Source: Armatimonadota bacterium (GTDB lineage: Bacteria; Armatimonadota; SYMT01). Taken from it: a DNA stretch of 64,000 bases. Numbering within the stretch: position 1 is the stretch's first letter; every line of letters begins with the position of its first letter. A program made the position numbers and the translations under genes. The stretch is from contig JAWLHY010000012.1 in NCBI GenBank assembly GCA_041690135.1, positions 32,001-96,000 on the forward strand, in the 5' to 3' direction. Of the stretch, positions 1-64,000 are shown one piece after another. The notes under the pieces were generated by a model, which worked only from the letters and a program-made list of their open reading frames with translations, was not told where the DNA came from and ran no database searches.

Positions 1-144
1 AAGGCTGGATCGATCTAACCCCTCCTTCGCGGGCTCGCGAAGGGATCGATTATTTCAAGGGAGAAGCGTGCCTCGAATGCCCGTTCTGGAAAGTTCGCCG
101 ATCGCTAGAAGGAAGATCTGAGTTCGGCGTCAGCATGCGATGCT

Positions 145-420
145 ATGCCCCTACGTTGTGAAGCGGATCAAACCTCGCACACGCCCTACCCTCGTTCTGC
201 TCTCCGGCTCCTGGTGGCGCTAGCATTGCCTGCCCTGTTGCTGGTGGGGGCCACGCTGCTCGCCGTCGAGGCATCCTTTGGCCCGGTGAGCATCGGCAAC
301 TGCAGCATCAGCGGCCCGCGAACGTGGACGGCCTTTCCCGGAAAGGCTCGCGTCTTACTCGACTGTGGCGGCTACAAGCTCTGGTGGCGCCAGGATTCGC
401 CGGTGTCCGACGGAACGTAG
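145..420 (+). CDS. small hypothetical membrane/secreted protein
   Basis: ATG-start ORF with a hydrophobic stretch (LLVALALPALLLVGATLLAV); no family recognised. Confidence 0.4.
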   Translation: MPLRCEADQTSHTPYPRSALRLLVALALPALLLVGATLLAVEASFGPVSIGNCSISGPRTWTAFPGKARVLLDCGGYKLWWRQDSPVSDGT

Positions 421-518
421 CCTCTGTCAGAGCTATCACAGCAATGGATACTGGCAGTGGTGAACTTGATTTTCCCTACGCCGCTGGTCACGCATGGGTA
501 CGCGAGGGAGTCTGAACG

Positions 519-935
519 GTGAAACGGCGGAAGACGGGTTATGTGATCTGTCGCAAGCACCTTCGCAACGTCATGCGCCTTGCCATCAAGAAAGCCAAGG
601 GGCGAGGTCGGGAGATCTGCGGCGTCATCGTATCCAACGGCCACTTCTTACACCTGGTGCGCACGCGCAACCGGGCGAAGGGGCCCGGCAGCTTCCAATT
701 ACCGGCGGGAGAGGTACGAAAGATCCAGCGCACCGCGCGGAAGCTCAATCTCCGGGTTTTGGGCACCTTTCATTCGCATCCCGTTAGCGAGGCGGAGCCC
801 GGGGTAAGCGACATCGCTGGAGCAGATGACGGTGCTTTGATGTTGATCCTCAGCTGCTGGGACAAAGAAGCGAAACTCTGGAAGATACGCAAGAGGAAGG
901 CGGCTGAGGTGCCACTCGAATGCGTTGAGAGATAG
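519..935 (+). CDS. JAB/MPN (Mov34, M67-like) metalloprotease domain protein
   Basis: EICGVI and TFHSHPxxxxxPGxSD, a JAMM-like motif. Confidence 0.8.
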   Translation: MKRRKTGYVICRKHLRNVMRLAIKKAKGRGREICGVIVSNGHFLHLVRTRNRAKGPGSFQLPAGEVRKIQRTARKLNLRVLGTFHSHPVSEAEPGVSDIAGADDGALMLILSCWDKEAKLWKIRKRKAAEVPLECVER

Positions 936-1020
936 GCGACACACCTCCGCCCCAGGGTTGGCCGCAGGGCGAGATCGGGCGAACTGAACCGGCACTGCGT
1001 TCAGCCGGAGCAAACCGGAT

Positions 1021-4000
1021 ATGCGGGCCGGCGTCAGAATCCGTATACATGAGGTATTCGTGCTGTTTCCGCCACCAGGAGTTGCCATGCCCGCCTTCCG
1101 TCCTACCTCCACCCCTACGGTTAATGAGGAGCGGCGTCGTCCGCAGGGCTCTTGTGTCCGGGCCAAGGCATCTCCCGCGTGGGACGCCTTCACCAGCGAG
1201 GTGACTTCCAGTCCCTCGCGGGCCGCCCTCGCATCAGAGACTGTCCACACCCCACGAGGAAACTGCCCTTCGCTCGCGCGGCGGCTGCGCCGGAGCGGGA
1301 CGCTCGTGATTGCGACGGCCATGCTCTGCCTCGTGGGGGGCGCGGCTCGGGCCGAGGTCAAGGCGGGGCAGGCGGCGCTCCAGAAGGGTCAGTGGGAAGA
1401 GGCGGAAAAGGAGTTCAAGGCGAGCCTGGAGTTGGAGAAAGGCCCGGCTTACCTCGGGCTGGCGGAGGTGTACCAGGTAACGGGCCGTTATCCGGAGGCG
1501 GTCCAGGCCACGACGGAGGCCTCGCTGGTGCCGGCGACCAAGGCCCGGGCGCTCTGCCTGGCGGGCGAGGTGTTCCGCGAAACCGGCAAGACCGACGAGG
1601 CGCTCAAGATGTTCCGCGCCGCGATGGGGGCGGAGGCAGGCTCCACGCCGACCTCGCTGCGGGCGCGCCTCTACCTGGGGATCACCCTCCACGAAACGGG
1701 GCAAGCCGCCGAGGCGCAGAAGACGTTCACCCAGTTCATCCAGGACTTCAACAACCGGAAGATCGATGCCAACCGGGCGGACCACCTCACCTACACCGCC
1801 GTGGCCGCGAAGTACCTCCAGGCGTGGCAGGACGCGAACGACACCTTCCAGGACGCCCTGGATAAAGACCCCGAGTTTCAGCTCGCCAACCTGGAGTGGG
1901 GCGAGCTGTTCCTGGCCAAGTACAACGCCCAGGAGGCGGCGAAGTGCTTCCAGGAGGTGTTGAAGCAGAACCGGAAGCTGCCCCGTGCCCTGGTCAATAT
2001 GGCACGACTGCAAGTGGAGACCAGCTACAACACAGTCGCCGCCACCCGGCTCGCGGACGAGGCCCTCAAGGTCAACCCGAAGTACGTTCCCGCGCTCAAC
2101 GTGAAAGCCCGACTGGCGCTGGACGATGAGGAGTTCGCCACGGCGGAAACTCTGCTCAAGCAAGCGCTTGAGGTGAACCCGGTCGATCTGGAAGCCCTGG
2201 CGCTCCAGGGGGCGAGCCGGTACCTCCAGGACGACGCGGCCGGTTACGAAGCCGCGCGCAAGAAAGCCCTGGCGCAGAACCCGCGCTACGGCGACTTCTA
2301 CTTCCTCGTGGGCGAGCTGGCCATCCGGCATCATCGCTACACCGAGGGGGTCCAGCTCAACCGGCAGGCGGTGGCCCTCGACCCGAAGAACACGAATGCC
2401 CTGGCGGCCCTGGGCGCCAACCTCCTGCGCCTGGGCCTGGCCCACGAGCCGGAGGGGCTCAAATATGTGAACCAGGCGTTCAAGCTGGACGGGTTCAACG
2501 TGCGGACTTTCAACACGCTGAACCTGTATGAGAACGTCATCACGAAGGAGTACGAGACGGTTCCCGGACCGGTCTTCATCCTCCGACTGAACAAGAAGGA
2601 GCGCCCCCTCCTCGCCCGTTACGTGCCGCGCCTCATGGGCGAGGCGTGGGACAACTTCGTCAAGAAGTATGGCTTCACGCCCAAGCACCCGATCACGGTG
2701 GAGTTGTTCACGGAGCGGCAGCATTACGGAGCGCGGACCATCGGCCTGCCGGAGTTCGGCGCCCAGGGAACCTGCTTCGGCGAGTTGATCACCGCCATGT
2801 CGCCGGCCTCGGCCGAAGCGGACTGGGAGCAGGTGCTCTGGCACGAGCTGGCCCACGTCTTCCATCTGCAGCTCTCCCGAAACCGGGTTCCGCGGTGGTT
2901 CACGGAAGGGCTGGCGGAGTACGAGACGAACATCACCCGCCCCTACTGGAAACGGGAGCACGGCCGCGAGATCTATCTTTCACTCCGGCGGGGCGACCTC
3001 TGGAAGATCAGCGAGCTTTCCTCCGCGTTCACCCGCCCCAACCGTCCGAACGGGGTGGTCATCGCCTATCAGCAGTCCTCCCTCGTGGTTCACTACCTGG
3101 CCGAGACCTACGGCTTCCCCAAGCTGGTGGAGGCGCTGAAGCTCTACGGGAAAGGCCAGCACGATGCCGAGGTATTGCCGGCGATCACCGGCAAGCCAGT
3201 GGAGAAGCTGGACGAGGAGTTCCGTGGCTACCTCCGCAAGCGGTTCGACTATTACGAGGAGGGCTTCTTCTTCGACGCAGAAGCCTACGCGGACGGCGCC
3301 AAACTGAAGGCCGAGGCAGAAGCGAAGCCGAAGGATGCGGGCGCCCAGGCCGCCTATGCCGCGGCGCTCCTGGCCCGGCAACCGATGGAAGCCGCCGCGG
3401 CGGCACGGAAAGCACTGGAAATCGAACCCACCGAACCGCTGGCCCGGTACATACTGGCCGAGGCCCTCCTCCGCAATAAGGAGATGGAGGCGGCAGCCCT
3501 GGAGTTCGAGAAGCTGCTCACCGAGGGGGTGGACGGCTATCCGATCCGCTTCGCCCTCGGCCGGCTGGCGGCGATGGCGGGCAGCGTCGAGGCTGCTACC
3601 ATGCACCTGAATGCCGCTAAGAAGTGGGATCCGGACCGCGGCGAGCCGTACGCCATCCTGATGGGGCTCTACGAGGCCAAGGAACTCCGGGACGAGCTCC
3701 TCAAGGAGGCCGAAGCTTACCTCCAGGTTCAGGAGCACGACCACGACTCTGCGCGCCTGCTGATCGACCGCTTCTCCATCGACGGACGCTGGGAAGACAT
3801 CGTCCGGGTAGCGCCGCGAGTGCTGGGAATCACTCCCATGGAGCCTTATGTCCACCACCAGTACGGCCTGGCCCTGGCCAAACTGAAGCGGCCGAAGGAC
3901 GCAGTCTTCGAACTGGAGTCGGCGCTGATCGGAGGCGTGCGTAAACCCTCGGCCCTCCGCGGGGTACTGGCGAAACAATACCTGGCTCTTGGAGACAAGA

Positions 4001-4086
4001 CCAAAGCCAAAGCCGTGGCGCAGCAAACCCTGAAAGAGGATCCCAAGAACGTGGATGCCGCACAGGTACTCAAGCAGATCCCCTGA
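1021..4086 (+). CDS. secreted TPR-repeat protein with central peptidase MA-like (gluzincin) domain; true start probably near 1306-1321
   Basis: many TPR-like helices; HELAH...PRWFTEGLAEY zinc motif; signal-like MLCLVGGAARA. Confidence 0.85.
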   Translation: MRAGVRIRIHEVFVLFPPPGVAMPAFRPTSTPTVNEERRRPQGSCVRAKASPAWDAFTSEVTSSPSRAALASETVHTPRGNCPSLARRLRRSGTLVIATAMLCLVGGAARAEVKAGQAALQKGQWEEAEKEFKASLELEKGPAYLGLAEVYQVTGRYPEAVQATTEASLVPATKARALCLAGEVFRETGKTDEALKMFRAAMGAEAGSTPTSLRARLYLGITLHETGQAAEAQKTFTQFIQDFNNRKIDANRADHLTYTAVAAKYLQAWQDANDTFQDALDKDPEFQLANLEWGELFLAKYNAQEAAKCFQEVLKQNRKLPRALVNMARLQVETSYNTVAATRLADEALKVNPKYVPALNVKARLALDDEEFATAETLLKQALEVNPVDLEALALQGASRYLQDDAAGYEAARKKALAQNPRYGDFYFLVGELAIRHHRYTEGVQLNRQAVALDPKNTNALAALGANLLRLGLAHEPEGLKYVNQAFKLDGFNVRTFNTLNLYENVITKEYETVPGPVFILRLNKKERPLLARYVPRLMGEAWDNFVKKYGFTPKHPITVELFTERQHYGARTIGLPEFGAQGTCFGELITAMSPASAEADWEQVLWHELAHVFHLQLSRNRVPRWFTEGLAEYETNITRPYWKREHGREIYLSLRRGDLWKISELSSAFTRPNRPNGVVIAYQQSSLVVHYLAETYGFPKLVEALKLYGKGQHDAEVLPAITGKPVEKLDEEFRGYLRKRFDYYEEGFFFDAEAYADGAKLKAEAEAKPKDAGAQAAYAAALLARQPMEAAAAARKALEIEPTEPLARYILAEALLRNKEMEAAALEFEKLLTEGVDGYPIRFALGRLAAMAGSVEAATMHLNAAKKWDPDRGEPYAILMGLYEAKELRDELLKEAEAYLQVQEHDHDSARLLIDRFSIDGRWEDIVRVAPRVLGITPMEPYVHHQYGLALAKLKRPKDAVFELESALIGGVRKPSALRGVLAKQYLALGDKTKAKAVAQQTLKEDPKNVDAAQVLKQIP

Positions 4087-4495
4087 TGGATGTGGAAAAA
4101 GATGAAGAGGGATAACCTCTTACTGCTGGAGTGTTGTAAGGCTCCAGTAGCCCTCCAATTGAGAGCGTCTGATTTGCACTTGAAAACCCGTCTACACCCA
4201 GTTCGAGGGCATCAAAGGCTGACCGGTCGCGAGGCTCTTACATCGTTTTCGCCTCGCCTTCCGTCTCCACTTCAAAACCGTACCCGCGCAATCACCGAAG
4301 GTTCCGTGGGAGACACCCCTCACATCTGCCCAGAACCGACAGATGGATCTCTTAAGCGACACCTGAGTCTTGGACACTCATGTGTTACACCACCCCTAAC
4401 AACCAGGTCCCTACAAGGCATACCAGGTCTGACACCCGCCAGGAAGTACGAGGTCAGACAACGGCGAGTACCCCACCAGCATCCCTTCATTACCT

Positions 4496-4527
4496 CTTAC
4501 ATAATCCCCACCTGGGGATTATGTAAG
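4496..4527. promoter_or_regulatory. perfect 15-bp inverted repeat (possible operator or hairpin)
   Basis: CTTACATAATCCCCA-cc-TGGGGATTATGTAAG, about 75 bp upstream of the CDS at 4602. Confidence 0.5.
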
Positions 4528-4601
4528 ATCGTAATCCGCGAAACTCTAAGCGGCAAAGGCGCGTCTCAATGCTGAAGTGAGTACTTCCGGAGGATAAACC
4601 G

Positions 4602-5456
4602 ATGCGCAGCGCCTCGCTGGTTCTCGCGCTGATGTTGTGGGCCGTGCCTGTTTTGCTGCTCCCTTCTGGATCGCGTGCGGCGGATATTTCGCCACGCGTC
4701 AGTTTGGAACTCAAAGCGGTACCCCTGCGCGAAGCTCTCAAGCGACTGTTCGAGCACTCAGGCTGGCAATTCGCCGTGGATTCGCCAATACCCGATGTTC
4801 CGGCGACACTCTCCGTTGCGGATCTCCGGCTCGAACCGGCCCTGCGTTTGCTTCTGCGCGGCGCTGCAGTGCACGCACCAGGTCTTACCTATGAGCGTAC
4901 CGGCAACCATTTCCAGATTGTCCAGCGCACCGCAATCCGCAAGCCAATCGTTTCCCGTAACGAGGAGCCTGGCGCTAATGAGCGTGTCTCGCTTGACCTG
5001 GACGGAGTGAATTTACGAGAAGCGCTCCGCCGGTTGGTAGTCGGGTCTCTGGTGCGGGTCCACGTACACGAAACGGTTCCGGACGTACCCGTGAAGCTCC
5101 GTTTCAAGGAAGCCCGGCTGCCGGAAGCAGGACGTGCAATCATCCGAAATGCGGAGAAACTGGTGCCGGGTCTCGCCATCCGACCTATAGCCGACGGTTA
5201 CCAGGTGTGGATCGATGACGACAAGCCGGGTCTTGCGGGGCTGCCCGGAATGGTGAGATTTCCGGGGACCGACGAAGTGGTGGCCAAGATTCGCGTCCGC
5301 AACCTGGAGGTGACCCGTGAGAGCTGGCTGGTGCTTCTCTTGCAAGCCGCACTGCGGGAACGGATGCTTCTACGAAGCGACCGGATGAGTGCCCAGAGTC
5401 CCTACGAGTTCACGCCCGGCCCCGCCCCGCTCCCAGCTTCACCAGGCGATCGATAG
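4602..5456 (+). CDS. secreted protein with two STN (secretin/TonB N-terminal)-like domains
   Basis: signal peptide; repeated VSL(E/D)LxxVxLREALxRL modules. Confidence 0.7.
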   Translation: MRSASLVLALMLWAVPVLLLPSGSRAADISPRVSLELKAVPLREALKRLFEHSGWQFAVDSPIPDVPATLSVADLRLEPALRLLLRGAAVHAPGLTYERTGNHFQIVQRTAIRKPIVSRNEEPGANERVSLDLDGVNLREALRRLVVGSLVRVHVHETVPDVPVKLRFKEARLPEAGRAIIRNAEKLVPGLAIRPIADGYQVWIDDDKPGLAGLPGMVRFPGTDEVVAKIRVRNLEVTRESWLVLLLQAALRERMLLRSDRMSAQSPYEFTPGPAPLPASPGDR

Positions 5457-5708
5457 GGGGATTTCACTCGTTAATGTGATCGTCCCGCGAAAAACTGGAG
5501 GATGTAAGGGCTCCGCCGCGTATCTAATAGTAGGGGCAAGGTTGGCCCCTCATTCTTCCGCGGGGTTGTGGGCAGGAGTTCCCGCCCACGGGGTGGGCCC
5601 GTACGGCCCCAACTGACCGGTCGAACGCTCCCTTTCGGCGTCCTCAATCCTCTGCACTTCTGGGCGTTCGCGTCGGTAGCTCTCGCGTTGCTGTACTCGA
5701 GGAAACTC

Positions 5709-6977
5709 ATGAGCAAAGTTTGGTTCGCATCGTCTGCCCTTCTGGGCACCGTCCTGATGTCCATGGCGTCGAGCCCCGTCCATGCACAGGCCGGTAATGT
5801 CGCGTTCGGTAATCAACGACCGACGCGCGGCCAGATCCAGGGCCTTCACGTCCCGGGCGCCATGGGTATTCCCCAGCCGGAACCCGCCATCACGCTCTCG
5901 GTGAAAAACCGCAGTCTCGGCCGGGTGCTGGCGGATATGTTCAAGCAAACCCGCTACCAGTACCGTATCCTGGGTCAGATCGGCAACCAGTTGTACTCTC
6001 TGGAATGCACCCGCATGCCGCTTTCCCGGGCATTGACAACCGTGCTGGCGCAGGACAAGAGTCCGGAGCCACTGGTGTGGTCGTTTAACCGCACGCTCAC
6101 AGGCGGCGGTGAGTTCGTGGTCGATCGAGAGTTTATCGACATCAACCGAATGGAAGGGGAGAACCGGGTCAGCGTGGCCAACGGCCGGATCACCAAGGTA
6201 CTTCCGAAGATCTTCGATCAGATGAAGGTTCCTTACCGGATCGAACCCGATGTGCCGCCCGTTCTTGTCAGCGTGCAGCTTCGCCCCAGCGATTGGTCGC
6301 AGGCACTCCCCCAGGTCGTGCTCGAAGCCAACAAGGAGGAGCCGAACCTTACTTACAGCCTGGACGGCGACACCTACGTGGTACACATCCACAAGACTCC
6401 CGCTCTTCCGCCAGGGCTGAACCAGGTACAGGCCGCCGCGCTGAAGAAGGTCAAAGTCAGCGCCGGCAACGTCCCTTTCAAGGAGGTCCTGGGTCAGATC
6501 TTCAAGGACTCCCGCTGGAAGTACCAGGTCTCGGACGCCGTGAAAGATTTCAACATCAGCTACACCACCGCTGGTGAAACGGAGATCGGAGCGCTCCAGG
6601 CCGTGCTGAAAGAGTCCGCTGAGCGGGGCTACCAGATCACCTACCGCGAGGGCAAGGGCGTGTTGTTTATCGAGCCCGGACCGCTGCCGGGAGAAGCCAA
6701 GGTAACCGCGAAGGGTGGCATCAGCGCGGAACCCACCACCTCGCTGGTACTTACGGACCGCCTCTCCAAGCTGGTCCCGATTCTCGCCGGAGCCCTGATG
6801 GCGGACGTCAAGATCGCCAAGGGCGTTCCGGATCTGCCGGTGATGTTGAAGATCCAGGACGCCTCTATTGAACAGGCGCTCGAGACCCTGATCGCGTCGG
6901 CGCGCGAAAGCATCCCGACTATAACGGTGCGCCGCCAGGGCGAGACCTATCACATCGAACTGGCGGGCATGAACTGA
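5709..6977 (+). CDS. secreted protein with about four STN-like repeats
   Basis: signal peptide ending AQA; repeated modules such as ITLSVKNRSLGRVL and VKVSAGNVPFKEVL; no C-terminal barrel. Confidence 0.7.
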   Translation: MSKVWFASSALLGTVLMSMASSPVHAQAGNVAFGNQRPTRGQIQGLHVPGAMGIPQPEPAITLSVKNRSLGRVLADMFKQTRYQYRILGQIGNQLYSLECTRMPLSRALTTVLAQDKSPEPLVWSFNRTLTGGGEFVVDREFIDINRMEGENRVSVANGRITKVLPKIFDQMKVPYRIEPDVPPVLVSVQLRPSDWSQALPQVVLEANKEEPNLTYSLDGDTYVVHIHKTPALPPGLNQVQAAALKKVKVSAGNVPFKEVLGQIFKDSRWKYQVSDAVKDFNISYTTAGETEIGALQAVLKESAERGYQITYREGKGVLFIEPGPLPGEAKVTAKGGISAEPTTSLVLTDRLSKLVPILAGALMADVKIAKGVPDLPVMLKIQDASIEQALETLIASARESIPTITVRRQGETYHIELAGMN

Positions 6978-7074
6978 CCGCCCGTGTTGTCTGCAAGCTC
7001 TTGATACTGGGGAGGGGATCCGTCCGGACCCACTCCCCTGACTGTTTTGTGAGGGGTTGTGAGGGGTCGCTCCC

Positions 7075-7872
7075 TTACAACTCCACCCCCATCAACTCCA
7101 ACAGGCGATGCAAGTCGTCATCGCTGTAAAACTCCAACGCGAGCGTGCCGCGCCCCTTCTTGTAGACGACGTTGACCTTCGTCCCGTAGTGGGCGCGCAG
7201 CCGCTCTTCCAGGGCGGCAACATGGATGTCGGTGGGAGGCCGCTCCTTCTCGTTTACGGGCTGACGGGGAGTGGGCTGGGACAACGCGCGAACCTTGCTC
7301 TCCACCTCCCGCACGGTCACCGCATTCCGGACCACCCACTCCGCCACTTCCGTCTGGAGGGAGGGGTATGGAAGGGCTAACAACGCCCGGGCATGGCCCT
7401 CCGTCAGGTCGCCCGCGTCCAGCAGGTCCAGTACGGGATCCGGTAACTGTAGAAGGCGGACCGTGTTGGCTACCGCCGTACGGCTCTTACCGGTCCGCTG
7501 TGCGATTTCTCCCTGGCTGTACTGGAACTCTACTGTGAGACGTTGGTAGGCCTTGGCCGCCTCCACCACGCTGATATCCTCACGCTGGAGGTTCTCCACG
7601 AGGGCAGCTTCCAGCGCCTGCTCATCCGAGATTCTCCGGACAATCGCGGGCAACTCCTCCAGTCCGAGCAACCGGGCGGCCCGCAGGCGGCGCTCGCCGG
7701 CGATGACCTGGTACCGTTCCCCGGCAGGGCGCACCACGATGGGCTGGATGACCCCCATCTCTCGAATGGACTGCGCCAGCTCCTGGAGGCGATCCGCATC
7801 AAAACGGACGCGGGGCTGGTAGGGGCTGGGATCGATCAGACGTAGAGGTAGAGGGCAGACTTCTTCAGGCAT
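7075..7872 (-). CDS. parB: ParB/Spo0J chromosome partitioning protein
   Basis: PYQPR, GVIQPI, IAGERR(CTP-binding), ENLQREDI, HTH, GHARALL. Confidence 0.95.
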   Translation of the reverse strand: MPEEVCPLPLRLIDPSPYQPRVRFDADRLQELAQSIREMGVIQPIVVRPAGERYQVIAGERRLRAARLLGLEELPAIVRRISDEQALEAALVENLQREDISVVEAAKAYQRLTVEFQYSQGEIAQRTGKSRTAVANTVRLLQLPDPVLDLLDAGDLTEGHARALLALPYPSLQTEVAEWVVRNAVTVREVESKVRALSQPTPRQPVNEKERPPTDIHVAALEERLRAHYGTKVNVVYKKGRGTLALEFYSDDDLHRLLELMGVEL

Positions 7873-7924
7873 GGCGGGCTCTCCGTGGGTGCTGGGCCAC
7901 TATACCACGGAGTCGGGTCTACCG

Positions 7925-8947
7925 TTAACCGTTCTGAAAGCGACCCCTGACAGGCTTACCAACCTCTGACATAGGGGCTGTTTCACGTGAAACAGGGCCA
8001 CCGTGAGAGCTTGAACCGCCTCCGCCCAGGGCGCTCCGCACACCACTATCGGCGCCCTGGCCCCGCCAGAGCGAGATCCGCTCGCCCAGGCGCTCGTGGA
8101 GCCGATCGAGAGGCTCGCTGTAGATCTCTTCCAGGAGCTCCCGGTAGTGCTCCGGAAGCGGATTGCCCGGACCTTTTCCCCGGACCTCGTACAGTTCGTA
8201 GGTGGTCCAATCTACCTCTGTGGACACGCCCAGATGCCGAAACACCTTCTCCATCAGCACCTGAGGATGGGATGCCATCTCTTCCTGGAAGCCGAGCATG
8301 ATCTGATCCTCGCGGAAGTACCGGGTCCAGCGGTCGAGGATGGCGGCGTAATCGCCCCGTGTTACGGAAAGAGGCGAGCGGAAATGCTCCAGGAACTCGG
8401 CTTCCGAGACGTTCTCGAAAGGCCGCCGTGGCCGGTGCACCAGTTCCATCAGTGCCTGCGACCAGGCCCGGCTGACCGGGTGGCGGAGTAAGAGGACGAT
8501 GCGAAGATCCGGCATAACCCGCGAGATGAAGCGAACCTTTTCCTCTTCCAAAATGCTGTAAGCCGGGGTGAACTCTCCTTTGAGCCGACCCCGTCCCGCA
8601 GCGAACTGTGCGGCATAGGCTCGCAGACTCCAGTGAAAATTCTGGTCGAAGTAATGGAGCTCTTTCCGGCCCAGGTAGAGCTCGGGATGCGGCCGGCAGT
8701 TGCGGAAGAGCCAGGAAGTGCCGGCCTTCTGCGCTCCAATACAGAGGAAGTCCGGGAGCGTTAGTCGCCGGACGTCCAGAATGCCGCAAGAATAGAGATA
8801 CTTCTCCGGCGCGGTGAGCGACCGCAAGAGGCCGCGGGTCATTCGCCGGTAGGTGGCCCCCGCTGTTTTCAGTTCCACCGCGTAGCTCCTTTCTGCCGCC
8901 AGGCTCTCGACGGATAGGGTGCCGGGAGAGCTACAGGAAGCGGGCAA
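7925..8947 (-). CDS. sulfotransferase family protein (start may be 8842)
   Basis: PDFLCIGAQKAGTSWL 5'-PSB motif, KELHYF, LRHPVSRAWS. Confidence 0.88.
   Translation of the reverse strand: MPASCSSPGTLSVESLAAERSYAVELKTAGATYRRMTRGLLRSLTAPEKYLYSCGILDVRRLTLPDFLCIGAQKAGTSWLFRNCRPHPELYLGRKELHYFDQNFHWSLRAYAAQFAAGRGRLKGEFTPAYSILEEEKVRFISRVMPDLRIVLLLRHPVSRAWSQALMELVHRPRRPFENVSEAEFLEHFRSPLSVTRGDYAAILDRWTRYFREDQIMLGFQEEMASHPQVLMEKVFRHLGVSTEVDWTTYELYEVRGKGPGNPLPEHYRELLEEIYSEPLDRLHERLGERISLWRGQGADSGVRSALGGGGSSSHGGPVSRETAPMSEVGKPVRGRFQNG
7979..7994. promoter_or_regulatory. parS: parS centromere site
   Basis: perfect palindrome TGTTTCACGTGAAACA, the canonical parS consensus, about 107 bp upstream of parB. 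Confidence 0.92.
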
Positions 8948-9122
8948 CGGCCTGGGGGCCAGGATGGCGGTTTCTAGGGGGTTATCTCGCCGATCGCCGC
9001 CTGCCTGGGCAATGAAGTGACCGAGATCACATCGCGGAGGATTGCGCCATCTTTAGACCGTAGTCGAATGTGAGGGTCGGTGATTCGGACCGGGCCCGGC
9101 CCGAGGAGGTGCGGGAGGCATC

Positions 9123-10415
9123 GTGGAGCAGAGAAGACACGGCTGGTACCTCATCGCTGCACTCGTCCTCATCGCGAGTGCAATCCTTTCCGGGTGCTCC
9201 GCGGGACCTGCCGACCACCGGACAGAAATCCGCTTCTGCTTTTTCGGAGGCTACGAAGAGTGGAAGCTTTGGCAACGCATGGCCCGGGAGTTCGAGAATG
9301 AAAACCCCGACCTGCGGATGAAGCTTCTCTACTGGCCGGGGCTTAACTATGAAGACAAAGTTAAGCTCGTGATGGCGGCCGGTACCGCACCGGACATCAT
9401 CTCCGCCCAGGACGAACCGTTCCCTAACTACTGTCGCCTCAACCAGTTCGAAGATCTTACGCCGTATCTCGCCCGGCACCCCGACGAGTACCACCCCGAT
9501 CTCTACTTTCCAACGTCACTCGAGACCTTCCGCTACCAGGGCCAGCAGATGGCCGTCCCCTGGAACGGCGGGCAGATGATGGTTTATTACAACCGGAAAC
9601 TCTTCCGCGAGGCGGGCCTGCCGGATCCGCCGCCGATGGATTGGACCATCGCTGACTTTACGGAGTACGCCAAACGTCTGACCCACGACCGCGATGGAGA
9701 CGGACGGACGGATCAGTTCGGCTTTGAGATCAGCGCCGTCTGGATGAGCAGTCTCATCCCGTGGGTCTGGACTTTCGGCGCCGATATCCTCGACCCGGAA
9801 ATGAGGCACTGCACCATCAATACGCCGGAAGCGCGCGCGGCTATGCAATGGCTGCGAGACCTCCGCTACCAACATCACGTGGCTCCACAGGCCTCGGAAT
9901 TCACCGGAGCAGCCGGAGCCATTTTCATGACGGGCAACCTCGGCATGGAGATCAACGGTCCCTGGCGTTTACCCTTTATGCGGGAAACGGAAGAGGACTG
10001 GGACGTGTGGCACATGCCGATCGGCCCCGGCGGTGAGCGCTGGACGAGAGGGACATGGGATGGCCTCGCAATGTATCGCCGATCACGACGGAAGGAGGAG
10101 GCCTGGCGCTTCATCCGCTTCGCCACGGGTCGCAGGGGGCAGCGCCTCGTTGCCGAGGCGGGCAGAGCCGTGCCGCCCCGCATCAGCGAAGCTCATTCGG
10201 ACGCTTTTATCCGCCCGGATACCCCCCAGCATGAAGAGCGGTTCCTGGAGGGGATGAAGTACTTCCGCACGCAGCGCATCCACCTCCGGTGGGCGGAGAT
10301 GAACACCATCCTCACGCGCGAATACGAGGCCCTGCTCCTGCCGGACGGGGACCCGGCGCGCGCGGCAACAAACATCGAAACAGAGATCAATGCGCTCCTG
10401 AGCCCGCCGAGGTAA
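9123..10415 (+). CDS. carbohydrate ABC transporter substrate-binding lipoprotein
   Basis: lipobox LSGC; AAGTAPDI, YYNRKLF, NGPW motifs. Confidence 0.92.
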   Translation: MEQRRHGWYLIAALVLIASAILSGCSAGPADHRTEIRFCFFGGYEEWKLWQRMAREFENENPDLRMKLLYWPGLNYEDKVKLVMAAGTAPDIISAQDEPFPNYCRLNQFEDLTPYLARHPDEYHPDLYFPTSLETFRYQGQQMAVPWNGGQMMVYYNRKLFREAGLPDPPPMDWTIADFTEYAKRLTHDRDGDGRTDQFGFEISAVWMSSLIPWVWTFGADILDPEMRHCTINTPEARAAMQWLRDLRYQHHVAPQASEFTGAAGAIFMTGNLGMEINGPWRLPFMRETEEDWDVWHMPIGPGGERWTRGTWDGLAMYRRSRRKEEAWRFIRFATGRRGQRLVAEAGRAVPPRISEAHSDAFIRPDTPQHEERFLEGMKYFRTQRIHLRWAEMNTILTREYEALLLPDGDPARAATNIETEINALLSPPR

Positions 10416-10419
10416 TCGC

Positions 10420-11367
10420 GTGATCCCCCGAAACGATCCGGCTCTCTGGAAGAAGAAACGCCGCACCGCCCGGTGGTGGCGGGAGACGCGGGAGGGCTAT
10501 CTGTTCGCCCTGCCGTGGCTGGCCGGATTCTTCCTCTTCACACTCGGCCCGATGCTGGTCTCCATCGCAATGAGTTTCAGCCGGTGGGACGGCATAACTC
10601 CCGTCTCGCAGATGCAGTGGGTCGGCACCGAGAACTACCAGCGCCTTTTCACGGATGACCCGCGCTTTCTCAAGGCACTTTCCAACACTGCATGGTATGT
10701 GATGTGGGCGGTGCCCTTTGGTACCCTGAATGCCCTGGCCATGGCCCTGCTATTGAACCAGGAAGTAAGGGGTCAGGCCGTATTCCGGACGCTCTTCTAT
10801 CTCCCCTCCGTCGTCTCGGGTGTCTCCACGTCGATGATGTGGCTCTGGCTGTTCAACCCTTCTTTCGGGCCCATCAACTATGCCCTGGCCAAATTGGGAG
10901 TCCCCCCGGCCTATCTTCCCGGCTGGCTGACGGACGAACACTGGGCAATGAGTGCCTTCATTTTCATGTCATTGTGGGGGGTCGGCAACTCCATGTTGAT
11001 CTATCTGGCGGGGTTACAGGGGGTACCAGTACACCTGTATGAGGCCGCCGATCTGGACGGGGCCACACCCTGGGTCCGCCTCCGGCACGTCACCCTGCCG
11101 ATGTTGACCCCGACTCTCCTGTTCAACCTGATCATGGGGGTGATCGGTAGCTTTCAGACCTTCACGCAGGCGTTTGTCATGACCAATGGAGGTCCCAACG
11201 ATGCCACGCTGTTCTACGTGCTGTACCTCTACCAGAAAGCGTTCCAGCAATTCCAGATGGGGTATGCCAGTGCAATGGCCTGGGTCCTCTTCTTTATCGT
11301 GATGGCTCTGACCCTGGCACTGATGGGAAGCAGCAAGCGCTGGGTTTACTATGAGGGGGAGCGATGA
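10420..11367 (+). CDS. carbohydrate ABC transporter permease
   Basis: TM helices; LYEAADLDGA EAA loop. Confidence 0.95.
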   Translation: MIPRNDPALWKKKRRTARWWRETREGYLFALPWLAGFFLFTLGPMLVSIAMSFSRWDGITPVSQMQWVGTENYQRLFTDDPRFLKALSNTAWYVMWAVPFGTLNALAMALLLNQEVRGQAVFRTLFYLPSVVSGVSTSMMWLWLFNPSFGPINYALAKLGVPPAYLPGWLTDEHWAMSAFIFMSLWGVGNSMLIYLAGLQGVPVHLYEAADLDGATPWVRLRHVTLPMLTPTLLFNLIMGVIGSFQTFTQAFVMTNGGPNDATLFYVLYLYQKAFQQFQMGYASAMAWVLFFIVMALTLALMGSSKRWVYYEGER

Positions 11368-12260
11368 CTCTCCCAACCCCTCACAATTCCCCACCGGCAA
11401 GGGTTCACCCTGGCTCCCGGGTCCGCCCGGTGAAGGTACTCACCTACCTCGCGCTCGGCACGCTGGGCGCGCTCTTCCTGATGCCGTTCCTGTGGGCGCT
11501 CAGCGCCAGTTTCAAAACGAATGCGGAGATCTACGACTTTCCACCCCGCCTTCTTCCCAACCCCTTCCATCCGGAGAACTACCGGATCGCTGTGAGCGTT
11601 CTCCCGTTCGCCCAGTTCGCGGTCAACAGCCTGGTCATCACGGTGGCGTGCGTGATCGGGCAACTCCTCTCCGGCAGCCTGGTGGCCTATAGCTTCGCAC
11701 GCCTGCGCTGGCCGGGGCGGGAGTTCTGGTTCGTCGTGCTCCTCGGGACCATGATGCTGCCGCCGCAGGTGACCATGGTTTCGACCTTCGTCGGTTGGAC
11801 CCAGCTCCGCGCCGTCACGGGAGTTGAGTGGGTCGATACGTTCAAGCCCCTCATCCTGCCATCCTTCCTGGGGGGCAGTGCCATGTTGATCTTCCTGATG
11901 CGCCAGTTCTTCAAGACCCTGCCGCCGGAGCTGGAGGATGCGGCCCGGATCGATGGTTGCGGCACCTGGCTCACCTTCTGGAAAGTGATGCTGCCGCTCT
12001 CGCGGCCCGTCCTGGCTACGGTTGCAGTTCTTTCCTTCATCGCCCACTGGCACGACTTCCTGGGCCCCCTGATCTATCTCAGCAGCGTGGACAAGTACAC
12101 CCTCCAGATCGGGCTGCGCATGTTCCAGGACATTAACGGCACCCGGATGAACCTGCTGATGGCCGCCAGCATGATCGTCCTGGCGCCGGTACTCGTGCTG
12201 TTCTTCTCGGCGCAGCGCTATCTTGTCCGGGGCATCGTCCTCTCGGGCATCAAGGGCTGA
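11364..12260 (+). CDS. carbohydrate ABC transporter permease
   Basis: LEDAARIDGC EAA loop; ATGA overlap with upstream permease. Confidence 0.95.
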   Translation: MTLPTPHNSPPARVHPGSRVRPVKVLTYLALGTLGALFLMPFLWALSASFKTNAEIYDFPPRLLPNPFHPENYRIAVSVLPFAQFAVNSLVITVACVIGQLLSGSLVAYSFARLRWPGREFWFVVLLGTMMLPPQVTMVSTFVGWTQLRAVTGVEWVDTFKPLILPSFLGGSAMLIFLMRQFFKTLPPELEDAARIDGCGTWLTFWKVMLPLSRPVLATVAVLSFIAHWHDFLGPLIYLSSVDKYTLQIGLRMFQDINGTRMNLLMAASMIVLAPVLVLFFSAQRYLVRGIVLSGIKG

Positions 12261-12272
12261 ACCGTTCCACCG

Positions 12273-13493
12273 GTGAATCCCGTTAGAGTGGAGGAGACAT
12301 CTCTTCCAGCGCGGTTCCGGAGACCCACCATGCCCCCTCTCGCCCTGTCGCCTGCACTTGAAACGGCCCGCGCTCGTCTGGAGCAGGACCCCACCGATCC
12401 CGTTGCGTGCGGGGACTTACGAGCCTTGCTGGTAGGCCTCCAACCCCCTTCCGTCAGTCATACCCTGGCGGAGGTGGTCGATCTGCTGGAAGCCAGCGAC
12501 CTGAGGGCCCCTGTAGTAGGGGAACGCCGTTTGCCGCGCCTGGGGAAAGGTCTTCAGGAGTCGCTGGTCCTTCACCCCCGCGAACGCGCCCAACGCCACC
12601 ACCAGCTGGCCTCCGTCCTGGGGCGGCTGCTACACCTGCTCCAGGGGGATGAGTCGGCCCAGGCTATTGCCCGTGTGACGGAGAAAGCTACCCCGGAGAG
12701 CCATCCTCGCCTCGGCCGCCTGACAGCGGCCTGCAGCCGCGCCCTCGAGATCACGCCACCGGAGATCCGCATCGCCCGGGGAGAGGAACGACTCTTCCTG
12801 CCCCTGGTCGATCGTGAGCCGTTCCTCTGCGTCCATCACATCTGGACGGCGCCCCCAGTCGCTCCGGGCGCTGGGGAGGCGCGGGACCAGGGCCTCTCCA
12901 CCGCCGAGTTGCTCTTCGCCCTTGGGCATTCGCTCCAGCACGTCCACTCCAACCACACTGCGCTCTTACAACTTGGCTCGGAGTGTCTGGAAGCGCTGTT
13001 GCTCGACCAGGTGCCGTTCCTGGTCCGCACACCGCTCAAGTTCGCCTCCAAAGCGGTCGGGGCGACCCGGATCAATGTGGCCGTCAAGAGGGTGGGAGAT
13101 CGCCTACCGGACCGCTCCCGGTCCCGGCGGGTCGTGAATGCGCTGGGAAACCTCTTGCCGGACCACCAGCAGCAGACCGTCCTGCCGGAAACCGTGCATG
13201 AGTGGGTCCGCGCCTGGATCCAGGGAGTCGAGTACAGCGCGGATCGGGCCGGGCTTCTTCTCTGCGGTAGTCTCCCGGCGGCCATCAACGTCATGTTCCG
13301 CCTCAGCCCAGCTCTTGCCCCCGCTTTGCCCGACCTCGCTGCGTCCGGTCTACGCGCGGCACTCACCCTTCACCGCGACCTGGACCGGGCATGCGCCGAC
13401 CGCATTCGCGAGTTGCTCCGCTTCAGTCTCTCCCGCCCCTACCTGGAGTTCGTCATCGCCAGCACTCCCATGGAGCGCGAACTCCCTGTCTAG
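12273..13493 (+). CDS. M48 peptidase-like protein with degenerate zinc motif
   Basis: ELLFALGHSLQH and EYSADRAGLLLCG resemble M48 motifs. Confidence 0.6.
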   Translation: MNPVRVEETSLPARFRRPTMPPLALSPALETARARLEQDPTDPVACGDLRALLVGLQPPSVSHTLAEVVDLLEASDLRAPVVGERRLPRLGKGLQESLVLHPRERAQRHHQLASVLGRLLHLLQGDESAQAIARVTEKATPESHPRLGRLTAACSRALEITPPEIRIARGEERLFLPLVDREPFLCVHHIWTAPPVAPGAGEARDQGLSTAELLFALGHSLQHVHSNHTALLQLGSECLEALLLDQVPFLVRTPLKFASKAVGATRINVAVKRVGDRLPDRSRSRRVVNALGNLLPDHQQQTVLPETVHEWVRAWIQGVEYSADRAGLLLCGSLPAAINVMFRLSPALAPALPDLAASGLRAALTLHRDLDRACADRIRELLRFSLSRPYLEFVIASTPMERELPV

Positions 13494-14236
13494 GACTGCC
13501 GCCCTTCAGAACTTAGCCCACGCCGGCCCATCACTCTCGTTTTCCTGAGAACCTTGGCGGTTTCTCTGGGTGCCGTCTCTTTGCGTTTGGGGCCTCCCGC
13601 GCGGTTGCACTCCGCCTCCTGGTTGCACTCCGCCTCCCGGTCCTCTCTTGCCGCGATCACACCCGATCGACCTAGCGCCGCTCTTGCTACACTCCCGGGT
13701 CCTCCCGGTCCGCTACGGCCATGCGCTTCCCGGATAACCCGCACGACGGCTCTTCAGCAGGATCAAGTTCGGGCTGCCGCCGCCTTACTACTAGTATTAG
13801 AAAGCGAGCACCGTCATTTCGACCGCGCTCCGACCGTTACCTGGGATTACCAAGAACCCTGACAACGCCTCACATCGCCTGACATTACAGGTACTGGATA
13901 GCCCTCACATACAGGCTCATTTTGCTCTTACATCCCCTAACAACAATCGACCAGGAGCTCTCCATTGGCAGGCATAAGAATCTGACTGGCGGGATCGGCA
14001 ATCCCTAACATCCCTTTACATTGGTCTAACGTTATAGATCTCCGCCACGGGCTGGCGATGGACAGCCCCTCAACATCTCCCGAAACCCGGAAAAATGATG
14101 CGAGTGCTGACATCACACGCAGAATGCTCTCCAGCCGTTGAACGGATTCCCGTAACCCCGAAAGCCCCAAGGTCGTCTCACTACCCGGTAGGCTAACGGC
14201 TTTCCTGCATCCAGGCACTCGCACAGTGAGAACCCT

Positions 14237-14971
14237 ATGTCCCAGCCGTCCCCCTGGCAACCTGCGGCCGAACGAGTAGTGGCGTTATTGCGCTCCGATG
14301 ACCCCGGCGAAGCTTTCGCTTTCCTGGATTCCCTCGCCTCGGCCGATGACTCCCAACGCAACTGGATCGCAGCGTTCCGGGGCACCGGGAATGTACTCTA
14401 CTGGCAGCATAAGGCCTTGAAGGAGTACGTGATCCTCAGCCGTGAGATCATCCGAAGGCTGCATGAGGCGCTGATCACGCAGTCTGATGGGGGCGACCGC
14501 GAGGCCCTGGTGCGGCCACTCGGAGGGGAGTGCTACAACCTGGCTTCTTTCGCCTGGCCCGGTTGGGACGAGCCGGGGATCACCGTCGGTCCGGAGGAAC
14601 TGTCCGCCGGCCGCGAGGCCGCCGCGCTCTGCCTGGAGATTCGGACGGATCCGGCCAACCAGGGGGTAGCGTTCGGTTACACCTCCGCAATGGCCTATTG
14701 GGTCGTAGCCGCCTACGCCCTGAGCGACCGGAGCTATTCCCGGGCCGTCGATCTCTTCAGTCAGGCCGCCGACCTGGAGCGGAATGCCGGAGAGCATGGA
14801 CTGCTCAACGCGGGATATGCCGCCCTGGCCCGGTGGCTGGCGTCCCCTTCGACGGAAACAGAAGCGGCCTTTACCTCCGTGCTCGAACAACTCGCCGCCC
14901 GCGTTGGTGACGAGGATGCCGCGTTCTACCGGGAACAACTCCTCACCGCCCGGCGCGTCTTTGGTGCTTGA
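14237..14971 (+). CDS. hypothetical alpha-helical protein
   Basis: 244-aa ORF with host-like codon usage; no family recognised. Confidence 0.7.
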   Translation: MSQPSPWQPAAERVVALLRSDDPGEAFAFLDSLASADDSQRNWIAAFRGTGNVLYWQHKALKEYVILSREIIRRLHEALITQSDGGDREALVRPLGGECYNLASFAWPGWDEPGITVGPEELSAGREAAALCLEIRTDPANQGVAFGYTSAMAYWVVAAYALSDRSYSRAVDLFSQAADLERNAGEHGLLNAGYAALARWLASPSTETEAAFTSVLEQLAARVGDEDAAFYREQLLTARRVFGA

Positions 14972-15025
14972 ACCAGTTCATGACGACTCCCACTGGCTGG
15001 CGAAGCACAAGAAAGCACCCGCTCT

Positions 15026-15054
15026 TTGACACTGCGAGGGTATGCTGATATAAG
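15026..15054 (+). promoter_or_regulatory. sigma70-type promoter
   Basis: TTGACA-17 bp-TATAAG with extended -10 TG at 15046-15047. Confidence 0.75.
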
Positions 15055-15060
15055 ACAGCG

Positions 15061-15205
15061 GTCTTCGGACTTTCGTGGGCCCTGGTCCGCAAGCTGGCGC
15101 GGGAGAAGGTGCATCGCACGTACTCCAGGCGCGACGCTGCGGAAAGGGACCCAGGGAGCGGGTTGAAGCCAGGCGTACCGGCCCGCTTTCGCGCCAACGA
15201 AAGGT
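15061..15205 (+). ncRNA. candidate structured 5' leader RNA
   Basis: GTC-TTCG-GAC tetraloop hairpin followed by nested complementary stems (see findings). Confidence 0.4.
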
Positions 15206-15212
15206 GAATCGC

Positions 15213-16079
15213 TTGATTGCCCTCCGCCCCCCAGCTGCCCGGCCCCAGCCCGCCCGGCACCTCCGTTCCCCCGGTTTCATCCCCCGGACCAGTCTCCTTT
15301 TCATCCTCACCCTCCTCGCTTTCGGCAGCGTTTCTCCCGCCCGCTCCGAGCTGCGCCCGGTGCGCATCCAGGTCGATGGCCGCACCCTCACAGTGAACAC
15401 CCCGGCCGATACAGTCCGCGACGCGCTCGCGCGGGCCGGCGTAGAGCTCGGTAACGACGACGAGGTCCAGCCCGCGCTCGACCACGAAGTGCCGGAAGAC
15501 AGCGCCATCCGCGTTCGCCGCGTTACCTACAGCGAGGGGAAGATGGAGGCCAAGATCCCCTACCGCACCGTGGTTCGGCCCGCCACCAAGGCGCGGAAGC
15601 CGTACCATCCCACCGTAACCCGCGAGGGGCGGCCCGGCCTCAAGCAGATCGTCTACCGCGCGAAGCTGGTCGACGGTCAGGAGGTGAGCCGCGCGACCCT
15701 CTTGGAGACGGTGGTCCGCGAGCCGGTGCATCAGATCGTCACCTCGCGCTCCCCCTCTACTCTCGGATCCCGCGGCGTCTACGCCGGCCGGCGCACCCTT
15801 ACGGTCCTCACCACCGCCTACGACCCCGGCGCGGGGAGCTGCGGCAAGTTCGCTGATGGCAAAACCTGCAACGGCAAGCGCGCGGGCTACGGCATCATCG
15901 CGGTCGATCCGAAGGTCTTCCCCCTGGGCATCAAGCTGTTCGTGCCGGGCTACGGCTACGGGATCACGGCCGACGTGGGCGGGGCCATCAAGGGCAACCG
16001 GCTCGATCTCGGCTTCAACTCCCGTTCCGGTGCGCTGAAGTGGGGGAAGAAGTGGGTGAAGGTCACTATCCTCGACTGA
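15213..16079 (+). CDS. YabE-like cell-wall protein (DUF348 + G5 + 3D domains)
   Basis: TVRDALARAGV (DUF348), G5 region, TAY...IAVDPKVFPLG...ADVGGAIKGNRLDL (3D); TTG start after AAAGGTG; lies upstream of rsmA as in other bacteria. Confidence 0.88.
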   Translation: MIALRPPAARPQPARHLRSPGFIPRTSLLFILTLLAFGSVSPARSELRPVRIQVDGRTLTVNTPADTVRDALARAGVELGNDDEVQPALDHEVPEDSAIRVRRVTYSEGKMEAKIPYRTVVRPATKARKPYHPTVTREGRPGLKQIVYRAKLVDGQEVSRATLLETVVREPVHQIVTSRSPSTLGSRGVYAGRRTLTVLTTAYDPGAGSCGKFADGKTCNGKRAGYGIIAVDPKVFPLGIKLFVPGYGYGITADVGGAIKGNRLDLGFNSRSGALKWGKKWVKVTILD

Positions 16080-16089
16080 GCTCACCCGC

Positions 16090-17013
16090 ATGCAAGAAGC
16101 ACCGAATCTGACCGCGCCGTCGGTGGTGAAGGAGATCCTGCGTCGCCGCGGGATCCGGCCCACCCGCCGGTGGGGTCAAAACTTCCTCATCGATGGCAAC
16201 CTGCTCGCCAAAGTGGTAGATGCGGGTGAGCTATCGCCGGACGATGGCGTGCTGGAGATCGGCCCGGGGCTGGGGGCGCTCACCCGGGCGCTCGCGGAGC
16301 GGGCGGAGCGGGTCCTGGCCGTGGAGATCGACCCCACCCTCTACGCCGCACTGACGGAAGAGACCACCTGCGACCTCACGAACGTCGAAGTTCTCCACGC
16401 CGACTTCCTGCAGGTCGACCTTGATCGCACCCTTCCCGAAAAGCTGGGCCCCGGCCGCCACCCGGTAGTCGCCAATATCCCCTATAGCATTACCAGTCCG
16501 GTGGTCGTCCGGCTGCTGGAGCACCGGCACCTGTTCGACCGGATCGTGTTGATGGTCCAGCGCGAGGTCGCCGATCGCATCACCGCGGCACCGGATAGCT
16601 CGGACTACGGTTCCCTCACCCTGTTCGTACACCTCTTCAGCGATGCGCGGCGGGTGGCCGTGGTGCCGCACCGGGCCTTTCTGCCGGCGCCGGACGTGGA
16701 CAGCGCCATCATACGACTCGACGTACGCGAGGAGCCGCGGTTCCCGGATCTCACGCCGGAGTGTTACCTGGAGGTGGTCCATTCCGCGTTCCGGCAGCGC
16801 CGCAAGAACCTCGCCAACGCGCTCACCGGTCCCCCCCTCAACTGGACTCGCGAGCAGGCCCGCGCCGCATTGGCGGCCGCCGGTATCGATCCCATGCGAC
16901 GGGGCGAAACCCTCACCCCGGAAGAGTTCGCAGCGTTGGCGCGTACCCAGGTCGTCTTGGCGGTTGAACACACCCCACCGGAGACTCCCTATCTTGAAGA
17001 TCACGAAACTTGA
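16090..17013 (+). CDS. rsmA: 16S rRNA adenine dimethyltransferase
   Basis: GQNFLID, LEIGPGLGALT, ANIPYSIT, MVQREVA, QRRKNL. Confidence 0.96.
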   Translation: MQEAPNLTAPSVVKEILRRRGIRPTRRWGQNFLIDGNLLAKVVDAGELSPDDGVLEIGPGLGALTRALAERAERVLAVEIDPTLYAALTEETTCDLTNVEVLHADFLQVDLDRTLPEKLGPGRHPVVANIPYSITSPVVVRLLEHRHLFDRIVLMVQREVADRITAAPDSSDYGSLTLFVHLFSDARRVAVVPHRAFLPAPDVDSAIIRLDVREEPRFPDLTPECYLEVVHSAFRQRRKNLANALTGPPLNWTREQARAALAAAGIDPMRRGETLTPEEFAALARTQVVLAVEHTPPETPYLEDHET

Positions 17014-18109
17014 AACCCTCCTCGTCCAGCCGCGCTGGCTGTTCCTGAAGATGCACACCGACACGGGCCTGGTCGGCTACGGCGAGCCGGTGGTGGAAGG
17101 CCGCGCTCACACGGTCCAGCAGGCCGTGCAGGAACTGGAGGAGTACCTGATCGGGCAGGACCCGCGCCGGATCGAGCACCACTGGCAAGCCATCTACCGG
17201 CACTCCTTTTACCGCGGCGGTCCCGTGCTCACCAGCGCGCTCAGCGGGATCGAACAGGCGATGTGGGATATCCTCGGCAAGTCGCTGGGAGTCCCGGTCT
17301 ATCAGCTCCTGGGGGGCGCGTGCCGGGACCGGATCCGGATGTACGCGCATTGCGGCGGTGTCACGCCGGAGGAGGCCGCCACCGCAGCGAAGGCAAAGGT
17401 GGCGGAAGGGTTCACGGCGTTGAAGACCGGCGTCGGTCGCGTCCCGGCCCGGATGATCGAGAGCCCGGCCTTTGTGGAGCAATGTGCCGAGCGGTTCGCG
17501 GCAATGCGGGATGCGGTGGGCCCGGAGGTCGACATCGCCATCGACTTCCACGGGCAGATCAGCCCCGCCCTGGCGATCCGGCTGGCGCAAGCCCTCGAGC
17601 CGTACCACCCCATGTTCATCGAAGAGCCGTGTCTCCCGCAGAACGTCGACACGATGGTCACCGTGGCCCGCTCGACCTCCATCCCCATCGCCACCGGCGA
17701 GCGGCTCTTCACCAAGTGGGGCTTCCGCGAGGTGCTGGAAAAGCAGGCCGCCGTGGTGGTTCAGCCCGACCTCTGCCACGCCGGCGGCATCCTGGAATCG
17801 AAGAAGATCGCCGCCATGGCCGAGTGCTATTACGCCGGGGTCGCCCCGCACAACCCGCTGGGACCGATCTCCCTGGCCTCCTGCTTGCAGCTCGACGCCT
17901 GTATCCCCAACTTCCTCGTCCAGGAGCAAGTGAGCCTCGGCGAAGGGTACCTGAAGACCCCCTTCCAGGTGGTGAACGGCTACATCGACCTGCCCACTGC
18001 CCCCGGTCTCGGCATTGAGTTGGATGAAGAGGCCGTCGCGGCAAAGCTTGGCCACCACTGGCGGAACCCGCAGCTCTACCACGAAGACGGCTCCGTCGCG
18101 GACTGGTAG
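16994..18109 (+). CDS. dgoD: galactonate dehydratase (enolase superfamily)
   Basis: TTG start MKITKLET..PRWLFLK, GEPVVEGRA, FYRGGPVL, DFHG, ATGERL, PHNPLGP. Confidence 0.88.
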   Translation: MKITKLETLLVQPRWLFLKMHTDTGLVGYGEPVVEGRAHTVQQAVQELEEYLIGQDPRRIEHHWQAIYRHSFYRGGPVLTSALSGIEQAMWDILGKSLGVPVYQLLGGACRDRIRMYAHCGGVTPEEAATAAKAKVAEGFTALKTGVGRVPARMIESPAFVEQCAERFAAMRDAVGPEVDIAIDFHGQISPALAIRLAQALEPYHPMFIEEPCLPQNVDTMVTVARSTSIPIATGERLFTKWGFREVLEKQAAVVVQPDLCHAGGILESKKIAAMAECYYAGVAPHNPLGPISLASCLQLDACIPNFLVQEQVSLGEGYLKTPFQVVNGYIDLPTAPGLGIELDEEAVAAKLGHHWRNPQLYHEDGSVADW

Positions 18110-18124
18110 CAGCGGCACCCGGGC

Positions 18125-18159
18125 AAAAAAGAGCCAGGATCACGGAGTGATCCTGGCTT
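18125..18159 (-). terminator. intrinsic terminator
   Basis: minus strand AAGCCAGGATCAC-TCC-GTGATCCTGGCTC followed by T6. Confidence 0.8.
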
Positions 18160-18265
18160 CACACTGAGCTGCTTGTCGTATCCAACCGTTGGACGACGGA
18201 TGCTAACCGGGTGTTCCACCGAAAAGCGACCAACCGCCACAATGTTTATCGCTCCTCCACCCTCC

Positions 18266-18329
18266 CTCTCCGCTCGCTCCACTCTCCGCTCGCTCCACTC
18301 TCCGCTCGCTCCACTCTCCGCTCGCTCCA
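18266..18329. repeat. tandem repeat 4 x 16 bp (CTCTCCGCTCGCTCCA)
   Basis: four exact copies read directly. Confidence 0.92.
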
Positions 18330-18342
18330 CTCTCCACCGCTC

Positions 18343-18702
18343 CTACCGTTGCCACCACTCGTCAACGACACTCAGGTCCACCACCTGGATGCGATTCCCC
18401 CACGGGTCCCGGAAATCGCAAGCGAAGGGTGGGATCAGTTCCAACCCCCACGCCTGGACCTTTTCCCGCACCAGGGCGATCTCGTCGTCGTCCTTCACGA
18501 TGATGCCGAAGTGGCGCACGGCGTCCGGCGAGCGCTCCTCCACCTGGAATAGCGCGAGGAACTGGTGGGCACCTACTTTGAAGAAGGCCTCGCCCTCACC
18601 ATCACTCGTACGCTCCAGACCGAACACTTCGGTGTAAAACTGCACGGCCCGATCGATATCGGTCACCTCCAGCGCAACGTGATTCATTCCGTAAACGGTC
18701 AT
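18343..18702 (-). CDS. VOC/glyoxalase family protein
   Basis: MNHVALEVTDIDRAVQFYTEVFG...FRDPWGNRIQV; GGAGAGG RBS. Confidence 0.9.
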   Translation of the reverse strand: MTVYGMNHVALEVTDIDRAVQFYTEVFGLERTSDGEGEAFFKVGAHQFLALFQVEERSPDAVRHFGIIVKDDDEIALVREKVQAWGLELIPPFACDFRDPWGNRIQVVDLSVVDEWWQR

Positions 18703-18945
18703 TTTCCTCTCCCACGGCGTCGTGCCATTGCCGCCTACCGCTACCATAACCGGTTCCGCCACCCGTGTGTCGTGTTCTAGCGTAGGCCCGGCCGAACCAC
18801 CGCCGTCCGGGTCACCGATCTGTCGCCAACGCAAACGGGGAGGCCTTCCGTCCGCCTGTGACGAACGAATAGCAGAGCCAATCACCCCACGATTCATCCG
18901 AGGTCCGGAGTTCCTCTCTATGGGAGGCTGCCGGTCGGATACGGA

Positions 18946-20568
18946 ATGAGTGTCATGCCCCGTTTGCTATCTCGCCTCTTCCTGCTGCCCCTGCTGCTCC
19001 TGCTACCGATTGCGCTGGTCCGAACCGCCGCCGCCCAGCAAGAGGACCCCGTTCAGATCTCGCTCAAAGGCGCCTACTACATCAACCGCGTCGGCAACGG
19101 GCGGGTCGGGATGACCATGTCCTTCTCGCCGCCGCGACACTACGACCGATTGAAGCGCCTCTACCCCAACATGTATGTCCTGTTCCGGGACTTCGGTGCG
19201 AACCGGGCGGGTTTCGAGATCACCCGCAGCAGCCTGGAGGTCACGGCTGATGACGCGGCCCGCACTCTCACGTTCAAAGGCGACATTCTCGGCGCCACCG
19301 CTTCCAAGAACGACCAGTGGCTGCTGGGCATCTCCAACAAGGAGAAGATCGTCACGCGGGTGGGCAACCGGATCTTCACCTCGTTTGCCAATAACCCCGG
19401 CGGAGGCGTGACCCTCAGTGGAACCTTCGAGTACGTGCTCCCCGGCAACGCCACCATCGTCCAGTACAACAAGGAGCGCGGGCTGCTCACCTACACGATC
19501 CCCTACGATAAGCCGAAGGGCGCTCCCCGCGTCGACTTCCAGCTCCGCGCCAAGAAACGGCTAATGGCGGCGGTCCACAAGGTCTACTCCGATCCAGAGG
19601 TGGGCGGCGGCGCCTACTGGGTGGCCAAGACGGTGGTAAAGAACACCGGGACCGTCCCGATCTACGACGTGCGGATCAGCTACCGGCTGGGCGAGTACAC
19701 GGAGGAGAGCGTCCCCGAAAAGTACTCGGTGGTTCTGCCGCAGGGCTCGCTGGTGGACGTGTACTACCCCGTCATCTCCCCCCGCGTGACGCAGCTCCGC
19801 ACCCGGACCCCCGTGGAATTGCGGATCAAGTACGACTACCGGGATGGCGCCGGCCGGAAGTACTCAGACGAACGGTCCGAGCGGCTGGAGATCCTCGGCA
19901 TCAACCAGTTCGAGTACTCAAACCTGAGCGAAGAGGACCGGACCGATAGCTGGTTCGACGCCTTCAACAACGCGCCGCTGCTGGCCTCCTTCGTCACGCG
20001 CAACGACGACGCGGTCCGGCAGTTCGCGGGGATGGTGAGCGAGGCGGCGGAGGGTGCGGCGGCCGCGGCGCGTGACCAGGACGCGCGGAAGTGGCTCAAG
20101 GCCGCTTACGAGATGCAGTTGGCGAACAACGTCGTGTACCAGACGCCTTCCGGATTCCTGACCCCCGAGCGCTCCGCGGCCCAGGACCTGAAATACGCCC
20201 GCGACGTATTCCGCGACAAGTCCGGCACCTGCATCGACCTGGCGATCACCTATGCCGCCCTGGCCGAGTCGGTGGGCCTGCGCTCGTACCTGATGCTGAT
20301 CCCCGGCCACTGCTTCGCGGTGGTCCGCCTGCCCAGCGGCAACCTGCTGCACGTGGAGAACACCGGCCTGGGCGGCGGCAACCAGCGCCTGAGCTTCGAA
20401 AAGGCCGTGGAGGTCGGCGCGCAAAACTTCCAGAAAGCCCTGCAGTCCGAGGTGTACTACCTGGTCGATGTCCAGCGGGAGCTCACGGAAGGCCGCATCC
20501 CCAACCCCGAGCTCCCGCCCCTCCCCGCCGACTTCCTCAACCAGTGCGGCATCAAGCGCAGGCGCTAA
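18946..20568 (+). CDS. secreted protein with C-terminal transglutaminase-like domain
   Basis: signal peptide; GTCIDLA...PGHCF...HVENT putative Cys-His-acid triad. Confidence 0.75.
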   Translation: MSVMPRLLSRLFLLPLLLLLPIALVRTAAAQQEDPVQISLKGAYYINRVGNGRVGMTMSFSPPRHYDRLKRLYPNMYVLFRDFGANRAGFEITRSSLEVTADDAARTLTFKGDILGATASKNDQWLLGISNKEKIVTRVGNRIFTSFANNPGGGVTLSGTFEYVLPGNATIVQYNKERGLLTYTIPYDKPKGAPRVDFQLRAKKRLMAAVHKVYSDPEVGGGAYWVAKTVVKNTGTVPIYDVRISYRLGEYTEESVPEKYSVVLPQGSLVDVYYPVISPRVTQLRTRTPVELRIKYDYRDGAGRKYSDERSERLEILGINQFEYSNLSEEDRTDSWFDAFNNAPLLASFVTRNDDAVRQFAGMVSEAAEGAAAAARDQDARKWLKAAYEMQLANNVVYQTPSGFLTPERSAAQDLKYARDVFRDKSGTCIDLAITYAALAESVGLRSYLMLIPGHCFAVVRLPSGNLLHVENTGLGGGNQRLSFEKAVEVGAQNFQKALQSEVYYLVDVQRELTEGRIPNPELPPLPADFLNQCGIKRRR

Positions 20569-22343
20569 CGAACCGCCTTCTGGTAGTAAGCGGCCATCTC
20601 CGTCTTGAACTCCGGGTTCACCACCAGGTGATACCCGCGGCTGCCACCGGCGGAGGTAGGACGCCAGGAGATCCGCAGGGTGTCGTAGAGGCGACCCATC
20701 GCGTACTCCAGCACCTTGCGGTCCCAGTCTCGGGAGGGGCGCTTGATCTGGAACACCAGACCCGTCGAATGGAACTCGGGATCCCGCGGCACGCCTTCCG
20801 GCAGCGGCGGATCGGGATACCGCTGCTTCCAGAGGGAGCGGTAGGCGTTGGACTGGACCATCGATACCACGCTGAGGGTCTCCTTGCCTCCGAAGCTGCG
20901 ATAGAGGTGCGCCACACGGAGCAGCGCGCCCATCGCTTCCGGGCGCAGGCCCTTGTGCAGGCTGGTGCTGCCGGGGTCGAGCGCGGCCAGGTTGTCGGTC
21001 CGCAGCCCCAGCGCAGGAGCGTTACGGGGGAACGCCACCAGGGTGCCGTTGAGGTAGGCTTCCCGGAGCGCAGCATTATTCGCGAACTGGAGCGGCTCCG
21101 GATCCGGGTAGTAGGCGGCGTCGGCGTTCATGCCCGGCTGCAATTCCTGCCACTGCCGCTCGAACTCCTTCGGGTCCTTGCGGTAGAGGTTGAGGGCGCG
21201 CTCCGCCATCAACACCTTCCACCAGTAATACCGGTGGTCGTCGCTCCGGCCGAACAGGTAGGAGAAGGCGCCCGGCGTGGCGGTGGGCGTCACCCCACGG
21301 TACAGCTCCGCATAGGAGAGGCGGCTCTGCCCGGGGATGGAGGTCCCGCGGCTGGCGAGCAGCGTGCGCCGGCCCGCGGCTTCCGAGTAGAGACGGATCG
21401 TCCGGTTCGCGCCACCCTCGCCGCCGTGGTACGCCTGCAGCGCCCAGTCCACCCCGCCGTAGCGGCGCGTCAGCTTCACCAGGTAGCGGGTTTGTGCGGT
21501 GATCGCCTTGGCTGGGTCGTATCGCTCGTCCACGGCACGGCGGCGCAGCACCAGCTTCTGACGCTGGCTCTTGCGGTAGGCAAGCCATTGGTCGCGGGTC
21601 CATTCACCGGCCGGGGCCGTCACATTCTCCGCGGAGGGGGCGGGCAGGAGGGAAGCATCCGCCGAGGCGGCGACCACTTCGGCTTCGGGGACCGTGGGGA
21701 CCACGCCCTTCAGCCCGGACGGGACCGCACGGGTCCACACGACGGGCTGCGCTTCCAGCCACTCGATCTTCCGCTCGAGCTGGGCGATCTCCCGCGAGAG
21801 GGCCTCCGAGGCGCCCACGTTGATCTTCAAACCGCACTGGCGGCCCGTGCCGGCCAGGTACTGGGCCACCCCGATGGCATCCGCGATCGACCGCGCGTTC
21901 GGGTCCCCGCCGGACTCCAGGAGCAGATCGGCCTCCTGCTTGCCCTTGAAGTACTCCTTGTACTTCTCCACGGACATCCCCGAGGAGGCGGCCAGCTTGC
22001 GGAGATCCCCCTGGATGGAAGGCTGCTCGATGGCGCGGTCCACGTGCGGGCGGACGCTGGTCACCACCCGGCGCACCATCTCCAGGCTACGGAGCCGGCC
22101 CATGATCCGCTTCCGCTGCGCCTCGATCACGCTCTCGGAAGCGCCCGTCACGGCATCCGACGCGGTGGGGGTCCCTTCCGCTGCCACGGCCGGATCGGCG
22201 GGCAGCGACGCCAGGCTGGGAACGGGGGCGGCGTTCGACTGAAAGGTGCCGAGCTGGCGGCCGGAGCCGTAGCCGACGATGGCGAGACCCGCCGCCGCCG
22301 TGGTGTATTTCCAGGAGCGAGGCCAGAGATGCGGGGCCTTCAT
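20565..22343 (-). CDS. lytic transglycosylase (SLT) plus DUF5715-like C-terminal domain
   Basis: LLESGG, GVAQY, AYHGG SLT motifs; C-terminal LRPEA...FHSTG...YHLVV. Confidence 0.72.
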   Translation of the reverse strand: MKAPHLWPRSWKYTTAAAGLAIVGYGSGRQLGTFQSNAAPVPSLASLPADPAVAAEGTPTASDAVTGASESVIEAQRKRIMGRLRSLEMVRRVVTSVRPHVDRAIEQPSIQGDLRKLAASSGMSVEKYKEYFKGKQEADLLLESGGDPNARSIADAIGVAQYLAGTGRQCGLKINVGASEALSREIAQLERKIEWLEAQPVVWTRAVPSGLKGVVPTVPEAEVVAASADASLLPAPSAENVTAPAGEWTRDQWLAYRKSQRQKLVLRRRAVDERYDPAKAITAQTRYLVKLTRRYGGVDWALQAYHGGEGGANRTIRLYSEAAGRRTLLASRGTSIPGQSRLSYAELYRGVTPTATPGAFSYLFGRSDDHRYYWWKVLMAERALNLYRKDPKEFERQWQELQPGMNADAAYYPDPEPLQFANNAALREAYLNGTLVAFPRNAPALGLRTDNLAALDPGSTSLHKGLRPEAMGALLRVAHLYRSFGGKETLSVVSMVQSNAYRSLWKQRYPDPPLPEGVPRDPEFHSTGLVFQIKRPSRDWDRKVLEYAMGRLYDTLRISWRPTSAGGSRGYHLVVNPEFKTEMAAYYQKAVR

Positions 22344-22490
22344 GGTACTGCTTCCCCTGCATGCGCGCGGCCGGGGCCGCGAGAAAAGAGTTCAGGCAGA
22401 TAGCTGCGGTAGACCTGAGTATCCTTGGAGATCCCGGTCCCTGTCAACCAACGTACACGGGCTCAAGGAGAAAGGGCATGGTAGCCCGCT

Positions 22491-23429
22491 CTAGGAACGG
22501 CCAGGGACCGGGAGGTTCTTGAGCACCTGGGGCTCACGCGGCGGGTGAGCGGGACGACGGTGGAAACGGACCAGGGCGCCGGTGGGACGGCCCTTGGGCG
22601 GCACCTGGAAATAGAGCTGCCCCGAAACCGCTATGGGTACCTTCCCCGCGCCGGCGGTGCGGGCGGGAATACGACGGAGGGAGGCGGAGAGCAGGGGAGT
22701 GGCCCCGCCGCCCTCCAGCAGCAGGTGCCCGGAAACGTCCAGGGTGGGGTCGAAGAGCTCGGCGGAACCATTGCTGAAGGCCAGGATCACGGCTTCCGTG
22801 GGCGGGTTTCCCGGCGGGGTCGTTTTGCGGAACACCCGCGCGTCGAAGGAGAGCTTCTTCGCCAGGAACTGTCCCTTGGGCGGGAGCGCCGGAGGTTGAT
22901 AGGGCGCCGTCCCGAAGCGCTGGACCGTCAGCGCCCAGCCCTCGCCCCGGCGTGGCTGGGGCGTCCCATCCTGCAGGCCTTCCAGCCGGAACTCCAGAAA
23001 GTCGTCCCCCCGCAGGCGCGGGAGGTTGACGCGCAGGTCCACGCTCTTGACCTTCCGGTCCGGCATGCTGAAGCCGAGCGTGAAGCGGAGGCGCTGCGGA
23101 TCTTCCGGCAGCGAGCCGCCCCGCAGCCAGCGGCACGGTAGGACGGTCTTGCCGGCCAGCACCTGGAAGTCCTCCCGCAGCGGCTGCACCCGGCGAAGCT
23201 GCAGGGGATCCGGCCCCGAGATCTCCAGCATAACGGCGAGGAACTCTTCCTTCTTCCCCAGGTCGTAGGTGCGCGCCACCTCGACCACTTCCGGACGGAT
23301 ATTACCACCCGGCCGTTGGGCGGCACTCGGCGAAGCAACCAGGAGGAGCGCAAGCATCAGGCCCCGGACAAGGGGTCCGGAGGCCGGTGTCCGCAAGAAG
23401 CGGTTACTGCCGTTTCGATACAGCTTCAT
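22491..23429 (-). CDS. hypothetical secreted protein
   Basis: signal-like LMLALLLVASPSAAQ; overlaps the end of the anti-sigma gene. Confidence 0.65.
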   Translation of the reverse strand: MKLYRNGSNRFLRTPASGPLVRGLMLALLLVASPSAAQRPGGNIRPEVVEVARTYDLGKKEEFLAVMLEISGPDPLQLRRVQPLREDFQVLAGKTVLPCRWLRGGSLPEDPQRLRFTLGFSMPDRKVKSVDLRVNLPRLRGDDFLEFRLEGLQDGTPQPRRGEGWALTVQRFGTAPYQPPALPPKGQFLAKKLSFDARVFRKTTPPGNPPTEAVILAFSNGSAELFDPTLDVSGHLLLEGGGATPLLSASLRRIPARTAGAGKVPIAVSGQLYFQVPPKGRPTGALVRFHRRPAHPPREPQVLKNLPVPGRS

Positions 23430-23904
23430 CTTGAGCGGCAGAGGGGGCAAAAGGCGAGGGAGCGAGCATGACCTGGCGCCCGGTCTCTTCATCGTCCACC
23501 ACCACTAGGGCCGGGAGCGGCGTCGCCGGAGTCGTTACCGGCGAGCGGGCAGCGGAAGAGCGAAACCCTTTGGGCGACACCCCAACCACCGCCACGGTCG
23601 CGGCGACCAGCGCCAGCCCCGCGACACCGGGAGCGACCCGGCCCCCCGGCAGCCGTTGCCACCACCGGCGGCTACGCTCCCTGTCCTGGCGCAGGATCCA
23701 GGCGGCCGCCTCGCTCCCGGAAGGCAGCGAAACCTCCGGCGCCGGGTCCCCTCCCAGCAGCGACGGGAGCTTGCGATAGCTCTCCGCTTCCGCACGGCAA
23801 GCAGGGCAGCCCTCGAGGTGCTCCTCCAGTTGCCGGAGCTGTTGGAGCTCCATCTCCCCGTCCGCCCAGCCCGGCAGTAATCCCCGAACCTGACTACACT
23901 TCAT
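23404..23904 (-). CDS. zf-HC2 anti-sigma factor
   Basis: MKC...HLEGCPAC HxxxCxxC motif plus TM helix. Confidence 0.88.
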   Translation of the reverse strand: MKCSQVRGLLPGWADGEMELQQLRQLEEHLEGCPACRAEAESYRKLPSLLGGDPAPEVSLPSGSEAAAWILRQDRERSRRWWQRLPGGRVAPGVAGLALVAATVAVVGVSPKGFRSSAARSPVTTPATPLPALVVVDDEETGRQVMLAPSPFAPSAAQDEAVSKRQ

Positions 23905-23964
23905 AACAGCCGGTAAATCCTCTTCCGCCCACCCGCGCCCTAACCGCCAGAGGTTTAGTGTCTC

Positions 23965-24053
23965 GCTCTGTCGCCCCTCCAGGGCTCTTCTATGCGAACC
24001 TCGGGTCCGGGGGTTCACACCCCCGGCTATGCTCCTCTCGCCCCTCCGGGGCT
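23965..24053. repeat. dispersed REP-like element, family A
   Basis: CGCCCCTCCAGGGCT...GGGTCCGGGGGTTCACACCCCC...CGCCCCTCCGGG; second copy at 59288. Confidence 0.7.
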
Positions 24054-24181
24054 TTCTATCAGCTCATACCGAGAACCATAGTACCTTGCCAAATCCGCGC
24101 CCCGTTTCGCTACCCCATCTCTCCTTATCCTTATCTTCACCCCTCTTTATCCTTATCCCGGCTCCTCTTTATCCTTATCCG

Positions 24182-24766
24182 TCAGCTTTCCCACCACGCC
24201 TTCAACGCCTCTCGCAGGGCGATGCGGGCCCGGTAGGTCCGCGCGCGGGCCGCCTCCTCGCTGCAGCCCAGCACCTGCGCGATCTCCCGGTAGCCCAACT
24301 CGTGGTACTCCTTCAACACCAGGGCGCTCCGCTGATCTTCCGGGAGCTTCCGCAGCGCCTTCCGCACTTCTTCCTGGACCTCATGCCGCTCCAGGTCGTC
24401 CGCGGGCTCGTCCACGGCCGGGTAGCGGCACAGACGCTCATGGGCCCGCTGCGCGGCGCCCCGGCGGCGCAACTCCCCGATCGCCAGGTTCCTGCCGATC
24501 CGGAACAGCCAGGGGAGAAACCCGGACCCGGCGCGGTAGCGGTGGCGCGCCTGGTAGACGCGCAGGAAGGTCTCCCCCAGCAGGTCCTCCGCCAGGGCGC
24601 GGTCCCCCACCACGTGGTAGAGGAACGCGAAGAGACGCGACTTGTGGCGGTCGAACAGCAAGGCCAGGGCCTCGCCGTCCTCCGCCGCGACCCGGCCCAT
24701 GACCTCATCGTCCGTGAGGGCCGCCACCGGGATCGCCTGCATCGGAAGGGCTGTGTCCACGCTCAT
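24182..24766 (-). CDS. ECF RNA polymerase sigma factor
   Basis: AEDLLGETFLRVY, FLPWLFRIGRN, region 4 LGYREIAQVLG. Confidence 0.93.
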   Translation of the reverse strand: MSVDTALPMQAIPVAALTDDEVMGRVAAEDGEALALLFDRHKSRLFAFLYHVVGDRALAEDLLGETFLRVYQARHRYRAGSGFLPWLFRIGRNLAIGELRRRGAAQRAHERLCRYPAVDEPADDLERHEVQEEVRKALRKLPEDQRSALVLKEYHELGYREIAQVLGCSEEAARARTYRARIALREALKAWWES

Positions 24767-25081
24767 CTCAGAGGCAGTACGCACCCCGAAGTTGCAGCGT
24801 GACGGCACGGGTTACTTTTATCGACCGATGCCAGGCCTTACCCGTGCTCGGGTGCTCAGTTTCACCGTACTGCCACGCACTCCGGCCGAGGAGGCTCTTG
24901 TGTCTCCCACGCCCCCAGTGCACGAATCTTTACGCATCACGCGTCACTTGCCTGCCCGAGGCACCCGTCGCGTCATACCGCTCACTCCCTGCACGAGCAA
25001 GACACATCCCGTATAACGCTGCCGCAACCTCACCGCACTACCGGTGTCTCAATCCGCACGCTGAGGGAGGCCGCGAATCCG

Positions 25082-26401
25082 ATGATCGAACTGGGACAGG
25101 GAAAGATCCGGACCTGTGAAGGGGTCAGCCGCCGACGCCTGCTCACCGTCGGTGGCCTGGGCATGATGGGCCTTACCCTGGCCGACGCTTTGCGTGCTCG
25201 GTCCGCGCACGCCTCCCCGTCCACCGAAGGCGATCGCACCCGCTCCTGCATCTTCGTGTGGCTGGACGGCGGTCCCAGCCAGTACGAGACCTTCGACCCC
25301 AAGCCCGAGGCGGCCGTGGAGGTGCGCGGTCCCTACGGCGCCATCGAGACGAACGTCCCCGGGATCCGGATCAGCGAGCTGCTGCCGACCCTGGCGCGGC
25401 AGATGGACAAGTACACCATCATCCGGACCTTCACCCACGGGCTGGACCGCCATTCCCCCGTTCACGTAATGACCGGCTCCCCGAACGACTCGACGGCTTT
25501 TGGCGCCGTGGTGACCGCCATGAAGGAGCGGCGGAGCGTGCTGCCGCCCTACGTCCGCCTGGGTTCGCAGATTAGCGGGGTCGGCGGGGGAAAGCTGGGC
25601 GCCGCCTTCGATCCGGTCCAGGTGGAGAACCCGGGCGCCGGGAAGCTTGTCATCCCGGACTATGAGCGCCCCTCCGCCGTGGACGAGCTCCGGTTCAGTC
25701 GTCGCCGCGGTCTCCTCCAGGCGGTGGATCAGTTCCGGCGGGAAACGGATGCCGATCCGGCGTTGCGGACGAAAGACGCATCCTACCAGCAGGCGATGGG
25801 GCTCCTGACCTCCACCGAGGTGCGCGAAGCATTCGACCTCTCCCGCGAGCCGGCGAAGCTGCGCGCCCGGTACGGCGCCAACAAGTTCGGGCAGAGCTGC
25901 CTCCTCGCGCGCCGCCTGGTGGAGGCCGGGACCCGGTTCGTGGAGATCAAGTGGTTCGGCGACGTCGATTCCTCCGCCTACGACTCGTGGGACGTCCACG
26001 GGGCGGACCTCCCTGGTCTTTCCCGGCTGGAGCACCAGCTCTGCCCGCGCCTCGACCTGGCTTTCGCCGCCCTCCTCCAGGACCTACACGACCGCGGCCT
26101 GCTGGAGTCGACCCTGGTGGTGGCGCTCGGCGAATTCGGGCGCACCCCCAAGATCAACCCGCTGGGGGGCCGCGACCACTGGCCCGCCGCTCAATCCGTC
26201 TTCGTGGCCGGCGCCGGCACCCCCGCCGGGACCGTCATCGGCAGCACCGACGCGGACGGCGCCTACCCCGCCAGCCGCCCCGTGCCCCTGAACGACTTCA
26301 TCGTCACCTTCTACCGCCTCCTCGACCTCAACGCCAACCTGGACGACCGCCTGCGCCCCTTCATCCCCTCCGGCAACCTCGTCGACGAACTCCTGGGATA
26401 A
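25082..26401 (+). CDS. DUF1501 domain protein
   Basis: SRRRLL, CIFVWLDGGPSQYETFDPKP, LLARRLVEAG, GEFGRTP, GRDHWP. Confidence 0.92.
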   Translation: MIELGQGKIRTCEGVSRRRLLTVGGLGMMGLTLADALRARSAHASPSTEGDRTRSCIFVWLDGGPSQYETFDPKPEAAVEVRGPYGAIETNVPGIRISELLPTLARQMDKYTIIRTFTHGLDRHSPVHVMTGSPNDSTAFGAVVTAMKERRSVLPPYVRLGSQISGVGGGKLGAAFDPVQVENPGAGKLVIPDYERPSAVDELRFSRRRGLLQAVDQFRRETDADPALRTKDASYQQAMGLLTSTEVREAFDLSREPAKLRARYGANKFGQSCLLARRLVEAGTRFVEIKWFGDVDSSAYDSWDVHGADLPGLSRLEHQLCPRLDLAFAALLQDLHDRGLLESTLVVALGEFGRTPKINPLGGRDHWPAAQSVFVAGAGTPAGTVIGSTDADGAYPASRPVPLNDFIVTFYRLLDLNANLDDRLRPFIPSGNLVDELLG

Positions 26402-26428
26402 TCGGAACCTCACCAGGGAGTCCGAACT

Positions 26429-26762
26429 TCACCACGGAGACACGGAGACACCAAGGGCACACGGAGAGGTTAGAAATAGACTACCGAGTGGTCGGAACTT
26501 CGCGCGAGTAACGAATACTCTGCCACGATAACTCGGCACGCGTTGATTGAACCGGGCGTGCTTGACGCTCTGCCGTCGGACAGCTAACCTGAGCCGGACC
26601 TCCGTGTTCCGGGACGCCTGAGTCATCCGCTGAAGTACCTGGGCTTGGTAACGGTCTGCATTGCATGCGTTGGACGTCCTCACGAAGCACCCGACATTCC
26701 CAGCAACAATCTCCATTCGGTCTCTCCGTGACCTACTCCGTGTCTCCGTGTCTCCGTGGTGA
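26429..26762. repeat. MITE-like segment bounded by 23-bp inverted repeats (TCACCACGGAGACACGGAGACAC)
   Basis: 26429-26451 is the reverse complement of 26740-26762; inner CACGGAGAG/CTCTCCGTG pair. Confidence 0.75.
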
Positions 26763-26792
26763 GAATCGCCCCGAGAATTCCGTGCCGGCCTG

Positions 26793-27863
26793 ATGAATAT
26801 CTGCCAGATCATTACCCCCTCCAAGATCGCGGGGGCGGAACGTTCCACGCTCGGGCTCTGCGAGCACCTGCAGAAGGCCGGGCACCGCGTAGTTATCGGG
26901 TGCAAGGCGGGGAGCCCGCTGATCGAGGTGATGCGCGCGGCGGACCTGGACGCCCGGCCCCTGGAGATCTCCGGCAAGCTCAACCCCCAGGCGCCGTTCC
27001 GGGTCGCCCGCTTCGCCCGGGAGATGGAGGCGGCGGTCCTTCACAGCCAGTTGAGCACCGCCGCCTGGCACGCCAGCCTCGCCGCTCGCTTGCTCCGCCT
27101 GCCGTGCGTGGCGCACGTCCGGGCACTCAACAGCCCCCACTGGTACCGCCTCGCCACTCGGGTCATCGCCGTCTCGCACGCCGTAAAGGACCACCTCGTC
27201 GCACAGGGGATGCCGGCCGAGCGCATCGACGTCGTGTACAACGGCGTGGACCCCGCCCGCTACTACCTGCCCTGCACCCGGGAAGAGGCGCGTGCCCGGC
27301 TGCAGCTCCCCGCAGATGCACCCGTGGTCGGTGTGGTGGCCCACCTCACGGCCAAGAAGGGGCATGCCGTTTTCCTGGAGGCCTTCGCCGCCGCGCAGCA
27401 CCCCACCGCCGTGGCGCTGTTCCTGGGCGAGGGCGACGAGCGAGAGGCGCTGCAGGCGCAGGTCGAACGCCTGGGTCTGCAGGGGCGGGTCCTCTTCGCC
27501 GGCTTCCATAAGGACGTGCTCCCCTATTACGCGGCCATGGACGTGGTGGTGCTGCCCTCCGTCGAGGGGGAAGGCCTCCCGCGGGCGCTGCTGGAGGGAG
27601 GGCTGCTGGAGCGCGCCACGATCGGCACCCGGCTCAGCGGCGTTCCGGAGATCGTCCGGGATGGAGAGACCGGCTTCGTGGTTCCCGTGGGTGACGCTCC
27701 CGCCATGGCCGAGAAGCTACGGATTTTGCTGGACGACCCCTCCCTCCGCCAGGGGATGGGCCGGTCCGCGCGCGAGTGGGTCGGCAGCACCTTTACGGTC
27801 GAGGCCATGGTCTCCGGCACCCTGGCTACCTACGCCCGGGCCGGCGCCAGGATCGTTTCCTAA
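26793..27863 (+). CDS. glycosyltransferase family 4
   Basis: GAER, VYNGVD, KKGH, EGLPRALLE, GVPEIV. Confidence 0.93.
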   Translation: MNICQIITPSKIAGAERSTLGLCEHLQKAGHRVVIGCKAGSPLIEVMRAADLDARPLEISGKLNPQAPFRVARFAREMEAAVLHSQLSTAAWHASLAARLLRLPCVAHVRALNSPHWYRLATRVIAVSHAVKDHLVAQGMPAERIDVVYNGVDPARYYLPCTREEARARLQLPADAPVVGVVAHLTAKKGHAVFLEAFAAAQHPTAVALFLGEGDEREALQAQVERLGLQGRVLFAGFHKDVLPYYAAMDVVVLPSVEGEGLPRALLEGGLLERATIGTRLSGVPEIVRDGETGFVVPVGDAPAMAEKLRILLDDPSLRQGMGRSAREWVGSTFTVEAMVSGTLATYARAGARIVS

Positions 27864-27948
27864 ATCTTCACGCCGGCGGGAGATCGTTGGGACCGAAGGC
27901 GGAGATCCGGACATACTGAAACACGTAGGTATCTCCGGGGAATTTCAC

Positions 27949-29070
27949 ATGTCGAGACGGAAAGGGCCGGGGATCTTCCCCGTGCTTCTGATACTGGCGA
28001 CCGGGTTCCTTTCGGCCCGGACTGCCGGGGCCGCCGCGCCGGATCCGCTGGCGCGCGGGAAGGCGATCTTCCAGAGCCAGTGCGCGCGTTGTCACGGGGA
28101 CGACGGCGCCGACGTCACCAGCTATCCGAACATCAAGAGCCTGGTGGACATCACCCAGCGGATGTCTGCCCAGGACGTGATCGAAAAATCGAAGGGCTTC
28201 GCCTCGTTGCCGATCGAGGGACAGGACGCGGCTGCCCTTTATGCCTTCCTGGGCACCCTGCGTACCGGGGGCTACGCGAACCCGAACCTGCTGGTCGAGA
28301 CGAGCTGGGTTGCCGCTCATCTTCAGGACCCGGCGGTCCGCGTGGTGGACATGCGCTCCGACACGGCCTATGCGGCGGGCCACATTCCAGGCGCCATTCT
28401 CCTGGCGGAAGGGCCACTCCGCAGCGAGGATGACCGCGAGAGCTACCTTCCCAACCTGGAAGCCTTCGCGTCCCTGATGCGCACCGCCGGCATTGGCAAC
28501 GGCACGCACGTCGTCATCTACGACGACCAGGGAGGCCGCTCGGCTGCCCGCCTCTGGTACGTGCTGAACGCTTACGGCCACGAGCGAGTCAGCCTGGTCA
28601 ACGGCGGCTGGAGCAAGTGGACCGCGGAAAAGCGGCCGGTTTCAATGGAAGCGGTGGCGCCCACGCCCGTGAAGTTCCAACCGCGCCTCACACCGACCTT
28701 GAGCTGCCCATCGGCTCGCGTGCTGGCCCGGAAGCCGGGGGTGGTGTTTCTCGATACCCGCTCCGCCGCCGAATACACAGGAGAACGCCCCTCGGGTGGC
28801 GGCCAGGGACACATCCCCGGCGCCGTGAACGTGGAGTGGAAAGAGAACGTAACCGGGCCGCACCAGGTGTTCAAGACGGGACCGGAGCTGAAGAAGCTGT
28901 ACGCCAGCAGGGGGCTGACGCCGGATAAGGAGATCGTCCCCTACTGAGCGACCGGCGGGCGTGCGGCGCACGCCCTCTTTACGCTGAAGCTCCTCGGGTA
29001 CCCGAAGGTCCGCGTCTACTACGGCTCCTTTTCCGACTACACCCGCCGCAAGGCCCCGGTGGAAAAATAG
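27949..29070 (+). CDS. cytochrome c-tandem rhodanese sulfurtransferase fusion, probable selenoprotein (UGA at 28945-28947)
   Basis: signal peptide, CARCH heme motif, GHIPGA twice, EIVPY-UGA-ATGGRAA continuing in frame to VRVYYGSFSDY...EK-TAG. Confidence 0.85.
28957..28975 (+). promoter_or_regulatory. candidate bacterial SECIS hairpin
   Basis: GGGCGTGC-GGC-GCACGCCC; loop begins 17 nt after the UGA. Confidence 0.7.
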
Positions 29071-29260
29071 GAGCGCGGTCGTCCTGCCCGCCAGTCGATG
29101 GGGTTATCCGCGAATTGCGCGAATGAAGCGAAGGGGAAGAACAGTTGATAGGCAGCCCCCAGGTAGTCGGTAGGGTTCGGCTGTGCACCTCGTAGGATCA
29201 TCGGGCCTTCTCGGCCGGGATCATGTTTCAGTTCCAGGAGTGCATCCCGGCAGGTATGCC

Positions 29261-29432
29261 GTGGGGCGGGCGTCCCGCCCGTCAGAGTTCGATCACGATC
29301 ACCCAGGGATTCTGCGAGCCGCGGAGAGTGGGGCGGGCATCTTGCCCGCCTCGGCTATCGGTTAGCAAAGAGTGGCGCGGGCGTCTCGCCCGCCCGAGGT
29401 CGATCACGATTCAGATCACGATCACGATCACG
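29261..29432. repeat. cluster of three REP-like palindromes, family B, with GATCAC linkers
   Basis: GTGGGGCGGGCGTCCCGCCCG, GTGGGGCGGGCATCTTGCCCGC, GTGGCGCGGGCGTCTCGCCCGC. Confidence 0.75.
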
Positions 29433-29532
29433 AAAAGGATTCTACGTACACAAAACGGGCATCCGTCCCACCCATCCTTATCCTAATCGTAATCCTCGCC
29501 CCAATCGGCCGTAGGCCCCTTCATCCTTCGCC

Positions 29533-30718
<1,186 letters not shown>

Positions 30719-30735
<17 letters not shown>

Positions 30736-30838
30736 CAAGACTGGGCAGTGGGAAGAGTGGTATCGGGTAAATGTCCCCAGGGCGGACGACCTCTACGAGG
30801 ATTACCTCGAGGAGTTGAAGCGCGAAGGCTTGCTCTGA
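30719..30838 (+). pseudogene. C-terminal remnant of a RelE/HigB (Gp49-like) toxin
   Basis: LSGGDKTGQWEEWYRVNVPRADDLYEDYLEELKREGLL directly upstream of an XRE antitoxin. Confidence 0.7.
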
Positions 30839-30896
30839 ACAAAGTGGCATTCCGCTTACCAAACCCACCACCAGTGGACCCAAACGAAAGGACCTT

Positions 30897-31292
30897 ATGC
30901 GAACCCACAAGTGGAGTGACATCCAAGCGAAGTACGGCAAACCCGAGCGCGAGGCTTATCGGGCGGAAGTAGCAGCCGAGTTCGAAGCGGAACGCGCCAC
31001 CCTACGCCAACTCCGGAAGGCCAAGACCCTGACGCAGCAAGAATTGGCACGGCGGCTGGAGACTAGCCAGGCGGAGATCTCTCGGATGGAACGCCGAGCA
31101 GATATGTACGTTTCGACCCTGGCCCACTACGTGGAAGCGTTAGGGGGACGGTTGGAGATTTCCGCTGTTTTTGATGAACACAGGGTGGCGATCTCTCTTG
31201 ACGATCTGGCTAGCCAGTCCCCAGACGGACCCGCTGTAGAGAAGGCTGAATGCAACCTTGCAGAGCGGGCCGAACCTCTAGTGACGAAATAA
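30897..31292 (+). CDS. XRE-family HTH protein (HigA-like antitoxin)
   Basis: LRQLRKAKTLTQQELARRLETSQAEISRMERRADMYVSTL..YVEALGG. Confidence 0.88.
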   Translation: MRTHKWSDIQAKYGKPEREAYRAEVAAEFEAERATLRQLRKAKTLTQQELARRLETSQAEISRMERRADMYVSTLAHYVEALGGRLEISAVFDEHRVAISLDDLASQSPDGPAVEKAECNLAERAEPLVTK

Positions 31293-31314
31293 ACGTGGAC
31301 CATTCAACCGTGTG

Positions 31315-32418
31315 CTACTCCGTCACGAAAGTGCGCGCGGCCAGAAGATAGGCTACTACACCCCACGCGAACAGCCCCAGCAGCAAGGGGCTTACCTGGA
31401 GCAGGCTCGCCCCGTCCGAGGCGACCTGCCGCATCGCGCTGTTGAGGTACGAGAGCGGCAGGTTGTTGCCGATCGCCTGCACCCAGCCCGGCATCCCGTC
31501 GATGGGGAAGAAGACTCCCGCCAGCAGCACCTGGGGCAGGTTGAAGAGGTTGAGCACCACCGGCAGCGTCTGGTCGTCGCGGAAGAGGTTCGAGAGCAGG
31601 ATCCCGAACCCGAGGAACGCCATGATCCCCAGGAAGGCCAGGAACACCAACTGGACCGCGCTGACCCATCCCTGGGCCAGGTGGAACTGGAACAGGCCCA
31701 CCCCCACGGCGAGCAGGACGATGCTCTGGAACACCGCCTGTACCGAGCGGCTGAGACAGATGGATAGGACGAAGGTGAGCGGGGAAACCATCGTCGCCAT
31801 CATCCGCTTGATCACCAGGGTCCGGCGCAGGGTCGCCAGGCTGTAACCCACGCCGAAGGTGGCCAGGGACAGCATCGAGAACCCGATCTGACCGGGCAGG
31901 ATGAAGTCGATGTGCCGGAACGGTCGTCCAGGCACCTCGCGCCGCTGGAGAGGATGGGCCGGGGCGGCGACGCCCGCGTCCCGCAGGCTCAATTCCGCCG
32001 TGATCCCCCGGAGGAGGCTTTCCGCGGTCGTACCGGCCTGGGGGCGGCTGGAGGCGGTTACCAGCGCCACACCGCCGGGGCTCCCGGCCGCCGGGGCGAG
32101 GATCCCGGCCAGGCGGTTCTGCTGGACTTTACGCTCCAACTCCGCCTCGGTGCCCTCCACCAATTTCACCTGCGGCTCCGTGCCGGTGGAGAGGCGCTGC
32201 ACTTCCTGGTAGACCGGGTTGCTCCGGTCCAGTTGCGGGGAAACACCGATCTCCAGCGCCGCGCCGGAGTTGCTCAGCAGGCCGAAGGCGATCACGAAGA
32301 CTAGCGGGAAGATCAGGCTGAAGAAGTATCCGGCCTTATTGCGGAAGGTGGCCCGGAGCGCATAGCGGGTCAGCCCCGCGCCGATCCGGAACTGGGATGC
32401 TTGCGGACTACTCTTCAC
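31315..32418 (-). CDS. ABC-2 type transporter permease
   Basis: FFSLIFP, FILPG, LAGVFFPID, PLSYL. Confidence 0.92.
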   Translation of the reverse strand: MKSSPQASQFRIGAGLTRYALRATFRNKAGYFFSLIFPLVFVIAFGLLSNSGAALEIGVSPQLDRSNPVYQEVQRLSTGTEPQVKLVEGTEAELERKVQQNRLAGILAPAAGSPGGVALVTASSRPQAGTTAESLLRGITAELSLRDAGVAAPAHPLQRREVPGRPFRHIDFILPGQIGFSMLSLATFGVGYSLATLRRTLVIKRMMATMVSPLTFVLSICLSRSVQAVFQSIVLLAVGVGLFQFHLAQGWVSAVQLVFLAFLGIMAFLGFGILLSNLFRDDQTLPVVLNLFNLPQVLLAGVFFPIDGMPGWVQAIGNNLPLSYLNSAMRQVASDGASLLQVSPLLLGLFAWGVVAYLLAARTFVTE

Positions 32419-33163
32419 GAAGCTGCCTCCCCGTCAAGTTCAGGAACACGTCTTCCAGCGTGGCCGGCCGCACTTCCACCGGCCGCTGGAACCCGGACCG
32501 CACCAGGTCGTCGATCATCGCCGCGGGCGAACCCTCCGCGATGATCCGCCCGCGGTCCATAATCGCCAGCCGGCCGCAAAGCTGCTCCGCCTCATCCATG
32601 TAGTGGGTCGTCAGCACGACCGTTACCCCTTCCCGGTTGATCTCCCGGATCACGTCCCAGAGGTTGATGCGCGCCTGGGGGTCCAGGCCCGTCGTCGGCT
32701 CGTCGAGGAACACCACCCGCGGCCGGTTCACCAGGGTGGTCGCCAGGCTGAACCGCTGCTGCTGTCCGCCGGACAGCTTGCGGTAGGGGACTTTCGCCTT
32801 ATCGGCGAGCCCGAACTTCTCCAACAGCGGCAGCGGCTCCACGTCGATGCCGTAGAGCACCCCGAAGAGCCCCAGCAGCTCCTGCAGGCTGAGGTACGGA
32901 TAGAACCCCGCCGCCTGGAGCTGGATGCCGATCCGCTGCTTGATCTGCTGTGGATGCTTCGCAACCTCGAGCCCATCGATCGTCACGCGGCCGGAGGTGG
33001 CCGGTTTGAGCGTCTCCAGGATCTCCAGCGTGGTCGTCTTCCCCGCCCCGTTCGGCCCCAGCAGGCCGAAAATCTCTCCCTCCTCGACGCGGAACGAGAT
33101 CCCGTCCACCGCAGTAGTCTCCTCGTAACGCTTCACCAGGTTTTCGACTTCGATAATCGCCAT
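32408..33163 (-). CDS. ABC transporter ATP-binding protein
   Basis: GPNGAGKTT, LSGGQQQR, LDEPTTGLD, TTHYMDEAE. Confidence 0.96.
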   Translation of the reverse strand: MAIIEVENLVKRYEETTAVDGISFRVEEGEIFGLLGPNGAGKTTTLEILETLKPATSGRVTIDGLEVAKHPQQIKQRIGIQLQAAGFYPYLSLQELLGLFGVLYGIDVEPLPLLEKFGLADKAKVPYRKLSGGQQQRFSLATTLVNRPRVVFLDEPTTGLDPQARINLWDVIREINREGVTVVLTTHYMDEAEQLCGRLAIMDRGRIIAEGSPAAMIDDLVRSGFQRPVEVRPATLEDVFLNLTGRQLREE

Positions 33164-33285
33164 TCACTCACCACACCCAGGGGAACGCACCGGTCCGGCG
33201 GGCCGAGGCTTCCGGGCTGCTTGCCGCAGCATCCTACCAGATTACGCAATTGAGGCCGAGTCCCTCTCACGGAATGGACCAACAT

Positions 33286-33375
33286 GAGGATGAGGACCGG
33301 GGAAGATAAGGACCGGGGAAGATAAGGATAAGGATCTTCGGAGGATAAGGATGGGCGGTGGATAAGGATAAGGAA
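33286..33375. repeat. degenerate GGATAA/GATAAG hexamer array
   Basis: read directly; reverse-complement array (TTATCC) at about 24124-24180. Confidence 0.7.
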
Positions 33376-33542
33376 GTGGCGGGGGCGTGATCGGGTGTCG
33401 TTGGAGGAGAGCTGCTATTCGGCACGGGAAGGGGCGGGGGGGGAACGGTCGTACACCCGGCGGAGTTAAGGCCGTCCGTTCCTCACGTCATGGATCCGAG
33501 CCGGTCAGCCAACCGTGAAGCCGATTTGGATTTCGGGTGGTG

Positions 33543-33583
33543 CCTTCATCCTTCATCCTTCATCCTTCATCCTTCATCCTTCA
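33543..33583. repeat. heptamer tandem repeat (CCTTCAT), nearly six copies
   Basis: read directly. Confidence 0.9.
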
Positions 33584-33927
33584 ACAGGGCCACCCCTTCC
33601 CCACAACACGAATTCGCACCCGTCGGCCTACCATGCGGCCGGTGTGGTCTCACGTAGGGGAATGGTCGCTGTCCCTTCCCCACAATTTGAACGCGAACCC
33701 GTCCGCCAACCGTGCAGCAGGCAATGGACACCATGCCCCAACGCCGCTGCCGAACACGGGTGACTCCTGCCCGCAAACCGTAATGCAAGACAGGCGCGTC
33801 AACATGACAGGGTGGGCGACGGCGAGACCCACCCTACCCACACCCCCACCGGGCTGCGTCCTCGCAGCCGGCATCCCTGCGCCTTCCGGGATCAAAGCAC
33901 CGGGGGGGACATCAACGAACAAGACCC

Positions 33928-34545
33928 ATGAACCCTCTCCGAAAACTCCTGACGCCTTCCGTTACCGACCGCCTGATGGAACGGGATCTTCCCTCCCCGG
34001 ACTGGCCGGTGACCGAGGACGGAACCTATGCCGTGGTGCGGCTGGAGCTCGGCTGGGGCGAAATGGCGCTCACGCCGGAAGCGATCGAGCGGGCACGCGC
34101 GGTCCATAACCGCCTGGCGGAGCACCTGCTGGAACACGGCTGGAATTGGGACGCGCTGCTCGGCTCCTATCTCCTATTCCGGTGCGAGCCCTTCGGGCAG
34201 GCCTGCAGCGCACCGGAGGCGGTTTTGACCGCCCGCGCGGCGCTGCACGCCCTCCGTGTCGGACCGGAACCTGCCTCCCCGCGGGAAGCGACCGCCGCCG
34301 TGGGGATCGCCACCGGCCCCGTGGTTTTCGGCGAATGGGGCAGTCAGAGCCGGGTGTGCAGTGCAGTCCTCGGCCCCACCGTGGACCGCGCCCTCAGCCT
34401 GGCGCAAGAAGCCCGGCCGGGAGAGATCGCCCTCGACGAAACTACCTACCGGGCGCTGGGTGATCCGAACCGCTACCCCTGGGAGGAACTCACCTTCACC
34501 CGGCGCGAGCCCTCACGGGGCGGGTTCTGGCTGTTATCCGAGTAA
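33928..34545 (+). CDS. degenerate class III nucleotide cyclase-like protein
   Basis: VGIATGPVVFGEWGS...VLGPTVDRALSL...PGEIALDETT. Confidence 0.7.
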   Translation: MNPLRKLLTPSVTDRLMERDLPSPDWPVTEDGTYAVVRLELGWGEMALTPEAIERARAVHNRLAEHLLEHGWNWDALLGSYLLFRCEPFGQACSAPEAVLTARAALHALRVGPEPASPREATAAVGIATGPVVFGEWGSQSRVCSAVLGPTVDRALSLAQEARPGEIALDETTYRALGDPNRYPWEELTFTRREPSRGGFWLLSE

Positions 34546-35087
34546 CAGTACCTGCTGATTACCTGGTGCAACCGGACCGGCAATGGATCACGGCCGGTCC
34601 GGTTACGTACTACGCAACACGCAATAGGAACCCGCAGTCACCAGCGCCAAACCGCATGAGCTCCCGCCCCAGACCTCACGCATCACACCTAGCCAAGCCG
34701 GCGTAGCCGGAACCCAAGAGGAAGGCGGCGTCATCCATACGGACTTGCAGATGCGAGGGAGCCATAGCGACTGCGAGTTTACCCGGCGAAGCTAGGGCAA
34801 TCCCCCTGCTCTCCGCACCGCCGCCTTCGCCCCCGTTCGCCCGCTTTGCAGAATTCGCCGCGGAACTCCGGGGCCGGAGGGCGACGTACGGGGATCAAGC
34901 CTCCCTGCGCTCACCAGGGCGATTGCCACGCCCCGCAGAGGACGGACCTCGCATCTGGGTGCGACTTGAACCAAAGCACCGCAGACGTGGCTAGCGGCGG
35001 CTTGGTCGGGGCTCGCAATGACGCGCGCTACTTTTCCGAAACGACACCAACCGTGGTCGTTTTGCGCAGAGGTGCACTGGTAAGAAA

Positions 35088-36374
35088 CTAGTGCGCCGGT
35101 GCGGCGGTCCCCACTTCCACCGGGTTCTCTTTCGGCGGGTGGAAGAACAGGGCGAGCAGCACCGCGGCCGCCAGCGCCATCCCCGCCGGGACCAGGAAGA
35201 GGGACTGGTAGTCCGTCTGGCCCGCCTGGATGTAGTGGCCCTGGAGCGGCACGAAGACCCACTTGGCCGCCAGGTCGCCGATGCCCAGGATCAGCAGGTT
35301 GAACAGCCCCTGCGCGCTGGTGCGGATGTCCTTCGGGAAGACGGCGTCGATGTAGATGTAGAGGGTGGCGAAGAAGAAGGCGTAGCAGATGCCGTGGAGC
35401 ACCTGGACCGCCACGATTACCGGCACGCTGTTGCTCATGAAGGCGAACACCGCGAACCGGGCCGCGTGGCCCAGGATCCCGATGGTCATCGTCACCTTCC
35501 AGCCCAGCCGCTTCAGCACCAGCCCCAGCGCCGCCATGGTGGCGATCTCGGCGACCTGCCCGATGCTCATCACCGGCATGATGTTCTCCGGCTGGATCCC
35601 GATGTCGCCCAGGAACTTGCCCGCCATCACGAAGTAGCCGTTGTGGATGGTGGAGTCGACGAAGGTCACCAGGAACAGCACCAGGATGTACGGCGCCGCC
35701 AGCAGCCGGAAGGCCTTGAGCCAGGCCAGGCGCTCCTCCCCTTCCACCGCGGGACGCGGCGGAGTGTGCGGTAGGGTGAGGCTGAACCCGGCCAGCACCA
35801 GGGAGGCGATCCCGCCCACCACGAAGATGAAGCTCTGCGCCTGGATCAGGGCGTCGCCGCTCGCGCCCTTCAGGATGAAGTAGAGCGGCCACGAGGCCAG
35901 GATCCAGCCGATGGTGCCGCCCATGCGGACGATCCCGAACTCGCGCTGGGCATCCTTCAGGTTGGCGAAGGCCAGGGAGTTGGAGACGGAGATCGTGGGG
36001 ACGTAGACCAGCGAGTGGACCAGCATCAGCGCGAAGAACGGCACGAAGCTCCGCGTGAAGTAGAGCCCCAGAAGCGCCAGGCCGCCGATGAGGTGACTGG
36101 CCGCCATGAACCGCTCCGCCGAGAAGTTGCGATCCGCGAATTGGTTGCTGAAGAAGATGGCCACGATGGAGGCGATGGCGAACGCGCTTCCCACCAGGGC
36201 CTGCTGCCCTTCACTGAAGCCGATGTTGCCCATGTAGGGAAACACCAGGGGCAGCCAGGCGCCCCAGATGAAGAACTCCAGGACCATCATCACGAAGAGA
36301 CGGAAAGGGGCGTCGGTCCGGGAGCCGGATCCGCCGTTGGGAAGGGCATCTGCGCTCATAGGGGCTTTCTGCAC
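35088..36374 (-). CDS. MFS nucleoside:H+ symporter family transporter
   Basis: LEFFIWGAW, ADRNFSAER, RMGGTIGW, GQVAE, LHGICY. Confidence 0.9.
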   Translation of the reverse strand: MQKAPMSADALPNGGSGSRTDAPFRLFVMMVLEFFIWGAWLPLVFPYMGNIGFSEGQQALVGSAFAIASIVAIFFSNQFADRNFSAERFMAASHLIGGLALLGLYFTRSFVPFFALMLVHSLVYVPTISVSNSLAFANLKDAQREFGIVRMGGTIGWILASWPLYFILKGASGDALIQAQSFIFVVGGIASLVLAGFSLTLPHTPPRPAVEGEERLAWLKAFRLLAAPYILVLFLVTFVDSTIHNGYFVMAGKFLGDIGIQPENIMPVMSIGQVAEIATMAALGLVLKRLGWKVTMTIGILGHAARFAVFAFMSNSVPVIVAVQVLHGICYAFFFATLYIYIDAVFPKDIRTSAQGLFNLLILGIGDLAAKWVFVPLQGHYIQAGQTDYQSLFLVPAGMALAAAVLLALFFHPPKENPVEVGTAAPAH

Positions 36375-36461
36375 TCGAATACGAGGGTAAAGGAGACGGA
36401 TTTGCTACCACCGCAGGTTCGCTAACGGACCATACCATTCCTACTTTCCACCCCGGCACCC

Positions 36462-37772
36462 TCAAAGGGCAGGACGCGCGGCGGCGAAACCCGGGCGGGT
36501 CTCCTCCAGGATTTCGCGGAGCGCCTGCCGGTCCGCCGGACGGAGGTGGTGGAATTCGGGGGAGGTGTCCCTTCCCAGCAGCACTTCCCAGAGACGACGG
36601 TAGACGTGCTGCTTCGCGAGATCCGGGAGCGCGTCGAACTGGGCGGAGTGGATGAGATAGCTGCACGGGTAGCGCAGGAGCCGCGTGCGGAGATCGAGAT
36701 CCCGGAGCGAGCGTCCCCGGCGGTCGCGCGGCCCCGCCGCCGGGAACTCGCCGGCGAAACGGGAAGTCCCCTGCACCGGATTGGCGAGCGGCGCCTCGCC
36801 CACGAAGAGGAGGGCGCGGACCAGGGGCTCCGTGGCGCTCTTCACGCGGCGATGGGTGCTCTCCAGGTGCCCGCCGGCCGGCTTGTCGAGCGCCTCGCCC
36901 ACGCCTTCTTCATAATGGAGCGCCATCCGCGCCTCATAGCCGGCGCGGATCATCAGGTTGTGGAGGTGCGACTGGTGCTGGAGCAGCATCAGAGCGACCA
37001 GGTCCGAGTGGGGCGTGGGGTACGGCTGCGGGTCGAAGTAGCGGTCGAGTCGCGTTACATTCGCTCCCACTTCTAAATCTGGCGCGTCGATCTGTTCCAC
37101 GTTCCGGGCCACCGCGCCCAGATTCCCCAGGTGGCGGATCTTGCCGTGCGTGCCGGAAACGTACCAGCCGCCCCAGCGCTCCTCCCACGGGCTCGCGTCG
37201 GTGGTGTTGTAGTTCCGGTTAAAGAAATGGGGCTGCCCGGTAGGGTCGGTGAAGATCGACCGCACGATCAGTCCCGGAACCTGTCCGGTACGAGCAGCCG
37301 TGTGACACTGGAGGCACTCGCCGTTCTTGCGGACGAAGCGCGGCCGCGAGTCCGACTGGTCGAGCACATAGAAAACCGTGCCCAGGCGCGCATCTACGGA
37401 TGCCAGCTCCAACACCGGCGCTCGGGGGACCCAACCGACGTACGTCTCGTCGTTGAAATAGAGGGCGCGCGGCGTGCGGGGGGAGATCAGGTCCCGCTGC
37501 AGGCTGGTTTTCGAGAACACGAGCGTCTGCGAGGAAAGCGGGATCTTCAACTCCCGCAGCACCGCCGGGAGGTAGCCCTTCTCCGGGTCTCGCGCCAGCC
37601 GCACTTCGCCCCGCTCCACCCGCTCCTGCAACCGCGCCACCGCGTCCCCCGCCTGGGAGGTGGAGTAAGCGATCGCGGGATGCTCGCTGTCGTCCAGCGC
37701 TCCCACTACCGGCCCCGTGACCAACAGGGCTACCGTTCCACACAGAAGCAAGCGAGGGGAGTTGGCTGACAT
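36462..37772 (-). CDS. secreted protein with a single CxxCH heme motif (planctomycete-type conserved hypothetical)
   Basis: signal peptide; VFSKTSLQ, PRALYF, CLQCH, RWGGWYV. Confidence 0.75.
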   Translation of the reverse strand: MSANSPRLLLCGTVALLVTGPVVGALDDSEHPAIAYSTSQAGDAVARLQERVERGEVRLARDPEKGYLPAVLRELKIPLSSQTLVFSKTSLQRDLISPRTPRALYFNDETYVGWVPRAPVLELASVDARLGTVFYVLDQSDSRPRFVRKNGECLQCHTAARTGQVPGLIVRSIFTDPTGQPHFFNRNYNTTDASPWEERWGGWYVSGTHGKIRHLGNLGAVARNVEQIDAPDLEVGANVTRLDRYFDPQPYPTPHSDLVALMLLQHQSHLHNLMIRAGYEARMALHYEEGVGEALDKPAGGHLESTHRRVKSATEPLVRALLFVGEAPLANPVQGTSRFAGEFPAAGPRDRRGRSLRDLDLRTRLLRYPCSYLIHSAQFDALPDLAKQHVYRRLWEVLLGRDTSPEFHHLRPADRQALREILEETRPGFAAARPAL

Positions 37773-37983
37773 GCGTCCCATTAATACGGTAGCCGCAGAA
37801 TGATCTCGAGCTAAACCTAGAGGTTCCGCAGGAGTACTTGCGCCCCAGCCGAGAGATCTACCACCACCTTGAACGCGGACCGAGCGCCCACGAAGGTTTA
37901 CCCCCGGGCACCCTACGGGTGGCGCTTGCGGATGTGGGTGTGGGCGGCGTGCCTTACCCAAGTCCGGCCGTTCGGGGTCGGGA

Positions 37984-38391
37984 TTAAGAGGAACCGTCCG
38001 GATGAGGACCGTACTGCGCGAGCAAGGTGCGGAGAGCCTCCGGGGTGATTGGTTTCAGCAGATACTGATCGAACCCCGCCTGGTCGGCGCGTTCCCGGTA
38101 CTCGGCATTGCCGTATCCGGTCATGGCCACCACCGGTCGTTGCTCCAGCAAGGGTTGATCCCGGAGGCGTCGGCAGACCTCAAACCCATCCAGGCCGGGC
38201 AGCCCCAGGTCGCAGAGCACGAGGTCGGGTCGAAACTGCGTCGCCACCTGGAGAGCCTCCTCGCCGCTGTGAGCTACCTGCACGGTGTGGCCGTACTCCT
38301 CCAACAGCCACTGGAGAGTTTCTCCCGCATCCCGATAATCATCCACCACCAGAATCCGCATCCCGCGAGAACTCACTAGCTTCGTCTCCAC
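37984..38391 (-). CDS. single-domain response regulator
   Basis: ILVVDD, LCDLGLPGLDG, MTGY, LKP. Confidence 0.93.
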   Translation of the reverse strand: METKLVSSRGMRILVVDDYRDAGETLQWLLEEYGHTVQVAHSGEEALQVATQFRPDLVLCDLGLPGLDGFEVCRRLRDQPLLEQRPVVAMTGYGNAEYRERADQAGFDQYLLKPITPEALRTLLAQYGPHPDGSS

Positions 38392-38808
38392 TGCTCCGTT
38401 CCGGCGGTCCCGCGGAGATGCGGGGGAGGCTGGAATTACCTTCTCCCGTTGGGCGGCACCCCGCCGCGGCTCCTCTCTTCTTCACGCATTCTTTATGCGG
38501 GGAACGTTGTGGATCCTAGCAACGGGCATCGAATTACATTCGAAGGCCCCAATTCGCATGGGAGAACACCCCGGTGCCTCTTTGTAAGGCGACATAGAGA
38601 CAATCGTCCGTTCGAGCAGATAATGAGGGGACGATTGTCCCGAAGGATCGGACGTTGCTCTTCTGGGATAGAAGTAAGTCAGTCCCCTTAATGTGCGTGG
38701 TATTGAAAGTGAAAGCGCCGCAAGACTCCGCGTTGATCTTCCCCTCCAGAGGCCGATATTGAAAATAAGCAAGCATCACGGCGGCCTTTCCGTTCCTCGT
38801 CTCTTCGA

Positions 38809-41769
38809 ATGCCTCCCGATACGCCCATCAGCGATTCCCTAGCCACTCCGGACCTTGCGTCCGCCGACCCCTCCCCGGGTACCGGGCAAGAAGCAGCTCC
38901 CTGGCTGCAGACGGAGGCCTCTCCGGCGTCCATACCCGGTTTCCCTGATGTCCGGCTGCCAGTGTTCCTGGATGGTACGGGGCGCCACTGCCAGATCCTG
39001 CTTGACCTGGAAGGCCACATCGTCACCTGGAACCCGGAAGCTCGGCGCCTGTACGGCTATTCCCACGAAGAAATCCGGGGGAGTCATGTCTCGCGCCTCT
39101 GCCCGGAAGGTCAGGATGCCCCTCAGCATCTCGAAACGCTCTTCGGGCGCGCCGCTGCCCAGGGACGGAGTGAAGAGGAAACGTGGCAAATCCGCAAAGA
39201 CAGCACGCGCTTCCGGGCGACCCAGGTGTTCACCGCACTTCAGGGGCCGGATCGCGCGCTCCGTGGCTACGCGCTTTCGGTTCTGGACCTGACGCGAAAG
39301 TCCCGCGCAGGCGAGCGTCTCCGGCGCGTCTCCCGCGCAGCCCATGCGCTCTTCTGGGAAGCGCTGGTGGAAGACCGCGGCGGCGAACGCCTCCACTGGC
39401 AACTTTCGATCGCCGACGAACAGGAAGCGCAGCAATTCCTCCCGCTGGAGGTGCCTGACGGATGGTCCTACGCCAAGGCATGGTTCTTTTCTCGGCTCGA
39501 CCCAGACCGCGACCTCAGCGACCTGTACGGCACCGCTCGAATTCGCGCGGGAGAGAGCTATAGCCAGGAGTTCCGCTGCCGCCGTAAGGATGGCGAAGTC
39601 CGCTGGTTGCACGAGGAAGTGGAGATCGAGGCCCTGGGTCCCGGCGTCTGGCGGGCCGTCGGGGTCTGTCTGGATGTCACGGAGCGGAAGGCTGCGGAGG
39701 CGGCCTTAGAAGAGCGAGAACGGCGGCTGGAGCAGGTGCTTTCGGGAGCCGGGTGCCTGCTGTGGGAAGGAATGGTCCTCCGGCAGGGCGAGCGACTGGA
39801 ATGGCATCTCCGGATGTGCCATCCGGAGGCCGCGCAGCGATTCCTGCCGCTGGAGACCGGAGCGGGGCGGACGTACGAGCAGGCGCTCCACCAGAGCAAG
39901 CCGGAGGAGGACCGGCGGCGAACCGCACGCGTGGCGGAGACGGCGGTTCGCACGGGTGCGCCGGGATACCAGCAGGAATTCCGATGCGTACAGCGGGACG
40001 GCCGCGTCCGCTGGCTCTGGGAGGACGTGCGGATCGAACCCGCGGGTCCGGACACCTGGCGCCTCGTGGGAGTTAGCCTCGACATAACGGGACGCAAGCG
40101 AGCCGAAGAACGCGACGCCGCTTTTCTCCGTCTGGGAGAACGGCTCAACGGCGCCGTCTCCTCGGAGGAGGCGGCACGGACGGTCCTGGAGATCGCCGAC
40201 GAGCTCCTGGGCTGGAATGCCTGCTGGCTCGCGCTCCGACACCCGGAAGAGGACCTGCTGCGGTTCACCCTTCTGATGGATGAAGTGGAAGGTCGACGCA
40301 CGGAATTGCCCAGCCCCGGACCGGTGCTTCCCTTCTCCCCCCTCGCGGAGCGCGCCTTGCGAGAGGGCGCATTCCGCTATGAGCGGGACCCCGAGGAGCC
40401 GATCCCGGTGGAGCGCCGCTTCGGAGACGTGAAACGCGCCACCCGCTCGGTGCTGGTGGTGCCGATCCGCCACCGGGAGAGCGTATTGGGAGTGCTCTCC
40501 ATCCAGAGCTACACCCCAGGCGCCTATGACGCGAACGACCTGCGCACGCTCCAGGCACTGGCCGACTACTGCGCTTCCGCCCTGGAACGCACCCGGGCGG
40601 AAGCGGCGCGGGTGCGCCTCGAGGAGGAACTGCGGCAGTCCCAGAAGATGGAGGCGGTGGGCCGTCTCGCCGGAGGCGTGGCGCACGACTTCAACAACAT
40701 GCTCGCCGTGATCAACGGCTACAGCGCGCTCCTGCTCCAGAGCCTCTCTCCGGAAAGCCCGCTCCACGAATCCCTCTCCCAGATCAACCAGGCAGGAGAG
40801 CGGGCCGCGGGGTTGACGCGCCAGTTGCTCGCCTTCAGCCGCAAACAGATGATGCGTCCCCGCTCGGTGGACATCTGCGAGTTGCTGGAGAATCTCCAGC
40901 GCATGCTGCAGCGGCTGATCGGCGAGGACATCGAACTGGTCCTCGAATGCCCGGCCAGGTTGGGGCATATCCACGCGGACCCCGGCCAGGTGGAGCAGGT
41001 ACTGATGAACTTGGCCGTGAACAGCCGGGATGCCATGCCCGAAGGAGGCGAGCTGCGCCTGCGGGCCGAGGCCGTGCAACTGCAGGCCGGGGCTCTCCCG
41101 GAAGCGCCGCATTTATCTCCAGGAGAGTACGTCTGTCTCACCGTTACGGACACGGGGTTCGGCATCGCCCCGAACACCCTGGCGCGTATCTGGGAGCCGT
41201 TCTTCACCACCAAGGAGGCGGGCAAAGGAACGGGGCTCGGCCTGGCCACGGTTTACGGCATCATCCAGCAATCCGGGGGAGCGATCACCGTGCGGAGCGA
41301 GGTAGGAAAAGGGACCGAGTTCCGAGTCTACTTCCCGCGAGGGGAGGCGGAAGAGACCCGTGCAACCGTGGAACCGCTGGCCGAACTGCGTGGGACCGAA
41401 ACCATCCTGGTGGTGGAAGACGAGGAGCAGGTGCGCCGCCTGATGGTCCACACGCTGCGTTCGTTCGGTTACCAGGTGCTGGAAGCCGCCAGTGGCGCGC
41501 AAGCGCTCTCCATGGCGGCTTCCCGGGAGAACGCACCGCTCGACCTGCTGCTCACCGACGTGGTGATGCCGGGAGGCCTCAACGGACGGGAACTGGCTGA
41601 CTCCCTGCGGGACATGCGCCCCGGCCTGCGGATCTTGCACATGAGCGGCTACACCGACGATGAGGTGATGCGTCGCGGCATTTTTGAAGGCGAGACGCCG
41701 TTCATCCAGAAGCCGTTCCTGCCGCTGGCGCTCCTCAAAAAGGTCCGGGAGGTGCTCGGACGGACATAA
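38809..41769 (+). CDS. PAS/GAF hybrid sensor histidine kinase-response regulator
   Basis: three PAS-like domains, GAF, AHDFNN H-box, [15 protein letters not shown]-terminal REC. Confidence 0.95.
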
Positions 41770-41770
41770 G

Positions 41771-41802
41771 AACGGGACCCCGAGAGCATTCGCGGTCCCG
41801 TT
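41771..41802. terminator. hairpin between convergent genes
   Basis: AACGGGACC...GGTCCCGTT. Confidence 0.5.
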
Positions 41803-41851
41803 CCTCTGGCCATGGTTCAACCGGCCTGACCGGAACTCTTAAGCCGGCAGC

Positions 41852-42787
41852 TTACCGGTCACCGCCGGGACCGCCGCTCCCGGGCCGTCCGCCGGGGCCA
41901 CCCGGGCCACCGAAACCGCGAGGACCGCCGAAGCCGCCGCGACCTCCCGGACCACCGGGGCCATCGGGGCCGCCCGGGCCGCCGAAGCGCATCTGCGGGA
42001 AGGTGAACGGCGCGCCCTGCATGGCCTGGAACTGCTTCTTCTGGGCCTCCGTCAAGACGCTGCTCAGTTGCTTCTCGGTGTTGCCGCGCACCTGTTCCAG
42101 CTTCTGCCGGCCCGCCTCGAAGCCGCCCTGTTCTCCGCGTCCGCCCTCGAACGCCGCGCGCATCGCCTCTCGCTCCGCTTCCATCGCCGTCCGGACTTTC
42201 TCCCGCTGCGTCTCCGAAAGCTTCAGCTCACCCGCCACGTCTTTCCGGCCCAGCGCCCGGAACCCGGCCCGCTGGAGCTGGAGCTCCCGGTAGCGGGCAA
42301 GCTGCTGGCTATCCAGGATGCCGGCAAGCTTCTTCTCCACGTCCTGACCCGGACCCTCGGGACCACCCGCCCGGCCCGGCCGCTGCCCTTCCCCCGGACC
42401 TCGCCCACCAGGGCCACCCGGCGCGCCCGCTCCAGCGCCCCGCGGCCCCCGAGGGCCGCCCGGTCCTTCCGGTCCGCCGGGGCCTCCGAAGCCCGGTCCA
42501 CCCGGACCCCGCCGGCCCGGCATCAGCTCCTGCAGGCTGGCGATCTGCTTCTCCTGAAGCTTTAGCTCCTTCTGCACCTCCGGCAGCATCAAGAGACCGG
42601 CGGGGCCACCCGGGCCACCGCCCCGCGCGAACCCGGGACCACCAGGCCCTCCCGGACCGCCGGGACCTCCGAAACCTCCGGGCCGTCCGGGCCGACCCTG
42701 GCCCCCCGGGCCTCCGGGACCCTGGGCAAGCGCCGGCACGGCAAGAACGAGAGCGAGTGCACTGATCTGGATGGCTCGACGGTTCAT
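41852..42787 (-). CDS. secreted Gly/Pro-rich protein with Spy/CpxP-like helical core
   Basis: signal peptide, GGPGGP repeats, ELKLSETQ and LTEAQ (LTxxQ-like) motifs. Confidence 0.8.
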   Translation of the reverse strand: MNRRAIQISALALVLAVPALAQGPGGPGGQGRPGRPGGFGGPGGPGGPGGPGFARGGGPGGPAGLLMLPEVQKELKLQEKQIASLQELMPGRRGPGGPGFGGPGGPEGPGGPRGPRGAGAGAPGGPGGRGPGEGQRPGRAGGPEGPGQDVEKKLAGILDSQQLARYRELQLQRAGFRALGRKDVAGELKLSETQREKVRTAMEAEREAMRAAFEGGRGEQGGFEAGRQKLEQVRGNTEKQLSSVLTEAQKKQFQAMQGAPFTFPQMRFGGPGGPDGPGGPGGRGGFGGPRGFGGPGGPGGRPGSGGPGGDR

Positions 42788-42931
42788 GGAAATCTCCTCC
42801 GCGACGGGAAAGGCGGTGATCACAAGAGCGTCCGCCGTTTCCCCCACGGCGCTCCGCTCCGGTTGCGTCTTCTGATTCCCTAGACGATCCGCTTATGAAG
42901 AAGAAATGAACCTCGGCAGAGCACTCCCAGC

Positions 42932-43318
42932 TCAGTACGGCTCCGATTGCCGGACCCACCCCCCGATGACGGCGCACACCATCAGGGCGGCGTTGTGGAT
43001 CACCAGCGCAAAGCCGGTCATCGCCGCCACGGCCGCGGCCACCGCGCCGAGCACCGGCGCCTGCGTCAAGCCCGACGCAATCACGCCCACGCCGAGAATC
43101 AGCACCGACAGCAGGACCGCCGGCAGCAGCGACGCCAGGAAGGCGCGCCCCGGCGTTCCGGCCCGGCGTCCGCCGATATAGCCGCCCACGCACGGCCCGA
43201 TGAACGGACCGACCACGGGGATCCACCACAGGAACAGCGTGAGCAGGAACGACAGCCCGAACATCCAGAGCATCGCACCGGCTACGCTGGATTGGCCTTC
43301 GAGAACTCGCTTTTGCAT
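42932..43318 (-). CDS. small integral membrane protein
   Basis: four hydrophobic segments, IPVVGPFIG..GGYIGG; GGAGAGG RBS. Confidence 0.8.
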   Translation of the reverse strand: MQKRVLEGQSSVAGAMLWMFGLSFLLTLFLWWIPVVGPFIGPCVGGYIGGRRAGTPGRAFLASLLPAVLLSVLILGVGVIASGLTQAPVLGAVAAAVAAMTGFALVIHNAALMVCAVIGGWVRQSEPY

Positions 43319-43578
43319 TTGGGTTTCCCTCTCCGTAACTTACAACGGTGGAGGGAGGCCCAGGTTACGCAGAAAGGAACGCGAACGCCGGAGGAGCTCG
43401 GACGTCCCGTCCGCCAGGAGGGGTAAGGTATGCGGGTGTTCGGGTGGTCAGGTGTTCGCGCCACCCCCGGTGGGTAGGCATCCGGACCCCGGTGGGACCG
43501 CCCGTAGAGGAACAAAGCGTGCCCTCGTCGAACTTCAGCCCAGCGACTATCCATGCCACGCTTCCTTCCGACCTTCTC

Positions 43579-43947
43579 ATGGCTTCCCGACGCACCACGC
43601 TCCTCTCTCCCCCGGATCCCGGCCAGCTCGTTGAGGTGCGCCAGCGCCGCTTCGTCGTCACCGAGGTGGAGAAGTCCGTCCTGCCGCCGCACCCTGCCTA
43701 CGACGGAAGTGAACGAGCCCATTTTCCCGTGCCACTCTCCACAACGGGTCTGGTCCACGGCCTCAACGAAACCAAGCAGGGGGTCCGCTATACCCTCAAC
43801 GAGACCGCCCGGCGAGACGTCCTGGGCCGGCTCCTGAAGCTGAACCGCGAGCGCTACGCGGAAGAGGTCGCCCAGGGGCTGCACTCCAAACAGAAAACAG
43901 GAGGCAGAAGGCAGAAGGCTCAAAACTTGGAGGAGAGCCGGGGCTGA
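43579..43947 (+). pseudogene. collapsed DISARM remnant: DrmD N-terminus fused to a DrmMI-type methyltransferase C-terminus
   Basis: PDPGQLVEVRQRRFVVTEV then HGLNETKQGVRYTLNETARRDVLGRLLKLNRERYAEEVAQG. Confidence 0.7.
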
Positions 43948-44055
43948 CCTCCGTGCGCCGGAAGCTGTTCGATGGGCAACTCTCGTTGGGAGAGGCGCTG
44001 GAGTAGCAACCGGTTAAAATCCCTCTCGGGCGGCTCGGGCCGCTGTCGAGGCTGA

Positions 44056-44364
44056 ATGATGCGGATTCAATCAATCTACGCCCACAACTTCAAGTCGCTG
44101 GTCGATTTCAACCTGGAACTGGCCCAGTTCACCTGCCTCATCGGCCTCAACGGCGCGGGAAAGTCGACGGTGCTCCAGTTGGTGGATTTCCTCGCTCAGC
44201 AGGCGCGGGGGGACTTGAAGGGTTGGCTTGCCGAACGAGGCTGGAAAGCGGCGGACCTGAACTCGCGGCTTACTCCATCTGCCTGGACCCCAATCTGGGG
44301 CAAGCAAGTGAACAGCGGCCAGGTACGCAATTCCCTGGCCGCTGTCGTTCGGAAGTACCCCTAA
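44056..44364 (+). pseudogene. truncated ABC/AAA_21-type ATPase (N-terminus only)
   Basis: IQSIYAHNFKSL...LIGLNGAGKST Walker A; no Walker B before the stop. Confidence 0.8.
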
Positions 44365-44675
44365 ATATCATGAATTAGAGTACTGTCCGAACAATCGACG
44401 AGCTCTGGTTCAGGCGGCTCTGGACCACCCGGATCCAGGATCTGTCGGAGCGCCCACATTAGCCTGTCGGGTTGCACCTTCTGGATGCCAGCCGGAATAA
44501 GTTCACCCTTCTCCAGTTCGCAAATGCGTCCGGAGTGCAGATCTACCTGTAAGCGATTCGCCAGTGCTAAAGCCAGCTGTTGCTGTGACATCCGGCTAGC
44601 AAGACGCTTTTCGGTCATCCAACGACCAAACGCCGTAGGTCTTTCCCTGTCGGCGTGCGGAGCAACTCTTGGCAT
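44361..44675 (-). CDS. XRE-like HTH protein
   Basis: FGRWMTEKRLASRMSQQQLA...ICELEKG; GAGG RBS. Confidence 0.6.
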   Translation of the reverse strand: MPRVAPHADRERPTAFGRWMTEKRLASRMSQQQLALALANRLQVDLHSGRICELEKGELIPAGIQKVQPDRLMWALRQILDPGGPEPPEPELVDCSDSTLIHDI

Positions 44676-45199
44676 ATTATGCCTCCTACTTAAGACAGTA
44701 AGCAGGACAGCGTGCCGCTTGCCTCGAACGTCGCTACATGATACGATCGAGCGGCGATCAAGACGGGCGGTACCTGCCTCGATTCAGATTCACCTAATGA
44801 AGATCGCCTCATCCCGAACCCTAGGTTGCCAACCACACTCGGGATTGCTTCTTATACGCTCCACCGTGCGGCGATCCGTTCACGGTGGAGCTTTTTCGTC
44901 TGCCCATGTTTGCTTGTTCCCAGTTCTCTCGGCGATTCTATATCATGGGCGGATAATAGCGTCAAGGCTTGTTCGCGGTAACTACGCTCTTGTTCGAGAA
45001 TTTGGCTCGAAGGATACCCCTTCTTCGCAGAAGCCACCTCGTACGCACGGCGCAGCTAGCTCATTCTGTTACAGTTCGCCGCAATATCCGCGAACAGAAT
45101 TCCCGGCCCTGGCCACGTCGCGAAGATTTCATGCTAGTTCGCTTGGACATGACAGGAGTTCTTGGCTATACTCGATTTGGCAGGAACTTGGAGGACGGC

Positions 45200-46009
45200 A
45201 TGTCGGACACCAACGAACTCAAAGCGAAGAAGCATACAGCAGCTCGCGGCTACCCAGGAATTGATCTCGAGAAAGCTATCGAATTGGCTCGGTTGCTGTA
45301 TGAGCGAGAACGGCGGCAACCAACTCCTGTGGAGGTGGTCATTGAACAACACTGGGGTATGTCTTCAACCAGTAGTACGGCACGCCTCAGCTTGGCAGCT
45401 TTGAAGAAATTTGGTCTGTTGGAATCCGAAGGTGCCGAGGTGCATCTAACAGATCGAGCACTTGATGTCTTGAATCCAAATCCCGACGACCCCAAGAGGT
45501 CCCAAGAGGCACTTCGTGCTGCCGCACTCGATCCCCCACTTCATCGAGAACTGTGGGAGAAACACCGCGGTAAGACGGAACAAAGCATTTCCTGGTATTT
45601 GGATCGCCAGCGCAACTTCAGTCCGGCTGCAATCAAGGAGGCACTTCGAAACTATCAACGAAGCCTCGCGTTCGCTGGTCTGAGTGGTGATGATATCAAC
45701 CGATCGCCGGAGGCGGATCCCGACTCACAAGAGTCGCAGCGCACAGCAATTGGCTTACCGGATTCGCCTGTCGGCATCGGAGGACACCAGTATCATGCTA
45801 GCGGCTTAGGTGCAATTGCGTATGGAAGTACCTACGGAGCACCTCCGCCTGATCAAGGAGGGGCACCTCCGATAGTACTTACACTACCCACCACCCAAGG
45901 GAAGGCCGTTGAGATTCGCTTCCCGTTCAGAGTCTCCAAGAGAGAGTTCGATCGGCTTCGAACGATGTTCGAACTCTCTGAACCGGCCTTCGTCGACGAA
46001 GACGCTTGA
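45200..46009 (+). CDS. uncharacterised winged-helix protein
   Basis: YPGIDLEKAIELA...LAALKKFGLLE...LTDRA; GGAGGA RBS. Confidence 0.75.
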   Translation: MSDTNELKAKKHTAARGYPGIDLEKAIELARLLYERERRQPTPVEVVIEQHWGMSSTSSTARLSLAALKKFGLLESEGAEVHLTDRALDVLNPNPDDPKRSQEALRAAALDPPLHRELWEKHRGKTEQSISWYLDRQRNFSPAAIKEALRNYQRSLAFAGLSGDDINRSPEADPDSQESQRTAIGLPDSPVGIGGHQYHASGLGAIAYGSTYGAPPPDQGGAPPIVLTLPTTQGKAVEIRFPFRVSKREFDRLRTMFELSEPAFVDEDA

Positions 46010-46635
46010 TGGACCAAGCACTGTATATTTGCAGGGCAGCGTGGACGACTAAGTTCCGGGGCGGGACGATGTCACCGAAGGCAACAGGACGCTTCGGAGT
46101 TGGAAAGCCAAATGGCCCCACTACTATACGGGCCCTAGAACCCGAGTTCGTGGACGGCTCGGCAACGGCGTGTCCCCGGACCCGCTGCTGGAAGCCCTCG
46201 GCCCTCGGGTGTTCGCTGCTACTCTGCGCAACATCGAGAAGGAGAGCGGGGCCACGGATTCCCGTCGAGCCTATCTCCAGCAGCCGGAGGTAGGGTTTTC
46301 CTCAAAAGGAGCCATAAGGGAGACCTGGCGGTTAGAACAGGCTTATGCGCTTCATGGGAAACGTCGACCGGCCAAACTGAGCAAGCTCGACTGGCCGGAA
46401 GTTCCGGTCGGCTAACGCGGGAAGTAGGTGGCGCCCACTGTAGCGTCGAGGGATTCCGGCCGATACCGGGTAAGATACTGAAAACACGCAACGAACACGG
46501 CTTTCAGAGAAGGGTGGGGGACCGACTTCGTATTCCTGAGTGGTTGGCCCTTCTGTCGCAGGCCGTTTCAGTTTTGGTAAGAGTCGTGATCCAGCCCAGG
46601 AAGGGCGCTCGGAGAACGGGTGTGGGAGAAGAGCA

Positions 46636-47603
46636 TGGCGAAGAAAGTAGTGGGCATTGTCAATCTCCGCTGCCCCGCCGGAAAGGCCACGACCGCGCCC
46701 CCCGTGGGCCCGGCGCTCGGTCAGTATGGTGTCAACATCTCGGAGTTTGTCAAGACGTACAACGAGCGCACCGCCGCTCAGACGGGCACCATTGTCCCGG
46801 TCGAGATCACCATCTTCGAAGACCGGACCTTCTCCTTTGTCACCAAGACCCCAACCGTTTCGGATCTCATAAAAAAGGCCGCGGGCGTGCCCTACGGTTC
46901 GAGCGTCCACCGCATGGTGATGGTCGCCAAGGTCAACCGGGACCGGCGTTCAGATTCCCACCCTCGACGGGAAGCACGTCTAATATTAGATCGGCAAAGC
47001 AATCAGCACCTGCCCGGCCCACAGTCGCCCGCAACACCTAAACGAGCTAACTTTCCCAAAAGTGCGTCGGACAAGTCCCACAGTCCTATCTCCGATCGGA
47101 TCATTTCAGTACTCGCCAAGTCTCACCGAGGCCGGACGGTTTCCGAGATAAGCATCCTTATGGGCGCGGCTCCGGACGAGGTTTCACCCGCGCTGACTCA
47201 ACTCGCATTGGAAGGGCGGGTGGCGGTCCGCCAGTCCCGGTATTTCCTGCTGGTCTCTCCCCCAGCCCCGGTACACGAACCGGAGGCCGGAACATCCGCT
47301 GAGGTCGAACCGGCGGTGACGGGTACACTGGTGCAACAGTACCGGGGATGGATCGATCTCATCGAAGAAGATACGGCTTACCTCACCCTGGAAGATGATG
47401 CGGGCCACGTCGTCGACGCGGAGTACGCTTCCGCCCCACTCCTGGAGAGGGGTTTTACTGCGGGAGATCGTTTGGTCTGTGAGTTCTTCCGTACCCCGTC
47501 CGGCATACAGATGCGCTTTAATCCGCAACCTCGGCGGGAGTTGACCGAAGAGGAACTGGACGAGCTGAAAGCGAAATGGGAGCGGGTAGCCGACGCGTTT
47601 TAG
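46636..47603 (+). CDS. fusion: ribosomal protein L11 N-terminal ~100 aa + wHTH + OB-like domain
   Basis: MAKKVVG...[21 protein letters not shown]...[28 protein letters not shown] followed by non-L11 sequence in the same frame. Confidence 0.85.
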
Positions 47604-47720
47604 CTCACTCTGTGGATTGCGCTATGCCGTCCGGCGCCACCTAGGGCCAATCGGGTCCTCGCGCCCCTCTCTTCTTTCCCGCGGTTCCGGCCGCCGCGTG
47701 CCGTTCTCATTCCATTTCTC

Positions 47721-48869
47721 TTGATGCTGGGTCTCCATGTCCTCAACGCCGGCAAAGGCGAAAGCGTGGTGCTGGAATTGCCGGGCCACCGCTGGGGGGT
47801 CGTCGATTGCTACGCCCCCACTCCCGATGATCCGGAAACGAATCCCACTACCCGCTTTCTGTCGGAGCGCGGGGTTGGTGAGCTCGAATTCCTCTGCCTC
47901 ACCCACCCTCACGACGATCACTACCGGGGAATGAGTGATCTCATTCGCCGGTTCCCCCCCAAACAGTTCTGGCGCTCGGCGGCCATGACTCCCCCGCATC
48001 TCTATGGCTACTGTCTCGATGCGCTGGGGTCGTGCGGCGACGCGCGGTACGCGCAGCAGAGTGCCACGGACTATTGGAAGCTGCTGGATCACGTCAGAAC
48101 CCTGCGCGCTTCCGGCCTGGAGGAACGGCCTGTCTGTGGCCCGATGCCGCTTTACCCCCCGCAGGTTTCCATTACCCCATCCGCCGCCCCTGCAGAGGTC
48201 AGTATTTGGGCTGTGGGGCCTCCGCCTGGGCAAGTGGGACTGTACCAGGATGGGCTCGCTCGGTGTTTTGACGCTCAGGGGCGGGTGCGTTTCGATAGAT
48301 CGCAGCCCAACCCGAACAACGTGTCGGTTGCGCTCTTGGTGATCTATGGCGAAACCCGGATTCTTCTTGGCGGTGACCTTGAGCAAGAGGGCTGGTCGGA
48401 AGTCCTCACCAACCTGCGCGATCCCGCCGAGGAGCTTCCTTCCCATGTGGTGAAGGTCAGCCACCACGGCTCCTCCAACGGCTATTGTGACGGTCTTTGG
48501 ACCATCCTGGCGGGGCGTGGGAAGCCGGTTTCCGTCATCACTCCTTACTGGAAGTCCAAGCTGCCGAGCCGCGAAGGGCTTGAAGAAATCAGGCGTCATT
48601 CGCGCCGGGTGTTCACCACCTGCGGCCCCGCGATCCGCGAAGAGGCGCAGACGTTCGCGTTCTGGCAGGGGTTTCCACGGGATGTTGATTTCTTCATCCG
48701 AAACCAGTTCGGCGCGTTTCGGCAGCGCGGGAGCTGGCCTTCCGGCATCGTTTCCCTTCAGTTCGACAGCCACGGCCGCTGTGTCGCGGAAAACTGCACC
48801 GGGGCGGCCGCCGTGATGTACGACGACCACGCTCCCCCGCCGGAGGCTCCCGCCGGTCACGAAGCATAA
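47721..48869 (+). CDS. ComEC/Rec2-type metallo-beta-lactamase fold hydrolase
   Basis: LNAGKGES, THPHDDH, NNVSV, GGDLE, KVSHHGS. Confidence 0.9.
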   Translation: MMLGLHVLNAGKGESVVLELPGHRWGVVDCYAPTPDDPETNPTTRFLSERGVGELEFLCLTHPHDDHYRGMSDLIRRFPPKQFWRSAAMTPPHLYGYCLDALGSCGDARYAQQSATDYWKLLDHVRTLRASGLEERPVCGPMPLYPPQVSITPSAAPAEVSIWAVGPPPGQVGLYQDGLARCFDAQGRVRFDRSQPNPNNVSVALLVIYGETRILLGGDLEQEGWSEVLTNLRDPAEELPSHVVKVSHHGSSNGYCDGLWTILAGRGKPVSVITPYWKSKLPSREGLEEIRRHSRRVFTTCGPAIREEAQTFAFWQGFPRDVDFFIRNQFGAFRQRGSWPSGIVSLQFDSHGRCVAENCTGAAAVMYDDHAPPPEAPAGHEA

Positions 48870-49241
48870 GCGAACGAGATCTCCCCTGCGCATATCAAGA
48901 TCATCTACGGCAATCGAAAGCATGTGGCGCTGATTGTTCTTGTCAACCACCGGTTGATGCCGCTGCTGGAGAAACCGGATGAGGCGATCCCGGATCGCAC
49001 GACCCTCATGGTACTGCAGATCGCTGGCGAGGCGCCGAAGCGACGGGCGCCTTAAGTTCGCCACGCATAAGAGTCTCACCCTCAGTCCATACATTCTTTG
49101 TGATTCATAAATGGGAGGTAAGTCGGAGGCTTCTGGCAAACTCACATTTGGATGCTTGTTTGACGAGCTATCGTGATGTCTTGGCGCACGTAGAAGCACG
49201 TGCCTCCGGAGACTTCCAGCGGCCTACCTTGGGAGAGCCAA

Positions 49242-51212
49242 ATGGCGAATACGTCGGTTGAGATCTCAGAAACAGCCCACCCGGCTGCGAAGGGGGTGCG
49301 AGAGCCACTGCCGCGTTTCAGTCTGTTCCAGTTGACGCTCCCATATGCCAGGGAGGTGCTGTTTAAGAGTCGCGGCTCACTCGTTGCCCTGGTTCTGCTG
49401 GGCCTGGTTGCGGGGGTGTTTCCCGCAATAAAGAGTCAGGTGGAGTCGGCGCTGATAAGGCAAGTGGACGCAGTGCTCTCCGGTCGCATCGATCAATCCA
49501 CGCTCCAGAACGGCGGAGTGCTCGCCCTCCCGTTGAGCCCTCCCGCTCCACTACGCGACGTGGATAGTGCGGACCTGCCGGCTAGATTCACTACCTTGCT
49601 CGTCCAGTACACCACCATCGGCATGGCACCCGTGCTCTTTATGATCCTTGCGCTGGTTACTGCGACTCTGGCCTACTTGTCCACGGTTCTCCAGACCCGA
49701 ATCACGCAGGGATTCTATCAAACGCTCCGCCGGTCCGCGATGGAGAAGGCCCTTAACGCAGACCCCAGTCGGGTCCCATCGGTCACCAACGCAGCAGGTC
49801 AGTATGCTACCGCCATCCAGCAAGGTGCCACCAGTATCGGTGCCTCTTACGGTTACCTGATCGATGTGAGCCAGTACTTGCTGGCTCTCGCTACCACGCT
49901 CCTGCTGATCGGCTCCAAGAGTATTCCTTTTGCCGTAAGCTGTTTGGTTCTCGCCGCGGGGCAGGTAGGTGTAAGCATTTTTCGCGCTCGGCGGCTTGAG
50001 CACGCCCGCAAGACGTTGGACACACAGAGAAATGACCTTGTAGCACGCACCGATGACATCCTCTCCCGACGTGAACTGATCCTTGCCTACGATCAGCAAG
50101 AACGCTACGCAAGTAAACTCCAGGAGTTCACCGGTAAGTACGCGGACATCCAGCGGCGAATCGACATTCAGGAGTCCCTGTACTCCGGCCTGGCGGATCT
50201 GGTCACGGATACCGGTAAGATCGGGATCCTTATCACCACGCTGGTGATTGCGGGGACAGTCGGAGCGACGTCAATCAACAATATCGGCGATGCCTACTTC
50301 CTAATCAGCATCTATGTGCGGATCTTCGTCCCCATCTCAAACCTGCTGAACCGCTACGACCGCATCAAAGAGTCGGAGGCCGTCTCTCGCACGTTTCTTC
50401 AGGTACTTCAGTCCCACGGCGATGCACCGGAGCCTGCCCCTCAACCAGTGCACCCGATCGCGGATGATGTGGCCATCGCCTTTCATGAGGTCAGATTCAA
50501 GTACGACTCCACCACGAGTCCGCCCACAGAACACTGGATCCTCAACGGGTGCACCTTCACTGTGCCCAGAGGTGGGATGACGTTGCTTGTCGGCCCCTCG
50601 GGAAGTGGCAAGACCACCATCGCCCGCCTGCTGCTCGGGTTCTGGCCAATCACTTGTGGTGAAGCAACCGTCCTCGGGAAGAGCCTCGCGGATTGGCAGG
50701 GGGAAAACCTCCGCAACCGTCTCGACTATGTCCCGCAGAATGAGCACCTGGTGGATGAGACGGTTCGTGAGAACCTGACCTGGGGGGAAAAGTGCGACGA
50801 TGTTGAGCTCCTCCAGGTGCTGCAGCAGGTCGGCCTCGACAAGTCAGGAATACTGGATAAGCAGGCGAAGACCCTGTCTGGGGGCGAGCAGCAGCGCTTG
50901 TCCGTTGCCCGGATGTTGCTCGGTAAGTCCGAGATCGCTATTCTCGATGAGCCGTTGGCGGGGGTGGATGTCTTCACCTTGCGCGATGTCATGCCGCACG
51001 TTGTCAAGAAGCTCGAGTCTCCTGATCAGACCTTCCTGATGATCAGTCATCGGGTGAGTTTTGCGCGCCATGCCGCTCACGTTATCGTGCTGAACGATGA
51101 GGGAGCCGTAACCGAGGAAGGGAGTCCAGAGGAACTGCTGGGACGGAATGGCGCGTTTGCGCGTGCTTATCAGGCATCCCAAGAAGAGTTGGGTGTTTGG
51201 AAGGCCGTATAA
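49242..51212 (+). CDS. ABC exporter, fused permease and ATPase
   Basis: TM domain; GPSGSGKT, LSGGEQQR, ILDEP, ISHR. Confidence 0.9.
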   Translation: MANTSVEISETAHPAAKGVREPLPRFSLFQLTLPYAREVLFKSRGSLVALVLLGLVAGVFPAIKSQVESALIRQVDAVLSGRIDQSTLQNGGVLALPLSPPAPLRDVDSADLPARFTTLLVQYTTIGMAPVLFMILALVTATLAYLSTVLQTRITQGFYQTLRRSAMEKALNADPSRVPSVTNAAGQYATAIQQGATSIGASYGYLIDVSQYLLALATTLLLIGSKSIPFAVSCLVLAAGQVGVSIFRARRLEHARKTLDTQRNDLVARTDDILSRRELILAYDQQERYASKLQEFTGKYADIQRRIDIQESLYSGLADLVTDTGKIGILITTLVIAGTVGATSINNIGDAYFLISIYVRIFVPISNLLNRYDRIKESEAVSRTFLQVLQSHGDAPEPAPQPVHPIADDVAIAFHEVRFKYDSTTSPPTEHWILNGCTFTVPRGGMTLLVGPSGSGKTTIARLLLGFWPITCGEATVLGKSLADWQGENLRNRLDYVPQNEHLVDETVRENLTWGEKCDDVELLQVLQQVGLDKSGILDKQAKTLSGGEQQRLSVARMLLGKSEIAILDEPLAGVDVFTLRDVMPHVVKKLESPDQTFLMISHRVSFARHAAHVIVLNDEGAVTEEGSPEELLGRNGAFARAYQASQEELGVWKAV

Positions 51213-51829
51213 GGCTGCTCGAGAGGGGAGGGGGAAATGGCCGGTCAAAGACATGGTGGAGACCCGCAGGCGCGACTATTCCTGAAGTGGCGCACGATAC
51301 CGAGCGACCTCCAGCCACCCATTCGCTAGCCCCTTATGTGATTCTTGGGGCGCTGGCCTGCAGTCTCGACAAGCGGGTACTACCCCTGCTAACTTCATCA
51401 ACCCCGTTCCATGGGCCGTATGCGTTTCCGCTTGACGAGGATCTCGCGCAGATGGAGTTCTACGGTGCCGTCGAACGGGTCGAGCATCCGCCATATGGCC
51501 CCCGTTATCGGACCACATCGGGGACGGAGACGCTGATTGAGAAGTATGGAGACGGGCTGGACCAGTGGCAACAACAGTTGCACTTCGTTGCGAATCGAGT
51601 CTCCACGAAGACCGTCCGGGAGTTGGAAGCGCTCTGCACCTTGATCTATGTTGCCACCGATGAGGCGAGCGGGATGCGGGATACGGAGAGTTGGGTCGCC
51701 CAGGTGCGGGCACTCAAGCCGCATCTTACGGATGCCGACCTTGCGCGCGCCCTGGACGAATACTTGGCCCTGACCAGGGACGCGCAGCACCTCACATCGC
51801 CGGCCTATGGGGTTGGGGGAGCTAACTGA
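51197..51829 (+). pseudogene. YwgA/DarG-C-like winged-helix protein with apparently degraded N-terminus
   Basis: HGPYAFPLDEDL and RELEALCTLIYV...LKP motifs; no convincing start. Confidence 0.5.
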
Positions 51830-52185
51830 GCAAATTTGACCTGGTCTTGCGCCGGGTTAACTCCGTCGGGGTTTCGCCCTGCAGTAACCTCGGGCTTGTA
51901 GTCCGAGGCGGGCACCGGTGACATGCGTCCGGCCGGTCTCCTGGAACTGTGTCGGAATACTCCACCTCGGACTGTCCTGCCGACGCGGTTTTGTGTCCGT
52001 ACGGACACCCCGGAGGGATAGGGAGCGCCAGAATTCCCGTATGAGGGGCGCGAACTTGCCCATTTGGGATTTCATCCCGTCGCGGGTCGTGCACAATCGG
52101 ATTGCCTTGCTGGCTCTATGCCCCGTGGGATGTAACACTTAATCACCTGTCAAGCATACTTTCATATCTTGTATTGGAGTGGCGG

Positions 52186-52572
52186 ATGAGTGAACTAGGG
52201 GACACGGGCGAAGGCGGGATTCTCGCAGCGGAGACTCCTTCTGCTCATCGGCTGCGCCGGATGCTGGAGGACGCTGTCGTCCACGACCTCCTCGGCCCGG
52301 CGAACGGACCGGAAGAGGAGTTCGACGAGTTCCACGTCAGCGAGCGCTACCTGGCCGGGATGCTGGCACCGCGCAAGCAGCGGGTCGGTGCGGAGCTTCT
52401 CGACGCGCTGGAGGTATCCGACGAAGCTCCCGAGGACGGCCCCGCCGAGACTTCCACGCGCCAAATGGAGCTCGGTGTCCTCATCCGCGGCGGCGAGCTC
52501 CCGCGCCAGGTCGCCCGCCACTTCCACGCCCTCCTCCAAGTCGGCGCCCTCTGCCGCCTGAATCCCAACTGA
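52186..52572 (+). pseudogene. collapsed DISARM remnant: DrmA N-terminus fused to DrmC (PLD) C-terminus
   Basis: DLLGPANGPEEE...SERYLAGMLAP then MELGVLIRGGELPRQVARHFHALLQVGAL. Confidence 0.72.
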
Positions 52573-52604
52573 CACACTCTCATCCTGCTACTCACCAATG
52601 CTGG

Positions 52605-52690
52605 CGGGCGAGACACCCGCCCCACTCCGCTCCCTTCGTGATCGTAATCTTGATCTTGATCGAACTCCGGCGAGCGAGACGACCTCACCC
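52605..52690. repeat. REP-like family B copies in reverse orientation
   Basis: GCGGGCGAGACACCCGCCCCAC plus GTGATCGTAATCTTGATCTTGATCGAACT, mirroring 29261-29432. Confidence 0.7.
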
Positions 52691-52731
52691 CTCCACCCTC
52701 ACTTCGCACCTCGCACTTCGTACCTCACCCC

Positions 52732-53547
52732 TCACTTCTGGCACGTGGGGCAGTGGTAGGTGCCCCGGCCGCCGACCTGGCTGAAGACGATGGGAGTTTC
52801 GCACTGGGGGCAGGGAGTGCCGGCGCGGCGGTAGACGGTGAAGACGTTCTCGGCGCCCTTTTCGCCCAGGTAGATCAGCTCGCGGCGGCCCTGGACGGCG
52901 ATGGCCCACTCCAGGAACCCGGGCGTGATCTCCGCGATCCTTTGCACCTCCGCATCGGTAAGGCTGGAGGCCGGACGGTCCGGCGCGATCCCGGCGCGGT
53001 AGAGGATCTCGATGACGCAGATGTTCCCCAGGCCGCCGATCAGGTGCTGGTCCATCAGCAGGGCCTTGATGGTGCGGTGGCTGCGGGCGGTCAACTCGCG
53101 AAGCCGCTCCACCGGGGTCGGGTCGAGGAGGGCGTCGGGGCCCAGCTCTGCCAGCTCGGATAGGGTATGGGTTTCGGTGGTCCGCACGGCCCACACCCGG
53201 CCGAACCGGCGCCGGTCCTCGAACCGCACCCGCGTGCCGTCGTCCAGCAGCAGGGAGAGGCGGGTCGGCTTTTCGGGGGGTCCCGCCACGTAGGTGTCCC
53301 GCACGAACCGGCCGGTCATGCGCAGGTGCCCCACCAGTGTGTGCTCTCCCTCCAGGTCGATGAACAGGTACTTCGCCAGCCGCCGGACCCCCAGCACCGC
53401 TCGACCCCGGACCGCCGTTTCCCATGGGGCCGGTCCCGGGTCGTCCCGGAGCATCGGGTCCAGCACCGCGTACTCCACGATCTTCCGGCCCGGCAGCCAA
53501 CGCCGCAGGTTCCGCGCGTGGATCTCAACTTCCGGCAGCTCCGGCAT
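52732..53547 (-). CDS. mutM: formamidopyrimidine-DNA glycosylase (Fpg/Nei family)
   Basis: MPELPEVE, HLRMTG, RRFG, GLGNI, C-terminal CxxC...CxxCQ zinc finger. Confidence 0.92.
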   Translation of the reverse strand: MPELPEVEIHARNLRRWLPGRKIVEYAVLDPMLRDDPGPAPWETAVRGRAVLGVRRLAKYLFIDLEGEHTLVGHLRMTGRFVRDTYVAGPPEKPTRLSLLLDDGTRVRFEDRRRFGRVWAVRTTETHTLSELAELGPDALLDPTPVERLRELTARSHRTIKALLMDQHLIGGLGNICVIEILYRAGIAPDRPASSLTDAEVQRIAEITPGFLEWAIAVQGRRELIYLGEKGAENVFTVYRRAGTPCPQCETPIVFSQVGGRGTYHCPTCQK

Positions 53548-55177
53548 CCTCTCTCCTCCAGATGGTGAAATGTTCTATTTCCGCCGCGGGCCGGTAACCC
53601 GTCCGCAGCCAGGCGTGGAGCTCCTTCCAGGCGTGGAGCTGGGCGGTCGAGTCGTCGCGGCGGCCGCTGGCGTGGGGGATCCGGTCTTCCCGCAGGACCA
53701 GCACCAGGGCGGGCGGCTGCTCCTCCAGATCCGCGAGGAACTCCGCTCGCCACCGCTCCGGGACAAACGGCGCGGCCACCGGCACGTTGAAGAAGAAGCG
53801 CGTCGGCGCGTGGCGCTCCGCCAGCAGGTAGACCGCCGGCTCGAAGCCCCACACCAGCACCGGGTCTCCGGGACGGGCGTGCTCGCGGACATACTCTGCG
53901 GCCTGCCGGGCGGCCAGGAAGGAGTAGTCCCCCTGCCCCGGCGGTCCGAACCGGGTCAGCCATTGCTCGCGGGAGATCCGGCCGGTCGCCAGCCACGCGG
54001 CATCCCGGTACTCCGCCCCATGGTTGAGCAGGCTCCACCCGAAGGCAATCCCTACGCACACCACCGCGCGGAACCTCCAGGTCGGCACTCTCTCCCCGGT
54101 GGGCCCGCGGGCGCCGGCGCCCTCTCCGGCATCGTTGGTCGCGGGGGCGGTAGGTCGAAGCCGCTCCACCAGGCGCGCCGTGCCGACCGCCGCCAGCAGC
54201 GCGAGGGGAGGCAGCACCGTCTGCCAGTGGTAGCCGAAGTACTTGTCCTGCACCCACACCGCCAGGAGACCCATCCCCAGCATCGCCAGGACCAGCCGCC
54301 GCCCCTCCCGGCTCCATGCTCCGGACCCGCCGCCGAAGACCGCAAACAGGGCCGGCAGCCAGGCCAACCCGAGCCACGGCAGACCGTAGCCGAACAGGTT
54401 GGTGACGCGGCTCCACGGCCCGGACGCATTGATCCGGGAGTAAGCCGCCACGAACCCCTGCTGGATATCCACGTAGTCGTCCCAGATGCCCGTTGAGAAC
54501 ATCCAGGCGACCACCACCAGCAGCGGCGCCGCCGCCCCGGCCAGGAAAAGGCCGCTGCGGACGGCCCTCCGTCCCGGGTCCAACTCCGCTTTCCCCAGGG
54601 CGAACCCCACGAAGGGCAGCAGCGGCAGGACGGTGGTGAACTTCAACACCGCCGCCGCCCCGGCCAGAAGCCCGGCGACCACCATCCCCCTGCCGTCTCT
54701 AAGGGAGTTGGACAGACAGAGGAGCGCCGCTCCCAGGATCAGCGGGTTCGCCCAGCTCTCCGCCTGGGCCAGGCTCCAGAAGGTCCCCTGGAGGTAGAGG
54801 ACGGCATACCACGCGGCGGCGCCCCAGCCCATAGCCTCGGCCGCGAGGGGGTGCTCCGCCTCATCCAGGAGACGCCGGGCCAACCGGGCCAGCAAGACTC
54901 CCGTCAGCGCCGCCACCGCGAGATCCGCGCCGCGCAGGAGCAGCATGAGGGAGGCGCCCGGGTCCGGAGCCAACCGGGCCAGCAGCGCGTAGAGGAGGTA
55001 GATGCCCGGCGGCTTGAGATCCCACACGTCCCGGTACGGCAGCTCGCCCCGGGCCAGCGCCGCGCCGACGTACGCGAAGACCCCCTGGTCCCGCCCGTAG
55101 GGGTAGAAGAGGGTGGGCGCCAGCAGCACCAGCACGATGCACGCGGGAATCAGCGCCCGCAAGGAGGAAGGCTTCAC
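53525..55177 (-). CDS. ArnT/GT39-like membrane glycosyltransferase
   Basis: RDQG, PYRDVWDLKPPG, many TM helices; GTGA overlap with the upstream Uma2 gene. Confidence 0.82.
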   Translation of the reverse strand: MKPSSLRALIPACIVLVLLAPTLFYPYGRDQGVFAYVGAALARGELPYRDVWDLKPPGIYLLYALLARLAPDPGASLMLLLRGADLAVAALTGVLLARLARRLLDEAEHPLAAEAMGWGAAAWYAVLYLQGTFWSLAQAESWANPLILGAALLCLSNSLRDGRGMVVAGLLAGAAAVLKFTTVLPLLPFVGFALGKAELDPGRRAVRSGLFLAGAAAPLLVVVAWMFSTGIWDDYVDIQQGFVAAYSRINASGPWSRVTNLFGYGLPWLGLAWLPALFAVFGGGSGAWSREGRRLVLAMLGMGLLAVWVQDKYFGYHWQTVLPPLALLAAVGTARLVERLRPTAPATNDAGEGAGARGPTGERVPTWRFRAVVCVGIAFGWSLLNHGAEYRDAAWLATGRISREQWLTRFGPPGQGDYSFLAARQAAEYVREHARPGDPVLVWGFEPAVYLLAERHAPTRFFFNVPVAAPFVPERWRAEFLADLEEQPPALVLVLREDRIPHASGRRDDSTAQLHAWKELHAWLRTGYRPAAEIEHFTIWRREDAGAAGS

Positions 55178-55782
55178 GGGCTCTCGGGAGAATCTCCCGT
55201 CGCTCCCGGCTCCGGGAGCTCCACGTCGAAGTAGATCTCGGAGAGCGGAACGCTGCAGCCGACCGACTCCAGGTTCAGCGTGGCGTGGATATCCTGAATA
55301 TCCCGGAAGAGCCAGCTTTCCCCATCCGGCTGGCGGGTGTAGACCTCCACGTAACACCGGTCCTGGGCAATCAGCACGTACTCCTTCAGCGACTCCAGCT
55401 TGCGGTAGAGCTCGAACTTTCCGGTGTGATCGTACTTCTCGGTTGACTCCGACAGCACTTCCGCGATCACCACCGGGTTCAGGAGAGTATCCTGGTGCTC
55501 ATCCTCGAACTCCTCGCCGCACACGACGAGCACATCCGGATAGGTGTAACGTCCGGATGCGGATACCTTCACCCGCATGTTCTCCACATAGGGCCGGCAC
55601 GGTTTGCCACGCAACGCGGCGCGAAGCTCCGCGCCCAGATTGCCGGCCACCAGGTTGTGTGCCGCGGAATCGCCGGCAATCCCGCACATCTGGCCATCGA
55701 CGTATTCGCTGCGGATCTCCGCCGCGCGCTCCAGGGCCAGATACTCTTCCGGGCTGAGATAGGGGATCGGTTCCGCGGACAT
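55174..55782 (-). CDS. Uma2 family endonuclease
   Basis: EYVDG, YPDVLVVC, EVLSESTE, YRKLESLKEYVLI. Confidence 0.93.
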   Translation of the reverse strand: MSAEPIPYLSPEEYLALERAAEIRSEYVDGQMCGIAGDSAAHNLVAGNLGAELRAALRGKPCRPYVENMRVKVSASGRYTYPDVLVVCGEEFEDEHQDTLLNPVVIAEVLSESTEKYDHTGKFELYRKLESLKEYVLIAQDRCYVEVYTRQPDGESWLFRDIQDIHATLNLESVGCSVPLSEIYFDVELPEPGATGDSPESP

Positions 55783-55952
55783 GGGATCTCGGGTGAAGGA
55801 GAGTGGGAGGTTTGGACGCTCACCTCACGTCAATTATCGGGCCGCGCCGCGCGAGCGTCACAAGCGGGGATGTAGGTGCAAAGGGAGAATGGAAGCTGGG
55901 CGCTTCCATTCTCCCCGGATCCGTTGCCGACCGGTGTCGGTGCGGTGGGCGA

Positions 55953-56348
55953 TCAACCGATCTTGTCCAGTACCGCGGCTATGCGCGGGGTGTTCGCCAG
56001 AAACTCCTCCAGGGAGCCGGCGAGAGGGAAGAGGGAGCGCCTGACATTGGGCTCGTTGAACTCCAGGATCACCCATTCCTTACCGTGTCGGTAGTCCTGG
56101 AAGTCAATCTCCTGATCGCCATACCAGGTATGGTCCGCGAAATAGACGCCGGGATCTTCGCCGCTCACCACGACGGCATTCCCGCCCCCCGTGGTTCCGA
56201 TCACATACCATCCGAAGCGGTTGAGGTAGCCGCCTGGGCTTACGCCTTCCATGTTCTCGTCGCGCAGCCTGTCATCGTCGCACCAGGCCACGTCACACTC
56301 GGCTGCCGCCAACCCGTCCCGTTTACGTTTCACTTCCGGTGGGATCAT
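55953..56348 (-). CDS. SMI1/KNR4 (SUKH)-like immunity protein
   Basis: VIGTTGGGNAVV...VYFADH...LAGSLEEFL. Confidence 0.6.
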   Translation of the reverse strand: MIPPEVKRKRDGLAAAECDVAWCDDDRLRDENMEGVSPGGYLNRFGWYVIGTTGGGNAVVVSGEDPGVYFADHTWYGDQEIDFQDYRHGKEWVILEFNEPNVRRSLFPLAGSLEEFLANTPRIAAVLDKIG

Positions 56349-56481
56349 TCGTTGAGCCCTCGAAGGTCAGGCCCGGCGTGGCTCCGCACACCCACTACCC
56401 GTGGATTTGTGCGGAGCTACGCCGGGGCAAGCGGGCAGCGACCGAGGCCCAGGCGCTGCCGTACCAGCGAATCTCACCCGC

Positions 56482-57780
56482 CTAGAAGGACCAGCCGGAC
56501 CGGTACTCCCGTTTCACGATGTGGGCCACTTCCGGAGCGTTGGTGGGCTTGAGGTTCTTCGCGTCCCACTCGATCTTCTTGCCGTCCGCCCACACCGAGA
56601 GGTTGCCGAGCAGGATGGTTTCCGTGAGCGGGCCGGCGTAGTCCGGGAAGTTGGACATCGGCTGCTCACCGCCCTTGATCGCCCGGGTCCACTCCGCGAA
56701 GTGTCCGGGAGACTGCGGGTACTCCACCTGGATCTCGTCCACGCCGAACAGCTTGCCGCCGCCGCCGTAGTCGTTCGAGGTGTAGAGCTTGCCCTTCTCC
56801 CCGATGATCAGCGATCCGCCGCTGGTAAACTTCGTGTCTTCCAACAGCTCCTGGGGTGGGAGCTTGCCGCCGTCGTACCACACCATCTTAATCGGGCCGC
56901 GCTGGTCGGTCGCGGGGAACATGAACTCGATGATCGACCACTTGGGGAAGCTGTCTTTGTTATGGCCGGAGGACTGCGCCTGCACGCTGACCGGGTTGCG
57001 CAGGTCGAGACCCATGAACGGCATGTTGGCGATGTGGCAGGCCATGTCGCCCAGGGCGCCCGTGCCGAAGTCCCACCAACCGCGCCAGCCGAAGGTGTGA
57101 TATCCACCGCCGTAGGGCCGCTCGGGCGCCGGGCCGAGCCAGAGATCCCAGTTCAGGTGGGAGGGGGCAGAGGCCGGCGCGGGCCGGGGCTCGCCCTGCT
57201 TCCAGACGGGACGGTTGGTCCAGACATGCACTTCCTTCACGGGGCCGAGCACGCCGGCGCGGAGCAGGGCCGCCGACTTCCGCAAGCCGCTGTCCCCCGT
57301 GCCCTGGTTGCCCATCTGGGTGGCCAGCTTCTTCTCCCGGGCCACTTCGCCCAGCCGGCGGGCTTCCCAGATGCTGTGGGTGAGCGGCTTCTGGCAGAAG
57401 CAGTGCTTGCCCATCTGCATCGCCATCATGGAGGCGGGATAGTGGGTGTGGTCGGGAGTGCTCACGGTGACCGCGTCGATACCGTCGCCCATCTCCTCCA
57501 GCATCTTGCGGAAGTCGCTGTACTTCTTCGCGTTCGGGTACTTCTGCGCGGCCTTGTTCAGGATGTTCTCATCCACGTCGCACAGCGCGACCACGTTCCC
57601 GTACTTCGCCGCGTCCGCCGTATCGCTCTCGCCCTTGCCGCCCACGCCGATACAGGCGATGTTGATCCGGTCGTTGGCCGCCTGGTTCTCCGCCAGCAGC
57701 GACCGCTCCGCCACCAGCACGCCCATGCCGGCCAGTGCGGTCGTCTTCAGGAATTCGCGCCGGCTACTCTGGTAACTCAT
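56482..57780 (-). CDS. Tat-exported Gfo/Idh/MocA oxidoreductase
   Basis: SRREFLK, IGVGGKG, TPDHTH, CQKPL, WDLWLGPA, GDMACH. Confidence 0.94.
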   Translation of the reverse strand: MSYQSSRREFLKTTALAGMGVLVAERSLLAENQAANDRINIACIGVGGKGESDTADAAKYGNVVALCDVDENILNKAAQKYPNAKKYSDFRKMLEEMGDGIDAVTVSTPDHTHYPASMMAMQMGKHCFCQKPLTHSIWEARRLGEVAREKKLATQMGNQGTGDSGLRKSAALLRAGVLGPVKEVHVWTNRPVWKQGEPRPAPASAPSHLNWDLWLGPAPERPYGGGYHTFGWRGWWDFGTGALGDMACHIANMPFMGLDLRNPVSVQAQSSGHNKDSFPKWSIIEFMFPATDQRGPIKMVWYDGGKLPPQELLEDTKFTSGGSLIIGEKGKLYTSNDYGGGGKLFGVDEIQVEYPQSPGHFAEWTRAIKGGEQPMSNFPDYAGPLTETILLGNLSVWADGKKIEWDAKNLKPTNAPEVAHIVKREYRSGWSF

Positions 57781-58085
57781 CTCGCTCCTCACTTCGGGCC
57801 GGCCTCACCGCCCGCCCATGCAAATCGATTACCGTTCCTTGTTTCGGGATGCCTGGCGCCAATTCCTGGTCAGTCATCTGCCATTCCGGCACACGATCGG
57901 CCGTGCTAGATGGCGGAGCAGCATCCCACACGGCAAGACCGGTGCGTAACCGTGATGAGGCAGGCATCGGAGAGCCTGCCCTACAAAGGAGCGCCCACAA
58001 AAGCAATCGCGTTCCCCAGGGCCCATCCTGTCAGGTGTTCCTCGCCGCGCCCGTTTTGCCAATGGGAACTTGCATGGTCAAGTGG

Positions 58086-59225
58086 CTACAGATGTTTCTG
58101 TAACCACTCCCAGGCGGTGGGATCGTGCCACTCGTGACCGCCGTCGAAGACCACGAAGCGGAAATGGTCCGCCTTGCCCAGTCCCCGGTAGTAGGTCTCG
58201 CAAGCGGGAGCCAGGCGCTTGCCCATCTCGCGGTGAGTGGCGTTGTCTTTCGCGCCGGCCTGGATTTCCAGGGGCCGCGGGCAGATCAGCGCCACGATCT
58301 CGGAGTCCTTGAACAGGCTCATCCGGTCCGGGAAACGGAAGTCGCTGGGGACCGACAGTTCGTCCTGCTCGTAGCGGTACTCCTGCACACCGAAGTAGCA
58401 GCTCGATACGGCCGCCTTGATGCGCGGCTCCAGGGCCGCGGTGACCAGGGTGTAGTAGCCGCCGTAGGAGAGCCCGACCATCGCCACGCGCTTCGGGTCG
58501 ACCTCCGGCCGCTGCAGGAGGACGTCCAGGCTGCGCGTGATCTTCGCGATCTCGATGGCGGTGAGGCTGGTGCCCACCAGGCGCGCCCGGTCGTCGATCT
58601 GTCGCCGGATGTCCGGCGGGAACCCCTCGGCGCGAAAGAGGTGAGTAGGCGCCCACACCGCGTAACCCCGCTTCACGCCGCCGCGGACCATGTCGCGGTA
58701 GTTGGCCCCGCCGTGGAACAGCGCCACTTCCGGAGATCCGCCTCCACCATGCATGGAGATCACGAGTGGCGCGCGTCCCTTCACGTTCCGGGGCGTGATG
58801 TACATGCCCACCGCATGCACGCCCGGCAGCACCGGGATCCAGGCGCGGTAGTAGGTGCCCAGGCTGTCCTCACCCACCTTTTCGAACCGCGGCTTCTCGG
58901 CTCCCGGCTTACCGGGAGGCGGGTAACCGATGCTGGCCGCGAACGCCTCGCGCAGCTTGCGCGTGGACTTCGCGAACGCCCGCTCCGAAGAGTAGTCTGG
59001 CCGGAAGAGCTTCTTCAGGCGAGTGTCGTCCGCTTTGAGGCTCTTGATATAGGTGTCCAGCTCGCGGGCCTGCTCGGCGCGGATCGGGTTGGAGGCGGCG
59101 ACTTCTTCCTCATAGTAAGGCGAGGGGGGACGTGCCGGTTTCTCCTGCGGGAGGGCCGGCTGGAGGAGCAGCAGCGAGAGGGCGGCGCCGGAGGCCGCCA
59201 GGACCGAAGCGAAGGGGAGGCGCAT
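58086..59225 (-). CDS. secreted alpha/beta hydrolase (dienelactone hydrolase-like)
   Basis: HGGG, GLSYGG nucleophile elbow, FDGGHE. Confidence 0.88.
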   Translation of the reverse strand: MRLPFASVLAASGAALSLLLLQPALPQEKPARPPSPYYEEEVAASNPIRAEQARELDTYIKSLKADDTRLKKLFRPDYSSERAFAKSTRKLREAFAASIGYPPPGKPGAEKPRFEKVGEDSLGTYYRAWIPVLPGVHAVGMYITPRNVKGRAPLVISMHGGGGSPEVALFHGGANYRDMVRGGVKRGYAVWAPTHLFRAEGFPPDIRRQIDDRARLVGTSLTAIEIAKITRSLDVLLQRPEVDPKRVAMVGLSYGGYYTLVTAALEPRIKAAVSSCYFGVQEYRYEQDELSVPSDFRFPDRMSLFKDSEIVALICPRPLEIQAGAKDNATHREMGKRLAPACETYYRGLGKADHFRFVVFDGGHEWHDPTAWEWLQKHL

Positions 59226-59287
59226 GCGGGGGACTTTCTTTGGAGATGGATGGCTACCAGGGAGTTCAGTCTCCTTTTCACTGCCTT

Positions 59288-59393
59288 GCTCTGCCGCCCC
59301 TCCAGGGCTTTTCCGCAGGGGCGCTGGGTCCGGGGGTTTACACCCCCCCTGCCCGCATTACGGGCGCCCGTTCTCCGGTCGCCCCTCCGGGAC
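59288..59393. repeat. dispersed REP-like element, family A (second copy)
   Basis: same three-block organisation as 23965-24053. Confidence 0.7.
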
Positions 59394-59527
59394 TGCCTAC
59401 CGGTGAAACACCAAGGCGGGAAGGCTCGGTTGCCGGAGGAACCGCCCGGGACCTCCGATAATTGGAAGAGTGTCGGCGCAGCGTACCACTCGCTGTTCCC
59501 CGCAGCCCCACTGCAGCCCCAGTGAGG

Positions 59528-60142
59528 ATGGCCATGTGCTCCCTACCCCCAAATTACCTGACCCCGGAAGAGTACCTGGCGATTGAGCGCCAAGCAGAGT
59601 TCAAGAGTGAGTACTACGCCGGCGAGACGTTCTCCATGGCAGGAGCTACTCGCCGCCACGTGCTGATCACCGGTAACACTCTCATTGCCGTTGGAGTGCA
59701 GTTGCGTGGACGTGGGTGCGAGGTTTACAGCAGCGGGATGAGGGTTTTGATAGAGGAATCTGGCCTCTATACCTATCCGGACGCGGTGGTCATTTGTGGA
59801 GAACGGCGGTTTCTGGATGACCGCGAAGATACGCTGATCAACCCGACCGTCCTGATTGAGGTGCTGTCGGAGAGCACCGAGGCCTATGACCGTGGGAGGA
59901 AGTGGGGTCACTACCAGCGGCTACCGTCCCTCCGAGACTACCTGTTGATTTCCCAGGACGCGCCGCGGATCGAACAGTTTAGCCGCCAGGGAGAGACCGA
60001 CCAGTGGATCTTCCGCTCCTACGATGGGCTCGATGCGGTGATCGATCTTGCCTCCATCGATTGTAAGCTCCCGCTGGCAGAGGTTTTCGAACGGGTCGAA
60101 TTCGAAGCTACCTCCGAAACTACCAACAGCCCAGAAGGGTAA
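59528..60142 (+). CDS. Uma2 family endonuclease
   Basis: KSEYYAG, YPDAVVIC, EVLSESTEAYDRGRK. Confidence 0.93.
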   Translation: MAMCSLPPNYLTPEEYLAIERQAEFKSEYYAGETFSMAGATRRHVLITGNTLIAVGVQLRGRGCEVYSSGMRVLIEESGLYTYPDAVVICGERRFLDDREDTLINPTVLIEVLSESTEAYDRGRKWGHYQRLPSLRDYLLISQDAPRIEQFSRQGETDQWIFRSYDGLDAVIDLASIDCKLPLAEVFERVEFEATSETTNSPEG

Positions 60143-60157
60143 TCCCGGAGTATTCCC

Positions 60158-61312
60158 TTGTCATCTCAAGCCACCATCCGCCGTGTCGTCGCGCACGAAG
60201 TCGTCGTTCCCACCCGGCCGGGGTTCGTCAACAGCCCGGAAATGGGCAACTTTCTCGGCCACGAGTGGGACGAGATGCCGATCTGCCTGCTGGAGGTAGA
60301 GACCAGCGACGGCATTACCGGCCTGGGAGAGGTCGGGCGCGGCACGTTCCTGAAGGAGATCGATCCCTGGCTGCGACAGCTTCCGGGGCTGGAGCTCCGC
60401 GGGTTCAATCCCTCCTGCCTGCCCGCGAGCTGGCGAGCCCCTTCCCTGTACGGCGGCGCAATCGAAGAGGTCCATCCCACCCCCCTCTGGGCGCCTAACC
60501 AGCCGGTGACCTATGCGCTGGAGATGGTGCTGCTGGATTGGGCGGGGAAGCGGCTCGGCTGCCGGGCCGTCGACCTCCTGGGCGGCGCGTACCGGGAGGC
60601 GGTGCCGGTCGACTTCTGGGCCGGGCGCAAAACACCCGAAGACCTCCGCCGCACCATCGCCCAGGCGGTAGAGCTCGGGTTCCACGGGATCAAGATGAAG
60701 TCGAAGTTCGGCGACCCGGTCGCCGAGCAGGTGCGGGCGATCCGGGAAGTGGGGGGAGACGGTTTCTCGGTAACGATCGACCCGATGTACCAGTGGTTCG
60801 GTCCCAGCGAGTCGCTGGCGACCCTCAAGTCGCTCGAGCCGTTCGGCGCCGGCGTGCGCGTGGAGGACCCCTTCCCGGAGGACCGGCCGGAGTTCTGGCG
60901 GCGGGCGCGCCAGACGGTTTCGGTGCCCCTCATCTGGCATGCGCGTGGGCTGGGATCGCTGCGGCGCGCGCTCCAGGAACAGTGTGCCGACGCCTTCAAC
61001 TGCAGCGGAGGCCCGTGGGAGTTCCTGACCGCCGCGCACGCAGTTGAGGTCGCGGGCTACTCCTGCTGGCGGGGCTCTTCCATTGAGCTCGGCGTCGGCC
61101 AGGTCGCCGGTCTCCACGCAGCCGCGGCGGCGCGGTGCTGCGTGATGCCCTCCGACTTCCAGAGCGGCCTCATCCGGGAGCACACCCTCGTCACCTGGGA
61201 CTGGCCCTACCGCGACGGCGCCCTGCCCCTGCCCACCGGGCCCGGCCTGGGGGTGGAGCTGGACCGGGACGCGGTGGCCCACTACACCCGCGCCCAGGCC
61301 GTCTACGCGTAG
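60158..61312 (+). CDS. mandelate racemase/muconate lactonizing enzyme family protein
   Basis: GITGLGE, LLGG, KMK motif, EDP, PTGPGLGVELD. Confidence 0.88.
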   Translation: MSSQATIRRVVAHEVVVPTRPGFVNSPEMGNFLGHEWDEMPICLLEVETSDGITGLGEVGRGTFLKEIDPWLRQLPGLELRGFNPSCLPASWRAPSLYGGAIEEVHPTPLWAPNQPVTYALEMVLLDWAGKRLGCRAVDLLGGAYREAVPVDFWAGRKTPEDLRRTIAQAVELGFHGIKMKSKFGDPVAEQVRAIREVGGDGFSVTIDPMYQWFGPSESLATLKSLEPFGAGVRVEDPFPEDRPEFWRRARQTVSVPLIWHARGLGSLRRALQEQCADAFNCSGGPWEFLTAAHAVEVAGYSCWRGSSIELGVGQVAGLHAAAAARCCVMPSDFQSGLIREHTLVTWDWPYRDGALPLPTGPGLGVELDRDAVAHYTRAQAVYA

Positions 61313-61325
61313 CTGCGGGATGCTC

Positions 61326-61358
61326 GAGAATCCGTACCGCCGGGTGGTACGGATTCTC
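61326..61358. terminator. 13-bp stem hairpin after the enolase-family gene
   Basis: GAGAATCCGTACC-7 nt-GGTACGGATTCTC; weak U tract. Confidence 0.5.
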
Positions 61359-61494
61359 CTCCCGCGCGGGGATTAGCCTCCGCCCCTCCAGGGAAACGTG
61401 CGGGTGGGATCCCCGGTGGGGGTCACTTCCGCCGCGACTCCACCGCCGTTACGCCGTTACCAGGTCGGGATCCCTGGGAATGGAGGGAGCAAGG

Positions 61495-61941
61495 ATGGCA
61501 ACACGCCAGGAGACAACGCACGAGACGAATTATGAAACGTTCGAGGCTCGCCGGGAGAACTGGGCAAACCTGCTGAACGCCTTTACCGCACGTAACCAGG
61601 CCCGGACCTGCCGCCTGGAGGTGCTCGCCCCCGAAGAGGCGCGCCTGCTGGTGGACGACCGGCCGTTCCTGGCCATCTCCCTGGATGACGCAAAGGGAGA
61701 GCCTTGCATCATCGTGGAGTGCGGGGACACGGCCGGGGAGAGCCCGCGCTCGCTGCGGCACATCATCACGGACCCCACCGCCGTGCGGGAGTGGCGTCCA
61801 CACGGGTCGACCGATGCCCTCGAGATCGAGGTCCGCGGCCAGGGGAAGGTCGTTCTGACGATTAACCCTCACCCCGGCCGGGAGACACTGCATCTGGACG
61901 AAGTCGGCCGCTCCGAAGCGCCGATGGGGATCTCAGGGTAA
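61495..61941 (+). CDS. DUF5335-like protein
   Basis: RENWANLLNAFT..N..R...LEV, LRHIITDP, ALEIE; GGAGGGAG RBS. Confidence 0.65.
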   Translation: MATRQETTHETNYETFEARRENWANLLNAFTARNQARTCRLEVLAPEEARLLVDDRPFLAISLDDAKGEPCIIVECGDTAGESPRSLRHIITDPTAVREWRPHGSTDALEIEVRGQGKVVLTINPHPGRETLHLDEVGRSEAPMGISG

Positions 61942-63273
61942 CTAAGCCCCCAGCCGCTCGAAGAGCCAGGTCGGCACCTTCTCGGCGGAGACGCGCACCT
62001 GCTGCATGGTGTCGCGGTCCCGGATGGTGACGGTGCCGTCCTGGGCCGTCTGTCCGTCCACGGTGATGCAGTACGGCGTGCCGGCTTCGTCCTGGCGGCG
62101 GTAGCGGCGGCCGACCGCGCCCTTCTCGTCGTAGAAGACGTTGAAGTGCTTCCGCAGGTCGTTGTGGATCGCCATGGCGCGCTCCGGCATGCCGTCCTTC
62201 TTCACCAGCGGAAAGATGGCCGCCTTGATCGGCGCCAACCGCGGGTGGAGACGCAGCACGGTGCGGGTCTCGCCCTCGACCGTCTCCTCGGCGTAGCCTT
62301 CGCAGAGGAACACCAGGAACGTCCGCGTGGCGCCGGCCGCCGGTTCAATGACGTGCGGGATGAACTTCTCCTTCGTCTCGTCATCGAAGTAGGACATGTC
62401 CTTGCCGCTGAACTGCTGGTGCTGCTTGAGGTCATAGTCGCCGCGGTGGGCGATCCCCTCCAGCTCACCCCAGCCCCACGGGTAGAGATACTCGATGTCG
62501 CTGGTTCCCACAGAGTAGTGGGCGAGCTCCGCCTGCTCGTGCTCGCGGAGGCGCAGGTTTTCCCGCTTGATCCCCAGGTTCAGGTACCAGTTGAACCGCT
62601 CGTCCCGCCAGCGCTCGTACCACTCGCGGCTTTCGTTGGGGTGGCAGAAAAACTCGATCTCCATCAACTCGAACTCGCGCGAGCGGAAGATGAACTGGCG
62701 CGGCGTGATCTCATTGCGGAACGCCTTGCCGGCCTGCGCAATGCCGAACGGCAGCTTGATGCGCGAGGTGTCGAGGACGTTCTTGAAGTTCACGAACATG
62801 CCCTGAGCCGTCTCCGGGCGCAGGTAGATCTGGGCGGCGCCCTCTTCAACCGGCCCGACGAAGGTCCGGAACATCAGGTTGAACTTGCGCGCCTCCGTCA
62901 GGCTGCACTCCTCGAACTCACCCGGCCTCTTGGAGGGCTTGCGCGGGCACTGGGAGTCTTCGATCTGGTCGGCGCGGAACCGGGCCTTACAGGTGCGGCA
63001 GTCGATGAGCGGGTCGGTGAAGGCGTTCTCGTGCCCGCTGGCCTGCCACACGGTCCGGTTCATCAGGATGGCCGTGTCGATACCCACCACGTCGTCGCGC
63101 GAGGTCACGTTGTCGTGCCACCAGGCGTTGCGGAGGTTCCGCAGCATTTCGACTCCCAACGGACCGTAATCCCAGGTTCCGTTCAAACCACCGTAGATCT
63201 CCGAGCCGGGAAACACGAAGCCGCGGCGTTTGCACAGGGACACGATCTTTTCGAGGGTATTCTGTTCAGCCAT
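61942..63273 (-). CDS. glyQS: glycine--tRNA ligase (alpha2 type)
   Basis: CKRRGF, YDYGP-like WDYGPLG, LRPETAQG, FRNEITP, IEPAAG, RYRRQDEAGTP. Confidence 0.97.
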   Translation of the reverse strand: MAEQNTLEKIVSLCKRRGFVFPGSEIYGGLNGTWDYGPLGVEMLRNLRNAWWHDNVTSRDDVVGIDTAILMNRTVWQASGHENAFTDPLIDCRTCKARFRADQIEDSQCPRKPSKRPGEFEECSLTEARKFNLMFRTFVGPVEEGAAQIYLRPETAQGMFVNFKNVLDTSRIKLPFGIAQAGKAFRNEITPRQFIFRSREFELMEIEFFCHPNESREWYERWRDERFNWYLNLGIKRENLRLREHEQAELAHYSVGTSDIEYLYPWGWGELEGIAHRGDYDLKQHQQFSGKDMSYFDDETKEKFIPHVIEPAAGATRTFLVFLCEGYAEETVEGETRTVLRLHPRLAPIKAAIFPLVKKDGMPERAMAIHNDLRKHFNVFYDEKGAVGRRYRRQDEAGTPYCITVDGQTAQDGTVTIRDRDTMQQVRVSAEKVPTWLFERLGA

Positions 63274-63486
63274 CTGGTGTTGCTCCATACGGGCGGGGCT
63301 GCTGAAGCTGGCTAGAGTGCTTCCCACCCCGCGCCGCCCTCTATGATAGCGCTGAACCGCCTCCAGGCATAGAGGTTGCGTTCCGGTGCAGGGAGGAGAA
63401 TGCCCGATGAATTGCTAATCGCATGCCTGGTCGTCCACGGTTCGGATGTCCAAGATACCCTCAACGCAGAAAGGGTTGTACTTCTT

Positions 63487-64000
63487 ATGTCTCGCTCGCA
63501 TCGGGGCTTCACCTTGATCGAACTCCTCGTGGTGATAGCGATCATCGCCATCCTCGCCGCCATCCTGTTCCCTGTGTTCGCGAAGGCCCGTGAATCGGCG
63601 CGCCAGGCGAGTTGCACCAGCAATGCACGGCAGTTGGCCACGGGTCTCATGATGTACGCGCAGGATTACGACGAACTTTTGCCGCGGGTGTACACCGCGA
63701 CGGGTGGTCCCACCGGCGGCTCGCGCGACTGGACCACCGACTCCACGCCCTATATCAAGAACACTCAGGTCTTCATCTGCCCCAGCAAGCGCACACAGTC
63801 CCGTGGTTTCGGCTACAATACCTGGCTCGCTACCTCGACCGGCCGCTCCCTGGCGGATATCCAGGAAGTGTCCCGGACCTGCATTTTCAGCGAAATTCGC
63901 CAGGCTGTCGACCGTTCCTGGCCCTGGGGTTTCTATCCGGCGGATACGCGCTTCGAGCCGGAAACCCGCCACAACGAGGGCCTGGTGATGGCGTTCTGCG
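63487..64000 (+). CDS. prepilin-type N-methylation / DUF1559 protein (runs off the window)
   Basis: [36 protein letters not shown]...MYAQDYDE...[11 protein letters not shown]; not in the ORF track because it has no stop in the window. Confidence 0.92.

Follow-up and report, generated by a model that had tools for sequence, protein, structure and literature searches.

The gene at 27949..29070 on the forward strand of the stretch of Armatimonadota DNA analysed here (64,000 nucleotides, called the window below) is predicted with high confidence, from its sequence and that of its relatives, to encode a selenoprotein. Its single in-frame TGA stands in the place of the catalytic cysteine of a tandem rhodanese, and the tandem rhodanese is joined in the same polypeptide to a monoheme cytochrome c domain. 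We put the probability that this is one selenocysteine (Sec)-decoded gene for a heme c-tandem rhodanese fusion at roughly 0.9. Sec in tandem rhodaneses is itself already known, as a prediction in the published survey listings. Two aspects seem to be new, namely that heme c is fused to the rhodanese and that the heme domain has no conserved Met/His as sixth ligand, the catalogued members having been compared by description only. The fusion of heme c with a tandem rhodanese appears to be an undescribed architecture.

Domain architecture of the read-through product

The gene starts with ATG at 27949 and contains one in-frame TGA, at 28945-28947, in the codon context ...CCC TAC TGA GCG ACC GGC GGG CGT... 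When this TGA is read as Sec (U), the gene consists of 373 codons, U being codon 333, plus a TAG stop at 29068-29070. U333 of the 373-residue product falls inside the motif P-Y-U-A-T-G-G-R-A and is followed by 40 further conserved codons. The initial annotation of this DNA had pointed out that the ORF track ends at the TGA yet the frame runs on for 40 codons, and re-reading of the window sequence confirmed both this and all of its coordinates. The database product of the gene (P0002) has 332 amino acids and ends at the TGA, and a related public record (P0018) is a "rhodanese-like domain-containing protein" of 338 amino acids; homologues of 358-381 amino acids align end to end with the read-through product. 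Gene callers and public records thus cut such genes at the catalytic residue, so that the active site is missing from the recorded enzyme.

Approximately the first 29 residues (27949..28035) resemble a signal peptide, judged by eye, with a basic n-region, a hydrophobic core and an Ala-rich end. Relatives without the heme domain likewise begin with signal-like peptides, which gives the entire family an extracytoplasmic look; the heme domain is apparently an insertion between leader and rhodanese.

The leader is followed by a monoheme, class-I-like cytochrome c domain (residues ~33-105, 28045..28263). Residues 35-82 match the Pfam family PF00034 (Cytochrom_C) with 31 bits against a cut-off of 21.3, and the CARCH heme site, noticed already in the initial annotation, occupies residues 45-49 (28081-28095). 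The CxxCH motif and the Pfam score above the cut-off are as expected for a class I c-type cytochrome. It is modelled as helical with pLDDT of ~90, and the genome contains cytochrome c maturation genes (PF01578, three hits above cut-off). Residues C45, R47, C48, H49, G50, G53, D55, Y59, S81, F84, L97 and L101 are invariant in all 36 fused sequences compared, and K63 is kept in 35 of them. Besides H49, no column of these 36 sequences holds a conserved Met or His; the best Met column is 72 (11/36) and the best His column 100 (15/36). In a very weak alignment, the Met ligand of cytochrome cy falls opposite the variable residue 82. Because a conserved Met/His column is missing, the domain may have no sixth heme ligand, an unusual one (Lys or Tyr) or one that comes from another part. 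A cytochrome c that simply transfers electrons would normally have a conserved Met/His ligand. Residues C253, H145 and H211 were considered as fusion-specific heme ligands and rejected, being equally conserved in unfused relatives.

The rest of the protein matches Pfam Rhodanese with 139 bits in two stretches. The first domain (residues 118-227, 28300..28629), which gives the best Pfam stretch, is non-catalytic and aligns with the N-terminal domain of the Thermus rhodanese 1UAR. The second, catalytic domain (residues ~255-366, 28711..29046) is complete only if the TGA is read through. Having two rhodanese domains, of which the C-terminal one carries the catalytic residue, the protein is a tandem rhodanese (COG2897; TST/3-MST). 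Its best NCBIfam match, 3-mercaptopyruvate sulfurtransferase NF008557, scores 134 bits where the cut-off is 250, and on this ground the protein counts as a relative rather than an SseA equivalog.

The AlphaFold2 model, computed from an alignment of 70 sequences, reached pLDDT of 92.5 and pTM of 0.84, with only residues 1-30 being low (51-60). The best Foldseek match in the PDB was 1UAR (E 7.5e-27, TM 0.89 on the target, 38% identity), and others were Azotobacter RhdA 1E0C, 3HWI, M. tuberculosis CysA2/CysA3/SseA, and bovine and human TST/MST; judged by title, no cytochrome-rhodanese fusion was among the PDB matches listed. The predicted Sec sits in a six-residue loop, U-A-T-G-G-R, of the C-terminal domain. 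1UAR, 1E0C and CysA2/CysA3/SseA share with the window protein the two-domain fold (TM 0.85-0.89 on the target, 32-38% identity) and a six-residue catalytic loop in the C-terminal domain, but they have Cys in place of Sec, they contain no cytochrome c domain, and their matched chains lack a signal peptide.

Predicted selenocysteine decoding of the in-frame TGA

The initial annotation had argued that a complete genome without Sec machinery would speak against a selenoprotein. In the source genome (9.1 Mb, 97%-complete) selA (567 bits), selB (384 bits), selD (370 bits) and the selC product, tRNA-Sec (Rfam 67 bits, ARAGORN call SeC(tca)), were all found, each above its curated cut-off. The genes for selA, selD and tRNA-Sec are clustered, and selD has an in-frame TGA of its own, at the K-C-G-G-U site. 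Sec use is thereby documented in Armatimonadota; the papers found for this phylum together with selenocysteine deal with hydrogenases and HdrA.

Homologues of the window protein were taken as the best 120 of 636 sequences at E <= 0.001; the window's own truncated entry was left out, leaving 119. At the column of residue 333, 94 of these have Cys, 24 (17 heme-fused and 7 unfused) end one residue before it, at the Tyr, and one is a partial sequence. Cys/Sec pairs are thus present at this column, to which the catalytic Cys of 1UAR is also aligned by phmmer, so that the TGA does occupy the catalytic Cys position, as had been claimed. Heme-fused orthologues with TGA at the same codon occur in an Armatimonadota MAG (L022) and on two metagenome contigs (L054 and L055), and the UGA is therefore not missing from close orthologues, another point on which the initial annotation had made its reading depend. 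An open, conserved tail of 40-41 codons, with the C-terminal motif as in Cys forms, is found in L034, L022, L054 and L055, whose proteins are 63-66% identical; in the last three the tail ends with PVEK or PVDR. Six further tandem-rhodanese loci, more distantly related (L072, L073, L088, L112, L089 and L131), likewise have TGA at this column, which brings the other loci that share the U333 codon to nine.

The TGA is followed by a SECIS-like stem-loop (28948..28984), in which weaker outer pairs surround a core stem of 8 bp (28957-28964 / 28968-28975) closed by the loop GGC (28965-28967). The core hairpin, GGGCGTGC / GGC / GCACGCCC, spans 28957-28975 and starts 9 nt past the TGA, perfectly paired and with a G-containing loop as first described. 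Perfect 8-bp hairpins with a loop of 3-8 nt begin at 17 of the 64,000 plus-strand positions of the window, and for 0.28% of window positions such a hairpin would start 5-20 nt after a codon located there. Among 642 TGA trinucleotides on the plus strand, two are followed by such a hairpin at this distance, namely 28945 and 60696; the latter is no second candidate, as an ordinary ORF (60158-61312) runs across it in another frame. The folding energy of the 61-nt stretch is unremarkable for DNA of 64% G+C (z = -1.17, with 27 of 200 shuffles at least as stable), and the significance of the hairpin therefore rests on comparison with other loci.

This comparison covers ten distinct Sec loci. Every one of them forms a hairpin in which the apical loop measures 3 nt and has G as its first base, 17-20 nt past the UGA. 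The 45 nt after the codon fold more stably in the ten Sec loci (mean MFE -18.7 kcal/mol) than in 68 Cys loci with equal G+C (-12.8 kcal/mol). A one-sided Mann-Whitney test gives p = 4e-6, a value overstated by the kinship of the loci. Six Sec loci share the register of the stem; 91.7% of their cells pair, compared with 78.5% in shuffles (0/500 reach the observed value) and 25-67% when the partners are slid. Two of the eight stem pairs change on both sides, in a compensatory manner, and the substitutions are not silent at the protein level. The Cys locus L040 retains seven of the eight stem pairs, perhaps as a trace of a recent Sec-to-Cys change. A small apical loop containing G is given as a hallmark of bacterial SECIS elements in the survey text cited (PMC1088965). 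Having such a loop just 3' of the UGA and being kept in Sec orthologues, the hairpin agrees with a bacterial SECIS element, which the initial annotation had expected at this place. An Rfam scan of 27800-29600 with E up to 10 gave no family match; four hits far below gathering scores (mir-2010, gntR-DTE, Ms_AS-8 and IS1222_FSE) were taken as chance.

The same observations bear on two other explanations of the TGA. It might be a true stop, belonging to a nonsense pseudogene or to a 332-residue protein without catalytic loop, with the tail and the hairpin as leftovers. The records P0002 and P0018, in which the gene ends at the TGA, agree with a stop, as does the unremarkable energy of the hairpin. 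On the other hand, the same "truncation" is repeated in 24 homologues from at least two well-separated clades, the tail has stayed open and conserved over 40-41 codons in four loci of the divergence given above, the hairpin covaries, and the genome possesses Sec machinery; a true stop is thus very improbable. A sequencing or assembly error for TGC or TGT, to which a single base would suffice and for which the commonness of Cys forms might speak, is contradicted by independent assemblies with TGA at the same codon (the L022 MAG, contigs L054 and L055, and six others) and by P0003, an 82%-identical protein ending at the same residue as the window product. Taken together, the Sec machinery, the Cys/Sec pairs, the TGA in other loci and the hairpin rule out a sequencing error, and a pseudogene is highly improbable in their light.

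Distribution of selenocysteine and of the heme domain

A quick maximum-likelihood tree was built from the rhodanese region of 117 rows, after the window's duplicate and three rows with fewer than 190 residues in this region had been dropped. At least 8 changes of the Sec/Cys state are required on this tree, and at least 17 of the fusion state. Ten Sec loci and this number of Sec/Cys switches present a clear, controlled case for the poorly studied Sec-rhodanese family. The partner of the window protein on the tree is P0003 (support 96), a Sec form with which it shares 83% identity in the columns used there, and the sister of the two is a Cys form, P0004 (support 95); their group stands apart from the main Sec clade (19 rows, support 99). 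Within the window's own taxonomic family, a homologue is present in all six other genomes, with TGA in one of them (G005) and full-length Cys in three, and selA was found in each of the five genomes of the family searched. Since both forms occur in selA-bearing relatives, Sec and Cys alternate among Sec-using organisms.

Judged by raw counts, Sec is more frequent in fused sequences (18/35) than in complete unfused ones (5/66). This association was rejected as a sign of coupling between the two: the tree offers five independent pairs on supported branches, and among them the median sign-test p is 1. The data therefore do not show heme and Sec working together.

The heme domain with its junction was used as a query against 1.84 billion representative proteins, which yielded 452 hits at E <= 0.001, five of them at E <= 1e-30. 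Nine of ten weaker single-stretch hits tested with Pfam are also rhodanese proteins. Judged by eye, these proteins form a distinct, distant family, in which the last domain appears to be without the catalytic Cys. The architecture of heme c plus tandem rhodanese exists also in Cys form and in a distant second family.

Possible function, genomic neighbourhood and related systems

We propose that SelB and tRNA-Sec decode UGA 28945-28947 as Sec, directed by the stem-loop 9 nt downstream, and that a 373-residue precursor results, which its N-terminal peptide would most likely take across the cytoplasmic membrane. The CARCH site would then receive covalent heme c outside the cytoplasm. In the mature form, the monoheme cytochrome c domain would be packed on the tandem rhodanese, with Sec replacing Cys as the nucleophile. 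In rhodaneses, the catalytic Cys takes sulfane sulfur as a persulfide. By analogy, Sec333 would attack a sulfane-sulfur donor (thiosulfate or polysulfide), giving a Se-S adduct, and we regard sulfane-sulfur chemistry at this residue as rather probable. The fused heme might pass electrons between the respiratory chain and the Se-S adduct, which could in this way be resolved without a thiol co-substrate, the favoured direction being reductive release of sulfide. Such redox coupling of the heme to Sec chemistry is put forward tentatively, at less than even odds.

The role we infer is redox-coupled handling of sulfane sulfur outside the cytoplasm, in which a single polypeptide would carry out redox-coupled sulfur chemistry and not plain transfer. 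An exported, heme-coupled transferase had been proposed from the start. Its architectural part is borne out by the signal-like N-terminus, the cytochrome c domain and the tandem rhodanese; export and heme-Sec coupling keep the standing of conjectures. A minimal heme-selenium enzyme can also be imagined, in which a Met-less heme c beside Sec would bind the substrate or the Se-S adduct, or reduce the adduct, the whole acting as a periplasmic thiosulfate/polysulfide reductase (or oxidase) on a rhodanese scaffold; we consider it speculative and rather unlikely.

The main rival to redox coupling accepts a genuine selenoprotein and takes it for a plain, non-redox exported thiosulfate/polysulfide:acceptor sulfurtransferase or sulfur carrier, in which the cytochrome c domain docks, senses or binds a ligand (e.g. 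sulfide or cyanide). Relatives that are 55-68% identical and have no heme domain keep both the signal peptide and the catalytic loop, so that the rhodanese would work without the heme domain. The frequent changes of fusion state on the tree, two relatives that retain just the first helix of the heme domain, the absence of a conserved Met/His sixth ligand and the lack of an independent association between Sec and fusion all point the same way. Against this rival stand the invariance of CxxCH and several other heme-domain residues in every fused sequence, the predicted structure, in which the three domains are packed confidently, and the recurrence of the architecture in another, distant family, a point in favour of a functional partnership of the domains. 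A plain sulfurtransferase is thus possible, if somewhat unlikely.

Redox-coupled sulfur handling, the reading that we prefer, has one precedent in its working principle. To our knowledge, heme-selenium sulfur redox chemistry of this kind is so far known only from MccSep, an unrelated multiheme protein. MccSep / ExtKL of Geobacter sulfurreducens is described as a periplasmic multiheme Sec enzyme that reduces polysulfide and whose Sec is essential for catalysis (PMC13510729, 2026). Heme-plus-Sec sulfur chemistry therefore exists, and selenium-sulfur chemistry at a heme was opened to experiment by MccSep only in 2026. According to that description, the two proteins would be alike in that both are extracytoplasmic and have, besides heme c, a catalytic Sec for sulfane sulfur, an analogy of working principle only. 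They differ in that MccSep has five hemes, forms a tetramer, lacks the rhodanese fold and bears no sequence relationship to the window protein. If heme and Sec do cooperate in the latter, it would make a compact model for selenium-sulfur redox chemistry at a heme.

Less can be drawn from the surroundings of the gene, which in the window lies in the order DUF1501, GT4 glycosyltransferase, target gene, 462-nt spacer, chrA, HTH protein and ABC-2 permease. The chrA gene (Pfam Chromate_transp, 291 bits), 462 nt downstream on the same strand, had been taken as a hint at oxyanion handling, and the enzyme might act with ChrA on oxyanions, in reduction or detoxification of chromate, selenite or tellurite. 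A rhodanese-like protein, ExtH, does belong to a selenite/tellurite reduction operon, and NCBIfam ExtH (NF040901) matches the window protein weakly, but with 44 bits it stays far from the cut-off of 200. Pfam scans of the neighbours at four other orthologous loci (L022, L036, L037 and L038) found neither chrA nor a glycosyltransferase beside the orthologue in any of them, the neighbours there being TPR, Uma2, HEAT, hemerythrin, MiaA and FAD oxidoreductase genes, and the spacer between the gene and chrA is filled with four copies of a GC-rich palindromic repeat. The neighbourhood is thus not conserved over these four loci and provides no functional lead; the hint from chrA finds no support, and a joint action with ChrA is improbable. 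A scan for promoters and terminators gave no promoter-like site and two terminator-like sites inside the ORF, no more than in shuffled sequences.

The statement of the initial annotation that Sec-containing rhodanese-like proteins exist agrees with the published catalogues, in which the COG2897 type has been listed as a prediction since 2005. The Sec-containing rhodanese-related sulfurtransferase COG2897 was reported with three genes in the Sargasso Sea survey (PMC1088965), it is also listed in the GOS survey (PMC2398784), and a 2026 review lists the family as "form 4" with the motif UxxG (PMC13188914). As described in these sources, its members resemble the window protein in being tandem rhodaneses with Sec in place of the catalytic Cys, in their UxxG motif, and in a hairpin farther downstream whose small loop contains G; they differ in that the survey tables give Pfam/COG rhodanese labels and no cytochrome c domain, a comparison made by description only. 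No cytochrome c-rhodanese fusion was found in the literature searched; some of the catalogued members may be heme-fused. Two NCBIfam families are likewise related by the presence of a rhodanese domain and the use of Sec, the "rhodanese-related (seleno)protein" NF041203 (CxU) and the TsoB rhodanese/DsbD fusion NF045694. The window protein scores far below the cut-offs of both (33.5 vs 115 bits and 16.1 vs 805 bits, respectively), and the motif and the position of Sec are different.

Selenocysteine machinery and candidate recoding sites

The genome from which the window derives (G000) carries selA, selD and tRNA-Sec in a single cluster (G000:C1:1149453-1152359; loci L009, L020 and L001). Its selD is a selenoprotein gene too: a TGA lies within the reading frame, in K-C-G-G-U, and is followed on the 3' side by a hairpin with a 3-nt loop, GUG. 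Within the window, a perfect 8-bp hairpin after a TGA, as found in the cytochrome c-rhodanese selenoprotein gene (27949-29070, forward strand), occurs in only one further case, at TGA 60696. As a second recoding candidate this site was rejected and is regarded as a chance match, because the TGA does not lie in the reading frame of ORF 60158-61312, which encloses it.

Selenocysteine and cysteine forms of the catalytic position

A cysteine-form homologue in another genome, G004 (L040, from position 2191 onward), retains seven of the eight pairs of the SECIS-like stem at identical offset, which would be consistent with recent replacement of Sec by Cys. Six more distant tandem rhodaneses (L072, L073, L088, L112, L089 and L131) likewise carry TGA in the catalytic column, within Y-U-Q-x-G-x-R. 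These possess hairpins of their own, in four of the six with loop GGT and a shift of one codon. Their match to the window's selenoprotein begins only at about residue 104-109, and therefore no heme-domain match is seen in the alignment.

Distribution of the heme domain

A Cys-type tandem rhodanese paralogue in G000 (G000:C10:69856-70704) shares 42% identity over residues 114-372 and has no match to the heme domain. In the unfused relatives P0034 and P0036, the first helix of this domain (R-G-K-A-I-Y) is retained and runs straight into the rhodanese start, an arrangement that looks like precise deletion of the heme-binding core.

There is also a distant second family of cytochrome c-rhodanese fusions of 330-415 amino acids (P0156, P0159, P0163, P0167, P0173, P0174, P0209, P0216 and others). 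Their C-terminal rhodanese-like domain, judged by eye, appears to lack the catalytic cysteine, and they would then probably be non-catalytic counterparts sharing the architecture of the selenoprotein.

Palindromic repeats upstream of chrA

In the spacer that separates chrA from the selenoprotein gene (29070-29530), a GC-rich palindromic repeat of 21 nt, of the type GGGCGGGCGTCCCGCCC, occurs four times, each copy being followed by GATCAC-rich tracts. These palindromes may be REP-like elements or terminators devoid of T-tracts.
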